A DNA stretch of 64,000 bases, taken from positions 32,001-96,000 of IMG/VR virus record IMGVR_UViG_3300028804_000001. One strand, given 5' to 3'. The translations under genes were made by a program, and so were the position numbers. Of the stretch, positions 1-64,000 are shown one piece after another. Position 1 is the first letter of the stretch, and each line of letters begins with the position of its first letter. This DNA is from a virus. Lineage: Duplodnaviria; Caudoviricetes. A model generated the notes under the pieces. That model made no database searches, was not told the origin of the DNA, and saw only the letters and a program-made list of their open reading frames with translations.

Positions 1-96
1 GGACAGTCAGTTCTCACAAAGATTACAGTATAAAAAACTCCAAAGCATCACATACAAAGTATTTACTTAATGCGGACTTTGGTTTTTTCATGAAGC

Positions 97-1227
97 TCAG
101 GAAGAAACCGAAGATGGAACACGGTTAACTCTAAAGTAGATGTCTACTACCGGAACCTCCTTATATAGATTTTCTTTAATTGTTACATGTGAAATTAACA
201 ATTCAGAGATATCATCTACGACTCTTTCTAAACTCATCATAGATGCCTCGTCCGCTTTTTTCTGAGTAATGCCAGTTTGCTCTGGCTCTACCATAAGAGA
301 AGATGTATCCCCATCTTTCTCTAACATCTGGCGGACTACTTGTTTAATAGGCCTTACCTTCTTTTCGTAGTCAGTCCAGCCGGCGGTTCTTTTGATCCAA
401 TCATTCATGATTGCATCAAGCTTCTTATAGATTTCTGGACGATCGAGATTATACTTTTGTAGATGATGCCTGCGCATATCTTCTACTTCGATAAGATCAT
501 CTGGTGAGTATAAAACTGTCATGTAAGTATCTACCAGATCCATTACTTTCCGGCAGTTAATACCATACGTTTCTTCTACTCTAGATTTCTCATGAATAAA
601 ATTGAAGCAGGTATCTGCTCCTTCAATCTTACTCATTTCCCTTCCCTGATAAAAGCTTATGGCAATCTCTTCAGATCTTGCAAAGGATCCAGCTCGAGTA
701 TATACACCCTGACAGTTGAATACACTTGTAAGATACATACCAGTATAGGCTGTAATATCAACTATACTGGGGAATGCATTCTTAAGCTTAAAGTTGTAAC
801 TTACTTTAACGATGGTATAATTATTAGCACCAGTATCATCCCTGAAATCGATAAGATGAACAGATAGATACCTACTATCATGAAAGAATGCGTTTTCAAA
901 ATGAACGTTTTCCTGTAACTTTATCCCACCATCTTTAAGCTCATGGCGGGGATCATATGTGATTACCTCGAGGCTGGTCTTCTTAAATACTCTCTCATCA
1001 TATCTTTGAAGGAACCATGGAGGAACTCTTACATATCTATTAACCTTTACAGATCTAGTTTTCTCGCTGAATTCCTTCTTTGAAACTACATTTTCTATTC
1101 TTAGACCACAATGATATAATCCAGATTGGATACAGGAAAGTAAAAGCTTCTGATCAATCAGAGCCATAGGCTTCTGTATAAAGAATAAGTCTAAGTAGTA
1201 GCCCTGAGCAGACGGTCTTTTAATCAT
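97..1227 (-). CDS. hypothetical protein (376 aa)
   Basis: Long ORF overlapping the upstream gene by 4 nt; no motif recognised. Confidence 0.75.
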   Translation of the reverse strand: MIKRPSAQGYYLDLFFIQKPMALIDQKLLLSCIQSGLYHCGLRIENVVSKKEFSEKTRSVKVNRYVRVPPWFLQRYDERVFKKTSLEVITYDPRHELKDGGIKLQENVHFENAFFHDSRYLSVHLIDFRDDTGANNYTIVKVSYNFKLKNAFPSIVDITAYTGMYLTSVFNCQGVYTRAGSFARSEEIAISFYQGREMSKIEGADTCFNFIHEKSRVEETYGINCRKVMDLVDTYMTVLYSPDDLIEVEDMRRHHLQKYNLDRPEIYKKLDAIMNDWIKRTAGWTDYEKKVRPIKQVVRQMLEKDGDTSSLMVEPEQTGITQKKADEASMMSLERVVDDISELLISHVTIKENLYKEVPVVDIYFRVNRVPSSVSS

Positions 1228-2300
1228 AAAGAGAGCCTTATTCTTCCTTGTCGTTCATTACCTGCATCTTTAGTAAGAACCTTGTCGAAATAATAATTAC
1301 AGCAGAATTTGCCAACACGATAAATTACTTCTGCTTCAGGTTCTAGATCATTTAGATAATCATTGAGTCTCATAGTGAGCTCACCAAGCTCTAGCTCCTG
1401 ATGCCAGAATGATGCAGTAACTCCTCGAGTGGTATATTCGACATCTGATTCCGCATCAGCTTCTTTTAAAAACTGAAAGCATAAATCAAAGATTCTTTTA
1501 TCATCTGGATCTATCTTGGGTAGAAAGTATGGGTTACCAATATAATAAGAGAGCATCTCTTTATATGCTATAAGATCTATACTGTTAAAAGTTCCCGCGG
1601 GAACCTTAGAATACTTATAGCTGCTTGCATAGTTAATATCAGTATTACCTACTCCACCAATAATACATCTATTAAAATTTCTTTGATATAATCCTTTAGG
1701 TCTTAAATGTAATAAGACTCCCAGGTTTGGATACATTCCTAGATGTTTATGAAACCCCCAGCAAATCATTACCTGATTACCATTAGCAAAGAAATTAGTT
1801 GGGAGTAGATCTGTTATATCTGCATCCCAAGATATCCACTGAGATGCATCAATAAGAACTACTTGATAGTAGAGTTGTGCTAATACTGGTTTCCAATCTA
1901 TAGATATACCAAATGAAGATGCAGCATTAATAATTACAGAATTAAACTCAGTTAGTTCTTCTATGTTATTTTGAATTGTTTGTCCTTGTTTTAACAATAC
2001 TGTATAAATAGCATTGTGCATATGCGGATCACAAAATGGCATTAGCACGCCTGAAGATGCTCCGATATTTAAAGCTTCAGTCGCACCTCTTGTAATAATT
2101 AATTCTGAATCACAATTAGCAGGAACTTTGTGAAGGATCTTAATCTTATCTAAGATATCTTCAACTAAGTCTGATGGATCTATGCCAGAACGGATGTTAG
2201 TAGAAAATGGGCTGGTTCTTAATTTCGTTTCATATGCAAGATAAACAGAATTCTTAGGAAAGGATGTAGCATTGTGATCTAGGTAGTAAGTTTTATACAT
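1224..2300 (-). CDS. divergent class V PLP enzyme, cysteine desulfurase (SufS/NifS)-like
   Basis: YLDHNATS, ITRGATEALN, IDASQ, PLP-lysine motif FHKHLG, RVGKFCC (cf. SufS RxGxHC), C-terminal RLSL. Confidence 0.8.
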   Translation of the reverse strand: MYKTYYLDHNATSFPKNSVYLAYETKLRTSPFSTNIRSGIDPSDLVEDILDKIKILHKVPANCDSELIITRGATEALNIGASSGVLMPFCDPHMHNAIYTVLLKQGQTIQNNIEELTEFNSVIINAASSFGISIDWKPVLAQLYYQVVLIDASQWISWDADITDLLPTNFFANGNQVMICWGFHKHLGMYPNLGVLLHLRPKGLYQRNFNRCIIGGVGNTDINYASSYKYSKVPAGTFNSIDLIAYKEMLSYYIGNPYFLPKIDPDDKRIFDLCFQFLKEADAESDVEYTTRGVTASFWHQELELGELTMRLNDYLNDLEPEAEVIYRVGKFCCNYYFDKVLTKDAGNERQGRIRLSL

Positions 2301-2814
2301 CTTGCGAAGCTCTCCATTTTGCTGGATCTATAGTTCCTTTCTCTTTCATTCTTGCGTACTTTTCAATCTCATCTCCTCTCCCATGTACAGAAGGGCAGCC
2401 TGTTCCAAATCCTTCATAGGCATCTCGTGCATAATTAGGATCACTTCTATCTCGATAAGATGTACAACCAGGGCACTGTGCTCTGGTGTTGGGGCTTTCA
2501 TAGAAAAATACTAATCTGCAATCTGTGCACTCAAGCCGGCCACATAAACCAACTAACCTTTTATTACACTCTGGACATCTCTTGGTATGCTGCCTTAACT
2601 CCGCTTGGGCTTTAATACTGGGGTCATTACTTATCTGAGCTAGAAAAGATAGGTTGTGATTATTAAATACTAAACCACCAGAGTCCATACAATCGCTGGC
2701 TAAACCTATCATAGCCTCTAATAGTGTCTTTGACTTTGAATCAGACTCGAGAAGCCTTTTAGTAGACTCTATAAAGTCCTGTTCTTCAGGAGAAAACCGA
2801 GGGGTATATGACAT
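2293..2814 (-). CDS. Cys-rich zinc-finger hypothetical protein
   Basis: Three CxxC pairs (CPEC, CTDC, CPGC). Confidence 0.65.
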   Translation of the reverse strand: MSYTPRFSPEEQDFIESTKRLLESDSKSKTLLEAMIGLASDCMDSGGLVFNNHNLSFLAQISNDPSIKAQAELRQHTKRCPECNKRLVGLCGRLECTDCRLVFFYESPNTRAQCPGCTSYRDRSDPNYARDAYEGFGTGCPSVHGRGDEIEKYARMKEKGTIDPAKWRASQDV

Positions 2815-2845
2815 TGGCCCTTAATAACAAGCATCCTACCTAAAA

Positions 2846-4297
2846 TCAAGTATTTAATACTGCCCTAGCCGGCTTATCAATCTGCTTATATGTATGAAAT
2901 ACATTAAAAACAGATAGAATATCTCCCGCGGTTGGATGAGGCATAAATACATATTGAGAGTTAAAGCAGTAGCTCGAGGGACCAGCTTTCTTTGCTACTG
3001 CATCAATAAACATTGAAAACATACCTTCTTCAGTTCTATAGAGATACTTTGGAACTTTCCGAGCTTCTAATTCTTTTTCATATTCCTTTGCGATTGTCGT
3101 ATCTATTCCAATCATACCTATTTTAGATTCTTGCAGAGATTTTAACCAATCTGTTTTAATAGGATCTCTATTTTGATCTGGTTTAATGAAACGAGCACCA
3201 AATCCAGTAGTTTTGTATCCGAGAATTGTAACTCTTAATCCATGTAAGTCACAGGCATCTAATATCCTATTTAATTCGCTATGATGTATAGTTTTATCAA
3301 CTATCTGAATATTAATTTTATTTAACGGAACTCTATTAGATAATGCTATATTAAGCATGTCCATAAAGTCATAAAAACTATCTACTGAAAATGCAAAGGA
3401 CCCACAGCTGGATAAATAACCTTCTTTTCTATCATCTTGCATCCAATCTGTTCTTCTAGTTGTGAAGTTGGGAATTATTCCGTCTTCTTTAAACATTTTT
3501 AATATAGTTCCAAACTCTGGATGCGTTGTTGGCTCACCACCGCCAATAGCTACTTCAAATGTTCCAACTTTAACCAGTGAATCAATTATTTCGTTGATAT
3601 ATGAAAGCTCAGCATGCTTTCCATTTTCAGTAGAAGCTCTATAGCAGTAACGGCAACCAGCATCACAATAATCAGTGATCGAAATATCTACGAGCTCTGG
3701 GAAACTTGAAAAACTACGCGCCGCCGCAGGAGCATCGAAAGAAAGTGATACTTTATGACCGTTGGTTGTATCAAATAAAACCCAATGCCCACTTATATCA
3801 TCTTTATGAGCTCGGATAATGTTTTCAGTTTCTTTTAATAAGTGTGGAATTCCTAAATTTATAACTCCAGGTTCTTCTATTAATGGATGTTCTCCACCGT
3901 TATCATTTCCACCAAGAATTGCAACATCGCGTCTTTTTATGAATTCTATATAGTCGCGGAGATAATCCATATTGATATGGCCCTTAATGTCGCGCGGAAA
4001 ATTCTGGGTGCTCTGATGATCTATATAGTCATCAGGATTAATCCTTACATCTAGAAGGTTCTCTAGTAAAGTAGTAGTTAGTTCAGATCCTATGAGCTCT
4101 TCAATATGAGGCTTTAACAAGATTGCCATATATCTTCTTTTTTCTAGCTGGCTCACTAATGTAAAATTATCCCAACCATACTCACCAGGATGATCTGTTG
4201 AATCTGTTAATGATCTAATCTTATCTGGAAGAATAACGATAGAGTGAAGTGAGCTGCTATTAGTAGCAAATCCTAGTCTTATATTCTCTATTTTCAT
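2846..4297 (-). CDS. radical SAM protein with N-terminal FATNSSS domain
   Basis: CDAGCRYC (CxxxCxxC), GGGEP; start moved to MKIENIRLGFATNSSS because the listed 5' extension overlaps tRNA-Pro. Confidence 0.88.
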   Translation of the reverse strand: MKIENIRLGFATNSSSLHSIVILPDKIRSLTDSTDHPGEYGWDNFTLVSQLEKRRYMAILLKPHIEELIGSELTTTLLENLLDVRINPDDYIDHQSTQNFPRDIKGHINMDYLRDYIEFIKRRDVAILGGNDNGGEHPLIEEPGVINLGIPHLLKETENIIRAHKDDISGHWVLFDTTNGHKVSLSFDAPAAARSFSSFPELVDISITDYCDAGCRYCYRASTENGKHAELSYINEIIDSLVKVGTFEVAIGGGEPTTHPEFGTILKMFKEDGIIPNFTTRRTDWMQDDRKEGYLSSCGSFAFSVDSFYDFMDMLNIALSNRVPLNKINIQIVDKTIHHSELNRILDACDLHGLRVTILGYKTTGFGARFIKPDQNRDPIKTDWLKSLQESKIGMIGIDTTIAKEYEKELEARKVPKYLYRTEEGMFSMFIDAVAKKAGPSSYCFNSQYVFMPHPTAGDILSVFNVFHTYKQIDKPARAVLNT

Positions 4298-4311
4298 ATT
4301 TACCTTGAATT

Positions 4312-4383
4312 TCGGAATAGCAGGATTTGAACCTGCGACCCTCTGCTCCCAAAGCAGACGCTCTACCACTGAGCTATATTCCG
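4312..4383 (-). tRNA. tRNA-Pro(TGG)
   Basis: CGGAATA/TATTCCG acceptor stem, GCTCAGTGGTAGAGC D-arm, TCTGC-TTTGGGA-GCAGA anticodon arm, GGTTCAAATCC T-arm; CCA not encoded. Confidence 0.93.
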
Positions 4384-4424
4384 TTTATCACTTATTATCT
4401 TTATAAGTAATTACAATCTATTAT

Positions 4425-4817
4425 CTACTCATTCCAGAGGAAATCATATTTACCAGATTTGATTTCTTCTTTCTTAAGAAGAGCACTATCAGTCTTAACC
4501 TTGATTTCGCCCTGTATCTTCTTCTTCTCTTCTTTTAACTTGGAGATTTTTCTATTATTTACTGTACTCCGGTCTCTTTTCTTATCCAGGCAACTTTTAC
4601 AGAATCGAGTGCTACTATTAGTATCTATTTTAGCAGATCCACATTCAGAACATAGGCCCTGCTCTATCTTTTTGGCTCTTCTTCTTTTAATAAGCTGCGC
4701 GTTTAACCCAGGATGCTTCTTATAGTATTTACGCATGTAAATTCTATTAGCTTCTTTACATTTATCACATCTGCAGCCGTTTAAATAGTTATTACGGTCT
4801 CCATGGAGATATTCCAT
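4425..4817 (-). CDS. small basic Zn-binding protein (HG..Y..GCRC..C motif), probable DNA-binding
   Basis: HGDRNNYLNGCRCDKC plus CSEC/CKSC; very Lys/Arg-rich. Confidence 0.65.
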   Translation of the reverse strand: MEYLHGDRNNYLNGCRCDKCKEANRIYMRKYYKKHPGLNAQLIKRRRAKKIEQGLCSECGSAKIDTNSSTRFCKSCLDKKRDRSTVNNRKISKLKEEKKKIQGEIKVKTDSALLKKEEIKSGKYDFLWNE

Positions 4818-4855
4818 AAAACCTCTGCCTGTTAAGATTGTTTAATTAAGATATT

Positions 4856-5902
4856 TCAGTATCTGTAGGTCAAGCCTATAGTTACTGCATATGCTTTTCG
4901 TAATTGATTTTTACGAGATACTGTTTGCATACCCTGAAGGGTAAATGGGCCAATATTGGCACCAGCTATATAGTATATATCAGAGAATCTATCAGAAGCC
5001 TTGGTTTCGGCCTTAAAACGATATTCAGTAACATCTGAGAAAGTAGCATATGAGGCATCTCTGCTAAAGCTGAGAAATGCACTTCCAGTTCCTGAAAATT
5101 TACCTATTCCTAGATATATTGATATAAAGTCTAGAACTGAGGCTCCAGTTCTAATATCTCCAAATCTGGTTACTGTAGTTCCCTGGTAGATAATCTCATT
5201 ATTACCAGTCCATTCAACAGATTTAATATCTGTTTTAATTCCAAGTGTATCGCTGAACTTTATATTAATGTTATGAGTGCTATCAGCTCTGCCGGCTCCT
5301 ATTGAAAGACCAGAGAAGTTTATAAACCTTCCCCATCCAAACTCCGGAATGATAGTAAATCTAATCATTCCACCTCTGAGATGAAGATTGGTAGCTGTAC
5401 TATTGGCTTGATCTGACTTTAAGGATCCATACTGATATCCAAATCCGTAAACTTCAAATCTGTCTAGAAATGTGCTTTCCTGATCATACTTACTAAAGAG
5501 TGTTTGAAGAGATGAAGCAAGCCAACCAATATTGACTCCGGCATATCCTCCTGGTTGGAGTGATATACCTCTTTCTCCCATATTCTTTGTTTTATTCTCT
5601 ATTAGATCATTTCTAACTGGAATCTTTCTTTCGTTTGTAAATGATGCAGTGCCAAAAATTCCCACGGTAAATTTTTGCGTTGTAACATGATAGGGAACTA
5701 ATGCAATTGAACCAAAAGATTGCGCAAGAAGCTCATCTTTAGCTAATGCTGGAAGATAGTATTTTGAAAAATCTGAATAATATGCGCCGTAGTCCCGATT
5801 GATTTTATTACAATCAGGGCCTCTGCATTCAAACTCCGCCATCACTGAGTGAGAGCCAATAAGCAGTGGTAGCAGAATGAGGGTTTGTATCCCTCTATTC
5901 AT
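4856..5902 (-). CDS. exported outer-membrane protein resembling the Leptospira Lsa36 family
   Basis: Signal peptide followed by ECRGPDC, GVNIG, FSGLSIG; alternating beta-strand pattern; C-terminal aromatic (YRY). Confidence 0.6.
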   Translation of the reverse strand: MNRGIQTLILLPLLIGSHSVMAEFECRGPDCNKINRDYGAYYSDFSKYYLPALAKDELLAQSFGSIALVPYHVTTQKFTVGIFGTASFTNERKIPVRNDLIENKTKNMGERGISLQPGGYAGVNIGWLASSLQTLFSKYDQESTFLDRFEVYGFGYQYGSLKSDQANSTATNLHLRGGMIRFTIIPEFGWGRFINFSGLSIGAGRADSTHNINIKFSDTLGIKTDIKSVEWTGNNEIIYQGTTVTRFGDIRTGASVLDFISIYLGIGKFSGTGSAFLSFSRDASYATFSDVTEYRFKAETKASDRFSDIYYIAGANIGPFTLQGMQTVSRKNQLRKAYAVTIGLTYRY

Positions 5903-5966
5903 TACACGAACATTACTGAAGCAACATCTAGAGTACCATTGTTGTTATTAACAACTACTGATACTA

Positions 5967-6743
5967 GTGAAAACTTTAGTTATCACTCCGTTGATGCTTC
6001 TGTTTTTAATTCACTGCTCTTTCAAAGAAGACAGTTGCGACAGTCGTATATACGATCAAGACAGTACTAGATTCTTTCGATCTATCATGGCACTGAAATA
6101 CAGCAACTGGGCAGATAGAGGATATACTGCTACTACAGTTTTTACCGGAGATTCAATTGTTGAAGAATGGAATGCAATTAATTCAATAGATTCCGGTGGA
6201 TATCCATGGTCGGATGATCTCAATAATACACAATATATCAACAGTGGAATTGCTGGAGATACTGTTTGTGGAATGATTCATAGAAGAAATACTTCAGTTA
6301 ACGCATTTAAACCAAAGTATATCTTTACCGATGGTGGAGGAAATGATCTCTTAGTAGGAGCATCTATTGATGCTCTTAGAGATAATCTTTCTGAATATAT
6401 ACATCTTCTTAGACAGGATAATCAAGAAGCTAGAATAGTATATGGTGCAATACCACCATCAAAAAGTCCGGTTGGAAATATGATCAAATCTAAGATCAAT
6501 TTCTATGTTAGAGATAACATTGTTCCTGCAACAGAGAACTTTTGCTATGTCGATATGAATGACTTTCTAGCTGAGAATGGAGTAGAGGGTAATCCAATTA
6601 AAGATGGATGGAATATTGACAGTCTTCATCCAAATCCAGCTATTTTTATTGAATATAAGAGAAGAGTAGAACTAGCCTTTAATGGCTCTAACTATGGAAC
6701 CTGGGCTAGATGTAATAATGATAAATCTCAGATCTCTAACTGA
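5967..6743 (+). CDS. SGNH/GDSL hydrolase lipoprotein
   Basis: Blocks GDSI, SGIAGDT, GGND, DSLHP; hydrophobic N-terminus ending in Cys (LIHC). Confidence 0.88.
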   Translation: MKTLVITPLMLLFLIHCSFKEDSCDSRIYDQDSTRFFRSIMALKYSNWADRGYTATTVFTGDSIVEEWNAINSIDSGGYPWSDDLNNTQYINSGIAGDTVCGMIHRRNTSVNAFKPKYIFTDGGGNDLLVGASIDALRDNLSEYIHLLRQDNQEARIVYGAIPPSKSPVGNMIKSKINFYVRDNIVPATENFCYVDMNDFLAENGVEGNPIKDGWNIDSLHPNPAIFIEYKRRVELAFNGSNYGTWARCNNDKSQISN

Positions 6744-7318
6744 GTTCCACAATAAGGGCATAATACAAGATTAGTTTCTCGATCTAGGTATGATGCTTCA
6801 AAGCATGCGGATCCACCACAATCAGGGCATTTATAAGGACCTTCTACAATAATGCCTGAGTTGTTATTATTTCTTTCATCTATAGCTTTTTGAGGTCCTT
6901 TAGATGTAAGTGCTTCTATAGATTCTTCCTCCCAGAATTCTGATCTGTATTTAATAGAACCATCTAGATAAAGTCTGAATGCTGTTCCACCGTGGGAACC
7001 CGGTGCAAGCTTATCACATGAAAATGCTACTCCAAAATCTAGATATCTTAAATCCGCTTCAGCTATTACTTCTCCAAGTTTAGTAAGAAATTCCTTTCCT
7101 TTTTCTTGTCCGTTCTTGTTTAGATTTTCATCACTCAAGAGAACATCTAATGTTCCATTCTCTCCACATATATAGAGCTCACCATTTTCAAGAGACATAT
7201 ATAGTAGAATTGGAAAGTCTTCCTTTAATTCATTAAATAGATTATTAACTTCTTCAAACTTTTGAATGGAACAGGGTACAGCCTCTTCTGCAGTAAAGTC
7301 AATATGATAATTCATCAA
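6728..7318 (-). CDS. hypothetical protein with C-terminal Zn ribbon
   Basis: CPDC...CPYC. Confidence 0.65.
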   Translation of the reverse strand: MMNYHIDFTAEEAVPCSIQKFEEVNNLFNELKEDFPILLYMSLENGELYICGENGTLDVLLSDENLNKNGQEKGKEFLTKLGEVIAEADLRYLDFGVAFSCDKLAPGSHGGTAFRLYLDGSIKYRSEFWEEESIEALTSKGPQKAIDERNNNNSGIIVEGPYKCPDCGGSACFEASYLDRETNLVLCPYCGTQLEI

Positions 7319-7914
7319 GACACCTCTTTAAGATTAGTCTTAGTGTTTTCATTAATACTAACAATTAGAGAATTTAATTTTGTTATATCGGTTCTAACAA
7401 GCTGCCCACCAACAGAAAGTTTTGATAAGTCGATATATTTATCAATATCTGGCCATAACTCTCTTAACTGTTTTAAATTTTTTGCAGATGAAAGAACTGC
7501 ACTCAATTCACTTTCTACTTCCTTTTTAAGGAGATGTATTTTTCTTTCTTCATCAACAAGATTGGACACAAGTTCATAGAAATCTTTATTTTCTTTGGTT
7601 ACGTTAAAGTAAGCTCTATCATTATAAGTTATAATGTTTCCAGGAACTGGAATTAAAGAATCATATTTAACTTGAACACATTTATCATGGTCATTATTAA
7701 TAAAAACTGTTATTTCTCTTGCTTTTGCTTTCCATTCCTTAGGAAAGTTATCCCATTCTTTCTTATTCTTTTTTACAAAAGAATCTATTAACAATGTAAT
7801 TAGCTGTTTTACTCTCTGCTCAAAGTCTAGCTCTTTCGGGCCAAGAATTTTCTTAATAATCTGCTTAGACCATACATTTCTCATTTGTTGTGTAATTCTA
7901 ATTTGTGTTGTCAT
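7315..7914 (-). CDS. Nmad5-like (nucleotide-modification-associated) protein
   Basis: N-terminal RITQQMR and C-terminal VLSSAKNLKQLRELWPD; start reassigned to MTTQIR. Confidence 0.6.
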   Translation of the reverse strand: MTTQIRITQQMRNVWSKQIIKKILGPKELDFEQRVKQLITLLIDSFVKKNKKEWDNFPKEWKAKAREITVFINNDHDKCVQVKYDSLIPVPGNIITYNDRAYFNVTKENKDFYELVSNLVDEERKIHLLKKEVESELSAVLSSAKNLKQLRELWPDIDKYIDLSKLSVGGQLVRTDITKLNSLIVSINENTKTNLKEVS

Positions 7915-7915
7915 A

Positions 7916-8368
7916 TTAGTGGAACTCCATATTCTCTTTATACTTCTCAGCAGCAGCACATAAGTTGATAAACTTAACTGCCGTTTCTATGAGAGATTTT
8001 AAATCTACTACTTTATCATTTCCTATATTTGCTTCTATTATTTTTCTACCATCGTAGAATTCTTCTACAAACATCTTTAATGCTGGAAATAATCTTCTAC
8101 ATTCTTGAAGTGTTATTTCCCCATCAGAATCAGAATGATTAATAATATATCTTAGATCTCTATAAATAGGTCGAGTTATAGATGAATCATTTATAAAGAA
8201 GAAATCAAGGTCGCCAAGTCTTGGATTATCTCCACCAAAACCAAAAAAATCAGTTACATCTACATTTTGTTTGTTTATTAACTTAAAAACAGTGTTACGC
8301 CAGTTATTAAAATAACTATAGGATCCAATTCTATAGCTAAGTCTTCCAGCACTAACATCAAGACCCAT
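7916..8368 (-). CDS. hypothetical phage protein
   Basis: MGLD start and NHSDSDG motif common in phage hypotheticals. Confidence 0.65.
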   Translation of the reverse strand: MGLDVSAGRLSYRIGSYSYFNNWRNTVFKLINKQNVDVTDFFGFGGDNPRLGDLDFFFINDSSITRPIYRDLRYIINHSDSDGEITLQECRRLFPALKMFVEEFYDGRKIIEANIGNDKVVDLKSLIETAVKFINLCAAAEKYKENMEFH

Positions 8369-8519
8369 TACTAGCTCCCATGTTTTCTCTTACTTTATCA
8401 ACTTTTAGTATCTGCTCTCTAAGACGTTTAATTTGTTCTTTAGCTTCGCTCTCTGGCATTTCTATTTCACGGACCATACCAAATTCAGATACATATTGGG
8501 TGTAGATTTTCTCACTCAT
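8358..8519 (-). CDS. small hypothetical protein (53 aa, not in ORF track)
   Basis: MSEKIYTQYVSEFG...; fills the gap and overlaps both neighbours. Confidence 0.5.
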   Translation of the reverse strand: MSEKIYTQYVSEFGMVREIEMPESEAKEQIKRLREQILKVDKVRENMGASNGS

Positions 8520-9223
8520 TAGAATACAGGCTCCGTTCTAAGTTGTAGATATCTTGGCATATTCTTCATAAGATCGCCAAGTGAATTCATAGTAATATCA
8601 AAATACTTCTGATAATCAGATGTTCCACGCTTTCTTAACAAGAAAGCAGGATGAAGAATGAAACATACTGGAAGAGTAATATCTTCAATGGGATCATTGA
8701 AAGTATAGAACTTACCGGAACACTCAATAGCTCCAAGTTTTTCACAGCTGGGAACTAATTGATCGAGAGCAGGTTTACCTACAGCAACTAATACAACTGG
8801 AGCTAGAAGTTTCATCTGAGCAATTAAATGTGTATAGCATTTAGAAGCCTGAGATTTTGTAAGAGGCTTATTTCCTTCAGTTGCACATAAACCAACATTA
8901 GTAATATATGCACTATACTTATCTTCAATACCGCTTTTCTCAAGAAGTTGAATCAGAAGTTGGCCTGCAGGTCCTACAAATGGAACTCCCTGCTCTACTT
9001 CAGTAGCTCCAGGATTCTGACCTACAATCATAATCGGGGACTTAATATTTCCTCTGGATACAACTATATGATCAGGACCTAATTTACCTAGGTCGCACAT
9101 ATTACATCCAGTCTCTCTGAGGTTAATACAAAACTCTTTTAGAGCTTTATAGTCATTCTTAACAGTCTTTGCGGGGTTGGGTAGAGTCTTCTCATCTACC
9201 ATTGTATCAAATTCTTGTTCCAT
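8519..9223 (-). CDS. uracil-DNA glycosylase, family 4
   Basis: CNMCDL, IMIVGQNPG, GVPFVGPAG, YITNVGLC, HPAFLLR. Confidence 0.9.
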   Translation of the reverse strand: MEQEFDTMVDEKTLPNPAKTVKNDYKALKEFCINLRETGCNMCDLGKLGPDHIVVSRGNIKSPIMIVGQNPGATEVEQGVPFVGPAGQLLIQLLEKSGIEDKYSAYITNVGLCATEGNKPLTKSQASKCYTHLIAQMKLLAPVVLVAVGKPALDQLVPSCEKLGAIECSGKFYTFNDPIEDITLPVCFILHPAFLLRKRGTSDYQKYFDITMNSLGDLMKNMPRYLQLRTEPVF

Positions 9224-9575
9224 GGTTTACCACCGCTGTTTGCCTTTTAGTAAGGATGGCATTAATATATTCTTTAACTTTACTTTCAGGCAAAGTCCAG
9301 CTGCTAGTTTTAATATCAGCTATTACAGTATCTTTGAATTCCTGATATACAGAAAGAGCCAGTGAATCATTATTAAGTACGCTGGCACAGATTGCCAATG
9401 CCAATTGGGCAGGACCGCTGCCAGAATATCCCCATTCAAAACCATCTGGTGAGTGATTAATAAGATCATACCGAGGATCCAGTTTCTTTTCTATAGAGAA
9501 TGCTCTGGAAGTTGAACGAAACACGATACACTGATCGTCCATTCGAACTCCAATGAACCGTGCTTCTTTTTCCAT
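9207..9575 (-). CDS. DUF6166-like protein
   Basis: NHSPDGFEWGYSGSGPAQLA signature. Confidence 0.75.
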   Translation of the reverse strand: MEKEARFIGVRMDDQCIVFRSTSRAFSIEKKLDPRYDLINHSPDGFEWGYSGSGPAQLALAICASVLNNDSLALSVYQEFKDTVIADIKTSSWTLPESKVKEYINAILTKRQTAVVNHGTRI

Positions 9576-9579
9576 AGAA

Positions 9580-10698
9580 TTAATCCTCTACTTCTGGCTC
9601 ATCTTCATCTCTAATTGGAGGTTCCATTACCTTAGCAGAAGCCTCTCCAATATCGGCAAGAATTGCATTTGCAATATCTTCGTTGTTATTTAAGAACTCT
9701 GAAGCATTATCAATTCCCTGTCCAATTCTATCTCCTTTATAGGAGAACCAGGTTCCAATTCTTTCAACAATGTTATAAGTTTGGGCTACTTCAATAATTT
9801 CCATTCCACGATTGATACCTGTTTTAAAGAAGAATGGAAATCTAAACTTTTGAAATGGTCGCCATGTCTTATTCTTAACTACTTCACCCTCAATCCAGAT
9901 ACCAATTACACCATCAGCATTCTTAATCTTCTCACCTTTCTTAAGATAGATTCGAATAGAAGCGTAGAACTTCATGGCATTTCCACCGGTAGGAACCCGC
10001 GGATCTCCCATAATAACACCAATTTTACTTCTCCACTGGTTAGTCCAGATAAGTGTACAATTAGAATTAATAATAGGATTAAGAGTTCTGCATGCTTGAC
10101 TCATTAATCTTGCATGGAGACCCATTGTTGCATCACCAGCAGAACCATCCAATTCTGCTCGAGGAACCATGGTTGCAATAGAATCAATGATAACAGTATC
10201 ATAGTTTCTAACTGCAATCTTAGCCATTTCAATAGCATCTTCCCCACTATCCGGCTGAACTGTATCCATCTTATCGAAGTCTACACCTACGGTTTGAACT
10301 GCAAACTCTTCATCAAGATGATGCTCCATATCTATAAACATGTGATTGGAGTCGGGATTAGTTTTCTGATCTGAAGCAATCTTCATAAGACACATGGTGG
10401 TCTTACCTTCAGCTTCGTTGCCTACAATTTCAACCATCCTGCCTTTGGGGTAGCCTCCAGGATATCTTCCTGCTAATGCAATATCAAGAGAGATGGATCC
10501 ACTTGAGGATCTTTCAATAACAGGGCTTTCGCCTTTATCTCTTGATTGGATACTATCAGCACCATACTTCTTTTTGATTTCAGCAAGAACTGCCTTACGA
10601 CGTTCTTCAGGTGTAGAACCTGTAGATAATCGAGCTTCTAACTCTTCTCTTTTCTCTGCTCTCTGTTCAGCTTTAGTCTTCTTCTTTGGACCCGCCAT
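9580..10698 (-). CDS. recA: RecA recombinase
   Basis: SSGSISLDIAL, GNEAEGKTT, DSIATMVPRAELDG, ARLMSQA, GGNAMKFYAS, VVKNK. Confidence 0.96.
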   Translation of the reverse strand: MAGPKKKTKAEQRAEKREELEARLSTGSTPEERRKAVLAEIKKKYGADSIQSRDKGESPVIERSSSGSISLDIALAGRYPGGYPKGRMVEIVGNEAEGKTTMCLMKIASDQKTNPDSNHMFIDMEHHLDEEFAVQTVGVDFDKMDTVQPDSGEDAIEMAKIAVRNYDTVIIDSIATMVPRAELDGSAGDATMGLHARLMSQACRTLNPIINSNCTLIWTNQWRSKIGVIMGDPRVPTGGNAMKFYASIRIYLKKGEKIKNADGVIGIWIEGEVVKNKTWRPFQKFRFPFFFKTGINRGMEIIEVAQTYNIVERIGTWFSYKGDRIGQGIDNASEFLNNNEDIANAILADIGEASAKVMEPPIRDEDEPEVED

Positions 10699-11734
10699 TT
10701 TTATACTCCTCTTCGATGGATTTCTTATGCAGTATCATTTTAACCAGTCTTCCGGTTAACTCATACCTTCCAACTGCATTTTCTACAAGAAATGGTGCAA
10801 GTATATCCATGTAGCCACCGAGGACGGCAAGGGCTCGTGGAGATAATCGATCATCTCTACTTAAGCTTCTTAGTAAATGATTCAGATAGGTAAGCAATGA
10901 AATCCGGGCGCCTTCCCAGGAGCCGGTTACTGCTTTAAGATCTTCTAACGAAGATAACATAGATTCGACCTGAGGACCACAAGAAGAATTCTTCATAAAA
11001 GAATCATATGTGGACATCATAGCCTTGTATACTTTATGAGCATTTCCAGTTTCTGCTTCTTTTTCATGCGGAATTTCTCCGCTGGTTGCATAGCTGGAAA
11101 ATATAGCACTGATAATACCCGGAGAACCAGAAGCAATATCAAGGATCTTACTCTTTACACCAAGATCTACTCCTTCAATTCCTGACTTCTGAATTAAACT
11201 CTCAAGATATCTCTTTGCTGCTTCATAACCTAGGCCGCTAAATTTATACTGACTAAACCTTCTCTGAAAGCTAACCTTAAGTTTAGCCGGCTCAGTGGTT
11301 GTAACAAATACATATACATTTGGAATAGGCTGTTCCAATACAGATAACAATGCATCTTGAGCATCAGGAGTATATCTCTGAGCCTCATTCAGAACATATA
11401 CATATGGTTTGGCAGTATCGAATCCGTCAGAACAACTTAAAAGTTCATCTTCCAATTCTCTGGCATCATCTACCTTATTCTTAACTGAAACATTTATCTC
11501 TTTAAACTCAGGACCAGCATAAGTTCCCGATTCTACAAGATCTTCCTTTTCTTTCCCTTCTAATCCTAGAAGATTAGCAGCAAGTAGTCTTGCAATAGTG
11601 GTCTTACCACAACCACTATCACCGTGGAAAAGACAACGCTTCGGAAGTTTTCCTTCCGCTAACGCTGTAGATAAACCGGTCACTGGACCAGTTGGATACA
11701 TATCATCAATATCTAATGGTCTATTTACTTTCAT
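10673..11734 (-). CDS. clamp-loader AAA+ ATPase, DnaX (gamma/tau)-like
   Basis: RP at N-terminus, GDSGCGKTTIAR, VYVLNEAQ, AQDALLSVLEQP, TTEPAKL. Confidence 0.85.
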   Translation of the reverse strand: MKVNRPLDIDDMYPTGPVTGLSTALAEGKLPKRCLFHGDSGCGKTTIARLLAANLLGLEGKEKEDLVESGTYAGPEFKEINVSVKNKVDDARELEDELLSCSDGFDTAKPYVYVLNEAQRYTPDAQDALLSVLEQPIPNVYVFVTTTEPAKLKVSFQRRFSQYKFSGLGYEAAKRYLESLIQKSGIEGVDLGVKSKILDIASGSPGIISAIFSSYATSGEIPHEKEAETGNAHKVYKAMMSTYDSFMKNSSCGPQVESMLSSLEDLKAVTGSWEGARISLLTYLNHLLRSLSRDDRLSPRALAVLGGYMDILAPFLVENAVGRYELTGRLVKMILHKKSIEEEYKNGGSKEED

Positions 11735-14124
11735 GCAATCTCTTCTTTTAAGTTATTCACAAAAGTCAATTCCTGATTGTTGATAAAGATCTTCAATTGA
11801 TTATTCCGAATCTGATTCAAAAATCTTGCTGCAGATTCTTTATAATTTCTGCTTCTATCAGTTCCTACAAATGTATCCATTACAGTAGGAACATAATTAT
11901 CAATGAATCTCACAAAAGAATCGATATCATTCTCATGTAGAATTTGAGCAAGAATAGATGAGAACCATCCACTTGGCATTCCACCTCTAGTATTCTGCTT
12001 CTTTTCATAGAAGTGTAGATTTAACTGAGTTCTGGCTCTTGTCATACCTACATATGCCAAGCATTTGCCATCATCCCAGTTCCAGTCAAGTGGTCTTACG
12101 CAGGAGGTTACAATATTAACATTATCAAACTCCAAACCTTTTGCAGAATGAATCGTATCGAGATAGATACCAGCGTTCTTACTTACGCGCTCCTTTCCCA
12201 TCATAAACTTATTAGGATGGAAAGTTCCACCTACCAGTCTGTTGACGGTATGCATTAAAGATTTACGGCAAATGTTTGTAATCGTTCCCTTTCTACGATC
12301 ATCCATCTCCTTATTATGAACACCTTTAATAACTCTATCAATGATCTCCTCAATCTTAGCAGGAGGTCTAGATGCTAGATCCTTTAAGATAGGAATGGCA
12401 GATTGAAAATATGAAGTTACTTCCTGCAGTCCGTCATCTTCTGCTGACATAAGCATTAGAGCTGCATCTATAGGCTCCATATTAATAATGTTGAGCATCC
12501 TATCTTGAACAGCAAGTGATGAAGTTTGCTGATGACAAAGATAGCTTAAAGCTCGGTTTACTCTTTCAGAAACACCATCATCTGATAAGTTACTGCTAAC
12601 TTTGAATAGAGAACGAATCATTAATCCATATCTCTTCTTGGCAAAATCTAATGCAATTGTTCTGTTAATAAGATCCTGATTTCTTCTAAGCCTACCTCTA
12701 GCCAATTGCATGATTCTACTCTGCATAATAGGAGAAGAACCAGAAACATTAGTTCCAGTTATCAGCATCATAAGATATAGAATCGCCGTGAAGTTGATTC
12801 TATTAAAAGCAACATCCTGATAGAAGTTATAGAAATCTGTAGAGAATGTCTTACTTCCAAAGAGTCCTTTAGAGGCTGACCACAAATTTCTAACTGCTCT
12901 ATTAGTAGATGCTAGAATTGCAACACTGCCTTCTGTGCATCTAGCTGCAATCCAGGTATTGATTCTACGCATCATTGTATGATCATTATCAATAGGATCT
13001 GCCCAGAAATGAATATTTACTGGAGGGCCATCCACTTTATCCTTAGAAGGAGTAACCGCAACTCCAGTTTGAACTGTTGGATGAAACCTATCTGGATTAA
13101 CAAATGCTTTAGTATAGATATGCGATCTAGATCTATTAGTAAAATGAGTAATATTCTTGCTCATTCTAAAGCATGTTGTAAGGTTCCTAACTGTATAAGG
13201 AGATTCAAGAGTTAGAATCTCCTCTACAATTATTTTATTGATATAGGAACTATAAATAGTTTGAGCAATATCTCCACAGAACAAAGAGGCCCCAATAATT
13301 TCAGATAGCTTGTTAATTACTGAAACTTCTTCATCTTTGAGATCTTGAAGTTCATCAACACATAGATACTTAAATCTGTCAGATAATGCTGATACATAAG
13401 CATAATGAGTTGGATCATTAAGAATCTGATTAAATAGTAATACCATTGTTTGAAAGGTATATACTCCCTGTGCAAGCATTATAGATAAGAATCCATCAAC
13501 TAAGATCTGCTGCAGATAATCTTCTGCAATAGTTACTCTAGCTTCTGAGACTAAGTCATCTATAGGTTTTACACCTTCATCTAACTGTAGATTAATAGCA
13601 TTTCTAATACGATCAACACTTAGATAGTTATCAAGAAGAGATACAGATATGCCGGTGTTCTCGATGTTATTATTTAGTTCCCGAACTATTTTTTTAAAGT
13701 TCTCCCTGTCAATACTAGGGATATGCTCATCAACTTCATTATTAAGAATCTCGTGTATTAACGAGTTCTCATACAGGAGCATGGATTCATAATCATCAAG
13801 AACACGTGTAGCTTCAATACCAGTATAAGTCTGGCACTCATTGAAACAGAATGAGTGGATAGTTCCCCACTTAATCTTTTCAATAGCATCTGGAGTTCCG
13901 AGGTTTTTAACTACCCTCTCTGCAATCTCCTGAGATGCATTATTAGTATATGAGAACAGTACAATCTCTTCAGGCTTAATCTTTCCCTGTTTTAACAGGG
14001 ATACGACTCGATTGGCCATCGTATGAGTCTTTCCAGATCCTGGAACTGCCATAACTACGGTTCTTTCTTTAGGAGATGCGTTGATAATCTCTAACTGCTC
14101 ATCTGTTTCTTTTACATTGCTCAT
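11731..14124 (-). CDS. UvrD/Rep-family SF1 helicase
   Basis: AVPGSGKT, SYTNNA, GTIHSF, VDELQD, GDIAQTIY, TIHSAKGLEF, YVGMTRAR. Confidence 0.92.
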   Translation of the reverse strand: MSNVKETDEQLEIINASPKERTVVMAVPGSGKTHTMANRVVSLLKQGKIKPEEIVLFSYTNNASQEIAERVVKNLGTPDAIEKIKWGTIHSFCFNECQTYTGIEATRVLDDYESMLLYENSLIHEILNNEVDEHIPSIDRENFKKIVRELNNNIENTGISVSLLDNYLSVDRIRNAINLQLDEGVKPIDDLVSEARVTIAEDYLQQILVDGFLSIMLAQGVYTFQTMVLLFNQILNDPTHYAYVSALSDRFKYLCVDELQDLKDEEVSVINKLSEIIGASLFCGDIAQTIYSSYINKIIVEEILTLESPYTVRNLTTCFRMSKNITHFTNRSRSHIYTKAFVNPDRFHPTVQTGVAVTPSKDKVDGPPVNIHFWADPIDNDHTMMRRINTWIAARCTEGSVAILASTNRAVRNLWSASKGLFGSKTFSTDFYNFYQDVAFNRINFTAILYLMMLITGTNVSGSSPIMQSRIMQLARGRLRRNQDLINRTIALDFAKKRYGLMIRSLFKVSSNLSDDGVSERVNRALSYLCHQQTSSLAVQDRMLNIINMEPIDAALMLMSAEDDGLQEVTSYFQSAIPILKDLASRPPAKIEEIIDRVIKGVHNKEMDDRRKGTITNICRKSLMHTVNRLVGGTFHPNKFMMGKERVSKNAGIYLDTIHSAKGLEFDNVNIVTSCVRPLDWNWDDGKCLAYVGMTRARTQLNLHFYEKKQNTRGGMPSGWFSSILAQILHENDIDSFVRFIDNYVPTVMDTFVGTDRSRNYKESAARFLNQIRNNQLKIFINNQELTFVNNLKEEIA

Positions 14125-14125
14125 A

Positions 14126-15229
14126 CTAGTTCTCCTCTTTCTCGATAAATGTTGCTGAGCTATAAACAAATAGCAGGTTTACATATGCACTGAGTAGAAA
14201 TGCTATCTTGTTTGATTTGGCAATTTGAATTGTAATTTCAAAATCGCCGAACATATTTCCAAGTCTATTTAAAGCTTTCTTTTCTGGGTTTTCTATAGTA
14301 AGTGTAATTCCTTCTGAGTGAGTGCAAGGAATCTCCACATTTGCCTTATTAGATAATGAGCCAGAACTAACTGTCATTAATCCATCTGCTATAGATATTG
14401 TTACTTCTCTACCTTTAGTTTTCCTGAGATGTTCTACAATCTCGTTCATTGCCTTTGAAAATAGTTCAGCTGTAACTGTAAACCATGCACAATCAGTAAG
14501 CTGATCTACTTTAGAAAAGATCTCAAGGATCTTATCTGGAGATACTTCCATAATTGGAATTGGGAAGCCGGCTTTATAACCATACTTTGCTGATTCGGCA
14601 TAACACATGTTTCTTCTTTCGCCGGTTTTAGAAACTTCAATCTCCATCTTAAGAGTGCATTCATCAGTATATAGATTTTCATATAACCCAGGATTTACAT
14701 TCATACTCTCTGGGCATGGATCATTCTGAAGTTCTTTGATCCAGGCATGCCGCATATCACCCATTACAAAGTAGCTTTTCTTCTTAAACTTTGTAACGCC
14801 ACAGAATGTATCTCTACTGAGTTTTGATACTGATCTAATTACTGAATCCATCTCAGCCATTTCTTTAATGGCATTAGGAGATATATCTCCTCCCATATTC
14901 AGGAGGCGTTCAGGAACAGATACATCTCTATCTGTAGGAGAGGCAGGAACCGTGATTGCTTTCTTGATATTAGCTTCTTCTACAGTAATAACTAATCTAC
15001 CGCGTTCTACTTTCACAGAACCTTTCTTAGATCTAAGAACCTTAATAATGGATGATAGCGGTAGATATACCTTACTCTTAACATCAAATGGCACAGGAAT
15101 AGAGAAGTAACCCTTCTCTAGAATGTAAATGCTGCTGCCATCCATTATAACTGATGGATCATCAGTAGCAAATATGATTCCATCATACGGTGAAATACAC
15201 TGTATGATTGTCTTCTTAGCTGTAGCCAT
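14126..15229 (-). CDS. putative sliding clamp (beta-clamp-like)
   Basis: 367 aa with a repeating alpha/beta pattern, located between PolB and helicase/clamp loader; call based on size and context only. Confidence 0.45.
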   Translation of the reverse strand: MATAKKTIIQCISPYDGIIFATDDPSVIMDGSSIYILEKGYFSIPVPFDVKSKVYLPLSSIIKVLRSKKGSVKVERGRLVITVEEANIKKAITVPASPTDRDVSVPERLLNMGGDISPNAIKEMAEMDSVIRSVSKLSRDTFCGVTKFKKKSYFVMGDMRHAWIKELQNDPCPESMNVNPGLYENLYTDECTLKMEIEVSKTGERRNMCYAESAKYGYKAGFPIPIMEVSPDKILEIFSKVDQLTDCAWFTVTAELFSKAMNEIVEHLRKTKGREVTISIADGLMTVSSGSLSNKANVEIPCTHSEGITLTIENPEKKALNRLGNMFGDFEITIQIAKSNKIAFLLSAYVNLLFVYSSATFIEKEEN

Positions 15230-15257
15230 GATTACTCCAGTTTATTCTTTAAGTAAC

Positions 15258-17864
15258 TCAGAACGAGATATCATCAAATGAATCAGTATCTGTTCCAGCG
15301 CACTGAATAAGCGACTCATATGTATTTGCGAAAAGACCAGTATATTTCTGCATGTTTAGCTGGCTTCTATCTTTTAGATTTTCAAACAGTTCAACTTTCT
15401 CAGAGCTGTTTGTATAAAAGAATTCTACAGTCTCTCCAACATTCGGATAGCTCCCGTTCTTTTCCAGGTATCGATCTAGAATCTTTACAGCCTGGTTATA
15501 CTGAAAGTGGCCAGCATTATCTAAATATAGAAGTGCAAACTGCCTTAATTCGCTCATGAAATCTTCATGAGTCTTGGCGTTCTTAATCTTCTTCCATTTA
15601 CTTACAACTACTCCTAGATCACCTTCATTCTTCGAGTAGAGATCTCGGATAGTTTTCTCAATATATGCTATGATATCATTCTTTCTAGATTCTTCTGAAC
15701 TAGAAGATAGATTCATATAAGAAATTCTAGTAGATGGTTTTGCTGTTCCTTTATAATCATCGATATCAATCTTAACTGCCATTGATAACTTAAAGCTTTC
15801 TGTTGGGAGATCATTAACCTTCTCCATCATATCTGCATAATACTTATCAATTCTCTTCGCCTGAAATATTCCAGCATTAAGATCATCCAAACACTTAGCC
15901 ATAAGGTCATGGATCATCTCATCTACGAATACTGGCATTGTTGAAGAGTGAAGGCTGTTACCAACCAACTTTACATGTCCTTCAGTAAATAGAGAATAGT
16001 TCTTCTTCTTAAAGATAATGATGTTGTTACGGCCTTCAGCCTCCATCTCTTCTTTAACACTAATATGACACTCAGGAAATTCATACTTGGTTTTAATAAA
16101 CTCTTCAATGAACTTATTAAGATCTTTATCCCGGATACTCTGGTTATTAAACATGAAACCATCAGTATCAATTGCAAGGATCTGATCATTATATGCTCTA
16201 TGAATTGTACTGGCCAGCTCACGGCCAATTGCAGTTACGAATAAACCAATGATTGGGGAAGTATTAGAAAACATTCCTCCACTCATGGATCCATAAATAC
16301 TATTGGCTAGAATCTTCATGGTATTCTGCCTGGAATCTAATAGTTGCAGCTGAACAGGATCCTTGGTTTGCTTCATCTGCTTACGGATTTGAGCTCTCTG
16401 GTTCAGGAAGTTTAAGAGCATATCTTTAACAACTCCAGAAGAGTTCTTAACTTTGATATGCATCCTTTTACCCAGATTATAATCTGGAATATTATAGATT
16501 GTGAAGTCTTGTTCTTTTACCACACCAACTGCATATCTTTCATCTTCGCCTTCATCAATACCTAGTTTATTTCCTAGATCTACAATAGCCTGAAGTGTTG
16601 TAGTATCAGGAGAAAGGTTAAACTGAATCATGATTGATGGATATAGAGATGAAACGTCCAGCTTCTGAACTTCTCTAGATGCTGTGTATTCCCTTGCAAA
16701 GTTATAAGCACCCTCAAACTTCTTGTTTGTTGATAGCTCAATAAGTTGATATACTTTGGGAAATTTCTCTGCATTATTCTTAACAGAAGCATAGCCTCTC
16801 TGCCATGCCATACTTCCACAATAGAGATCAGATAAGAGGCCGGGAGATCTATTAACAGCCATGTTTACTGGCCAGTTCAGGACATCAGATAGAGCTAGCG
16901 AGATAGGAAGATATTTCTCCTCGAGATAAGCAGTACACCGAATATCTGATGTTAGATATTTGTGCATCTGTTCATCACTGATCTTATCCATCTGGGTCTT
17001 GTCATCGTCGGATAGATCGTAGATGCCTTCCATTCCATAAAAGGCAGTAACTGTTTTTAATCTGCGGTTCTTAGTTTTGATGTTGGTATCTCTTTTAACA
17101 GAGTTAAGATAGATATCATCGTGAACTCTACCAATTCCTAAGCTTTCACCACATCTTGTGAGGATCATCTCTCCAGTTTTAGTGTGAAAGAATCCTCGAT
17201 CTCCACCTTTCCGAGGAGGTTCTGCAGCAAATCTATTTAGAATGCTGAGATCGATCTTATACTTTGCACATCTTTGATAGAAATATGGAAGGTCGAACTC
17301 CATAGAAAAGAAACCGGCCACAATATCCGGATCCTTTTCTAAAATATATTCTATAAAGGCATTGAGAAGCTTCTTCTCATTGCTGTGAGATATCATGATC
17401 TTGATATCATTATCATCTGGATCCTGCCATCTCTCATTAAGCATTACTGCACCAAAGGCAATAATCGGATCTCTTTCAGGAAGTGGCATTGAACCCATGG
17501 TTCTCATCTCAAAGTCAAAACACATTACTTTGAGATCTCCAGGGATAGAGACTTCAGGAAGAATATCCTGCTCATACATTACAAGGTTACGTACGAATTT
17601 CTTTCTGGCGCTTCCTACCTGTCCCTGCATTGCAGAGAAGGTGGGATAATCATTTCTTTTAATTTGCATCTGCCGGCTTGTTCCAAGTTCCATAACCTTC
17701 TTGGAATTTCTACCGGCACCTTCTACCATTGTAAATGGAACTACTCTGGCATCTTCTTCATAAAGAATGCTCTTAACTTTTCCACCAGGATTAACTATAA
17801 ATAGTCTATCCTCTGCTGGAACAAAGTCGAGAGCGTAGCGTGATCTGAGGAGAGAGTTTCCCAT
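15258..17864 (-). CDS. family B DNA polymerase with 3'-5' exonuclease
   Basis: ExoI DFE, ExoII FDLPY, ExoIII YLTSD; DVSSLYPS, KILANSIYG, DTDG, KKKNY. Confidence 0.96.
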   Translation of the reverse strand: MGNSLLRSRYALDFVPAEDRLFIVNPGGKVKSILYEEDARVVPFTMVEGAGRNSKKVMELGTSRQMQIKRNDYPTFSAMQGQVGSARKKFVRNLVMYEQDILPEVSIPGDLKVMCFDFEMRTMGSMPLPERDPIIAFGAVMLNERWQDPDDNDIKIMISHSNEKKLLNAFIEYILEKDPDIVAGFFSMEFDLPYFYQRCAKYKIDLSILNRFAAEPPRKGGDRGFFHTKTGEMILTRCGESLGIGRVHDDIYLNSVKRDTNIKTKNRRLKTVTAFYGMEGIYDLSDDDKTQMDKISDEQMHKYLTSDIRCTAYLEEKYLPISLALSDVLNWPVNMAVNRSPGLLSDLYCGSMAWQRGYASVKNNAEKFPKVYQLIELSTNKKFEGAYNFAREYTASREVQKLDVSSLYPSIMIQFNLSPDTTTLQAIVDLGNKLGIDEGEDERYAVGVVKEQDFTIYNIPDYNLGKRMHIKVKNSSGVVKDMLLNFLNQRAQIRKQMKQTKDPVQLQLLDSRQNTMKILANSIYGSMSGGMFSNTSPIIGLFVTAIGRELASTIHRAYNDQILAIDTDGFMFNNQSIRDKDLNKFIEEFIKTKYEFPECHISVKEEMEAEGRNNIIIFKKKNYSLFTEGHVKLVGNSLHSSTMPVFVDEMIHDLMAKCLDDLNAGIFQAKRIDKYYADMMEKVNDLPTESFKLSMAVKIDIDDYKGTAKPSTRISYMNLSSSSEESRKNDIIAYIEKTIRDLYSKNEGDLGVVVSKWKKIKNAKTHEDFMSELRQFALLYLDNAGHFQYNQAVKILDRYLEKNGSYPNVGETVEFFYTNSSEKVELFENLKDRSQLNMQKYTGLFANTYESLIQCAGTDTDSFDDISF

Positions 17865-18208
17865 AAGTCAGTTCTATCTCCATATAGTTTACCGTCAAGG
17901 ACGAGCTGAAATTCATACATATCACGAATGGCAAGATATGAATTAATAGCCTGCTCAGTCATTGTAGTTAGCTTTGGGTGTCTTTTAAAACCACCATCGT
18001 TAATGTTGGCCAAGAAATCTACAATCATGATAAGACTGTGTAGAGCTCTTTTATATGTATTATTAACTACCAGAAACTGAAGTAGTGTCTGATTCATTAT
18101 TAGATTGGTAGTATTGTTATTGTCAGACGCTATTATTATAAAACTAGAATCTTCCCACTTATCGAGAAACTGCTCCGATACCCAGAAGGGAGGTCTCTTC
18201 ATGTCCAT
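17795..18208 (-). CDS. hypothetical protein
   Basis: ORF packed in the operon. Confidence 0.6.
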   Translation of the reverse strand: MDMKRPPFWVSEQFLDKWEDSSFIIIASDNNNTTNLIMNQTLLQFLVVNNTYKRALHSLIMIVDFLANINDGGFKRHPKLTTMTEQAINSYLAIRDMYEFQLVLDGKLYGDRTDLWETLSSDHATLSTLFQQRIDYL

Positions 18209-18213
18209 ACATT

Positions 18214-19452
18214 CTATTCACCTTCACTCTTTTTATTTCCGGACTTCACTTTAACGTAACCGGCATTCGGTGTCTTTGAAAAACAGGATTCGAGTAACTT
18301 TCTTATCTTATCATTCTCAACAAGAACTTCTAAGTTCTTTTTGTTCACTGATATATCTGCAACACTGAGGAGCTTTTCCCAATCTTTCTTTCCAAAGCTT
18401 TCCTTCTCAAGCTTTTCCTGAAATAAACTGGGTGAGAATACATCTCTTACAGTTGTTTGGATAGAATAAGAACCCTTGGTCTCTTCGATTCCAGCTTCTC
18501 CAGCAATGATAAGAGAATCCTGCAGTGCTACTTTTCTAGCATCAAGCTGCTTTATGAGTCCCTTGATTTTATCAAGAGCCTCAACTTTTTGCTGATTAGT
18601 AAGAAGAGTAACATCTGTTACATCTTTAAGAGCAAGGATAGCAGCTTCTGATGCGTTAGCATGCACAGGACACTTGCCATTAAATGCACAGCTATTGCAA
18701 TGAGGTCCTGCCATATACTCCAGTTTTCTTCCAGGAGTCTTTTCTCTAAGAGCCAGAATATGATCTTCCAAATGAGAGATAGTCATCTGAACTTGATTCA
18801 TAAATTCAGTTGAAGTTTCAGCGGACATGATTACATCAAACTGCTTATCAAGCCTGATGTAATCAATAAGACCTTTAACTTGGGTTCTTTGAATCTTAGC
18901 CTTAATAGATTTAGGCTCAAGACCAGCATTGGCAAGGAAATCCTCAATTGATCTCATTACCAGGCTTATATAGATTTTCATCTGCTCAAAGTCAGCAGGA
19001 TTAATATACTGCGCAGTTTTATAGTCTACGATCGTAACTGTATTGGAGTCTGGCTCATAGTAGGCAGTATCGATCTGACCACTAAGAGCAATTACTCCTC
19101 TACGACTGAATCGCTCTTGAACCAATGCAAGTTCATTAGCTTTCTCAATTCTTAACGGAAAGTATTCTCTAGTTTTAATCCGATCTACATACTCTACTAT
19201 GAGCTCATCTTTTTCATCAATCAGACTATGATCAGTTCCAACTTCCCAGTTTTCCATAATAGAATGGAACTTCTTACCGCGGCTTGCACCTTCTTCATTT
19301 CGTGCCTTCATATGAGGCATCAGGATCCTGGCCAGGGCAAGGCCATCACACTTTGAAATATAAAAGTAAGATGATGCACTAATCACCATCTCACTTTCAA
19401 TAGTTTTTGGGTTAATAATAACCCGCGGCTTAACTGGTTCTAACTCGTTCAT
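18214..19452 (-). CDS. PD-(D/E)xK (RecB/Cas4-like) exonuclease
   Basis: GKKFH, GQID, IVDYKT, QMKIY, CNSCAFNGKC. Confidence 0.85.
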   Translation of the reverse strand: MNELEPVKPRVIINPKTIESEMVISASSYFYISKCDGLALARILMPHMKARNEEGASRGKKFHSIMENWEVGTDHSLIDEKDELIVEYVDRIKTREYFPLRIEKANELALVQERFSRRGVIALSGQIDTAYYEPDSNTVTIVDYKTAQYINPADFEQMKIYISLVMRSIEDFLANAGLEPKSIKAKIQRTQVKGLIDYIRLDKQFDVIMSAETSTEFMNQVQMTISHLEDHILALREKTPGRKLEYMAGPHCNSCAFNGKCPVHANASEAAILALKDVTDVTLLTNQQKVEALDKIKGLIKQLDARKVALQDSLIIAGEAGIEETKGSYSIQTTVRDVFSPSLFQEKLEKESFGKKDWEKLLSVADISVNKKNLEVLVENDKIRKLLESCFSKTPNAGYVKVKSGNKKSEGE

Positions 19453-21413
19453 GGTTCATAGTCCGTATTAATCTGGTCTGAAGTGAATTCTATCTTCTTA
19501 TTTTCAGTTAGGGCAAACCTGTCAATAATACTAGGAACAATTACGTTCTTAATAATCCTATTAACAGATCTTCCATTCTCATTTTTATTTACCTTAGAGA
19601 CAATGTAATCAAGAATTTTATCCCGGTCAGGAAATTCTACTTCCACTGTTCTAAAGATCTCTTTCATAGTCTTCTTGAGTCTTACGTCAGCTACTTGTTT
19701 AAGCATAGCTTCATCAAGAGACTTAAATACCAGAACATTATCTACTCTATTAACGAATTCAGGCCTCATTCCATTTGATACTAGAAGTTCTTTAACTGCA
19801 GCAATAGAAACTTTACCTTCTTCTTCATCTTTACGATCGGCTTCATCCATAAAGCCAACTTTGCCCATGCCTTTCTTTCCAATTTCTTCTGCAGCTGCAT
19901 TACTGGTCATGAACATAATGCACTTAGAGATATCATGAGTTCTTCCAGAAGATTCTGTAAAAGAACCTTCATCGAGAAGATTCATGATACCATCTAAGAT
20001 ATCATCGTGAGCTTTCTCAATTTCATCAAAGAGAATAACACAAGGATATTTACTTTGAAGCTCTCGAGTAAGAAAGGTTCCTTCATTATATCCAACGTAG
20101 CCTGGAGCAGAACCAAACAGCCTATTAATATGATGACTGTTCTTGAATTGATTTAAATCAATTCTAATGATTCTATCCTCGGATCCGTAACATACTCGAG
20201 CAAGAGCCTTGGCAGTTTCAGTTTTACCGGAGCCAGTTTGACCAACTGCAAGTACAACTGCTACTGGTTTATTCTGCTCGGATAAGCCTAGATGCTTCTT
20301 AATAATAACATTAACAATTTCTCTTTCGTTCCTATGAGATAGAACTACTTGAGATCTAACATTATCAATGATATCAGCAGAAGTAAACTTGAGCTTAATT
20401 CCAGATCCAATTTCATCTTCTGTGAATCGTGAGTTAAGAGCCATAGCTCTAATAAAAGATTCCTGGGTAGCTGAATCTTCCGCTACTACTTCAGATTCAT
20501 AGAATCTACCTTCGAATACTTCTTTAGATTCTCCGGCGAGCTTAAGAACAAAGGAGTTAGCAACCATGAGATATCTTCTAAGACTATCTTCTTGGAGATA
20601 GTATCTATGTTTGAGAATAATCTCTACATACTTATAGATATCTGCTCTCTTAACTCCTCTAGCTTTAAGCCGGTCTATAATGATATCCCGGATTTGATCT
20701 TCTTTAAATGGTTGAACTGGATAATATACAAAATCATCAGCATAAACATGCCGTTTCATTTGATGCATCTTATGATTAGGAACACAAACAATAAGGACTA
20801 TTTGCTTGAAACAATCAAATAGTCTCATGAAGCCAGAAACATAGTTACCTTCGTAAGATTGAGGAGGAATAAGATGCTTATCGAAATCATCAATGATTAC
20901 GATCGCTTTGTCTTTTACTCTTTTGGTAGTTCCTTTCTTGGCACCTTCTACCAGCTCTACAACTTCCTTTTCCAGAGCTGCTACACTGGCACTCCGATCC
21001 TTTAATGTTGAGAGATTATTAGTATTATCAAAGAAAATTACTTTAGTCGGATCTGGAGAAATAGATCTTTGGATATTAACGATTGCCTCAAGAAGGGCAG
21101 TCCTACCGATTCCTCGGTCACCATGAATTACAATAGGTCCTGTTGAAAATACAAATGATTGGTTAATCAAATTGCATAAGTCTACTACTTCATTATCTCT
21201 ATGGAGTAGATTACATTTACGGCCGTTAGCTAAAGTAAAGTAAAAAGGAAGACCCGGAGGGTTAACCTCCGAGTCCTCATTAATCAACCTGTTGAGATTG
21301 TTTACTTTACGAGCTGTGGCTGAGTGTTCAGACATCTCTCTCGTCATATTGGCCACGGTCTCCTCTGTTGTTTCCTCTATCGCCACCGCCTTTTTTACCA
21401 ACGTATGGCTCAC
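19449..21413 (-). CDS. ClpA/ClpB-type AAA+ ATPase with degenerate first AAA module
   Basis: D2: GQTGSGKTETAK, LFGSAPGYVGY, LFDEIEKAH, RPEFVNRVD; D1 Walker motifs degenerate (GIGRT, IDDFD). Confidence 0.9.
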   Translation of the reverse strand: MSHTLVKKAVAIEETTEETVANMTREMSEHSATARKVNNLNRLINEDSEVNPPGLPFYFTLANGRKCNLLHRDNEVVDLCNLINQSFVFSTGPIVIHGDRGIGRTALLEAIVNIQRSISPDPTKVIFFDNTNNLSTLKDRSASVAALEKEVVELVEGAKKGTTKRVKDKAIVIIDDFDKHLIPPQSYEGNYVSGFMRLFDCFKQIVLIVCVPNHKMHQMKRHVYADDFVYYPVQPFKEDQIRDIIIDRLKARGVKRADIYKYVEIILKHRYYLQEDSLRRYLMVANSFVLKLAGESKEVFEGRFYESEVVAEDSATQESFIRAMALNSRFTEDEIGSGIKLKFTSADIIDNVRSQVVLSHRNEREIVNVIIKKHLGLSEQNKPVAVVLAVGQTGSGKTETAKALARVCYGSEDRIIRIDLNQFKNSHHINRLFGSAPGYVGYNEGTFLTRELQSKYPCVILFDEIEKAHDDILDGIMNLLDEGSFTESSGRTHDISKCIMFMTSNAAAEEIGKKGMGKVGFMDEADRKDEEEGKVSIAAVKELLVSNGMRPEFVNRVDNVLVFKSLDEAMLKQVADVRLKKTMKEIFRTVEVEFPDRDKILDYIVSKVNKNENGRSVNRIIKNVIVPSIIDRFALTENKKIEFTSDQINTDYEP

Positions 21414-21678
21414 GAAAACTCATATTGAGGTGAGGACGAGTCTTCCCTTTGGAAGTTTCCTTACCGCCATCTTTGTTTTCGTTGATGTAGACATCACATC
21501 CATTGGGGAAATCATTGGCGAGTCGTTCAATCTGCTCTGCAGAAAGCTTTCCTCTCCAAAAAGGAATACGTTTCTTTTCGTTCTGGTGTTCCCAGAAACC
21601 TACCTGAACGCCGTAATCCTTTTCACCAGATTGGCTGCTCTGTCTACTTGTTGATTCTCTTCTGCTACCTATCGGCAT
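21328..21678 (-). CDS. DUF736-like small protein, possibly ssDNA-binding
   Basis: VGFWEH..., FWRGKL, INENK...RPH, flexible Gly/Asp/Arg tail; GGAGG precedes the ATG at 21678. Confidence 0.45.
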   Translation of the reverse strand: MPIGSRRESTSRQSSQSGEKDYGVQVGFWEHQNEKKRIPFWRGKLSAEQIERLANDFPNGCDVYINENKDGGKETSKGKTRPHLNMSFREPYVGKKGGGDRGNNRGDRGQYDERDV

Positions 21679-21931
21679 CTTCTTTACCTCCGGCATTCTC
21701 AGAATCAAGAGTGAATTCTGGGATATGCCATTTTTCTTCACCCTCCATTACTATAAAGGATAAGTTTTTTCCTTTGTTTTCTTGGAGAATTTCTTGAAGG
21801 TCTTCGTTAATAAGCCTTCTATCGGTAGCGTATTTGATGTAAACTACTTTGATAGTTCCATCATTCTGATCTTTGGACAAGATACAGAAAAGCTTAACTT
21901 TCCGTTGCTTGAGTTTTCTCTTTTGTTCCAT
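21665..21931 (-). CDS. hypothetical protein
   Basis: ORF packed in the operon. Confidence 0.55.
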   Translation of the reverse strand: MEQKRKLKQRKVKLFCILSKDQNDGTIKVVYIKYATDRRLINEDLQEILQENKGKNLSFIVMEGEEKWHIPEFTLDSENAGGKEDADR

Positions 21932-22088
21932 ATTTTACCCGTGGAAATTCTGGATCATCGAATTCATGCTGATCCAACTTTTTTGATAACTCATAATCTT
22001 CTAATTCTTGTAGCATCTGTAGATCTTCATCTACCAGCTCTTTAAGCCAGGTTGGAAGGCTGCTTATTTGATTACTATACTTACTCAT
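21894..22088 (-). CDS. hypothetical protein
   Basis: ORF overlapping both neighbours. Confidence 0.45.
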   Translation of the reverse strand: MSKYSNQISSLPTWLKELVDEDLQMLQELEDYELSKKLDQHEFDDPEFPRVKYGTKEKTQATES

Positions 22089-22530
22089 TCAATAATTCAG
22101 ATTCTAGTAACTTATAAAATTCTACCAGAAGTTTATCAGCTACATTGGCATTTGTTCTTCTCAGAAAGGTTCCAAGAGTTCGATCTGCTATATCATAAAT
22201 TCTATCAATCTGCATCTGGTTTGCAGAACCAGCTCCCATAAGAGAACCTAGGTCTTTTGTTCTCATAGTGCTTAGCATTTCAGAATCACCTTCTCTAAAG
22301 GTAGTAAAGATAGGAATAGAGTTAAACTTATCTGCAGCTTTTGCTAGCTTAGTCCATTCTACTTTAGGAATAGAATGAGATCCAGATGTTCTATGTTTAC
22401 ATTCGTGAATATATTGAGAATTTCTACCGTCACCATCCCCTTTCTGGTTACCAGAACCAGATGTTCCTGATAATCCAAGAAGCCTATTTGCTTCAGACTC
22501 CACCTGCTTCCATTTGGGATCTTCTTTCAT
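22081..22530 (-). CDS. Holliday junction resolvase, Hjc-like PD-(D/E)xK
   Basis: E...GSG...GDGD...HECK pattern. Confidence 0.65.
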   Translation of the reverse strand: MKEDPKWKQVESEANRLLGLSGTSGSGNQKGDGDGRNSQYIHECKHRTSGSHSIPKVEWTKLAKAADKFNSIPIFTTFREGDSEMLSTMRTKDLGSLMGAGSANQMQIDRIYDIADRTLGTFLRRTNANVADKLLVEFYKLLESELLNE

Positions 22531-22753
22531 CTCTAATCCTTTCCTTTTTTGCAAGGCAGTATATACATTCTGTAATTACCTTAGAATTCCAAAATACTGA
22601 ACCATTAAGATAGTGATATCTTTCTCCACAGTCTTCGCATATTGCAGTTCCATCTTCCTGGAAACTTGCAATAATTCCAGATTTAAGATCTGTGCGAATT
22701 ATTAATTTAGCATTGGGAGTTTTCCAAAGAAGGAGCTTTTGCTTGTTAGTCAT
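22493..22753 (-). CDS. Zn-ribbon hypothetical protein
   Basis: CEDC...CIYC. Confidence 0.55.
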   Translation of the reverse strand: MTNKQKLLLWKTPNAKLIIRTDLKSGIIASFQEDGTAICEDCGERYHYLNGSVFWNSKVITECIYCLAKKERIRDERRSQMEAGGV

Positions 22754-22923
22754 GATCTGCTTTAAGACAGTCTAACTTACTTGAAGGGCCAAGTTTAATT
22801 TCTTTTTTATATTCTGCTAGTTTAATCTTACATTCTGCTTCAGTATCAAAAGTTGTTAAGATATGATATCTAGAACCTGACCATAAAGAGAGAACCAAAA
22901 GCCATTCCATCATATATCTACCC

Positions 22924-23202
22924 TCACTTTTTATTTAGAGATCTAGAGAATAACTCTTTAAGAGACTTTGGCGGTTCTAAAGTCTCCACTGGGACACTTT
23001 GATTAGAATTAGATTTTCTATTTGTTTTCTTTTTATTCTTAACTAATGCACCTGACTGGCTTCTCTTTCTCGCCATATATTCTGCCATATACTGACGATG
23101 AGCTGCAGTGCACTGATTACAACGGCATCCTTTGATATAGTTCGACCTGCTAGAGGGCCCATTAATGGACCCACAGCTATAGTTGGCACTCTTTCTAGCC
23201 AT
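22924..23202 (-). CDS. small basic protein with Y..GCRC..C motif
   Basis: NYIKGCRCNQCTAAHRQYM, shared with 4425..4817. Confidence 0.6.
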   Translation of the reverse strand: MARKSANYSCGSINGPSSRSNYIKGCRCNQCTAAHRQYMAEYMARKRSQSGALVKNKKKTNRKSNSNQSVPVETLEPPKSLKELFSRSLNKK

Positions 23203-23213
23203 ATAAACCTCTA

Positions 23214-23897
23214 CTAGATTTTCATGATAGAGTAGACTTTAGGATCGGACATATCTTTTACTTCTCTGTTATCATGAATGCAGATAACAGATAAATCTAC
23301 CGGGCTAATATGATTAACCCTCTTATCATCGAAAACATCTGTAAGATAGATCATTTTAAATAATCCGGATCTACCCTCACTTCTCATCTTTTGAGTAATA
23401 TTAGCGTGAATATTACCAACTTCGAATAATCCCTGGTGTACGATACATCCAATTGCCATAGCGAGATTATGTAATCCAAAGCTGAGAAAGAATGGAACAT
23501 CTGTAGTAATAACAGTTTTGTTATATGGCTGAAGTCCATTATGTGAGATCTGATAGAATGACCACATAAGTGGAACAATTATAGGTTTAATTACTCTCTC
23601 ATCTAAGTTTGAGTTATACCCGTCCAGACGGCGTCTAACCATATTCTGATACTTGGAGATTTCCTCATTATTAATTGCCACTTTTAAGTCGCCTTTGAGA
23701 TTGGGTTCTCCCGGCAGGATATCCTTAGCTGATTTAGAATCTACACTATATACAGTTCCACAACAGTTACAGATATAGCTTTTAGTAAGCGGATCATGTA
23801 ATGTAAGAATTGCAGTAGGGTAGAAACTCTGACCTGAGTAACAAACGCTGCAGAATTTTTTAACTCTAGATTTTTCAATTACTGGTTCATTACTCAT
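23214..23897 (-). CDS. hypothetical protein with N-terminal Zn ribbon
   Basis: CSVC...CNCC. Confidence 0.65.
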   Translation of the reverse strand: MSNEPVIEKSRVKKFCSVCYSGQSFYPTAILTLHDPLTKSYICNCCGTVYSVDSKSAKDILPGEPNLKGDLKVAINNEEISKYQNMVRRRLDGYNSNLDERVIKPIIVPLMWSFYQISHNGLQPYNKTVITTDVPFFLSFGLHNLAMAIGCIVHQGLFEVGNIHANITQKMRSEGRSGLFKMIYLTDVFDDKRVNHISPVDLSVICIHDNREVKDMSDPKVYSIMKI

Positions 23898-24664
23898 TTT
23901 ACAGTTCCTTTAGCTTGTGCTGATTTTAATAGTTCTTCGTAATCTTTACGATAAACGTTTCTTTCCATACTTGCTGCAATAGCAGCATATTCATTTGATG
24001 ATTTAGCTGCATAGTCAATTGCTCTCATAAAATCAACACAGATTGTTCTAAAGTTGATTTGAGTATTACATCTAACTAATCTTACGTTAGATGGATGTTC
24101 AGTAGGAACACCAGGAATTCCATATATAGTATTATGCGGTTTATCAGTCCATGTAGTTCTAAGTTTCTGAGTTCCAATGAACTTACCATCTTTAAATGTT
24201 AATTCATCAGGGAACGAAAATTTAGTAACCATGGATCCTAATGTAATAATTACTGGAGCTTCAGTAATAGCTGCCATTAGAGATACATACTCTCTACATT
24301 TTGCATACTCAGATTGAGTAACCATATGTGATGGTTTTCTCCAACATCTAATGATTGTTGAATAACTAAAATCAATCTGACCAATCTGAAGATAATAACA
24401 AACACGATCCAATACATCCCATGTTGTTCCATGTAACGGATTTGGATCTCCTTCTGGTAATCCAGTGTAGGAAGGATACTCAGATAGGACCAGGATTCTA
24501 CCTTTCCTTAAAATCGGTCTAGATGGAAATGGAACCTGTTCTAGTCTATTTTGAGCAATAGAACACTTATCACAATGAAGTGGTAAGATATCTTCAGGAG
24601 GCCACAGAAGTGAGCTGTCTGCCCAAATATCTTTCCGAATTGCTCTGGAATACGTACCCTTCAA
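23894..24664 (-). CDS. divergent UDG-superfamily (family 4/5-like) protein
   Basis: CDKCSI, ILVLSEYP, IIRC, C..Y, IITLG, TEHPS; catalytic motifs altered. Confidence 0.65.
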   Translation of the reverse strand: MKGTYSRAIRKDIWADSSLLWPPEDILPLHCDKCSIAQNRLEQVPFPSRPILRKGRILVLSEYPSYTGLPEGDPNPLHGTTWDVLDRVCYYLQIGQIDFSYSTIIRCWRKPSHMVTQSEYAKCREYVSLMAAITEAPVIITLGSMVTKFSFPDELTFKDGKFIGTQKLRTTWTDKPHNTIYGIPGVPTEHPSNVRLVRCNTQINFRTICVDFMRAIDYAAKSSNEYAAIAASMERNVYRKDYEELLKSAQAKGTVK

Positions 24665-25556
24665 AGATTTTCTCCCAGATCTGCTGCAAAATCTCTCTGG
24701 ATTGAAGTAGATCTTGTAATGTATATCTCTCGTTGTCTAAACCAGGCACCTTAAAAAGTGCACCAGTTCTAACAATATGACCTTTAGCTATAGCAAGGTC
24801 AAGTAGATAAAGCTCATTAGAAAGGGATCCGTTGGTGTTATAGCAGAGGGTAAAGCCGATGTCTCCGCCTCTTCCTCTGGATTCATAGGTAACTCTCTTA
24901 CCGCCAAAGTAAGATTTGATCTCTACAACTTGAAGAATAACTGATGAAATTGAATGAATAAAATCAGTAAGAGTGGGCTCACTCTGCTTAGTATATAAAC
25001 TAGCTCTGGTTTGATTACTGAAAATGATACTCATGTTAGGCATATCTGAGATTAGCCTAATGCATGTTCTCATGAATGATTCATATCTTACTAATGCTGG
25101 CAAGCTGTCGATAAATACATTATCTGCTGCTTCGTATGATACGAGATCTTTAATGATCTCATTAGCTCTTGGAGATCCTTTAACAAATACAATATCCTCA
25201 TTAAGGATCCATGGGATATCTTTATTATCTGCATTAACATACACCGAATCTCCTTCAAGTGCACATGCAAGATAAACTAATAGGGATGTTTTATAAGAGT
25301 CAGGTGGACCATAAATTTGAATGATCCCCGGAGGAAGTCCTCCGAAGATCATATCAATAGCAAGAATTCCTGAGTTCTTTTGAGTAACTCCGGATCTTAC
25401 TTCCTGTTCTCTTTCATCAGCATCAATAAGCATATACTGTTTCATCTCACGAAACAGTTCTCTAACAGATTCTAGCTCGTAGTTATGGCTTTCTGAAAAC
25501 TTTTTACAGAATGCTTCATCCCTCTGAGTCAGGGATCTTCTGCGACGAGCTAGCAT
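24594..25556 (-). CDS. divergent RecA-like ATPase
   Basis: SGILAID, GGLP, YGPPDSYKT, FIDSLPAL, FSNQTR, RecA-like C-terminal domain. Confidence 0.72.
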   Translation of the reverse strand: MLARRRRSLTQRDEAFCKKFSESHNYELESVRELFREMKQYMLIDADEREQEVRSGVTQKNSGILAIDMIFGGLPPGIIQIYGPPDSYKTSLLVYLACALEGDSVYVNADNKDIPWILNEDIVFVKGSPRANEIIKDLVSYEAADNVFIDSLPALVRYESFMRTCIRLISDMPNMSIIFSNQTRASLYTKQSEPTLTDFIHSISSVILQVVEIKSYFGGKRVTYESRGRGGDIGFTLCYNTNGSLSNELYLLDLAIAKGHIVRTGALFKVPGLDNERYTLQDLLQSREILQQIWEKIFEGYVFQSNSERYLGRQLTSVAS

Positions 25557-25929
25557 GATCTTCTCCTAAACGATGCTCCATCCAATCTATTGCTAGATGG
25601 ATAGAACCTCTTACTGATGTTAATACCAGCTGTTGAATTCTAGTATGAAGTGTTTGGCAGATCTTATCTGCGTCTATGACTAATGGTGCAATTTCTGAAA
25701 GAATCTGGTCAGTTACTATACCACATTCATCACAAAGTTTCATGAGGGAGGAAGACCCAATTAAATAATTGAGATCTTCCTGCACCTCATGAAAGCCAGA
25801 TCCTATATTATCTAATATAAGACGCTTCGTGCCTCTTAATTTTGAAGGGTATAGGATACCTTCACTGTTTGTTACGTCCGAGTTCATTGAACACCGGCCG
25901 CTCTTGTTTCCCACTTCCGTGTTCCCCAA
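25516..25929 (-). CDS. hypothetical protein
   Basis: ORF in operon; true start probably at MNSDV. Confidence 0.5.
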   Translation of the reverse strand: MGNTEVGNKSGRCSMNSDVTNSEGILYPSKLRGTKRLILDNIGSGFHEVQEDLNYLIGSSSLMKLCDECGIVTDQILSEIAPLVIDADKICQTLHTRIQQLVLTSVRGSIHLAIDWMEHRLGEDHASSSQKIPDSEG

Positions 25930-26074
25930 GATATTCTACGTTCTCACCACCGAGGTCTCTTGCGAGACCAACAGTCTGAGCTTGGCACGTAGCATCATCG
26001 AAACCGTCAGTCTTCATCTCAACCGCGGTTGGCTTTTTGAAGTCCACACTAAGAATGACTGTTTTTTCGCTCAT
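25862..26074 (-). CDS. DUF2997-like protein
   Basis: GF...TC...T..L...LG pattern; adjacent to DUF1257-like and Ycf46-like genes. Confidence 0.6.
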   Translation of the reverse strand: MSEKTVILSVDFKKPTAVEMKTDGFDDATCQAQTVGLARDLGGENVEYLGEHGSGKQERPVFNELGRNKQ

Positions 26075-26454
26075 TAGTGTCCTCCCATACGAAGTTCGAT
26101 ACCAGATTTAGTAACCGTACGGTCAATAACCTGATATCCACGTTCAAGGAGCTGAACTTCAGCTTCTACCATGTTGTAAGATCCAATGACTGCATTGAGA
26201 AAACTCTCAGCAGTATTGAAACTCAACCCGGTTGTTCCAGAAACCTGAACATCGTCATAAGTACGATGCTGGTATTCTGCTGACTTCCCAGTAAATGTAA
26301 AATCACCAACAACACTGTTATTGGCATCCTTTACAGTATACTTTTTGCCATCTGCAGATTTCTCGGATTTAAATCCGATATCTTCGATGGCACGCTTGAG
26401 AAAGTCACCTTCAGTCATGCTGACTGTCCGGTTATAGCGTGCGTAGCTGCTCAT
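26074..26454 (-). CDS. DUF1257 (Ycf35)-like protein
   Basis: MSSY..., L.RAIEDIGF, Y......L..RGYQV, GIELRM; gene context. Confidence 0.6.
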   Translation of the reverse strand: MSSYARYNRTVSMTEGDFLKRAIEDIGFKSEKSADGKKYTVKDANNSVVGDFTFTGKSAEYQHRTYDDVQVSGTTGLSFNTAESFLNAVIGSYNMVEAEVQLLERGYQVIDRTVTKSGIELRMGGH

Positions 26455-26488
26455 ATTACCTCCTATAAGCTATTACTATCTTTCTATG

Positions 26489-28483
26489 TTAAGACCAATT
26501 GTCGATATCATTCCCGGCATCCATATCTTTTTTTCTACCGAGAATCTTTTCGAATTCCTGCTTAAGGTGCTTATCTTTGATAGATGCTGCCTTATCTCGC
26601 AGGTTTTCTACTACCGCAGTTCGGTGCTTAACATATCCTTCTGATCTAGAAGAAGCCGGCTCATAGAGCTTAAGACCATTCTCTCTAACTTCTTCAATTT
26701 TCTCTTTGTGTTTCTCGTAATTAGGCTGAACGTCGATAAATCCCTCTACAATATCGGAGAGAGTGGGATCTTCACCTGTAAGGATTGCCTTATCAGATAC
26801 ATATCTAAAGATCTCGCGGACATCTGCTCCATTATAGGGGCATCTACCAAGCAACATTTCTGCTAATTTATCACATTCATCCTTACTTAGTTTGAGCCTA
26901 TCTCCTAGCTCATTTTGAGCATGGATATTGATAATGTTTGCAAGTTCTTCCTGAGATGGAAAATCAACAAACATAATAGAATCTACCCTGCCAGTTCTGG
27001 TAAGTTCTGCTGGAAGATTCTTAATATTATTTGCGGTCATAATAATGAAAAGATTACTCTTATTTCCTTCCAGGAAATGGAGAACCTTTTCCATTACTCT
27101 TAATAATACACCGCCGTCAGTTGCATGAGAACTAACAACACCACCGAAGATCTTTTCTACTTCATCAATCAGTAGAACGATATCTCCAAGGTTTTCAAGA
27201 AGTGCCAGTTCAGTGTCCATATTCTGTTCACTGGAACCCTGAAGCCCACTCAATACTCTCGAGATATCAAATCTATAAAGATCTCGGCCGAGTCTCTTTG
27301 CAGTATACATGGCTGACATGGTTTTACCAGCACCTTGAACTCCAACTAGGAGAATTGATCTTCCTCTCTTTGTGGATCCTGCATTCTCGGCATACTTAAT
27401 ATACGTTTCTACTTTTCTCTTGAATAGATCCATCCCACCAAGATCGGGAAACTTATCCAGAGAGATGTGAGAGATAGATCTAGATCTTGTAGAAATAGAT
27501 CTATAATACTCACTGATCAGTTCAGAGGGCTCTTTCCCATCTTCAAGCATAGAACGAATATAGAAACTATTTGCCTCAGGAAGAGTTGGAGTATAGATCT
27601 TAGCAACAGATTCTACTGGATGTGTTACTCCAGAGGCTGTTGTTTCGGAGAAGGAATATACAACTTCCAGCATCTGTTTGGATACAGGATGATTCCAGAT
27701 TCTAATCTTCTGAGACAAAGATGATGGTATCTGAGTATAAGCTGGATCCAGGAAGAAGTTGATAATCAGCTCATGTTTACTTAGTGCTTTCCCTTTATGA
27801 ATAGATCTATCATCGCCCACGGTTCGGAGAGAATGTAGATAATTAAATCTATCCATTACCGGATGCATAGTATCTAGAGACGGCTCTAGAAAATGACCAG
27901 AAAAGATATTAATAATCACATAGGATCCAGGAAATTCCTTACGGATATCTGCATTTGTCATACATCCATAACCAAGGAGTTGTTCATAGATAGCTCCATA
28001 GTTAGATCTCCAAGAAGATGTTCTTTCATTATATCCGGGTAGAAAAGTCTTGTTGTTGGTCGGACTTGTCAGATTGCTGATTGTATGATCAATGAGCAAG
28101 CCAGCTGCTGCACTTACGGCATCATTCTGACTCAGTCCCATACGATCAGATTCTTTCTGCATAGCGTCGAGGAAATCTTTCCGGCCAATTCCAGCCTCGG
28201 ACAGATCCATAGTTACCATTCGAAGATGCTCGATATAGTTAACCAGAATATCCGGGGATTTCTCTTTTTCTTGATAGATATACTCATAGATATGGCGTGC
28301 CACATCGTAGATAAATGACATAGTGTCACGGCTTCTAACTACAGTGGCAAGATAACCGCCTGTAAACTCTTCAAGGAAAGTGAATGGAACCTCCCCATTT
28401 ACTGTGCGTTCTACAGCACGAGATTTAGATTTAACTTTCTCCTGTGCTTCAATCTTTGTATTAACTGGAACCTTAACCGCCAT
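26489..28483 (-). CDS. Ycf46-like AAA+ ATPase
   Basis: DLGGMDLFK, LLVGVQGAGKT, GSSEQNM, IDEVEK, TANNIKNLPAELTRTGRVD, FVDFP, GADV. Confidence 0.85.
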   Translation of the reverse strand: MAVKVPVNTKIEAQEKVKSKSRAVERTVNGEVPFTFLEEFTGGYLATVVRSRDTMSFIYDVARHIYEYIYQEKEKSPDILVNYIEHLRMVTMDLSEAGIGRKDFLDAMQKESDRMGLSQNDAVSAAAGLLIDHTISNLTSPTNNKTFLPGYNERTSSWRSNYGAIYEQLLGYGCMTNADIRKEFPGSYVIINIFSGHFLEPSLDTMHPVMDRFNYLHSLRTVGDDRSIHKGKALSKHELIINFFLDPAYTQIPSSLSQKIRIWNHPVSKQMLEVVYSFSETTASGVTHPVESVAKIYTPTLPEANSFYIRSMLEDGKEPSELISEYYRSISTRSRSISHISLDKFPDLGGMDLFKRKVETYIKYAENAGSTKRGRSILLVGVQGAGKTMSAMYTAKRLGRDLYRFDISRVLSGLQGSSEQNMDTELALLENLGDIVLLIDEVEKIFGGVVSSHATDGGVLLRVMEKVLHFLEGNKSNLFIIMTANNIKNLPAELTRTGRVDSIMFVDFPSQEELANIINIHAQNELGDRLKLSKDECDKLAEMLLGRCPYNGADVREIFRYVSDKAILTGEDPTLSDIVEGFIDVQPNYEKHKEKIEEVRENGLKLYEPASSRSEGYVKHRTAVVENLRDKAASIKDKHLKQEFEKILGRKKDMDAGNDIDNWS

Positions 28484-29318
28484 AAAGTTTTTCCTCAATG
28501 TTCTTCTTTGTGTAGTAATTCCAACCTCTAGGAGTTTCACTGGAATTGCCAATCATAACCTGACATGAATTTGTTGGATATGTACAAGGAAATACTTCAT
28601 CCTTTCCAACAATGGTAAATACTGGTGAGTATTTATGATTACCCTCTTGATTTTTAGTACAATCAAATTGATCAACGGCTTTAAAAAAGCACATGTCGAT
28701 ATAAACAAGAGAGTTACCATACTTCTTTCTAAGATCAGAAAGGAAGCTTAAAACATCAGGATTAAATGTAGCCGGCTTTGAAAACATGAAGCTGGTTTTC
28801 ACCTTATCTTCGAGCATCAGATTAGAAAGATCCTTCCAGATTACTGGATGGTCTAATCCATGTACAAAGGTATATACAATGTTTGTAATACCAGATGAAT
28901 TATCTGGCTTAATCAGATTTCTTTCCTGTAGATCTTCTCTATTCCTAATTGAAAGAGACAATGTCTTATCTTTGAGATGCTGAAAGTATGGCATCAAAGA
29001 TACAGAGAGAATCTCCTTACGGAATCTTCGATATGTTTGAACATCAGTAATAAACGTAAGAGAAGTTGGTTTCTTATGTCTATTGCTTTCTTGAAGCTGC
29101 CGCATCCAGGAAGAGAATCCCTGAAATTGCTTCATGGTTTGTTCACTATCCATAGCATTAAGATAGAAGGTGATATTAGAATCACTTCCATCTTCGATAG
29201 TGATATTCTTACGAGTTTCCTGGTTAGGAATTTCTCGTTCCCATTCTTTTAGGTAACAACCAGGGCAATTAAGTTCACAGCTACGTGTTTGAACATAGCG
29301 AAGATCTATATTGTTCAT
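28473..29318 (-). CDS. divergent radical SAM protein
   Basis: CELNCPGCY near the N-terminus; C-terminal Cys cluster (PCTY). Confidence 0.65.
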   Translation of the reverse strand: MNNIDLRYVQTRSCELNCPGCYLKEWEREIPNQETRKNITIEDGSDSNITFYLNAMDSEQTMKQFQGFSSWMRQLQESNRHKKPTSLTFITDVQTYRRFRKEILSVSLMPYFQHLKDKTLSLSIRNREDLQERNLIKPDNSSGITNIVYTFVHGLDHPVIWKDLSNLMLEDKVKTSFMFSKPATFNPDVLSFLSDLRKKYGNSLVYIDMCFFKAVDQFDCTKNQEGNHKYSPVFTIVGKDEVFPCTYPTNSCQVMIGNSSETPRGWNYYTKKNIEEKLYGG

Positions 29319-29322
29319 TCAA

Positions 29323-30725
29323 CTACGCCTTTTTAGTATTTCCTCCGAAGATAGACTTCGAGAAGATTGATCTAAGTAATCCACCACGTTCTTGTTTAAT
29401 CTCAGATGGAATAGTAGAAGTTCCAGGAGGTGGAACTAAAGGAATCTCTCTTTGAGTCTGAGTCATCATTTCATTTACAATATCTTGCTGACTCTTACCT
29501 GTCTTTTTAGATAATTTCTTAACTACACTACGAAACTGTCGTTCCATTTTCCGGCGTTCTTTGCGTCCCATGAGTAGTAACCTCTTCTACTGATATTGAT
29601 TGTGATGGTGGGATTAAATCTTTTTGATCTAAAAAGATTTGAACTGCTTCTTGTTCAGAGTCTGCATGTATTGCTTCTTCCAATACCTGAATTACTCTCC
29701 ATACTCGGCGGTTCATCATCGCACCGTGCTTATTCTTTCTTTCATACCAGGGACATGGAGAAAAGCCTTTTTTATCTCAAGATCTTTATTAGCAATATCG
29801 AAGATTGAAGGCCGATTTTGAGTGGTTCTACCCTTAATACCTTTAAATACCTTCTGAACTTCCTCTGTGCTTGAGGTAATCCATGGTACCCACTCTTCAC
29901 AGGAATGTTGCCTGTTAGGAAAACCTAATGCCCAACGGCTTCCATATCTTTCAGATCTGGCTGCCTGCTGATCAGGTTCGGATTTAAGGGATATAACCCA
30001 AACATCATAGCCTCCGAGGCTTCTTTTCTTAAGCCAGCTTCGGACGGAAGATAAAAAATATCCTATCAAAATAGATAGAAGAATAGTGCAAAAATAACCG
30101 AATATTGTTACATCGACCAGACGATAGAGGATATCAAATCGCATATATTACCTCAAGGTCTTGATTTATAGTAAGTCAGATTTTACGTTCTAAAGAATGA
30201 AGCTCATAATCAGAATTTTCCCATGGGATATCTGAATTACGATCGTAGATAAAAACCTTGTTTTTAGGTTCCTTACTTGAATTCCTTAGAGAGATTCTAA
30301 CTTTCTCACGAATCTGAAGATTCTGAGGGATATATTCTGCTGCAGATTCTTTATCTGGAAATACTACTACAACTCTTTCAAGCTTTGTATTAATCCTTAA
30401 ACGAAATCCAGAGGAATCCTTTCCCATGTCTATTAGCTTTCCAACTCTTATCATATTACATCTCCGATAGTATGAATTTTAGTATATCCATTCCTCTTAT
30501 TAACAGAGTTATAAGCAACGAAATTCCTAAAAATAAAATAAGCCGTTTCATAGGCTTATGTGGGCATGCGATACGTGTACAATCTTCTGCTAATCTTGGA
30601 TCTCTAATACACATTCCACATGCAGTAAAGTTATGCTTCAGATATTTGCGAAGGCTTCCTTCCTTCTTTTTTAGTGAAACGGTCAATTGCTTTCTCTGTT
30701 TTTCCGTGATAGTAAGATTTTGCAT
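29323..30725 (-). CDS. cluster of five small hypothetical genes (29323-29571, 29528-29719, 29716-30144, 30176-30454, 30456-30725)
   Basis: Tightly packed ORFs; two have a transmembrane segment. Confidence 0.5.
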
Positions 30726-31980
30726 CTTTGATAAATCCTCCTATATCAAATGGTAGAATTCTATCTGCTTCTTCACATTTATTTACCCACCAGAATAAAA
30801 ATGAACAAGAATCTAATCTAGGTCTATAATAACTAAGGCGTCGTATTTTAAATAGATGATAATCAGGAACTCTTCTAGAGTGATATGAAATCTGTTTAAT
30901 AAGTTTCCTTACTGATCGTACAGGTATAAGTCTTTCAAATCTACCAGTTTCCTTACAGAATGAGTTAGTTGCTATTAGATTTACCTTGTCTATATATACT
31001 CTCTCTTTCTCTATAGTCTCTTTAGACTGGTGAAAGTATTTTAACTTGATTGGTTGAATATCATAACTAAGCGCATCTTGTTCTATTCCACTAATATCTT
31101 CCTTCCAGTATTTCTCGAAATATAATACATCTCTAATTTCGCCCAAGAGTTGGTGAACCTCTGAATAGCATTTTTGATATGCTCCATGAATTGTTAAATT
31201 CTTACTTAATCCTAATCTAGTAATATTAACTTCTTCATACTTCTTAGACTTTCTATTATATCTAAATCCTAGATCTCTAATGTATCTCTGTCTTATACTT
31301 CTAGCTTTCTTAGGATTATACTTAATAAGCCCGGTATAATATTCTTGATAAATTGGTGGTCCATCTACACCAGAGAAACGAACGTATCTACTATCATTTT
31401 CATGAATTATTCTATGAACATTTGCATTCTTAGTTAGGGTTCTTGGCACTATTACAGAATTAACAGTTCCAAGTTTTTTTACTATATCTGATATTTCATC
31501 AAGATGGGATTTATTTAACATAAATCTATCATCGGATAAAGAATTAGCAGAAACTATATATGGGATATTTTCTCTCTTGTAGATAGGAGTAGTTGTACCA
31601 TCATAGTCTTTACATAAATGTTCGTAGTTTGGACTTATTCTTTCTCTAATATGATATGATATGCCAAACCGATATGATATAGTAGGATGCTGAGTTAGAT
31701 ATTTGGCTATTTGATTAAAATTATCAAATGGGAGAATATAATCAGAGAGCCTGTTAAAATCACTTATATTCTCTATAGGAAGAACATAACCCGCTCTTAA
31801 CCAATTTGATATTTCAGAATTTAACTGTGAGTAGTATGTAATAATTATTTGAGCAAATTTATCAAATTCCTCGCCGTCTGGGACAAATATGGCACCCTGA
31901 ACCTTTATCTTACTTAATTCTATTTCATATTCTGTCGGAGGGTCTATTTCTGATGTAGGCATCCGGCGTTGTGTGGTCAT
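30631..31980 (-). CDS. hypothetical protein (449 aa)
   Basis: Long AT-rich ORF with a basic C-terminal half. Confidence 0.7.
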   Translation of the reverse strand: MTTQRRMPTSEIDPPTEYEIELSKIKVQGAIFVPDGEEFDKFAQIIITYYSQLNSEISNWLRAGYVLPIENISDFNRLSDYILPFDNFNQIAKYLTQHPTISYRFGISYHIRERISPNYEHLCKDYDGTTTPIYKRENIPYIVSANSLSDDRFMLNKSHLDEISDIVKKLGTVNSVIVPRTLTKNANVHRIIHENDSRYVRFSGVDGPPIYQEYYTGLIKYNPKKARSIRQRYIRDLGFRYNRKSKKYEEVNITRLGLSKNLTIHGAYQKCYSEVHQLLGEIRDVLYFEKYWKEDISGIEQDALSYDIQPIKLKYFHQSKETIEKERVYIDKVNLIATNSFCKETGRFERLIPVRSVRKLIKQISYHSRRVPDYHLFKIRRLSYYRPRLDSCSFLFWWVNKCEEADRILPFDIGGFIKDAKSYYHGKTEKAIDRFTKKEGRKPSQISEA

Positions 31981-32097
31981 GATATTTAGCTCTCCGAACT
32001 CTATTTTTGAGTAATTTCTGACCTATCTTTAAAAAGATGATGAACACTATTAAACCAAGAATGAAATTCATAATTATAACTCCTAAAAAAGGCCAGA

Positions 32098-32583
32098 CTA
32101 TGTCTGGCCACCTGCTACTAGTTTCAGATGTGCTTGCTGCTTCTGCAACTGTTTTCTCTGAATGTTCGCTTTAGCTTTGGCTTTAGCGCCTTCCAGTTCC
32201 TGGAATACGCTACCACCAACAGAGTTATCCAATTCTGCATGCCGGCATTCGAGAGTAGTAAGATACTCTTTTACGTTCAGCATTTGTTCTTGTAGATAAA
32301 GCTTTTCAGCTTCTACAATCTCAGCCCACTGGACAGGCTGCAGTTCTTCAATCTTCAATTTGGTAATTGAATACGGGTCAGTTCCATCTGAAGATGGTTT
32401 ATAGTCAGATGGGAAGTCTCTCTCGAGCTTTTCCTCAATCCGACTGATTTTCTCTTCAGTTGGAGTTAATGACTTAGAACTGCGTGCAGTATTGGACAGT
32501 TTATGGAGAAACGCCATAAACTCATCAGCTCCGAATCTCGGAAGTCTGACTTTATCTAACTTCTCTGCTTTCTCAACTGTCAT
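32098..32583 (-). CDS. hypothetical helical protein
   Basis: GGAGAAGG RBS; coiled-coil character. Confidence 0.65.
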   Translation of the reverse strand: MTVEKAEKLDKVRLPRFGADEFMAFLHKLSNTARSSKSLTPTEEKISRIEEKLERDFPSDYKPSSDGTDPYSITKLKIEELQPVQWAEIVEAEKLYLQEQMLNVKEYLTTLECRHAELDNSVGGSVFQELEGAKAKAKANIQRKQLQKQQAHLKLVAGGQT

Positions 32584-32635
32584 ATCCTTCTCCTTTTTTT
32601 AGTAACGATAATAACACAAAGGGAAGGATAGACTA

Positions 32636-33085
32636 TTAGCTTGCCTGTTTAATTCCTTCCTTAGCCTTCTCGAGCTGTTTAAGAACAGTATCTACTTGAT
32701 CATAGGCTCCGGATCCTACAGCTACTACATTCCGTACCAGCTTAACGAATCCATCAAAGTGCACTCTACTTGCCTGACATTGAGCAATAGCACTGATGAG
32801 ATATCTTTCCCACTTATCAAGTTTCTCTTCGCGGGTATTGAGCTGCTCTTCTCTAAGATTTAATCTAGAGATAGCTCTATCCGCTCTTTCCTGTTCTTCT
32901 TTAATTTTCTTTTCATAGCGATCATGATCTTTCTTTTTCTCATCCCGCTCTTTTTCAAGTTCTGCTTTAAAATGTGCTTCTGCTTGAGCATATCCAATAG
33001 CATAACCTTCGTTATATAGTTTATCGGCAGCTTCCATACGAAGTTGTTTCCAATTTCTATATCTTACCAACAATCCTTGAAACAT
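32636..33085 (-). CDS. coiled-coil hypothetical protein
   Basis: GGAGG RBS; E/K/R heptad runs. Confidence 0.65.
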   Translation of the reverse strand: MFQGLLVRYRNWKQLRMEAADKLYNEGYAIGYAQAEAHFKAELEKERDEKKKDHDRYEKKIKEEQERADRAISRLNLREEQLNTREEKLDKWERYLISAIAQCQASRVHFDGFVKLVRNVVAVGSGAYDQVDTVLKQLEKAKEGIKQAS

Positions 33086-33109
33086 GTATTCCTCCTGGTA
33101 GATGGGCCC

Positions 33110-35872
33110 TTACGGGCCCACCCTTTCCAACATACTGAACATACTTGGTTCCACTTTCTGTTCGATGTTTCCTTTCAGGAACTTACGAACAGTATCTTGT
33201 GAAGATTGATGCCTGATCATAGTGAATACTGGACTAATGTGGTCCAGAAAATCCCTTTGATTAGGAAATTCAGATTTATCTTCAAGATAGGTCCAGAACA
33301 GTTCATACAGATCTTTAAACTCTTCAGGGTTAGCTCCACCTGCTTTAATGCAGGCTGTTAACTCTGCATCTACCATTTCTCTAGATGGCAGATGTGTACC
33401 GTTATCATCTGTACGGGCAGCACGAGCAAAATCACACAATTTACGTGCATGACTTCCCCCGCCGTGCTTATTACTCAGAGAGTTTTCAGCTACGAACCTA
33501 TAGAACTGTAGTCCTCTTGAAACGCATTTCTCATTCTTCTCATTCTGATGGAAGATTAACCAACCAATGAATGATAGAGCGAGACTGCCAACAAGAGCGG
33601 TTTCCTTCTTGATATTACCCATAGCCCATCCAGCTTGAAGGCTGTTCTGATCTATGAGTTTAGTTGTCCAGAGTGTGCCACAGAAGTGATCCCAGTTTGA
33701 TTTATTTTCAAATTCCATATTCTTAAATGTGGAACTGATACCAATCATATCGGGGTGAGTAAGAGTATCAAACTCTTTCTCCCATTTCATTCTGGAAGCA
33801 CCTTCTCCTTCTTCCTGACATACTTGATCAACGATCCATTTGATATTCCAGAGTTCATCATTACTAATAACCTCATTCAAATGCATCTTCTGAAGATCTG
33901 AATATGCAGCAGGATCACTCGGAACAATACACAGCAAAGCATCTCCATCAAAGTCTCCTCTCAAGAGTGAGATGAGAACTGGATGGATGCTTACTGTATC
34001 TGTATACTTAGGAACCACTGATACTGCAAACAATTCACATTCATCATGAACTGGATGTCTGCACAGTAGAACCATTGGTTTCTCTCTGAACCATGGATAC
34101 TTTCTACTGAAAGCTCTAAATGCTCTTTCAGGTATACCGACCTGATGGATTTCAAGATCTGCATCTGCTGATGCAACACCATATACATAACTACCAGTAT
34201 ATGGACTGTTGTGTTTACTAACACAATCAGCAATAACTGATGTTAAGCATACGAGATACTTTTTACGTTCTCGATCTATTTTCCATAAGAGAGATGTATC
34301 CTTATTCTTTTCATACTGGGTTGTAAACAGTACAATGTTATTAAGATGTCTAGCCAGCTGATTTAGAACATACAGTCCCCAGTCATTTGCATAAACATCT
34401 GCAAATACAGGAGGCATGATGATGTCCATCTGGTTGCCTTTTCCATCGTATGTCTTTACATACCCATACTTCTTTCCGGAAGCAATATCTGGATCAAGAA
34501 CGGTTCCAACATATTCATCTTTCATATCTTCTGAGATACCAGTATCAAAGAAGGTCCTATAATCAGATCCACCTGGCATATACTTCCAGATTTCCACTAG
34601 CTGTTCATTTTCAAATGAACCAGTCAGCGATTTGATTACAGTATTATAGATCTTTTGAAGTCTCTCATCTTTGATAGGAAGAGATGTTGCCCACTTAAGT
34701 AGATGTTCAGCTCCTCTAATATACATCAGCAAAAGCAGAGTATAGGTTAGCTTAACACCTTCAAGAGACGGGTTAAATTTCTTATCATCGTGAGACTTCG
34801 TTGTCCACTTTAAAGTTTCGGATGGAATCTTATCACATCTATAAATTCTAATTACACCATGTGGTGCATCGAATTCAAGATTGTTCCATTGAACTTTACA
34901 AGTGTGAGAGATGTTATTGGTTTCCATCCAGGATTCAAGTTTGCTTCGGATGCTAGAAACAGAATTACCACTGCATAGTTCAAGCAGCAGCTTTTCATCT
35001 TTAGTTTCATGCCATACGAGGCTTGCCATTTCTTCCAGGAAACTTGCGGGAGTGCACCGTTTTCCAACTTCAAATGGAATCAGAATATCTGCAGAAACCC
35101 CATTAGCGGTAGGCATTTCTTCATCTGGAAGGATCTTACCAATGGTAAACTTATGGCCTGTTTGGTTCATAAGCTTATCGCCAACCATTAGCGGAGCAAT
35201 AGATTTATAAACGATCGTGTACCGTTTAGTGTGATCTCTATTTGTAGGACTCTCTGTTATTGAGACTACTACAGCTCCCCATGGTAGTTTAACCTTGGTT
35301 CGTTTATGCCTTACTGTTTTAATCTCTACACCATCTCTGCCAGCCTTTGTAATTTCAAAGGAGCAGATAAGCTGTCTAGGTCTAACAAAGTGAATTGCAG
35401 ATTCCTTAAACTTGGAGATTGCAGATATTACCTCAGGGAAATAGTGAACTAAATCATATTTCTGCAGCAGCTTATCATGAAACTGCCCCTGACTGTAATA
35501 CATCATACGAAGGTCTTCTTCAGGAGAAGTAGACTCTTCAATTTTCCAGGTTACTTTAGATTCCAGCGGAACTTCAATATCTTGAACTGTAACTTTATAA
35601 GCTTCCAGTTTCTTTGCGGCAGACTGACTTATAATACATGAATCATTTAAGGTTCCTATATCATAGAATCGAACTGCATGTAGATTCACACTATCCAGTT
35701 GAGGATTAACATCAGCTTGATAGTGAATTGGAGTATCCGGATTAAGGAGTGGAAGTGCACTGTGAGTAGATCGTAGAATCACTCTCCGTTTACCATCTAT
35801 GAATTCCGGAAAATATTTTTCCGATTTCGAGATGGAGAATGGATAACTGTTAGCTTCTGCGGTTAATTTCAT
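33110..35872 (-). CDS. DNA-directed RNA polymerase, fusion of beta C-terminal region and beta' catalytic region
   Basis: beta motifs DSCIISQ and VGDKLMNQTGHKFTIGKILPDEEMP...DILIP; beta' motifs VGIP, LLCRHPVH, IHP and GDFDGD. Confidence 0.9.
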   Translation of the reverse strand: MKLTAEANSYPFSISKSEKYFPEFIDGKRRVILRSTHSALPLLNPDTPIHYQADVNPQLDSVNLHAVRFYDIGTLNDSCIISQSAAKKLEAYKVTVQDIEVPLESKVTWKIEESTSPEEDLRMMYYSQGQFHDKLLQKYDLVHYFPEVISAISKFKESAIHFVRPRQLICSFEITKAGRDGVEIKTVRHKRTKVKLPWGAVVVSITESPTNRDHTKRYTIVYKSIAPLMVGDKLMNQTGHKFTIGKILPDEEMPTANGVSADILIPFEVGKRCTPASFLEEMASLVWHETKDEKLLLELCSGNSVSSIRSKLESWMETNNISHTCKVQWNNLEFDAPHGVIRIYRCDKIPSETLKWTTKSHDDKKFNPSLEGVKLTYTLLLLMYIRGAEHLLKWATSLPIKDERLQKIYNTVIKSLTGSFENEQLVEIWKYMPGGSDYRTFFDTGISEDMKDEYVGTVLDPDIASGKKYGYVKTYDGKGNQMDIIMPPVFADVYANDWGLYVLNQLARHLNNIVLFTTQYEKNKDTSLLWKIDRERKKYLVCLTSVIADCVSKHNSPYTGSYVYGVASADADLEIHQVGIPERAFRAFSRKYPWFREKPMVLLCRHPVHDECELFAVSVVPKYTDTVSIHPVLISLLRGDFDGDALLCIVPSDPAAYSDLQKMHLNEVISNDELWNIKWIVDQVCQEEGEGASRMKWEKEFDTLTHPDMIGISSTFKNMEFENKSNWDHFCGTLWTTKLIDQNSLQAGWAMGNIKKETALVGSLALSFIGWLIFHQNEKNEKCVSRGLQFYRFVAENSLSNKHGGGSHARKLCDFARAARTDDNGTHLPSREMVDAELTACIKAGGANPEEFKDLYELFWTYLEDKSEFPNQRDFLDHISPVFTMIRHQSSQDTVRKFLKGNIEQKVEPSMFSMLERVGP

Positions 35873-36620
35873 TCTCTAAAACTCCTTTCTTAAGTGCGAA
35901 TATATTAAATGTTGCTCCCTGACTTACATCGCTGAAATCGAGGATATCGCATTTAATAATGTTAGCATCTTCCAGAGATGTAAATATCTCAGGAATGATG
36001 ACTCGAGAAGCCATATCATTGATTTTGAATTCATCGAATTCAATGGAATGGGAAATCCAGCGGAATGCCAGAGTTCCAATACTTATTGCTCTTTTAATCA
36101 TCCAGTTGCTATATATGTTCTGCTTAACAGCAGCTCTGGCGGTATTCTCAATAGAAACAATTAATGCTTCTTCAAGAATATCAGATGCTCGTACATAGCT
36201 CCATTCATTCATGTCATAGATATTTTCACTTAAAGTGCCAATACTACTCCATGCTGCTTTCATTACTGGATTAACTAGAAGTTCAGGATCGGCAAGTCCC
36301 TCCATGTTGTTAATATATCCCAACGCCCCTAATTTCTCATGGGGTTGGACTTCACAACATAAACCATTGAGATAGCTTACATAAAACTTACTATCTGGAA
36401 TACCATACATTATATTTCCATAGATATGACCTTGATAGGTTACATATCTACGATCTATAAATCTTGGTATGAATACGCTGATTTCTTTGTTAAACTGTTG
36501 AGCTGGCAAACTCATATTTACTATGAGCTTATCTGTTCCACAATTAACTTGTTCAATATCAACGTTTACTTCAAGTCCAGAATAGTTCTTTCCACCACTG
36601 AAATATTCTAGAAGCTTCAT
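35850..36620 (-). CDS. possible separated N-terminal fragment of RNAP beta
   Basis: VFIPRFIDRRYVTYQGHIY loosely resembles beta IP.MT..GTF.INGTER; overlaps the fused RNAP gene. Confidence 0.4.
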   Translation of the reverse strand: MKLLEYFSGGKNYSGLEVNVDIEQVNCGTDKLIVNMSLPAQQFNKEISVFIPRFIDRRYVTYQGHIYGNIMYGIPDSKFYVSYLNGLCCEVQPHEKLGALGYINNMEGLADPELLVNPVMKAAWSSIGTLSENIYDMNEWSYVRASDILEEALIVSIENTARAAVKQNIYSNWMIKRAISIGTLAFRWISHSIEFDEFKINDMASRVIIPEIFTSLEDANIIKCDILDFSDVSQGATFNIFALKKGVLENEINRRS

Positions 36621-37261
36621 TATTCACCATCCATAAATCCAGTTCTAAAAGTCTTGGGACTTTTCTGGATTTCTTCTTCTTGATCTTCGAACTTACCAAC
36701 CCACTCCTGAAATTCTGCTGTTCCAACGATTCCATTCATAATTGTTTCAAAGAGAACCGTGGACATTTTAGCACTGAAGTTATCAGCGTTTGTTACATCA
36801 GCTTTCTCTCTTGCAATTGGCATTGCTCGATATAAAGGCTGGACGATAACACTATAATAGCCACCAGGAATGTGTGGGATTTCATCAAGATACCCGTGTT
36901 CTTTTGATACTTCATAAATATCACCGTTTACAGGATTCATCTTGAGTGGGATACGATGCGTCATTGATACTTCAGCATTGTACAGGATACCCTTCTGTTC
37001 GAAGGTTCCGCTGCCAAGGACTGAAGTTGCAAGGAGATGAAGATGTCCTCTTTTTCTGTCTACAGTAGCGGACAGTCTTAACCCAACAAACTTTTCCATT
37101 GCAGGGTTAAAGGATCCATTACAGTTTTCAGATAGGAACTTCTCAATCTTAATAACTGCCTTACCATCGGGCGTAGTATCGGTTACAGTTCCATACGCAT
37201 ATGGAACTCCGAAGTTTACACCGGCTAGATATCGGTAGTTTCTAGTTTCTTTGGTTTGCAT
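36620..37261 (-). CDS. hypothetical protein, first gene of the RNAP operon
   Basis: TTTTTCAG-GTCAC-GGAGG-TTTAA-ATG start context. Confidence 0.7.
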   Translation of the reverse strand: MQTKETRNYRYLAGVNFGVPYAYGTVTDTTPDGKAVIKIEKFLSENCNGSFNPAMEKFVGLRLSATVDRKRGHLHLLATSVLGSGTFEQKGILYNAEVSMTHRIPLKMNPVNGDIYEVSKEHGYLDEIPHIPGGYYSVIVQPLYRAMPIAREKADVTNADNFSAKMSTVLFETIMNGIVGTAEFQEWVGKFEDQEEEIQKSPKTFRTGFMDGE

Positions 37262-37384
37262 TTAAACCTCCGTGACCTGAAAAAGTAGTGGACGTGCGGT
37301 GTTTTTGAGTAATTGTTCGAGTGGCCCTTCAATAGGGTCCTCGAACTGAGGTACGATCTATCATTCAGGATTAGTTTTTTAGTA

Positions 37385-38881
37385 ATGCCAATAAGAACGA
37401 CAGCACCAGAATCAACCAGCCGCAACACTATTGGGGAGATTTACCCTGATCAAGAGAACGTTCTCTATGGATCAAGAGTATCAGATATATTAAGCTTCCT
37501 TCCAGATAACTTGAAGGATCGATATAATGATATTATTAAGAATCAGAATGTTAATGCTTTAAATTCAAGCGGCAAAGATGTAATTGTAAATATCAATAAC
37601 TTTGAAACTCGTGATGCTAATAACAATAACAAGCAGAGCGACTTTATACCAGATGCTTATTGGAAGAATCAGGATCTCGGCCGTAAGTATGAAGCTGTCC
37701 AAAGTCAGATTTTAGATAATCAGATTAAGCAGCAGCTAGCAGCTCAGAGCAGTAATCTCAGTCCCACTGAAATTGCAGATCAGCAAGCCAGGCTTAATAG
37801 ATCCCTTAGATTAGATAAGGTTTCCGAGTCATTAGTTGGCTTACCAACTCTGGATCCAGAAGCTGCCGATCAGTTTGTTATAGCAGCTGGTAATAACTCG
37901 ATGTATATGATCCAGCTCCAGAAGGCTATTGATGATTTAATGAGTGCGTACGGGAATAGAGTAAGCTTTGGAACTGTATTCAGAAATCCAACATCTAATA
38001 AGGTATCTACTATTCCTGATTTTAGAACTGGGACTGTCAGAGACCGGCTGGCTTCTTCTGCATTAATATTATATCAGCTGGTTCAGATTGGAGCCCTTAA
38101 GCCGGAAGATGAACTTAATATCCGGCCTATTAACATTAAGACTGGTGAGTTTGAAGTATCTCAATCAGAGATTGCTTATAACAAAGAAGCTCGTAAGCTC
38201 AAGCTGCCATTGAAGGGCCAGTTTAAAGTTAACTCTAGAATTACTACTGTTGGACAGAAGTATCATACATTTACTGGTGTAGATATCAAAGTAGCATATG
38301 CTATTGGATATTCAGTAGGTAATCTTGAAGGGTTAAGTATGATATCGTGGTCCATCCACCGCGGTAAGCCTGATGCTCCTCGAGGTGATGAAGTAGCTCC
38401 TACATATAGAGCTCGCGGTCGTCGAACGATCGCTGGTAGTATGATATTCACCATGTTTGATGAACATCCTATTACAGCTATCTATCCTCCAAACTTCTTC
38501 CCTCAGGATCCGGATTTTCAGATAGATTCTGCCGTAAGATCGGACTTTCTTAAGCCTGACCAATTACCTGCATTTGATTTGTTTGTTATTCTTACAAATG
38601 AATATGGCTATAAGTCCATTCTCTCTATCTTTGGAGTAGAGATTATGGATGATGGTGGTTCATTAGGTATTAATGATCTTGTTAACGAGGAAGTTATTCA
38701 ATATACTGCAAAAGATATTGATTTACTTCATCCTGTTAAAGTTGATGAAAATGGATTAATAGATCCATTCGAGTTAGCTTCATTGCAATCTGGCAAGATC
38801 TTCGAACGTAGATCAGTAATTGCTGGGTATGATACTCAGCCGGCTTTCTACGATCAATATGATGAATATAACAATGTCTAG
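37385..38881 (+). CDS. virion structural protein, tail-tube-like C-terminal domain
   Basis: FTGVDI, ISWSIHR, GRRTIAGSMIFTMFD, DQLPAFD, NEYG, YTAKDI as in large myovirus structural proteins; start reassigned to MPIRTT. Confidence 0.7.
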   Translation: MPIRTTAPESTSRNTIGEIYPDQENVLYGSRVSDILSFLPDNLKDRYNDIIKNQNVNALNSSGKDVIVNINNFETRDANNNNKQSDFIPDAYWKNQDLGRKYEAVQSQILDNQIKQQLAAQSSNLSPTEIADQQARLNRSLRLDKVSESLVGLPTLDPEAADQFVIAAGNNSMYMIQLQKAIDDLMSAYGNRVSFGTVFRNPTSNKVSTIPDFRTGTVRDRLASSALILYQLVQIGALKPEDELNIRPINIKTGEFEVSQSEIAYNKEARKLKLPLKGQFKVNSRITTVGQKYHTFTGVDIKVAYAIGYSVGNLEGLSMISWSIHRGKPDAPRGDEVAPTYRARGRRTIAGSMIFTMFDEHPITAIYPPNFFPQDPDFQIDSAVRSDFLKPDQLPAFDLFVILTNEYGYKSILSIFGVEIMDDGGSLGINDLVNEEVIQYTAKDIDLLHPVKVDENGLIDPFELASLQSGKIFERRSVIAGYDTQPAFYDQYDEYNNV

Positions 38882-39216
38882 TATCTATTAGCTTCTATCA
38901 TTTCTTCAAAGCTATTAAATACTGGAGCATTCATATTAAGCTTATGACGATCGTATAGACCAAGTCTCTCGGCTATACGCATTATCTGTCCAGGCTTATC
39001 TACTTTCTCTAAAAGTATAAGTGCACCGGCACAATGTTGTGTATTCTTTAGATAAACACCTTCTCCATCATCATCGTGCTCTATTGTCTTATGGCATGCA
39101 AATGTTGCCCTATCCAATGATTGTAATATCTCTTCCACACGTTCTTCGTTAAGATAAGCTCTTATATCATTTCTAAACGGACAGTGAGTGCACGGTTCTT
39201 TCATCGTAAATAGCAT
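38878..39216 (-). CDS. Cys/His-rich hypothetical protein
   Basis: PCTHCPFR, FACHKT, HCAGA; start after hairpin-TTTTTCTG-AGGA. Confidence 0.65.
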   Translation of the reverse strand: MLFTMKEPCTHCPFRNDIRAYLNEERVEEILQSLDRATFACHKTIEHDDDGEGVYLKNTQHCAGALILLEKVDKPGQIMRIAERLGLYDRHKLNMNAPVFNSFEEMIEANRY

Positions 39217-39228
39217 GATATAATCCTC

Positions 39229-39264
39229 AGAAAAATATCCAGGGGAATTTCTTCCCCCGGACAT
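39229..39264 (-). terminator. intrinsic terminator
   Basis: TGTCCGGGGGAA-GAAA-TTCCCCTGGATA followed by TTTTT. Confidence 0.75.
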
Positions 39265-39271
39265 ATGGGAG

Positions 39272-39934
39272 TCACTTACCAGAAGCTGCTGCCTTCTCGG
39301 CTGCTTTCTGATTCTTCTCCACTTTAACGTGGTCAGCAGTGTTGCTGATAATCGTAGGATTACCAATCAGCTGCCGATAGGTTGCCTTGTTTCCGCGGGT
39401 AGTGTAATCTACTCGCAGATAGTCAACCTCTACGCGACTTCCAAGCGGAATGTTCTTGAGCATTTGGTCTCCTTCCGCTTTGAGACGATCCTTGATGGAT
39501 ACTCCCTTGGCACGAGCCAGAGGAACTTGCAAACGATTTGCAAGAGATCCACCAAATTGCCCTTCAGATGCAATCCACAATCCCAGCCCAACCTGATTCA
39601 GGTTCATCCGGCCTTGTTGATCCATCCCTTCATGACGATCGTAACCAATTACGATGCCACGAAGTTTCCCTTGATGAATTACTCCATCAATGGAATTCTT
39701 TGGACCGCGGAAATCGGGAACTTCTGCATATTCATGATAAATCCCTTCGGATTCATCATTGCCAGAAACTCCCATTTTGGTAACGTCTTCGGAGACGAGC
39801 TTTTCGTCTTTTCCGAAGAAATCGAGTTTGGCGAAGCATTCGTTGAACTTTGCTTCTACTCCCGATTTTCTCGGAGATCCCTGAGGACTCGGAGCGTCTA
39901 AGATTGTTGTAGTTGTGGTCATATTCATTCTCAT
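39272..39934 (-). CDS. hypothetical protein, possibly OB-fold
   Basis: 220-aa ORF with its own structured leader and downstream terminator. Confidence 0.65.
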   Translation of the reverse strand: MRMNMTTTTTILDAPSPQGSPRKSGVEAKFNECFAKLDFFGKDEKLVSEDVTKMGVSGNDESEGIYHEYAEVPDFRGPKNSIDGVIHQGKLRGIVIGYDRHEGMDQQGRMNLNQVGLGLWIASEGQFGGSLANRLQVPLARAKGVSIKDRLKAEGDQMLKNIPLGSRVEVDYLRVDYTTRGNKATYRQLIGNPTIISNTADHVKVEKNQKAAEKAAASGK

Positions 39935-39978
39935 TCTTATTTAGTGTGGGAATTGGAAAGATCCCTTTTCCCCAATCC

Positions 39979-40016
39979 CTGAAAAAAAGCGTTCTAGAGT
40001 ATTCTCTAAAACGCTT
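39979..40016 (-). terminator. intrinsic terminator ending in TTTTTCAG
   Basis: AAGCGTTTTAGAG-AATA-CTCTAGAACGCTT-TTTTT-CAG. Confidence 0.75.
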
Positions 40017-40028
40017 ATATATTTTTCG

Positions 40029-40265
40029 CTAATCTTTTTGATAATGTCGAATATCTGCAGGATCATCTTCTCCAAATGATCCAGTTTCATGATAAGAAGT
40101 TCGGCCAAAGCTTACATTCTTACGCATAACTGTATTACGTGCTAATTGATTCTTACGAATCAGATCAGCGTGATATACTGCAGCAAGGGTATCCTCATTA
40201 TCAGGAAGATTTGATAGCGAGTCAAACAAGCTATCTAGCGCATCTTCATTCGTGTCCTGGATCAT
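40029..40265 (-). CDS. hypothetical protein
   Basis: AGGAG RBS. Confidence 0.55.
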   Translation of the reverse strand: MIQDTNEDALDSLFDSLSNLPDNEDTLAAVYHADLIRKNQLARNTVMRKNVSFGRTSYHETGSFGEDDPADIRHYQKD

Positions 40266-40305
40266 AGTAGTTTTCTCCTAGTTAGTCTTATAATCCCAAC
40301 AACCC

Positions 40306-40683
40306 CTAGGCAGCTATGAGTTCCACTTCTCCTGGTTCTAGTATTAGAGGCATGCGGTGATGAAACATACTAACCGGCATAATTGACGGTCGTGTTACAA
40401 GCACTACATGACTTGCATTCCTATCAACAAGAGCAGCTACAGTAATAGGTTTACGTTCTCTTAGGAAGAACTTATGTCCACCTTCGTAGAACATATCTAT
40501 CTCTACTGTAGCATCGATCCAATCTTTCCAATAACCGAAAAGATTTTCCTGACGGGCATTATATACTAGATTAGAACCTAGCTTAATGCCCCATTCAGTG
40601 GAAGCAGGACGATTTGCTATTTTTATATCTAAGAAATCTCCTGGTTTAAACAGTTTGTTTCTTGAGCTTACTCGTCCACACAT
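40306..40683 (-). CDS. minimal SRAP (YedK/HMCES-like) protein
   Basis: MCGR N-terminus, NARQE, FYE, HHRMPLIL; GGAGG before the ATG at 40683. Confidence 0.85.
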   Translation of the reverse strand: MCGRVSSRNKLFKPGDFLDIKIANRPASTEWGIKLGSNLVYNARQENLFGYWKDWIDATVEIDMFYEGGHKFFLRERKPITVAALVDRNASHVVLVTRPSIMPVSMFHHRMPLILEPGEVELIAA

Positions 40684-40710
40684 AGTAAACCTCCACAAAC
40701 TGAAAAAAGA

Positions 40711-42444
40711 TCAGTCCCACCAGATACGGATATAACTCTTACCTTCTACATCCTCGATACTAATTTCATCGGGACTACCAAGGACATTCCATGGGAATGG
40801 AGAATGCCTAAAACTTCTGGAGTTAACACACATATCAAAATAAGTATGTTCTTTAATACTAATTTTATAATTAGGATTTACTTCAAGATATACTGCGAAA
40901 TCGTCAAACTCTTCATTGGATGCATACCATCCAATAATAACAGATTTGATCCATGAAAAACTCTTTAGGTAGTTTTCAATCTGGATTACTTCAACAGCAG
41001 CCATTAATGGAGTGATTTGAATATTCTCATACTGACCTTTATCATTCTTTCTACGGTCAGTTCCAAGATCTTTTCCAAACCATTTCATGAATTCGGGGAG
41101 TCTTTTAAGGGCTTGATTATTTAACTCATCAGCTTCTCGAATTTTCTTTAAATGTTCTTGTTCTTGTTCTGATTTCTTTATCTTATCAAGTTGTTGCTGC
41201 GCTTTCTCTAATTGTTTCTGCGCTTTCAACTTCTGAGCTGATGTTGCCATTAGACTTTCTCCTTTCTTTTTCAGTAAGATGCCATAAAATAGCTTTCCGG
41301 CGTGATTTTCCAGTGAGGTTAATTATAGCCTCAACTTCAGCTTGGTTTATTCTGACTGGCTTTGGTTCTTTCTTCTTCTTTGGTTTTGCCATCTGGTATT
41401 CCCATATAAACATGTTCTACTTCAGGATTTTTAAATTCCTGGTCTTCTACCAAAGTGTCAGAAGTAACCTCCACATCAGCTTCCTGATGCAGAGGTTTAT
41501 CTGTTTCCGGGATCATCTTGTTTATCCTTCTAATTTACTGACGTTGTATCCATGATCATAGTCTGTGTAGAGATTACTTTAACTACATCAGTTAACAACT
41601 GATCTGTGTAATTAATTACCCAGATATTTGATAACGCAAGTGCAAGTGAATCTGCATACTCAATACTATATTCTTCTACTGGATTAATTTCAGTAATAAT
41701 GTGTGCATAAACTGTTTGAGTTACAACCATCCTGATCATTCCGAGCAGCATAGGATCCATATCCTCTACTACAGAATGAAGGAATTCTTCGGAAAGAGTA
41801 TTCTTACCAAACATGGTAAGCAACTTCTCTCTTGTTGAACAAACCGGGCATTGCAAAACTGCTTGATTTGAAAGAGATTCGTTCATGCTTTTTGCATATG
41901 CGCCGCAAATGATTTGGACTGTTTCTTTACAGGATTTATCGAATATCTTCTTTCTCTGATCTGCAGAGAGATTATCAAATATATCCTGAGCTTTAAGTAC
42001 AAAGTTTGTATTAAACATAACAAACCTCCACACCCTGAAAAAAAAAAAGAATTAGAACGGGATTTCATTTTCTTCTAATCCAGTTTTATCTTCTATATAT
42101 GACTCATGTTCTTCTGTTAAGAACATCTTTAATGCAACTATTGGATTATAACCACTTTCATTTTCTAAAATGGATCCAATCCATTTCATTTCATGTTTCT
42201 CTTTAGTCCATACTATGTTCCTGGAATCTAATTCATGATGACTTCCATCAATTAATAATATCTTATCATCTTTAAGAGCCTGACTTAGAATTCTAGCAAT
42301 TCTATCAGAAACATATATTTCAGGATGACTTGTTCCAGCCATGGTCACTATAACCATTTCCGGAACACCATCAGGATGAGAACGATCGTCTATTGGCCGG
42401 GGGGTATTTCCTTTTAACTTTTCTTTATGACTTATCTTTTTCAT
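40711..42444 (-). CDS. four hypothetical genes (40711-41250, 41186-~41390, 41530-42018, 42052-42444)
   Basis: ORFs with plausible starts; no motif recognised. Confidence 0.55.
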
Positions 42445-42892
42445 AATTAAATTTTACTCTGGTATTTAGTTCTTCAGTAATAACCAAATCACCGATGTGT
42501 ACAAACCAATCCATAGCATTTCCACCAGTGCTGGATAAGGCTTCTATCCAGAAATTTGGTGTTCCTTTATGTTTAGCCCATTCTACCCAGGGATAAACAT
42601 CTAACTTTTCTGTAGGAAAGATAAATTGAACTTCGGTCTTATTAACTATAGAACCATCTTTCCATTTTTGTTCTGGATCTGGATCTGAAGTAAACCACAC
42701 TACGTTAGGTTCAACTATATGATATGGATTAAGGCAGGAATCTGTAGCTAGAAGGATTCCTTTTTCGTTTATGCTATTTAAATGAAATAATGAAGTGAAA
42801 TGATAAAGATACTCTGGCTTTCTATAATTAAGAGTCTGCTCAATCGTCTTCGGGATAATCAGGTTCGTCATCACCATAATTCTCCATTGCAT
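42425..42892 (-). CDS. possible ADP-ribosyltransferase-fold protein
   Basis: LYHFTS..HL..I...GI and VWFTSDP resemble ART-fold strands 1 and 2. Confidence 0.45.
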   Translation of the reverse strand: MQWRIMVMTNLIIPKTIEQTLNYRKPEYLYHFTSLFHLNSINEKGILLATDSCLNPYHIVEPNVVWFTSDPDPEQKWKDGSIVNKTEVQFIFPTEKLDVYPWVEWAKHKGTPNFWIEALSSTGGNAMDWFVHIGDLVITEELNTRVKFNYEKDKS

Positions 42893-43124
42893 CTTCTTCT
42901 ATTTTAGTAATAGTCTTATCATCTAACTGATCTGTGATATCTTTACCAGCTTCATCAGTAATTGAATCTATTTCAATATGTGCCGGCTCATCTGGTTCAA
43001 TAGGAGGTCCCCATCTTCCATCACGAGCTCCTCTATAATAAGGATAGAAAGTATAATCTACGGTTACTTCCTGTTCTGCTTCTCCAACTTCTACAGTTGT
43101 TTTAAAGCTTCCAGTCTTTGCCAT
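42840..43124 (-). CDS. acidic hypothetical phage protein
   Basis: GARD...PIEPDEP motif; GAGG RBS. Confidence 0.6.
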   Translation of the reverse strand: MAKTGSFKTTVEVGEAEQEVTVDYTFYPYYRGARDGRWGPPIEPDEPAHIEIDSITDEAGKDITDQLDDKTITKIEEDAMENYGDDEPDYPEDD

Positions 43125-43155
43125 ATTATACCTCTAATTAATAATTATAGTAATG

Positions 43156-43237
43156 TGTTCCGGGCGAGACTTGAACTCGCACAGCTTGCGCCGAGGGATT
43201 TTAAGTCCCTTGTGTCTACCGATTCCACCACCGGAAC
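43156..43237 (-). tRNA. tRNA-Leu(TAA)
   Basis: GTTCCGG/CCGGAAC acceptor, AGGGA-CTTAAAA-TCCCT anticodon arm, long variable arm, GAGTTCAAGTCTC T-arm. Confidence 0.93.
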
Positions 43238-43243
43238 TTAATG

Positions 43244-43317
43244 TGTCTCGAGAAGGATTCGAACCTTCGACCCTTTGCTTAGAAGGCAAATGCTCTATCC
43301 AACTGAGCTATCGAGAC
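43244..43317 (-). tRNA. tRNA-Arg(TCT)
   Basis: GTCTCGA/TCGAGAC acceptor, TTTGC-CTTCTAA-GCAAA anticodon arm, GGTTCGAATCC T-arm. Confidence 0.93.
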
Positions 43318-43325
43318 AATGACTA

Positions 43326-43706
43326 CTATTCTAAAATGATATTAACTTTCTCAGATACCTGAGAAATAATATCTCTTCTTAACTTCTTAAGAGTCTTTTC
43401 ATCATATGAGATATATTGTGATGTTCTATTAAAGCTACTGAGTAAACTTTCAATAGCTCTATCTAATGATAATCCACGGCCTTTTGGCCGGTAGTTCATA
43501 TCATCTGGACTACATTCTGAAGTCCCAAGCCAGATTAAATCTTGTTCATTCATATTCTGAATGGAACATACAATAGTTGAGATGGTAAGCTCTTTGATAA
43601 GAGTATGCTTTCTACCGTGTCTTTTAAGAATAACGGTTTTAATTTCTTCGATCTTTGTATCATATCTCCACCATACTCTATACTGTTTATTTTCAATTGT
43701 GAACAT
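43326..43706 (-). CDS. hypothetical phage protein
   Basis: CSPDD...GR..SL.RA motif; GGAG RBS. Confidence 0.6.
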   Translation of the reverse strand: MFTIENKQYRVWWRYDTKIEEIKTVILKRHGRKHTLIKELTISTIVCSIQNMNEQDLIWLGTSECSPDDMNYRPKGRGLSLDRAIESLLSSFNRTSQYISYDEKTLKKLRRDIISQVSEKVNIILE

Positions 43707-43951
43707 GTTGAACTCCGGTTATTATTTATGTATTATGAAGATCCCCAGCTCAGGAGCAAGGTGGCCGCGTTACCACTTATACAATACTCCCGAACCAGTT
43801 GCAACTTAACGGCTGCCAATCGTAAGGTTTCCTGGATAATCAGCTAAAGGACTCACAAATCCAATAGCCCTGATACCTTCAAACGGATCTTAACTAACTT
43901 AGCTTGTCGCCAGTTAAGAGGATATCTACGTTACTATACGTAGATAACATG

Positions 43952-44030
43952 TGCCTCAGTAAGGAGTTGAACCTTACAGTGAGTGGCTTGCAATTCCACT
44001 CTGCCACTTTACCCTTTCAGTCATGAGGCC
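43952..44030 (-). tRNA. atypical tRNA-like element (Cys GCA or Ala TGC), possibly a pseudo-tRNA
   Basis: GCCTCA/TGAGGC acceptor, GTAAGG-TTCAACT-CCTTAC T-arm, GAGTGG-AATTGCAAG-CCACTC arm with a 9-nt loop. Confidence 0.5.
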
Positions 44031-44045
44031 AATGAAAACATTTTG

Positions 44046-44514
44046 CTCCCCCGCCTGGGCTCGAACCAGGGACCTAGTGAGAGATTATTTTCTTCTTAAA
44101 GTTAAACTTACCGATACATACTCTAGAACAGAAATTGTAAGGCCTTTTGAGTTTAAATGGTCTAACTCTAAATTCCTTTTTACAATATGCGCATTTTGCA
44201 TTTGCAGTAGAAATCTCTTTGTGTTCCTTATTATGCAAATCTATTTGCTTTAACTCTAAGTTATCAATTCTATTATCGGTTTTGTCATGGTTCTTATGAT
44301 GTATAACTTCCAAATTCTTTTTCGGAAGTTTTCTACCATTTTGCCACCATACTAGATGGTGTTGATAGCAATAACGCTCTCTATATTTCTTACCAGGATA
44401 ATCAGTTGGAGCTACTACTAGTATATAAGGCCCATTCTTCATGAATCTTATATTAACAGAGTTGCACTAGCAAGTCAACAACAATATATGCTCTACCGAC
44501 TGAGCTACAGGGGA
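44046..44514 (-). tRNA. Asn-like tRNA split by an HNH gene (5' half 44489-44514, 3' half 44046-44080)
   Basis: 5' TCCCCTGTAGCTCAGTCGGTAGAGC and 3' TCACTAGGTCCCTGGTTCGAGCCCAGGCGGGGGAG form matching acceptor stems. Confidence 0.75.
44074..44442 (-). mobile_element. HNH homing endonuclease inserted in a tRNA
   Basis: YQHHLVW...IHHKNHDKTDNRIDNLEL (HNH_3 type) plus C-terminal CAYC...FCSRVC. Confidence 0.85.
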
Positions 44515-44528
44515 TTATAGAGTTGATA

Positions 44529-45394
44529 TTATACTGCTACAGGTTTACTGTCTAGTTTAATAATATCGTAGATTCTATCAAAAGCTTTACTCCATACATT
44601 GGGCATATTTTTAAACCGGGTAATAACTTCCCGTTCTATTTCAAATGACCAATGATCTCCTTTAGCTTTATAGTTATCTGGGTCTTTTTTACTTCTTTTA
44701 ATTATTCTACATTTGGTATTTGTTAATACCCAATAGCCAGCGTGCCGCTTTTTATTGTAGAATTCATATCTAACTAGAGATTTAGGATATTCTTTCTCGA
44801 TAAATTTCTTAATATCGGAAAACCATCCTTTGATTAGAATCTTTCCTTCTGGATAATACACGAAAGCTAATGCATATGGAGATGTTAATCTACCGTATTC
44901 ATCATACTCTTTCTTGTAATTAAGATTCTTAATTATCATCTGTTTCATTTTTTACCTCTTGGGTTATGGCATTAAACATTTAAAGTTGCCACGATTTTTT
45001 ACGGCTCATTAAACTTTTATAGGTGAACCGATTTGCGCTATTTCGTGCTCTTCCATTTGTTAATTGCTTCTGCTGCCTTTACATAATCTATCTCCTTTGA
45101 TGTCTTCAAATCTAGTTTTCTTAGTAAATCAAAGAACTTACGACACTTCTTTGATAAGTGAGAATTACAAAAGTAATAATAGTCACCTATCATAATAGAA
45201 TATACCAAATCATAATTTCTGATTTGTAATCCATCTTTCCTCGTTATTACAAAGCGAAGTACAGATTCCATTGTAGTAACAACGAAATAACCATTTTCAT
45301 CTTTTACCCAGTTATCAGGAGTAAAAGATTTAATTAGCTCTTTGTTAAACTCCTCTACCTGAAGAGTAGCCTGTTCTATTAATTTATTATCCAT
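44529..45394 (-). CDS. two hypothetical genes (44529-44948; 45038-~45394)
   Basis: ORFs; the second start is trimmed to MDNKL to avoid the tRNA and hairpin. Confidence 0.55.
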
Positions 45395-45466
45395 AACAAT
45401 AATATGATGGATGTCCCCCCTCATCTTTTGGGAGAATCGGGGGGGACCCATGCTGCTTGGTAGCTT

Positions 45467-45540
45467 TGGGCCCACCTGGACTTGAACCAGGGACCAAGAG
45501 ATTATGAGTCTCCTGCTCTAACCAACTGAGCTATAGGCCC
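45467..45540 (-). tRNA. tRNA with CAT anticodon, probably Ile2 (lysidine) type
   Basis: GGGCCTATAGCTCAGTTGGTTAGAGCAGGAGACTCATAATCTCTTGGTCCCTGGTTCAAGTCCAGGTGGGCCCA; lacks the initiator C1:A72 mismatch and the three G-C anticodon pairs. Confidence 0.88.
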
Positions 45541-45587
45541 TTTCAATCACTGAAAAAGGTAAGTCTTAACCCATCAATCTAATTTTT

Positions 45588-45944
45588 CTATGTAAAAGTG
45601 ATATGACCTAATCTTTCTAGTTCTTCTACAGCGTCTTTTGCGTCCTTAAGACCGACTCCTATAACAGCTCTAAAACTTTTGATTTGGTCTATCTTACCAC
45701 CTGAAAAAGAAACTTTCTCAAAGTCTTCTTTTGAATATTGTGCAAGTATAGGATTATCTGCAAAAGGGTACTCGGCTCCTGAAGGATTTTGATTGAGTAT
45801 CATTTTAGCTAAAGCGACCGCTTCTTTATTATCTGGGTGTAATAATAGAACAAGTTCGGCAGCTCCATTAAGCCGGGTTAATTTATGCTCCAGATCATCC
45901 ATTGACTCTTTAACAACTGTTTTCAATTTATCCTTGAGACTCAT
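45588..45944 (-). CDS. protein with a ribosomal L7/L12 C-terminal-like domain
   Basis: KIDQIKSFRAVIGVGLKDAKDAVE. Confidence 0.7.
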   Translation of the reverse strand: MSLKDKLKTVVKESMDDLEHKLTRLNGAAELVLLLHPDNKEAVALAKMILNQNPSGAEYPFADNPILAQYSKEDFEKVSFSGGKIDQIKSFRAVIGVGLKDAKDAVEELERLGHITFT

Positions 45945-48356
45945 TGAATTCCTCTTTTACTTTATTGCGGTTATGAATTGTATCAAAACAAGTTTTGCAA
46001 ACTGGTCCTCGCATTTCATCCTTAGGAAACTTCTTGTTGCATTTTACACATGAGCCTCTTGGAATATACACAGTTTTCTTCTTCTTTCTAAAGATTCGAC
46101 TAATATGTTCTTTGTTATAGCCTTTACTAGTCATCTTGTTCCTCTACAACATTACTGGGAAACTTTAAAATGCTAAATGGTTTTATCTGATCAAAATCCA
46201 TTTGTAGTCTTAAGGATGCATATATCAAATGCTGCTGGTCCCATTTATAAGGATCCCATTGTGCAATTCCAGTAAGTAAATCTATTAGAAATGTTAATCT
46301 TTTATTTCCAATAGTGTCGTATATAGCTTTAAAGAAGCTGTTATTAATTACTGTATTTATGTCCTGTATATCAGTTATATCTATAGATAGACCAATAACT
46401 GGATTTAAGAATTGGGTGTCTTGAACTAGTACTGAGAAGGGAACAAGTTTAATTACGCTTGATACACCGCTTTCTGGAAGGATTTCAAGAAGCTTTTCTT
46501 TTAAACTCATTGGATCTTATATCTCCTATTGCAGGAAGTGCGGGTTCAGTATGATAACGATAAGCTCTAATAAGTTTATTTAGAACTCTATTTGATTGTT
46601 CTATATATTTCCTGTCATTGGGAGAATACTCAGATATGTCATATACTAGATTCTGAGTCCAATGCTCTTTTATATTTTTAATCTGCTTCTGTAAATAGAG
46701 AACATAGAGCCTTCTTCTTCTAGATCTTCTGATCCCTTCGTCAAGATATGATTTATTAGTTCTTGGCATTCTTGTGCACTCTCATTTGATATTGTTACCG
46801 GAACTACTTCTAATAAGCCACTATTAGTTTTTAAAGTAACTGTTCCTTTTATTACAGGTATCTTGCTTAACTGACTGTTAAGCTTACCATCTTGCAGTCT
46901 GTTTTTAATACTCATAACAGTCTTCTAACTCTATCTACTTTTTCTAGTAATACCAGAAATAGAATAACAAACACAATTGTTAATAGATAGAATAGAAATA
47001 GAATAAAGATTCCGATTGTTATTATGGTATCCTGAAATATCTGCATTTAATCTTCTGTAATATCTCGAACGTTAATTCCTCGAGGGAATCCCTTTTTAAT
47101 TGTAGCTAACTTCACTCTTCCTCTTTTCCGGAAAGTAATGTCTCTTCTGGATTCCATAAGAGCCATACCGGATCCAGTTTCAGAGAAGCCTTTAGCTTTC
47201 ATATTAGATCTGATAAGTTGATCTATAATAGGGTGATGTCCTGTGTATGAACATTCAATTTCCATTTTGCTGCTCCTTTTTTATATTCCTTTTAATCTCT
47301 TCAATTCGTGTTTCCGCTTGAAGCATTATAGATAAGCGGGTCTGGACCTGTGCAATCTTTGGATCTTCTGAGTAACCAGGCTTTCCATCTGAAAGCTTAT
47401 TAAGAATAAGATACATATCTTCAGTTGTGAGTAGATTCGGTGCCATCTTCTTCCTCTCTTACTGGAGATATATAAGTATCACAGTCCTTACAGATTACTG
47501 CCATGCGAGCATGTGCTGCATCTGTACCCCACAGTGCTACATGAGTATCTTGATGTTTACACTCAGATCTTAAGAAATCAAGTTGACCCTGACATTCTTC
47601 AATCTTACGATATACTGCGTTAACTCTCTGACGGATGCTCATTTTTCTCTCCGGAATATGGGACTTCTCTTAATGTTAGTTTATTATCTAATAACCATTT
47701 ATCCAGTTCTGGATCGCTTACCCAGGTATTATCGAATTCTGGATCGTGCACATCAATTACTTTTTGAGTAGATATTTCTACTCGTTCAAATCTAATACCT
47801 AGAATAGCAGCTAGTGTAATTGGTATTGGACCACTAAATACACCTGCGTTATTTATTGTTACATACCAGTCTCTGCTACAGTGATAACACCATATATGAG
47901 ATTCATATTCCGACCATGTTATTTTATGATTATGTTCTAATGGGCATGCCATTCCATAACTAGATGGTTTCATTATCCAATGATGGGTTCTTAAAACTTT
48001 AGGAGCCTCTAATAATAACTTAAGATTGTCAGGAATCTTAAATTCTAGTGGAAGCTGATTATCCATTAGCGTTTGTCCATATGTTTAACACATACAGTTC
48101 CATCAGGAATGTATGGATAATAATGACTCAGTGTTGCTGCATATGTGTTGCATTTCCAGCAGCGGATAATAGTAGATTTATCTTTTACTTTAGATTTCTT
48201 TACCCGCTTCCAGGAATCTGTTCCTACTCTAACGAAACAGGTATCCTCATCAGTTCCATAATCAGCGGCTAAATGAATCCCACCGCCAATAAATCCAGAG
48301 TTTCCTTTTAAAGTTCCGCGGAACTTCTTTTCTTTCTTAACTCTTTTAATTGGCAT
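45928..48356 (-). CDS. run of nine small hypothetical genes
   Basis: Overlapping ORFs 45928-46134, 46127-46510, 46485-46769, 46670-46915, 47047-47265, 47255-47446, 47421-47642, 47620-48066, 48066-48356; several carry CxxC. Confidence 0.55.
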
Positions 48357-48499
48357 GTGGGATCTCCTAGAAATAAACCGTTTTCTCTACTTCAATCATA
48401 GAGACTTTATTCCCCTTAGGGAAGTATCATGTTGGTTAATGATACGGTATAGCTATTAAGCACGGTTAACACTTAATTTGCCAGCTGGCTAGCCATGAA

Positions 48500-48536
48500 C
48501 TGAAAAATAAGAGAGAATATTATTCTCTCTTATTAT
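48500..48536 (-). terminator. terminator hairpin ending in TTTTTCAG
   Basis: AATAAGAGAGAAT...ATTCTCTCTTATT-TTTCAG. Confidence 0.65.
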
Positions 48537-48541
48537 CAGAT

Positions 48542-49189
48542 TTATTCACAAAGCTGCACTGAACCGGAATTTGATACTGTTTGTGCACTGCTGCCGGCAG
48601 GAGTATATGCTGTAAGCACATTACTTCCATTTGCAGTAGAGAACAACCAGGTTCCAGCATCAGTAACTGTTACCGATAAAGGTTTTCCAGTAATAGTGGT
48701 ATCATATGAGCCATAGGCTACAGATGCTCCATTACTAACAGTTTGAAAGTTACTATTAGAATCATAGTTACTAAACGTAACTCCATCAGATCTACTAGTA
48801 GCTCTATTTTGTGAATCATATGTTGTTGTAAGGTTCTGGGCTCCGATGACCATTTTGGACCATCCGAATGGAATATATGTTGCGGTGATATTCAACCACG
48901 CACCCCATATAGATCTCTTAAGAATAGCCACGCTTGGATATGTAATCGTTCTTGTAGTTCCTGCATTAGGAACACAAGTTAGAGTCATTCCAGAAGCGGA
49001 ACATGTCCATGTAGTCCCATTAGCTACCCAAACTGCAGGATGTGTAACACAATTGCGTTGGGAAGCCTGAACTCCAGCTCCAGCCAGTGCAAGAATAGCC
49101 GCGGTAGATGTATCATCTCCGCTTTCTTTCTTACCACAGCTGAAGACTGAAATTGCTATCAGTGCCAAGATCATAAACTTTTTATTCAT
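48542..49189 (-). CDS. spirochaete-style lipoprotein, Thr/Ser-rich beta-strand repeats
   Basis: MNKKF + hydrophobic core + VFSC lipobox + KKESGDD..AAILALA; repeated TYDS-like units. Confidence 0.75.
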   Translation of the reverse strand: MNKKFMILALIAISVFSCGKKESGDDTSTAAILALAGAGVQASQRNCVTHPAVWVANGTTWTCSASGMTLTCVPNAGTTRTITYPSVAILKRSIWGAWLNITATYIPFGWSKMVIGAQNLTTTYDSQNRATSRSDGVTFSNYDSNSNFQTVSNGASVAYGSYDTTITGKPLSVTVTDAGTWLFSTANGSNVLTAYTPAGSSAQTVSNSGSVQLCE

Positions 49190-49228
49190 ATTGAGAGACC
49201 TCCCTCTCGAAGACTGAAAAAAGGACCG

Positions 49229-49890
49229 TTACACTAATACTGGTTCGCCTCGCTCAAACATATCTGTGAGGCATACAATTCTATGAACTGGATGTTCTTT
49301 ATTCTCTTCTCTACGTTCCATTTTGATTCCATCCTCATGGATCCATTCGGTCTTAACGTAGTCCTTACTTTGTGTATCATTTGAGGTAGCCTGTACAATA
49401 TATGTATATTGTTGATTTTCCATCTCAGTGATAACAAATGTTAAACTGTCAGTAGGACAGTGAGCAATAGCGCATCTTTCATAGTGCCTGTGTAAATCTG
49501 GATATTTTAAATGCCGGCCTGTTTTAATATCAAAATCAGTTAATAATCTAACTATCTCCTGCATCTTTCCATTATCAGATTTAAGCAGCTTTACAGTTTT
49601 ACTCATTCTTTAAACTCCTCGCGGATAACAGTTCCCATTTGTATGTGTTTTATGTAATTAACTGTAGATAAGCCTGAATCAAACATAACTACCATTGATT
49701 CATCTTTAGCATTATCTACGTAATCTATGGTAAATATGGACCCGGCTCTAAATGATTGCCGGCCATTACCGCATGATTGCACTACATGTTCATATGAATC
49801 ATCAATATGTACACATTGATCATTCCATTTACGGCAATTAATTATAAATATAATATTTATAATTAAAAGTATTGTTAATAATGACTTCAT
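49229..49890 (-). CDS. two hypothetical genes (49229-49606; lipoprotein 49603-49890)
   Basis: ORFs; the second has a signal peptide ending IINC. Confidence 0.55.
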
Positions 49891-49899
49891 AGGGTACCC

Positions 49900-50328
49900 C
49901 TCATAAAATGCTTCAAAAGCATGGTTTCTAGTAAGTTTACGAAGACTGAGAACAGGTTTTGTTATTAATAATTAAAGTTTTTATTTTAATTAATTAATTA
50001 TAAATTAAAGAATGTTAACAACGACTATAAGCCAGTATAAGTCAGTATAAAGCCAGTATAAAGGCAGTATAAGATGACTAGTATTATTAACATTGTTTTA
50101 TAATGTTTTATAAAACTTTATAGGATTTAATAGAACATGTGTATGTCCATAAAACCCTTTAAAACCATGGTTTCTCGAGGTTTTATGATATGGAATCTTA
50201 TTATTAACAATAACCCCTATAAACATTTATAAACATTTATAAAACATAAAACGGTTATTGTATATTGATTGTATACCAATAGTTAAACAATAGTCATCTT
50301 ATACAACCTTGTAAATGTTAATAATAGA
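49900..50328. repeat. AT-rich intergenic region with direct and inverted repeats, candidate replication origin
   Basis: CAGTATAA x4 (50033, 50043, 50054, 50065); ATAAACATTT tandem (~50219-50245); 14-bp inverted repeat 50067-50080/50291-50304; CATGGTTTCT x2. Confidence 0.55.
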
Positions 50329-50625
50329 TTAGTAAAATACTAAGTTGCCTTTACGGACTACTAATATTCTTTCATAGCCATCTCTGCCACGGATTTCTAC
50401 TCTAGCTCCTTCTTGAATAGGTATTAAGAAGCTGATTTTATCATTTTTAATAGTATAATCTCTATCCTCAAACAATAACATTCCTTGAAGATATACCATA
50501 AAGGGACTGTTATTAGGTTTCTCTGTAACAACAGTAGTTGCTAAATCAGCTCCGATAGTTTCATATAAAGAATTAATCCGCTGGTTCTTATTCTTTATCT
50601 TTTGAAGCCGGTTTTTGATACTCAT
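50329..50625 (-). CDS. small protein with a virion-type beta domain
   Basis: VYLQGMLL..DRDYTI...ISF...GARVEI pattern seen in tail-associated repeats. Confidence 0.5.
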   Translation of the reverse strand: MSIKNRLQKIKNKNQRINSLYETIGADLATTVVTEKPNNSPFMVYLQGMLLFEDRDYTIKNDKISFLIPIQEGARVEIRGRDGYERILVVRKGNLVFY

Positions 50626-50926
50626 TGTTAATAATTTAAATCTTAATTATAAAACCAATAAGCCGGCCCAAATGAATAATATTAGCAACTGTTATTGCTA
50701 CAAGAATAGACTTAATACTAAAATTAAGAGCGTCTGACTTGCTCCATTTAACAGCTATAAGACCGAGAGCAATAATATTAGCTATTGTAAGATATGTGTC
50801 CATTGTTAACTCCTTAGTTTATCTTGTAATTCCCGAAATATGATAACGATTTTGTATATCTCGATGTGCAGCTAAAGCAGCAGCTTCGCTATCATATCTT
50901 CCAGTTATATTTACATTTCCATCTGA

Positions 50927-51241
50927 TTAATTAATAATAGCATTTTCCCATAATAGTGGTTTCTTCTTATTATTAAATGAATGTGGTATTCCAAGGAATA
51001 TTGTAGATATTGTTATAGGATAGATCCACCATTGATAAGTTAGATTTGTAACTAATACCTGTCTATTAAGTGGATCTTCAAACCATTTACTCCATACTAA
51101 TACATCATTTGTCTTTGTAATTATTCCAGTGAATCTATCTCTTATAAATAGATCCATCTTCATCATTTGTATTGTATTATTTAGATCTATAACTATTTGC
51201 TCAGAATGAGATAGAGCTATAAGCTTTTCTTTAAGGCTCAT
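50927..51241 (-). CDS. hypothetical protein
   Basis: ORF with ISTIFLGI..S motif. Confidence 0.55.
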   Translation of the reverse strand: MSLKEKLIALSHSEQIVIDLNNTIQMMKMDLFIRDRFTGIITKTNDVLVWSKWFEDPLNRQVLVTNLTYQWWIYPITISTIFLGIPHSFNNKKKPLLWENAIIN

Positions 51242-51615
51242 GATCTATCTATTCCATCAAGGAATTGACTATAACTAATTATAGGAATTCCATATCTAAT
51301 CGCTGCCCTTCTCTTTACTGTCATTCTATTAGGATTATCGGTAATTAGATAATTGGTCCTATAATGAACTCTATTTTCAACGGTATAGCCAGCTCTATTA
51401 GCATATGCTATCATTATATGTCTTGGCTGGGGACCGGCGCCTGTAAAAACAACTGGTCCACCTGTTCTTAATAATGCTGTAGATCTTCCGGTTGATAATC
51501 TTACAGATCCAGTCTTACCATGAATATTAGTATTCTTCTTTTTTCTTACTTTAGAAGCTTCTCTCTTCTTTTTAATCTTTTGAATATTCTGAGAGAATCT
51601 ATCTTTAATAGACAT
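51238..51615 (-). CDS. stand-alone BRCT-domain protein
   Basis: VVFTG, G..V..RV...TNYLIT, K.RAA..YGIPIIS..QF; start at MSIKDRF after GGAG. Confidence 0.75.
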   Translation of the reverse strand: MSIKDRFSQNIQKIKKKREASKVRKKKNTNIHGKTGSVRLSTGRSTALLRTGGPVVFTGAGPQPRHIMIAYANRAGYTVENRVHYRTNYLITDNPNRMTVKRRAAIRYGIPIISYSQFLDGIDRS

Positions 51616-51616
51616 A

Positions 51617-52517
51617 TTATTCTCTCCTTCTATGGAATAATGGCGAATTATCGTATAATTTCTTGAGGGAATCTGAATCCCAGTTAACAGATATTCTATA
51701 TCCTGCTGTTTTATGAATATGAACATCTCTACAGTTAAATAACTGTAGTTCTACTATCATTCTAAAATCATCCTGGGATATATAGGAATAAGGACTCCAA
51801 TGTATTATAAATCTTTCCTTATCAGATTTACGTACCGCGGTATAGAAGATCTTTCTATTATCTTCCTCTTCCTCGATTTCTTGCTCTAAATAAAATTCCT
51901 CGGTGTTCTGAACATAATCGCGTATCGTTCTATCACCATTCATAACTATAGCTTTTTAGCACGCTAATGCTATTAAGTCCCAGTAACTATTAATATTATT
52001 ACGTTCTTTAAATGATATTAATCTTTCTTTAAAGCTTTTATGATTGTTATCTTCTATATAGATTAAATACATCTACCATGCTCCATTTGGAATAACTATA
52101 TCTAATGAGTAGAATTTAAATTCTACCCAGCCTATAATAATCCAGTGAGTTAATATAGATCTAGAGAATTTCTGTTGTTTGGTAGGGAATGAATCTATTA
52201 ATATTTTAAATTCCGGATGCCATTTAAACTCACATCTATTAATAAACAGTCTTATATAGAATATTAATTTAACTTGGATAATATCAATTCTACCCTTTAG
52301 CTTTTTTATTCTTAGCTTTACCTTTAACATCACTGGCCTTTTTCTTAGTAATAGTTAAAGGCAAATAATGTTCACAAGTTTGATCTTCTTTAAGAGGCAC
52401 TTCTGAAAACCAGGACTGTCGATATTCATCAGGAGTTGCAGTATATCTATAGCAAGTAGATTTCATATGGCATGAACTCTTCTTTGTAACTCCAACACAC
52501 ATTGTGATGTCTGGCAT
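51617..52517 (-). CDS. three small hypothetical genes (51617-51943, 52073-52333, 52290-52517)
   Basis: ORFs; the last is a Cys-rich MPDITMC...RQSWF protein. Confidence 0.55.
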
Positions 52518-52602
52518 ATCATTTACCCTTGATCATTTGTCTTTGTCTTTCTTTCTCTTTATCAATCCGCTCTATGATTTTTTCCAGGTGAACCACTCCA
52601 CT

Positions 52603-52635
52603 AGAAAGCCCCGGCCGCTATGGACCGGGGTTATC
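52603..52635 (-). terminator. GC-rich hairpin terminator
   Basis: CCCCGGTC-CATAG-CGGCCGGGG-CTTT. Confidence 0.55.
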
Positions 52636-52643
52636 GAATTGGT

Positions 52644-54398
52644 TTAAAGCGCCCAAACTGTTAAGCCGCCTTGATCGCTACGGAACGATCTGACATCCTC
52701 TACGGCTCCAAGCTCGTAAACGAGAAACGTTGCTTCGGGCTTCTTTGGCTTCTCCTGCTCTGGAGGTTTGCCGCCTTTTGCTTCGGGGTCTTCTTTTATC
52801 TCTGGTGCGTTCTTTTTTTCTTCTGCCATTTTTTTTCTCCTGATGTTTCTGCAAACATTTCTTCTACCTTCATCTTGAATCATTAGAACAAATAAGGCGG
52901 ATTTTTCCTCTGAGCAGAATGCCTGTGAGGACAGAGTCATTTGCTCTCTAATTCTTAATTCTTTAATCTCAATATCTTGTAATGATATTAGATAAAGGAG
53001 AGCTACGAATAATATTACTGCTACAACGAAGATAGTATTGCGAATTACTCGCATTCAGTCTCTCCCTGTTTAATAAGTTCTGTCTCATTAAACCATCTCT
53101 TATAATAGGTCCGTTCTAACCACTTTACTTTCTTATAACCGGGACAGCTGTTTTGACTGTATTGTTCAAACTCATCTGGAGCAAATTTAAAAGTGCAGCC
53201 TGTTGCGCTCTTTCTCCAGCATTGCTGAATCTCTATAAGATCCTGTTCTTCTATCCTGATGATAGGATTATTACAGGATATAATCATAGATGCGATTATT
53301 AATGTTAGGAATGTTCTCCACCAGGTCATTTAGTCGGCTCGCAATAGCGGATTGGTTGGCATTCCACCCGGACAGTCGCTAGCCCTAAGCCAGACGAATA
53401 CTGAATCCCACGCATTCCCGCTGATTCGCACAGTTTCATTTGTGCAATGATCTCCTCGTTGGTCATTTCATGGCGGCAGGACATTCCCAGCGTAACAACT
53501 AATACTATTAAAAGCTTTCTCATTTGTTTCTCCTTTTGATTGCATCTCCGATAGAATACCCTTCGCGTCGCATTTTCGCCCACTTTCGCTTCTCGGCGGC
53601 AGTAAGGGGTTTTGATTTCTTGGTCATACTTCCTCCTGATTCAATTCCCTGCGATACGGAATGTAAGAATTGCAGGGCTCATTTTTCTGTATTGGAGCCT
53701 CACTAAACCAGCTTTGCCGCCTGCTATCGGGAATGGCTATATAGCGATCGCATCCATGCTTCTCGCGGCAATCGAGTGTTTTCGTTATACCTGTACACAT
53801 TGTAAAATCAGGCATCAGGATTCCTCCTTTGGGGGCTTCAGAGGGCCATAGAGATAGATATTCTTGTCCCAGTTTACCAAAAAAGTCCCGTGGCGACTGT
53901 TTGACGAGAGAGGGGCGTAAAATCCATCTAACGATTCAAATACGTTCGTCACGAGGAAATGGCCTCTGGATTTCCCACTCGGGCGCCTATCATCGACCCA
54001 ATAGGCCCCCGGCTCTGTTATCTCTGATGCGCGTTGCCAGATCATATCTCGCCACCGAACGCATAGTCTCTCTCAGTCTCGTCCGCGTGATGGAAAGACG
54101 TCTTACCATCGCGGAGGAAGAGTTTCAGCCGCTGGACTGCGTTCCGATATGCGGCATCTCCCATTCCATTATCCTTTGCGCGGCGTTCCGCCTCTTCGAT
54201 CAGAGCCAGGCATTCACGTCTCAAGGCGTCTGGCTTTTTTCCATAGATCAATTCTACCTTCGTGCCCTCCTCTATCGGCACCAGTTCATGGCGGGATAGG
54301 ATTTCGCGGATGCGTTCAGGTACCGAATACGCTAGAGGCATGTCTTTCTGTTCTCGCCTGTTATCAATCAAGTCCAGTATCTCTTCTTTCGCGTTCAT
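52644..54398 (-). CDS. GC-richer cassette of small genes including two lipoproteins (53045-53329, 53326-~53523) and a second MPD.TMC...RQSWF protein (53624-53815)
   Basis: ORF track; lipoboxes IISC and GMSC; visibly higher GC in much of the block. Confidence 0.55.
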
Positions 54399-54452
54399 TT
54401 CTCTACCTCCAATATATGATCTTCAATAGTGACTCTGAACAGCTTTTTCATA

Positions 54453-55067
54453 TTATTCCCATTTAGAAACTATAAACTTTCCAAATACTCCTCGGAAAGT
54501 TCCAAGTCCGATAGCTCTTCCACCTTCCTCAAATAGATTAAGAATCTCTTGTTCTTTAATCTCTTTGTTATCATAAATGGTTAAATTAAAGCTGAGCTCC
54601 CATGGTGTAGGCAACATAGGTCTAACTTTTGGATTTGGTATACCCTTATCTAATCTAGCAACGTGATATAATACTCTGATACCGCTCAGGTCATCTAGAT
54701 CAGGTTCAGTTGTTCCGAATTTACCAAATATGATTGGTTCACCTTCTCTTGTAAGAGGGATCCATTCTGGTCCAATTGTAGTAAATGATAGAATAGCATT
54801 ACAGATATCCTTATATTTTCTTTTATCCCTTAGCCTCTTCGGAGCTGAATTCGTGTTGTGGGCCGATAGAAACGACATGATGTTTAATGCCGGTAGACCA
54901 ATAGCCTTGGAACCCCCCGGCTGGAAGTATAATTTCTGGTATGCTTCCAACTTTGTGTTGTTGTCCCCCGCATAGCGGTCGAACAACATTGGTGTTATTC
55001 CCTGAAGTGTTACCTTTCTTACTATATTCCTTCCTGGTTCTGTTATCCTTACTGTTTCCTTTGCCAT
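54453..55067 (-). CDS. stand-alone Cas7/RAMP-like RRM protein
   Basis: VTLQGITPML (strand 1), LPALNIMSFL (helix 1) and C-terminal glycine loop GRAIGLGTFRGVFGKF; AAGGAG RBS. Confidence 0.72.
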   Translation of the reverse strand: MAKETVRITEPGRNIVRKVTLQGITPMLFDRYAGDNNTKLEAYQKLYFQPGGSKAIGLPALNIMSFLSAHNTNSAPKRLRDKRKYKDICNAILSFTTIGPEWIPLTREGEPIIFGKFGTTEPDLDDLSGIRVLYHVARLDKGIPNPKVRPMLPTPWELSFNLTIYDNKEIKEQEILNLFEEGGRAIGLGTFRGVFGKFIVSKWE

Positions 55068-55091
55068 TGTTATCTCCTTTTTTCATTTTAA

Positions 55092-55186
55092 AAACCCCGC
55101 CTCGCCCTGCCTAGCCGCGCCTCGCCTCGCCCGTCCCTGCTTCGCAGTGCCACTCCCATCCAGGCGATGCCGCTCAGAGCCATTCC
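55092..55186 (-). ncRNA. 19-unit pentamer array (consensus GGC-NN), candidate guide RNA
   Basis: GGAAT GGCTC TGAGC GGCAT CGCCT GGATG GGAGT GGCAC TGCGA AGCAG GGACG GGCGA GGCGA GGCGC GGCTA GGCAG GGCGA GGCGG GGTTT; G at position 2 in all units. Confidence 0.8.
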
Positions 55187-55233
55187 TCGTTGTTTACTAT
55201 TGGACAGTAGCTACCCTTAACTGAAAAATAACT

Positions 55234-56790
55234 TCATAGGTCTTTTTTATAAGTAATTGCAAGACCATGCTTATCCATTTCCACTAATGGGATTCTTATA
55301 GAAGTTTCTAAACGCCAAGCGGTCATATTAAGATTGGCAATCTTCTGGAATAATATCCCTAATTGGAATGCCTCATTTCTATCTTCACTGAGGATTTCTA
55401 AAACCGGTCCAGAATGATCACTATTCTTTTCTATAAGTGTTATTATCATATTATTTCCTTTTATCTTGAAATTCTGTTATTAAGGATATAATTTTTCCAG
55501 CGGATTAATTCATCACCTTCAGCCTTCTTAATTTCTAATATTCTATCAGAGCCCCATATATCGTTGGCTATTTTTCTAGCCTGTAGATGGCCATTAGCTT
55601 CTACAAACCATAGCGGATAACCAATCAACTCTACAGTATATATACCTTTAAAATCACCTATTTCAAGTATCCTTTCTATCAACCGTTCTTTAATACTCAT
55701 GGCACTGTATATAAATACCCCACTAATATATATGCAGTTCTGGTCATTTGGAGATCTTTCGTTTCATATATTCGTGGTTTAACAAAGATGAATAATACTC
55801 CCTGAGATCATTCATCTGTTCTTCATTAGCGGGAGCTAATTTTTCGGCGGGATATACATTACCTGCAGCCTCCAAAGCTTCAGGTAGATCCATATTCTCA
55901 TTAGCAAGCATAAGAGTAATGACCTCAAAATCATAAGCCGCTTCAGCTTCTGTTCTTTTAGGATGACCAAAGTATTCATCCTCCATACCCTGTATAAAGG
56001 CAGCTATCTGTTCCTCTGTTACAGGTAATCCACCAACATTATTATCTTTGCCCATATATCCTCCTTTTAGCTATTATATTGTATATGAACCTCTATTGAA
56101 CCTTAACCCGAATCTCATTTAACAACCTCAATCTCATACCATCATACCAGGTTCGAGCTCTCTATCTTTGATAGGAGCGTCTGTGTTAGTAAGTGAGATG
56201 TGTGATATTAGACAGGATGGTTGTATGATGCTACGAAGTCCTCGAGCTCATACTTAACCACTGCTTCTTGTACGGATAGCTTGGAGCCATCCGGGAAGGT
56301 TAATATAGTGTTATGATTGTTATCTTTAGCCAGTTTTAGTGCTTGTAGGCAAGTTTCTGCAGCATCTACGCCGCGGATTTTATAGTCCGATAGGTTATAG
56401 CATAAATGCCATCGGACCTTTAATAACATATCATCATCAGGATCTACTATAGGGATAGATAATAACCGCTTTAAAATTTCAAGCACGGTTAAGACTCCTT
56501 CTGAATGATAATGAATCCTGGCCTAGATGATTGTATTCATCCGGATCAACAGGAATATCTCCTGTTTTGAATACCTGCCGTGCGCTTTCATACCGCGCAC
56601 AAAACGCTGCGGTGTCTTCTAGCTCTATATGAAATAGCTCCCATAGGAGCAGCTGAAGATCGCGGGGGGTATAGCCTCTGGCTGTCTGATCGTTCCGTTG
56701 GATAGGCACCGCAAGTCGTTCCTTGAACGATACATTACCGGCTTCAATAGATACCCGATTTTCTTCGGCCGGCACCTCAGTTATCACCAT
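55234..56790 (-). CDS. five small hypothetical genes (55234-55449, 55461-55700, 55744-56055, 56208-56486, 56479-56790)
   Basis: ORFs with plausible RBS. Confidence 0.55.
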
Positions 56791-56958
56791 GGATCACATC
56801 CTCTACTTTAAAGAATATCCAGCCAAGCATAAATATTCCTATAAGTAATAGTGCTGACCATGGCATAAGCAGCATAGCCGCTAAATCTTCCATATTTGCC
56901 CCCATACCCGATAATCATCGATTGTAGTTCTAGTAACGCCCAATAAAAAAGGGCCAGC

Positions 56959-57342
56959 TTATCGCTGTGCCCGATCCATCTCATTCCATTTGTTCTCTAC
57001 CTGAGTATGCGACCACCATCTCTTATCATGGTGGATTTGATCCAGTTCTTTGAAATACTGGGTATACTTACCCATTGCAAAGAAGCTGAATGCTACGCTC
57101 AGTATCATTGTGAGCATAGCTGCATTATGTTTAGTAGTGTCGAACAGTGTCCAGGTAATGATAATCCAAACGATTACCGCGGCTACCTTTGAGATGATGT
57201 TGAATCCTATTCCTCCCAGGAACAGTGAAAGAGTATGTCCTTCATATCCCATCATGTGAGGGATATATTCTTGGATTCCATAGCCTGGATACATGATCCA
57301 CGCTAGGAACAGCGTTGATAATACGTATGATGTCTTATTCAT
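56959..57342 (-). CDS. membrane protein (about 3 TM)
   Basis: Hydrophobic segments; start MNKT coupled to a short upstream ORF that starts at 57437. Confidence 0.6.
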   Translation of the reverse strand: MNKTSYVLSTLFLAWIMYPGYGIQEYIPHMMGYEGHTLSLFLGGIGFNIISKVAAVIVWIIITWTLFDTTKHNAAMLTMILSVAFSFFAMGKYTQYFKELDQIHHDKRWWSHTQVENKWNEMDRAQR

Positions 57343-57473
57343 AGCATCTTCTCCAGAACAAACTGGATAAGATAAGCTCCGGATGAATACACACATACAA
57401 TATTAACAGCAAGGTTGATTATGTCTACAGCGTTCATATTGAACCTCCATGGACTGAAAAAGAACCAGGCCTT

Positions 57474-58043
57474 TCACTTGGCCTGGTATTTATACTCTTT
57501 AAGAAATTCCCGTTTCGCTTTCTCTCTTTCGAAATCAATTGTCCGGGCTTTCTTGGAGTCTTCAGACTGGTTGAATTCTTTGGTGACTATAGATTCTAAT
57601 TCTGCTTCAGCTAATTCCACGCCGGCTTTCTTAGCTTTCTTGATAATATCTTTGCGGATACCATCTTTTATACGCTGCTCGGCTCCCATCAAATGATGAG
57701 TCTTTTCCCATACGTAGAATGCTTCGATCCATCTCTTCTTGAAGACTGTATATACGATCAGGCCATACAGGATATTACCGAATGCTCCGGCAATACCGGT
57801 AATCATACCACCTGCTCCCATAAAGGATGCAATCGGAATAGCCCAGAGGATATTCCATGCAAATGCAAGCGGTGTAGATGTAACCAGTCTATATCTTAAT
57901 TCTTCTTTGGATCTGAATCCAGCAATACGCATGAACAAGCGGAAAGGCTGTCTAGCGAACAGAAAATCTACGGCACTAATATCAATCCACGCCTGAATTG
58001 CTATCTGACCTGCAATGGCCAGCACTGCCATCCATAGTAACAT
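57474..58043 (-). CDS. membrane protein
   Basis: Start MLLWM after TTTTTCAG-GATCT-GGAGG; TM helices and a charged tail. Confidence 0.65.
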   Translation of the reverse strand: MLLWMAVLAIAGQIAIQAWIDISAVDFLFARQPFRLFMRIAGFRSKEELRYRLVTSTPLAFAWNILWAIPIASFMGAGGMITGIAGAFGNILYGLIVYTVFKKRWIEAFYVWEKTHHLMGAEQRIKDGIRKDIIKKAKKAGVELAEAELESIVTKEFNQSEDSKKARTIDFEREKAKREFLKEYKYQAK

Positions 58044-58111
58044 AGTATTGTCCTCCAGATCCTGAAAAAGTATCCGAACTGATATTTCTATCAATTCAGA
58101 TACTTCTGGAT

Positions 58112-58648
58112 TCAGCCTCGAGCTGCCTGGATTCCGCGTACAGTTGCAGGTTTCTTTTCAACCTGAACTGCATCTTCATCTTTGAATTTGGACTGGATCC
58201 ATTCTTTCGAACTGTTATATACGCTTTTGACAGCGTCTACATTAGAATCGAATTCATGAATGGATGCAGAACGTCCTTCATCGATGGCAGATTTGAGCCG
58301 CTCGTTTGCCGCTTCCACGGTCTTCAACAGTTTAGAAGAAGCTTGAGTTGTAAGCGGAGTTGCACTGACTACAGTTCTTGCAGCCATAGCAACACCATAT
58401 CCGGCTGTTTTAACCAGATTCTTTGCGGTGAGAGTTACCCCACCGAGCTCAGCTTTAGTTTCCTGAAGCAGGCCTTGTGCAAAGGTCTTAAACCCTTTCT
58501 TCATTTCTTCGCGTGTGATTTCCATGTTAGTTCCTCCATCTTTTTCATCGAGGATTCTAATTGCTGCTCTACCGGCTGGATATAGAACGATGTGTTCTAC
58601 GAATTCGTAGCCGATATAGCCAATTAGTCCCATTACTGCTATATGCAT
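58112..58648 (-). CDS. hypothetical helical protein
   Basis: TTTTTCAG...GGAGG...ATG start context. Confidence 0.6.
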   Translation of the reverse strand: MHIAVMGLIGYIGYEFVEHIVLYPAGRAAIRILDEKDGGTNMEITREEMKKGFKTFAQGLLQETKAELGGVTLTAKNLVKTAGYGVAMAARTVVSATPLTTQASSKLLKTVEAANERLKSAIDEGRSASIHEFDSNVDAVKSVYNSSKEWIQSKFKDEDAVQVEKKPATVRGIQAARG

Positions 58649-58943
58649 AATTGGACCTCCTCACTCACTGAAAAAAAGAACAAGATTATCCCGATTTGCC
58701 TCTCGGGATCACAAGGTAGATGATCTGGGAGGAACAATCTATAGTATTGCTCTTCCCTAGTTTGTAAGTTTGCGCTCTACAAGATTAAGCGCGGTTCTTG
58801 TTACAACAACAGCTACTGTCGTTGCTACACTTACTGCTACTGCTTTAATTACTGATTCGATTAGCATTGGGTATCCTCCCAAAACCTGAAAAACAGGGTA
58901 TTTGCATGCAAAGCTTCGAATTTTCGTAAGAAATTCACACCAT

Positions 58944-58972
58944 ATTATGCAAATGAATGAAATTTTAGTAAA
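58944..58972 (-). promoter_or_regulatory. sigma70-type promoter flanked by palindromes
   Basis: TTTACT-17 nt-CATAAT with TG immediately upstream of the -10 box; TTTGCATGCAAA and TTTGCACGCAA on either side. Confidence 0.5.
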
Positions 58973-59313
58973 AATTCATGCAGTTGCGTGCAAAATCGCA
59001 ATAAAGTGTGGAAAAAGCGGTTAATCTTCGTGGTAATCTTTAGGATGATTACTCTTCCAGGATTCCAATCTTAACTTTATCAGGATGCCGGTAATCGGGA
59101 GTATAAGTAATAGAACGATGAGGACTATTGGAATAATAACCCATAGCATAACATCGTAGTAGCATGTTAATAAGGGATGTACGCTATTAAAAGAAACCAC
59201 CAGTAAATCCAAGAACTGGTGGTTATTTCTTTTAGCTGTGGGATGTCAGCTCACTCTTAAGCAGGACATTTCCATAAGCGTCGATGTAATAGATCATATA
59301 GATCCTCCACCAA

Positions 59314-59348
59314 CTGAAAAAATAGCCCTCACTTTCATGAGAGCTATT
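59314..59348 (-). terminator. intrinsic terminator ending in TTTTTCAG
   Basis: AATAGCTCTCAT-GAAA-GTGAGGGCTATT-TTTT-CAG. Confidence 0.8.
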
Positions 59349-59356
59349 TGCTGTAT

Positions 59357-59770
59357 TCAGAACATCATTGCGTCCGGGATAACAGCGGGAGCAGGAGCTT
59401 GTGCTTCTTGAGGTGCAGCTTCAGCAGCAGGACTTTCATCCGCGGTTGTAACTTTACCTTTTGAAGAACCGAACTCAACACGCTGTGCAAGCACATAATG
59501 CTTATAGTGTGTCTTCCCCTCATTGTCAGTCCAGCGGTCTTGTTTCAAAGAACCAATAACGCTGACTCCGGATCCCTTCTTAAGGTATTTAGCACATGCC
59601 TCACCGGAAGCATTCCATACCTTAACATCAACGAAGGTAACCTCGTGTTTGCCCTTATACTCGCTGTTAATAGCAAGTCCAAGCGTACAAACAGATTTAC
59701 CTGTTGTGGTTTTGCGGAGCTCCGGATCTCTCGAGAGAAAGCCGGAAAGTGTCAAATTGTTGAGATTCAT
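59357..59770 (-). CDS. ssb: single-stranded DNA-binding protein
   Basis: LSGFLSRDPELR, FVDVKVW, YLKKGSGVSVIGSL, W...EG; acidic flexible tail ending in F. Confidence 0.93.
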   Translation of the reverse strand: MNLNNLTLSGFLSRDPELRKTTTGKSVCTLGLAINSEYKGKHEVTFVDVKVWNASGEACAKYLKKGSGVSVIGSLKQDRWTDNEGKTHYKHYVLAQRVEFGSSKGKVTTADESPAAEAAPQEAQAPAPAVIPDAMMF

Positions 59771-59799
59771 AGTAACGGGTCTCCTTTAACCCATTACTT

Positions 59800-64000: not shown

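Follow-up and report, generated by a model that had tools for sequence, protein, structure and literature searches.

The genome of an uncultured phage from sewage sludge (226 kb) was found to carry two overlapping genes for an RNA polymerase (RNAP), coding for proteins of 256 and 920 aa and preceded by a gene for a 213-aa protein (Table 1). All coordinates are positions in the window, which is the whole 64,000-nt stretch of DNA that was analysed. The three ORFs were confirmed at the stated coordinates; all lie on the minus strand.

Table 1. Features of the split RNAP operon
Feature	Position	Strand	Remark
TTTTTCAG motif	37277..37284	-	the 213-aa ORF starts 16 nt downstream; final copy of the 16
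213-aa ORF, beta-strand-rich protein	36620..37261	-	first gene of the operon; 1-nt TAATG overlap with the 256-aa ORF
256-aa ORF, split-off N-terminal piece (supported)	35850..36620	-	23-nt overlap with the 920-aa ORF
920-aa ORF, large chain: beta C-terminal half and compact near-complete beta'	33110..35872	-
beta C-terminal part, residues 1-401, DPBB-B (D77, K233, K241)	34670..35872	-	begins at about E. coli beta 650
flap / sandwich-barrel-hybrid (SBHM) insert, residues ~91-225	35198..35602	-	structure alignment
beta'-like part, residues ~402-920	33110..34669	-	structure alignment and HMM
catalytic DFDGD (D640, D642, D644)	33941..33955	-
predicted bridge helix, residues 737-775, invariant K755	33548..33664	-	model helix, conservation
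predicted trigger helix/loop, residues 781-805, invariant Y791 and K802	33458..33532	-	model, conservation

Genomic setting of the operon

The 256|920 junction was bridged by contigs from four runs, with no indels. Contigs from RNA libraries also spanned the cassette, but these were contigs only, from one study, in which DNA carry-over is possible, so we make no claim of expression. The cassette opens the replication region and is distant from the structural module. Sixteen copies of TTTTTCAG were counted in a 23-kb region where 0.4 would be expected, and the split-RNAP operon sits at the end of this region, at the head of the replication genes. TTTTTCAG was also present upstream of the 213-aa homolog in a related partial genome (L001), and is a candidate for an early promoter or processing site. 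For neither the replication nor the late genes was a shared promoter motif found.

The 256- and 920-aa proteins add up to 1,176 residues, or 43% of the combined length of beta and beta' in E. coli. PF00562 and PF00623 each had a single match in the whole genome. Neither RNA_pol_L (alpha) nor Sigma70_r2 was matched anywhere in the 226 kb, and no promoter-specificity subunit was found there; the alpha dimer and sigma70 of a canonical bacterial core are not encoded alongside the enzyme. One lone r4-type HTH is present elsewhere in the genome.

The 920-aa chain and its relation to known polymerases

The initial annotation had placed the catalytic motifs of beta and beta' on one chain, and both barrels were indeed found on the 920-aa protein. 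The beta motifs are D77, G231-D232-K233...K241 and I247-L-P-D-E-E-M-P254, and the beta' motifs are R605-x-P607 and D640-F-D642-G-D644. The two-barrel superfamily has eight invariant residues, namely four Asp, two Lys, one Arg and one Pro (PMC2919709), and all eight are present: D77, K233, K241, P607, D640, D642 and D644, which are invariant in 43/43 family members, and R605, which is kept in 41 of the 43. The split clade departs at two usually conserved residues, with N76 in place of E. coli beta E813 and Y564 in place of beta' R352. Pfam RNA_pol_Rpb2_6 matched residues 75-291 above the cut-off (E 9e-10), and Rpb1_2 matched residues 597-663 weakly (E 0.054). One family profile of 37 sequences matched cellular beta (E ~1e-22) and also beta' (E ~4e-17). 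In its barrels and invariant residues, the 920-aa chain fits the two-barrel RNAP superfamily.

In the AlphaFold model of the chain (pLDDT 86.7, pTM 0.87), residues ~60-350 and ~557-670 had matches among stand-alone DPBB domains as well as in the barrels of beta and beta'. The beta part matched beta/Rpb2 as well as AR9 and phiKZ betaC (VIA Z 18-24), and HMMs mapped it onto E. coli beta 666-708, 799-822, 1048-1143 and 1194-1294. Residues 91-225 aligned with the beta-flap domains 3tbi_B and 3woe_A (Z 6.1-6.6), and biotinyl-type domains matched too. An SBHM flap insert of this kind marks the cellular-type (beta/beta') clade.

The fused part had been described as the beta' catalytic region only. 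The fusion stood, but the extent did not, since the model shows a compact, near-complete beta' with clamp elements, switch 2, DPBB-A, a bridge helix assigned from its position and structure alignments, a putative trigger helix/loop and a short C-terminal clamp, all shortened. Model residues 417-920 aligned with M. tuberculosis beta' 14-1266 over 452 residues (Z 12.9) and with Rpb1 (Z 14.7); HMMs mapped this part to E. coli beta' 319-493. Little is left of the beta lobe, funnel and jaw, so that processivity or promoter opening may require extra factors. The earlier description of a minimised enzyme derived from the cellular type thus fits as far as a minimised, flap-containing enzyme is meant; "derived" is fair wording for the similarity, the direction of descent aside.

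The non-virion RNAPs of AR9 and phiKZ (PDB 7s00, 7ogp; PMC7598289) are likewise two-barrel enzymes of cellular type with no alpha or omega. AR9 betaC was the best sequence match in the PDB and among cultured phages, and the betaN|betaC breakpoint is shared (model 11-355 against 7s00_C 17-541, and 10-370 against 7ogp_C 12-611). However, those enzymes have four core chains, with the barrels on separate chains and beta' cut after its barrel, whereas a single chain here holds both barrels and the whole of beta', including the predicted trigger loop, in an enzyme of ~1,176 aa in total. The layout is therefore distinct from phiKZ/AR9, as had been proposed.

In Salmonella phage Arash (gp206 + gp216; PMC10585845) and Vibrio phages D69/D148/D181, too, beta and beta' are fused so that a single chain holds both barrels, and Arash gp206 matched the family profile (E 1e-41). 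The Arash RNAP is, however, larger (1,525 + 606 aa), was detected in virion preparations, and is cut after the DFDGD barrel instead of in beta: ~90 residues follow DFDGD in gp206, compared with 276 here, which include the predicted bridge helix and trigger loop. The yeast killer-plasmid protein pGKL2 Orf6 (982 aa, Rpb2::Rpb1; PMC2919709) is another minimised cellular-type enzyme, of similar size and also with a single chain for both barrels. By its published description, this eukaryotic, cytoplasmic enzyme keeps the beta N-terminus and has no detectable trigger region; by the same description it is set apart from the present enzyme, whose N-terminus is a separate piece and whose main chain holds the putative trigger loop. 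The mReC phages (PMC7481178), which were also found in metagenomes, encode cellular-type beta and beta' as two separate genes of ~900-1,060 aa with a canonical trigger-loop motif; the distance from DFDGD to the trigger loop is ~350-410 residues in mReC and ~155 here. The RpoB-RpoC fusion that occurs naturally in Helicobacter (PMC2919709, Table 1) likewise joins the beta C-terminus to the beta' N-terminus, but this is a full-length cellular enzyme requiring alpha, omega and sigma.

YonO, P23-45 gp64/gp96, phi14:2 gp66 and QDE-1 (PMC10770324) are also compact, with one-chain barrels and a lysine in the trigger region. According to PMC7824862 these single-subunit two-barrel RNAPs lack the SBHM insert, whereas the present enzyme contains the SBHM flap and resembles cellular beta and beta' in sequence. 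Against cellular and AR9/phiKZ subunits, Z was 18-24 for beta and 11-15 for beta'; it was 7-12 against P74 gp62, P23-45 gp96 and phi14:2, and 13 against QDE-1, level with the beta' scores. The single-subunit enzymes (Z 7-13) thus scored lower or tied.

The 256-aa protein, possible partners and the proposed working of the enzyme

About 35 unsplit relatives (1,020-1,270 aa) matched the 920-aa profile from residue ~290 on, while their first ~270 residues matched the 256-aa family (HHalign probability 97, E 1.2e-10, 210 columns). The junction spacing is 52-65 in the split forms and ~53 in the unsplit members, and the 256-aa gene was found in 7/7 split lineages. These sequence comparisons support the view that the 256-aa ORF is the N-terminal part split off from the same enzyme. 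The resemblance to the beta N-terminus suggested in the initial annotation thus holds as homology to the front of the single-chain relatives; a direct match to cellular beta was not significant, because the alignment with E. coli beta 120-155, although in register, had a probability of 0.2%, and nothing significant was obtained against Pfam, the PDB or the phage/E. coli beta profile. Judging by position and a fork-like motif read by eye, the chain probably corresponds to the beta protrusion and fork region, and it is too short for a lobe.

We therefore consider it very probable that the 256- and 920-aa proteins form one minimal, non-virion DNA-dependent RNAP that was cut from a single-chain ancestor and is produced early under the control of TTTTTCAG. 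The two proteins would assemble into an enzyme of ~1,176 residues with no need of an alpha platform. The 920-aa chain would unite both double-psi barrels, with Mg2+ bound by D640/D642/D644 and D77, and the NTP and RNA end held by K233, K241 and R605. Nucleotide addition would be driven by the bridge helix and trigger loop, and protrusion and fork elements from the 256-aa chain may line the RNA-DNA hybrid. The enzyme would descend from a single-chain minimal enzyme of large phages, with the cut placed at the linker where the beta of the non-virion AR9 and phiKZ enzymes is divided as well. Expressed early as part of the TTTTTCAG-marked operon, it would then transcribe replication and later genes, probably in a rifampicin-resistant manner; the position of the operon, between the TTTTTCAG region and the replication genes, is as expected of a non-virion polymerase.

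The predicted minimal set, namely the cellular catalytic core, flap, clamp, bridge helix and trigger loop, is kept in ~1,176 residues, and the enzyme may thus serve as a natural deletion map of the parts that are dispensable in a cellular-type RNAP. With two or three small genes that could be expressed in E. coli, minimal transcription and sigma-less promoter recognition become directly testable.

Whether the enzyme has a third, obligatory subunit concerns the 213-aa protein, which might act as an assembly clamp, a stand-in for the lobe, or a specificity factor like phiKZ gp68 or AR9 gp226. In 6/6 loci of the split clade whose upstream DNA was complete, its gene comes first in the operon and is coupled to that of the 256-aa protein; it was not found next to any of the six loci examined that have an unsplit or a beta|beta' enzyme. 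The lack of sigma70 region 2 in the genome also favours an extra subunit, as does the precedent of jumbo phage non-virion RNAPs, which use a fifth, sequence-unrelated subunit (PMC13282480). On the other hand, RNAP homology was not detectable for this ORF by sequence comparison or fold search: no match was obtained to the 256-aa family, to any portion of the unsplit chain including its N-terminus, or to beta N-termini. Its structure model was uninformative (pLDDT 46, best Z 4.4; Atlas matches < 0.8), and complex prediction with the 256-aa protein and residues 12-560 of the 920-aa chain scored 0.00, which, with the partner fold uncertain, counts neither way. A bigger block is conserved across the split clade, including a ~500-aa gene on the opposite strand, and the linkage of the 213-aa gene may reflect common descent only. 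We regard a three-subunit enzyme as a tentative possibility, and it is compatible with the two-chain polymerase described above.

The 801-aa ORF had been taken for a second DPBB RNAP, and a transcription cascade had been proposed on this basis. If it were an active two-barrel enzyme, it could read TTTTTCAG and switch on the split enzyme; its motifs DG, R...K, RYP and DGDD follow the order of YonO/RdRP-type enzymes, it lies directly upstream of the TTTTTCAG-marked region, and cascades of two RNAPs are established in P23-45, phiKZ and AR9. Several points speak against it, however. The metal loop, DGDD, is shorter than DxDxD by one residue, none of the candidates scored was a homolog, no Pfam, PHROG or PDB match was obtained, and the Atlas model (pLDDT 0.36) was unusable. 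The GC content of 0.48 is the highest among genes of >= 200 aa (median 0.38), and hammerhead-like sequences, read by eye and not called by Rfam, flank the ORF, which suggests a separate inserted element. No 801-aa homolog turned up in L001, which has TTTTTCAG, but this is a weak point because that genome is partial. There is also another candidate for such an enzyme, a 2,780-aa protein of the tail module with a DxDxD-like loop, for which one relative (91% identical) was found, and which had no PDB match. We think it unlikely that the 801-aa protein is an active RNAP that switches on the split enzyme; a cascade as such is plausible from the genome layout. Somewhat less likely still is the sweeping view that the split enzyme is an autonomous, alpha- and sigma-free, near-minimal RNAP of an undescribed family freely cut at two fixed linkers, with the 213-aa protein as a new assembly or specificity subunit and the 801- and/or 2,780-aa proteins as further, unrelated two-barrel enzymes.

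Gene layouts in the family and the origin of the split

Four layouts were found in the family: one chain, betaN|betaC-beta', betaN|betaC|beta', and beta|beta'. The unsplit phage relatives are single chains of ~1,170 aa, and the betaN|betaC-beta' split is conserved, with overlapping and coupled genes, in seven lineages of 27-51% identity. No split-clade member was found in the IMG/VR or GTDB scans, the JGI scan gave none new, and no cultured phage was found to carry the family. Nor did we find a publication describing it, though a brief earlier mention is possible. Fused and split two-barrel enzymes are already known in general; what the present family contributes is a group of ~220-kb phages with a predicted RNAP of their own, missing from current reviews.

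The split clade was well supported (1.0 by FastTree, >= 97.9 by SH-aLRT), and its sister is an unsplit clade. The family tree is without a reliable outgroup root (branch length 1.75); an outgroup tree that placed the family inside mReC was discounted for its very long branch. That the split forms all fall in one clade, with unsplit forms around it, indicates fission of a fused ~1,170-aa ancestor and corrects the initial view of a new fusion of the beta C-terminus with beta'. Split phage polymerases can thus arise secondarily, which bears on the idea that they are pre-cellular relics.

On that idea the split state would be the original one, left over from modular pre-cellular polymerases, and the single chains would be products of later fusion. 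The betaN|betaC breakpoint identical to that of the AR9 and phiKZ non-virion RNAPs, the argument that split phage RNAPs branch early (PMC7824862) and the uncertain root leave some room for it. We nevertheless consider it very unlikely: the split forms make up just one clade, against four or more unsplit lineages; the beta|beta' cut occurs twice, in distant branches (L049, which has the three-piece layout, and L096); and the gene order of the cut forms is always that of the single chain. Were the split ancestral, fusion would have had to occur several times independently. That the two ORFs are a broken gene, an assembly error, or halves rejoined by a programmed frameshift, as their overlap might suggest, is hardly tenable given the indel-free junction, the identical split in seven diverged lineages, an overlap that varies from 8 to ~150 nt in relatives with no common slippery site seen, and the second ORF's own start codon, which is preceded by a purine-rich stretch in 5/5 junctions read.

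Predicted split RNAP encoded by two genes

We confirmed the three ORFs of 213, 256 and 920 aa described in the initial annotation, which follow one another with successive overlaps (table below). The 256- and 920-aa ORFs encode a real, conserved and probably active minimal RNA polymerase of the cellular type, referred to here as the split RNAP. Their combined length of 1,176 aa is 43% of that of beta and beta' in E. coli. The 256|920 junction was spanned by contigs of four runs with no indel.

Pfam Rpb2_6 matched the 920-aa protein at residues 75-291 (E 9e-10) and Rpb1_2 matched it weakly at residues 597-663, and no further match to either was found anywhere in the phage genome. A 37-relative profile matched AR9 betaC best (E 3e-25), followed by cellular beta and beta'. 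All eight residues listed as invariant in two-barrel polymerases (PMC2919709) were found in the chain (D77, K233, K241, R605, P607, D640, D642 and D644), consistent with the earlier assignment of beta and beta' motifs to one protein. Residue 604, adjoining catalytic R605, is Cys in the window and Gly in the database copy P0002.

In the AlphaFold2 model of the 920-aa chain (pLDDT 86.7, pTM 0.87), residues ~10-400 superposed on beta/Rpb2 over its C-terminal half (Z 18-24) and included a flap insert at residues 91-225. Residues 417-920 aligned over almost all of Rpb1 (Z 14.7) and with M. tuberculosis beta' 14-1266 (452 residues, Z 12.9), whereas single-subunit enzymes scored lower or tied (QDE-1 13.0, P74 gp62 11.9, P23-45 gp96 9.8, phi14:2 gp66 7.4). 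The chain had been described as betaC fused to the beta' catalytic region; both barrels are indeed on it, but it exceeds the catalytic region because residues 417-920 cover nearly the whole of Rpb1/beta'. By position and conservation, helix 737-775 is the predicted bridge helix (K755 invariant) and 781-805 the predicted trigger element (Y791 and K802 invariant). DFDGD and the trigger loop are only ~155 residues apart, compared with ~470 in E. coli, and the funnel and jaw are mostly gone. By HMM mapping, the chain begins near residue 650 of E. coli beta, the same linker at which the non-virion betaC of AR9 and phiKZ begins.

Among 1.84 billion representatives searched for relatives, ~35 single-chain proteins of 1,020-1,270 aa matched the 920-aa profile from their own residue ~290 on. 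Their N-terminal ~270 residues matched the 256-aa family (HHalign probability 97, E 1.2e-10, 210 columns), and the distance from the last front-piece motif to the first large-piece motif was ~53 residues in most unsplit forms and 52-65 in joined split pairs. The 256-aa ORF is thus the missing front of the enzyme. Its proposed resemblance to the beta N-terminus held through these unsplit relatives, but the direct match to cellular beta was not significant, although its best alignment covered the hairpin expected there (E. coli 120-155). For this reason, we infer from position and motif that the piece represents the protrusion plus fork.

Locations of features (L-numbers, loci)
Feature	Location	Strand	Remark
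213-aa ORF	window 36620-37261	-	overlaps 256-aa ORF
256-aa ORF	window 35850-36620	-	overlaps 920-aa ORF
920-aa ORF	window 33110-35872	-	codon 604 at 34061-34063
522-aa gene	window 37313-38881	+	beside cassette
ClpB-like ATPase homolog	window 19449-21413	-	~12 kb downstream of RNAP
801-aa ORF region	window 60579-63302	-	between two hammerhead-like sequences
Type I-like hammerhead	window about 63250-63300		read by eye
Type III-like hammerhead	window about 60580-60635		read by eye
Four tRNA genes	window 4312-4383, 43156-43317, 45467-45540	-	Rfam
Sigma70_r4-type HTH	G000 C1:109585-109671	+	~143-aa frame, outside window
2,780-aa tail-module ORF	L013:6117-14459 (genome 173116-181458)	-	Arg ~38 residues before DQDSD loop
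Three-piece relative, 226|351|550 aa	L049:3272-6653		start/stop codons coupled
beta (657 aa)|beta' (546 aa) relative	L096:5001-8617		cut relative
ClpB-like ATPases, unsplit relatives	L010:11904-13832, L012:14176-16044, L015:6802-9033		close after RNAP
ClpB-like ATPase, beta|beta' relative	L096:9133-11268		close after RNAP

Layouts and descent of the family

The cassette 213-256-920 was also found in four loci (L001, L002, L003, L011), and L050, a short contig, has 256-920, with 27-51% identity. Unsplit forms were found in L010, L012 and L015-L017, the contigs of L012 and L016 being 218 and 234 kb long. The family therefore has four layouts: single chain, betaN|betaC-beta', three-piece and beta|beta'. 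The seven betaN-split forms made one clade in three trees (FastTree 1.0; SH-aLRT at least 97.9). Its sister is an unsplit clade, and it lies within a wider set of unsplit lineages; the three-piece form fell inside the split clade and the beta|beta' form far from it. The simplest reading of the order within the family, the root relative to cellular enzymes aside, is a single-chain ancestor and at least three independent cuts. Distant relatives (L018, L019, L043 and L020-L048), comprising fused RNAPs of a larger, Arash-like kind (~1,800 aa) and beta'/beta pairs resembling mReC, served as outgroups.

Fused derivatives of cellular-type enzymes are already known (pGKL2 Orf6, Helicobacter; PMC2919709), with a passing mention in PMC10770324, and the reviews consulted cover enzymes of four or five chains, the YonO-like type and mReC. 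The known fused enzyme Arash gp206 differs in its greater size and in a cut that follows the barrel. Among the cultured phages of INPHARED none has a member of the family, and no description of the ~1,170-aa family or the betaN|betaC-beta' layout was found in the literature searched, two key papers lying outside its coverage.

Genomic setting and role in infection

The 225,628-bp phage contig, of which the window covers bases 32,001-96,000, is probably a complete circular assembly because its first bases recur at 225,496, as a ~134-bp terminal direct repeat (G000 C1:1-134 and 225496-225628); its IMG/VR entry reads linear and 83% complete. The stretch is present in activated-sludge and wastewater metagenomes from several studies. 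Outside the window, at G000 C1:~110000-126500, lie consecutive sugar-nucleotide and glycosyltransferase-like genes, with N-termini recognised by eye as RfbA- and RfbB-like.

The RNAP operon is at the head of the replication region, far from structural genes. The 8-mer TTTTTCAG has 16 copies on the coding (-) strand at window 37277-60490 (0.4 expected), many of them 5-10 nt before a Shine-Dalgarno sequence. The final copy lies 16 nt ahead of the 213-aa start; L001 has seven coding-strand copies, one at the matching place. Because this array resembles the early-region promoter arrays of P23-45, the analogy suggests that the split RNAP would be an early-made, non-virion polymerase, and it could itself read TTTTTCAG. 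Neither alpha nor sigma70 region 2 is encoded in the phage genome; a lone Sigma70_r4-type HTH was observed. By analogy with other phage enzymes, the split RNAP is likely to be rifampicin-resistant; rifampicin-pocket motifs were not recognisable in it by eye.

In each of the six split loci having full upstream DNA, the 213-aa gene comes before the front piece, and no homolog was found near unsplit forms. Its product resembled no part of the enzyme and gave no confident predicted fold; a role as accessory subunit is possible, as is simple membership of a conserved gene block. The opposite-strand 522-aa gene is conserved next to the cassette in six loci of the split clade (34-71% identity) and matches PHROG 9206 'major head protein' across ~160 aa; the L002 copy is 924 aa, with an intein bearing a LAGLIDADG domain. 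In unsplit relatives the RNAP has an AAA+ ATPase and a uracil-DNA glycosylase as neighbours, and homologs of both lie downstream in the window phage genome. The ATPases are ClpB-like, the copy in the window being the homolog of those in L010, L012 and L015, and a functional link to the RNAP is possible. In relatives, inteins were seen in ThyX, there with HNH, and in genes for uracil-DNA glycosylase (L001:17398-19035; L012:6077-7681).

Candidates for a second polymerase

The 801-aa ORF, previously proposed as a second RNAP, has polymerase-type motifs in the right order, but its loop reads DGDD. No homologs and no usable structure model were obtained for it. Its GC of 0.48 is the highest among genes of at least 200 aa (gene median 0.38), and it may be an inserted element; Rfam calls neither of the flanking hammerhead-like sequences. 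A transcription cascade involving this protein is hypothetical. The 2,780-aa tail-module ORF is a second, equally tentative candidate for the first enzyme of such a cascade. It is a possible virion RNAP, and its Arg and DQDSD arrangement is kept in the 91%-identical relative P0156.

Follow-up and report, generated by a model that had tools for sequence, protein, structure and literature searches.

On the minus strand of the DNA considered here, the two parts of a tRNA-Asn gene stand on either side of a gene for an HNH protein. The stretch that was analysed, called the window in the following, comprises 64,000 nucleotides and corresponds to bases 32001-96000 of the 225.6-kb record (38.8% G+C) of an uncultured giant phage in IMG/VR. 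The locus raises the question of whether the insert is an intron that can be taken out again to give a functional tRNA, or a mobile gene that has put the tRNA out of use, and, in the latter case, whether the remaining parts have a role of their own. The initial annotation had left the choice between a homing endonuclease that destroyed the tRNA but keeps its halves as an expression scaffold and a novel protein-spliced tRNA intron.

Anatomy of the interrupted gene

The locus belongs to a small tRNA cluster, in which ARAGORN finds tRNA-Met, tRNA-Arg and tRNA-Leu as neighbours, while across the whole phage record the program makes no call of tRNA-Asn. The 5' half (44514..44489, minus) covers positions 1-26 of the tRNA, that is, the 7-nt acceptor 5' strand, U8 and A9, the D arm, which is perfect with its 4-bp stem, and A26. 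Its first 25 nt match exactly those of four intact tRNA-Asn(GTT) genes in viral contigs. The 3' half (44080..44046, minus, continued by CA to 44044) covers positions 39-73, and direct reading gives the anticodon-stem 3' strand, the variable loop, the T arm, the acceptor 3' strand and the discriminator G73. This exact 3' pattern is absent from the viral contigs. Compensatory changes in the T stem are all that sets it apart from the intact tRNA-Asn at locus L005, with which it agrees fully in the 3' strand of the anticodon stem, the variable loop, the T loop, the acceptor strand and the discriminator. The acceptor strands of the two halves pair at 7 of 7 positions, and U1-A72 together with G73 fits asparagine identity. 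In intron mode, ARAGORN recognises the acceptor, D and T arms. The earlier description of both halves as intact, with pairing acceptor strands, thus holds.

Between the halves lies an insert of 408 nt (44488..44081, minus), which consists of a 46-nt non-coding leader (44443..44488) and the HNH gene (44074..44442, minus; 122 amino acids). The last 7 nt of the ORF coincide with tRNA positions 39-45, and its stop codon TAG (44076..44074), correctly placed inside the 3' half from the start, occupies positions 43-45. The tRNA had been described as split in the anticodon arm by an insert of about 410 nt. The size is right, but the gene is not merely split: positions 27-38, comprising the anticodon-stem 5' strand and the anticodon loop, are missing from their place. 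An assembly artefact can be ruled out, since more than 20 assemblies of this phage, made independently from metagenomes, agree on the junctions; the only variation among these at the locus is a G57-to-A change in the T loop (44062), present in 4 of 10 strains. The genome holds a single copy of the HNH family.

It is important to point out what this gap means for the tRNA. Removal of the insert would join A26 to position 39, which does not make a tRNA; with 12 nt of the anticodon arm gone, excision cannot restore one. Consequently, no mature tRNA-Asn is possible from this locus and the phage must rely on the tRNA-Asn of its host. A functional tRNA-Asn is called here neither by default ARAGORN nor by the Rfam tRNA model. 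When forced in intron mode, ARAGORN proposes a tRNA-Ser(TGA) with a 384-nt intron; this candidate was rejected, as its anticodon stem is mismatched, its "anticodon" is drawn from unrelated leader and ORF sequence, and the halves carry asparagine identity.

The position of the insert would suit an intron, since to our knowledge all known bacterial tRNA group I introns lie in the anticodon-arm region. The content of the insert does not. With Rfam cmscan, no group I or group II intron family was found in 42500-46500 on either strand at E <= 10, while the three neighbouring tRNAs were detected, and the ORF, consisting of an HNH domain and a zinc ribbon, contains no reverse-transcriptase domain as expected for group II. 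The 46 nt of non-coding RNA are, as had been argued from the sequence, too few for a ribozyme core. The hairpins drawn in the leader are at chance level (z = -0.92; 30 of 200 shuffles fold equally well). A CTAGTG in the leader (44470..44465) is indeed complementary to the CACTAG with which the 3' half begins, which would favour an intron, but no equivalent pairing exists in other split loci such as L036. The CTGTTAA (44459..44453) that had been read as an Asn anticodon loop is likewise present, but it stands 30 nt from A26 and without stem partners.

Directly upstream of the 5' half, a consensus scan finds a promoter-like site (44526..44554, minus; TAGACA, 17-nt spacer, TAATAT). This would have been the former promoter of the tRNA gene and would now permit read-through into the cassette. 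On its upstream side the element is bordered by the end of a 139-aa ORF (44948..44529, minus), whose protein has no relatives in the viral contigs. No outer tRNA flanking the element is called by ARAGORN when introns of up to 600 nt are allowed. An 8-nt echo of the tRNA 5' end (CCTGTAGC, 44543..44536) lies in the end of this ORF, and a CAACTCT motif occurs directly before the 5' half and again before the HNH ATG. Neither repeat was reported by the repeat finder, and by a rough estimate they are marginally beyond chance; they may be relics of an older tRNA/cassette copy or of an outer tRNA, or may be due to chance.

A number of further observations were made in the neighbourhood. Starting 14 nt after the 3' half there is a tRNA-like gene (43952-44029, minus) that ARAGORN reads as tRNA-Cys(GCA) only if 2 nt are removed. 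It has a 9-nt anticodon loop on a stem of 5-6 bp and, against a threshold of 29 bits, scores 19.7 bits with the Rfam tRNA model. The tRNA may have degenerated, or its anticodon loop may have been expanded. It is followed by about 240 nt (43710-43950, minus) without any ORF longer than 37 amino acids, with stretches of higher G+C and with no Rfam match at E <= 10. Around 43320-43950, the 126-aa ORF of the window is replaced in other assemblies of this phage (L012-L021) by genes for a DCD (dCTP deaminase-like) protein and a PDDEXK_5 nuclease or, alternatively, by a tRNA-Leu(TAG) together with an APS-kinase-like gene, without any difference in the HNH locus itself. The region downstream of the cassette is thus a recombination hotspot beside a nuclease gene. 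On the other side, a 145-aa ORF (45038-45475, minus) with a weak LAGLIDADG_1 match (E 0.029) starts inside the 3' end of the tRNA-Met (45467-45540) and may be the remnant of a second endonuclease at a tRNA. Some strains (L012-L016) carry a 172-aa HTH-type gene on the opposite strand near the tRNA-Met region, where ARAGORN calls no tRNA-Met. Finally, outside the window (G000:C1:108816-108888), there is a tRNA of the amber-suppressor type with anticodon CTA, which ARAGORN labels Pyl.

The HNH protein, its family and the cassette leader

The 122-aa ORF matches Pfam HNH_3 with an E-value of 5.6e-9. The protein is composed of an I-HmuI-like HNH domain (residues 1-77) and a C-terminal four-cysteine zinc ribbon. 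In 45 relatives aligned over the full length, P12, P16, G17, Y20, R21, H28, W33, H48, H49, N57, N61, H70 and H74 are invariant, as are the zinc-ribbon cysteines C84, C87 and C105, and C109 is conserved in at least 90%. An AlphaFold2 model of the protein has a pLDDT of 92. In an exhaustive VIA-align comparison the best structural match to residues 1-77 is I-HmuI (1u3e; Z 5.7, rmsd 2.9 over 67 residues), while residues 80-122 match small zinc ribbons such as YacG (Z 3.9). A Foldseek search against the PDB returned nothing below E 1e-3, and a sequence profile searched against the PDB matched zinc fingers only. From the domain match, the conserved residues and the fold we infer that the protein is a homing-type HNH endonuclease of the HNH_3/I-HmuI group, which would act as a nuclease and support homing.

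The relatives of this protein are associated with one tRNA. Profile-guided searches gave at least 160 loci, with viral contigs and metagenomes contributing 80 each, and the 80 non-redundant ones with enough flank were kept; a search of the viral contigs with the single HNH sequence returned distant, uninformative loci only. An intact tRNA-Asn(GTT) is found immediately 3' of the HNH gene at 42 of the 80 loci and immediately 5' of it at 14, and asparagine accounts for 42 of the 52 immediate 3' tRNAs and for 14 of the 34 immediate 5' ones. The HNH ORF usually ends inside the 3' tRNA-Asn, the commonest offset of -9 placing the stop codon on U8 A9 G10. Cassettes occur 5' of, 3' of or inside tRNA-Asn genes, and these states are scattered on the HNH tree. 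At E <= 1e-8 none of 50,697 GenBank phage records contains a member of the family, and among about 185,000 prokaryote genomes a single one does; we found no publication describing it. It is thus apparently a large, phage-only and undescribed family, and the flanking genes suggest that it appears dedicated to a single target, the tRNA-Asn gene.

We now turn to the leader, which bears directly on the nature of the insert. It contains a candidate sigma-70-like promoter (44450..44478, minus) with TTGACT, a 17-nt spacer and a TG-extended TAATAT, which was located by a consensus scan and whose end is 7 nt away from the ATG. A Shine-Dalgarno sequence is lacking in front of the HNH gene, and an mRNA from this promoter would be leaderless or nearly so. 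Promoter-like hexamers are common in this AT-rich region (19 found against 10.5 expected). A properly spaced -35/-10 pair is present in 6 of the 80 related leaders against 0.04 in shuffles.

The leader also resembles tRNA-Asn itself, namely positions 18-26 joined to positions 32-38 (GCTAGTGC ... TGTTAA) without the stem strand 27-31. TGTTAA occurs within 60 nt upstream of the ATG at 28 of the 80 non-redundant loci, compared with 2.1 in shuffles, mostly at a distance of 15-16 nt, and the D-stem-like TAG[AT]G[CT] followed by TGTTAA 2-8 nt later is found at 9 of them, compared with 0.04. The closest HNH relatives share the leader of the window, and all of them have TGTTAA unchanged and equally far from the ATG: L033 (59% identity) stands free after a tRNA-His, L034 (54-56%) directly follows an intact tRNA-Asn, and L036 (57%) lies in another split tRNA. 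The 46 nt thus align with the leaders of relatives that include free-standing ones, and the conserved CTGTTAA forms part of the cassette leader also in copies outside any tRNA; it is not the displaced anticodon loop of the interrupted gene. To judge from these alignments, the non-coding segment is the cassette's own conserved leader with its putative promoter and no part of the tRNA gene. Its likeness to the tRNA would go back to an earlier target, whose left flank the cassette took with it and now probably uses as a promoter. It is also a candidate for an operator that imitates the target, and may in this way be autoregulatory.

Insertion, decay or an RNA device

The explanation that best accounts for these results is that a phage tRNA-Asn(GTT) gene was disrupted by a free-standing HNH homing-endonuclease cassette that targets, and presumably homes into, tRNA-Asn genes. 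We assign this reading a probability of about 80%. The enzyme would recognise the conserved sequence of the tRNA-Asn gene around the D stem and the anticodon arm, and would nick or cut the cassette-free tRNA-Asn genes of co-infecting relatives near the D stem and the anticodon stem. The break would then be repaired from the cassette-bearing genome, with the flanking tRNA sequence serving as homology arms, and the cassette would be copied between the tRNA parts. The carrier genome would be immune, its own site being interrupted. A substitute 5' part or a whole substitute tRNA would keep a phage supplied with tRNA-Asn; with the bare copy of the window, the target tRNA would simply be dead. The first of the two options of the initial annotation is therefore upheld as far as the homing-type HNH gene and the destroyed tRNA are concerned.

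Presence/absence polymorphism is the usual sign of recent homing. It is not seen in this phage, because all 20 or more contigs that encode the HNH protein or its 139-aa neighbour are interrupted and no cassette-free allele was found among them. The proposed comparison with an uninterrupted allele could be made with the intact tRNA-Asn genes of other viral contigs, but this phage's own locus offered only interrupted copies. Both halves are undecayed, unlike what is expected of a long-dead pseudogene. A recent insertion would account for this, as would selection for homology arms, but so would some use at the RNA level.

A split tRNA-Asn of the same layout is found in four further lineages (L036/L037, L041/L139/L140, L168 and L073). 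Their acceptor sequences differ, but the strands are complementary within each lineage, and all have U1-A72 and G73. In three of the four the 5' junction falls directly after the D arm (position 25/26), and in L073 slightly earlier. The 3' part, which starts at position 39 in the window, starts at positions 32-34 in L065, L073 and L036, and the piece missing in every split locus is the anticodon-stem 5' strand. L065 is nested, with the order 5' half of a first tRNA-Asn, leader, HNH gene, a complete second tRNA-Asn and the 3' part of the first from position 32 onwards; L041 has the same layout with the second tRNA degenerate.

Most relatives avoid the loss of the tRNA: overlapping the ORF end, they have either a whole tRNA-Asn as a substitute or a substitute 5' part. 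The subclade of the window (the window, L033, L034 and L119) has the bare cassette without such a part. In L078 and L063 an orphan 5' half stands upstream of the cassette, and it is with this half that the 3' acceptor strand of the downstream tRNA-Asn forms perfect Watson-Crick pairs, whereas pairing with the 5' strand of its own gene requires G-U pairs. The downstream gene thus appears to be a hybrid, with a 5' part that came with the cassette and a 3' part that was resident. L188 and L180 show the mirror image, in that the intact tRNA precedes the HNH gene and the orphan half, here a 3' half, follows it. Many loci have kept only an orphan 5' half, and in L172 the HNH gene is flanked on either side by an intact tRNA-Asn. 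L036 contains a decayed second 5' part inside the ORF end. On the HNH tree the split state occurs in five rows and needs five changes, at least three of which are forced by well-supported branches, in a quick IQ-TREE maximum-likelihood tree of 117 columns with many unresolved forks. The five changes mean that the split state arose, or was resolved, repeatedly.

Taken together, the family presents graded solutions to the cost of insertion, from a killed gene, through a substitute 5' half that gives a hybrid tRNA, to a complete substitute tRNA. Default tRNA finders miss or mislabel such genes, and orphan tRNA halves in phage genomes become readable as homing scars. If the enzymes do cut tRNA-Asn genes, they would shape the exchange of tRNA clusters between co-infecting phages.

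A separate case is L110 (1232-1975), where a more distant 187-aa HNH ORF with about 146 nt of upstream non-coding RNA lies between the halves of a different tRNA. The acceptor strands of these halves pair at 7 of 7 positions, and the discriminator is A, followed by CCA. There is room for a ribozyme core in this insert, and it may be a true intron.

Among the alternatives, the one that survives best, which we regard as possible but distinctly less probable than insertion, is that the split is a product of decay. An ancestral arrangement of tRNA-Asn, HNH gene and tRNA-Asn, or of 5' half, HNH gene and whole tRNA, would have lost its inner tRNA parts by deletion, and the junctions would be uninformative about the cleavage site. 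Arrangements of this kind do exist, namely the two intact genes of L172 and the duplicated 5' or 3' halves of L078, L063, L188 and L180, and the decayed second 5' part of L036 points in the same direction. In the window, however, the length of the ORF is normal for its subclade and no remnant of a second 5' part is visible in the 3' end of the ORF. It is important to note that decay would alter the history of the locus but not its nature, and that it is compatible with disruption by a homing cassette.

Another option considered was that the halves are kept for work at the RNA level. Read-through transcripts would pair into a tRNA-like top consisting of the acceptor stem, D arm and T arm, on which RNase P and the 3' trimming enzymes would act to give a stabilised HNH message with tRNA ends; in a related form, the insert would be built for excision by the tRNA-trimming enzymes. 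The undecayed halves, the 7/7 acceptor pairing here and in the four other lineages, and the promoter-like site directly upstream of the 5' half all speak for such a role, and for phage T4 it has been proposed that tRNA maturation cuts the neighbouring segB message (PMC2330249). On the other hand, a transcript started from the cassette's own conserved, predicted promoter would not include the 5' half, since this promoter is situated downstream of it. In addition, a matching pair of halves is absent from the closest relatives L033, L034 and L119, and close relatives would be expressed without any tRNA halves. At many loci a single orphan half, either 5' or 3', is all that has been kept, and around the element of the window ARAGORN in intron mode finds no outer tRNA for excision. 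We therefore consider a role of the halves in RNA improbable, and the suggestion that they serve as an expression scaffold is not supported. Slightly less probable still is the more specific proposal that the paired halves are an adapted RNA device, in which RNase P and 3' trimming would cut the tRNA-like top and release a tRNA-capped, stabilised message, and in whose nested relatives the whole insert would be excised from the outer tRNA. If true, this would be a removal or maturation of a mobile element in bacteria that depends on protein enzymes, without a ribozyme.

Finally, a true intron, whether self-splicing or assisted by a protein, whose removal would give a functional tRNA-Asn, is very improbable, since no continuous anticodon arm can be rebuilt without positions 27-38, no intron model (Intron_gpI or group II) matches and the only non-coding segment is homologous to the leaders of free-standing cassettes, with which the protein-spliced intron of the initial annotation also falls.

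Comparison with known systems

Free-standing homing endonucleases in phage tRNA clusters are already known, from T4 SegB and the F-Tfl enzymes of T5. What is new here is a large, phage-only HNH family that is apparently dedicated to tRNA-Asn and has close relatives in no cultured GenBank phage.

SegB is a free-standing GIY-YIG homing endonuclease in the T4 tRNA gene cluster, and its main cut lies in the tRNA-Asn gene of T2L (PMC2330249). The two systems thus have in common a phage homing endonuclease gene among tRNA genes, a site in tRNA-Asn, and an ORF end tied to the processing of a neighbouring tRNA (PMC2330249). They differ in that SegB is of the GIY-YIG and not of the HNH type and that segB stands between intact tRNA genes without interrupting any. 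Furthermore, activity and homing of SegB have been demonstrated experimentally, while for the element of the window they are inferred.

We know of no report that the T5 F-Tfl endonucleases split a tRNA gene. They have no close sequence relation to the protein of the window, which no GenBank phage matches at E <= 1e-8. According to work of 2004, as cited in two later papers, they are similar to it in being HNH-type, free-standing and located in a phage tRNA cluster (PMC2330249, PMC5714182).

The HNH nicking homing endonuclease I-HmuI of Bacillus phage SPO1, which gave the best fold match to residues 1-77 (1u3e), belongs to the same Pfam group, HNH_3/zf-His_Me_endon, as the protein of the window (PMC5714182). 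I-HmuI is, however, encoded in a self-splicing group I intron and has NUMOD/helix-turn-helix modules, whereas the gene of the window is free-standing and its product ends in a zinc ribbon. The group I introns in the anticodon loops of bacterial and phage tRNA genes occupy the same region of the gene, and some have an HNH ORF between the tRNA halves. They need a ribozyme core and leave their exons complete, while in the window there is no core and 12 nt of exon are missing. Closer in its organisation is the HNH-split nrdA, where a free-standing, intronless HNH gene lies inside a host gene and divides it in two. The pieces of nrdA still assemble into a working enzyme, whereas the tRNA of the window cannot work without its anticodon arm.

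As regards the nesting of one tRNA in another, which is also seen in L065 and L041, the nearest parallel in the literature is provided by Lak megaphages with their "enigmatic" tRNA introns (PMC6784885). These inserts in phage tRNAs are described there as not classifiable as group I or group II, and one of them may encode a tRNA (PMC6784885). They differ from the present element in being short, in leaving a predicted anticodon arm and, as described there, in having no HNH gene (PMC6784885).

The last comparison concerns a distantly related HNH gene of Kuravirus coliphages, with about 30% identity. In the cultured Kuravirus Escherichia phage O18-011 (NC_070985: 50775-51257; our locus L198) the ORF ends 10 nt inside the downstream tRNA. 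This tRNA is an intact tRNA-Arg, and the gene is annotated only as "HNH endonuclease". The layout in which the ORF runs into the tRNA is, judging by the loci compared here, the commonest one in the family of the window.
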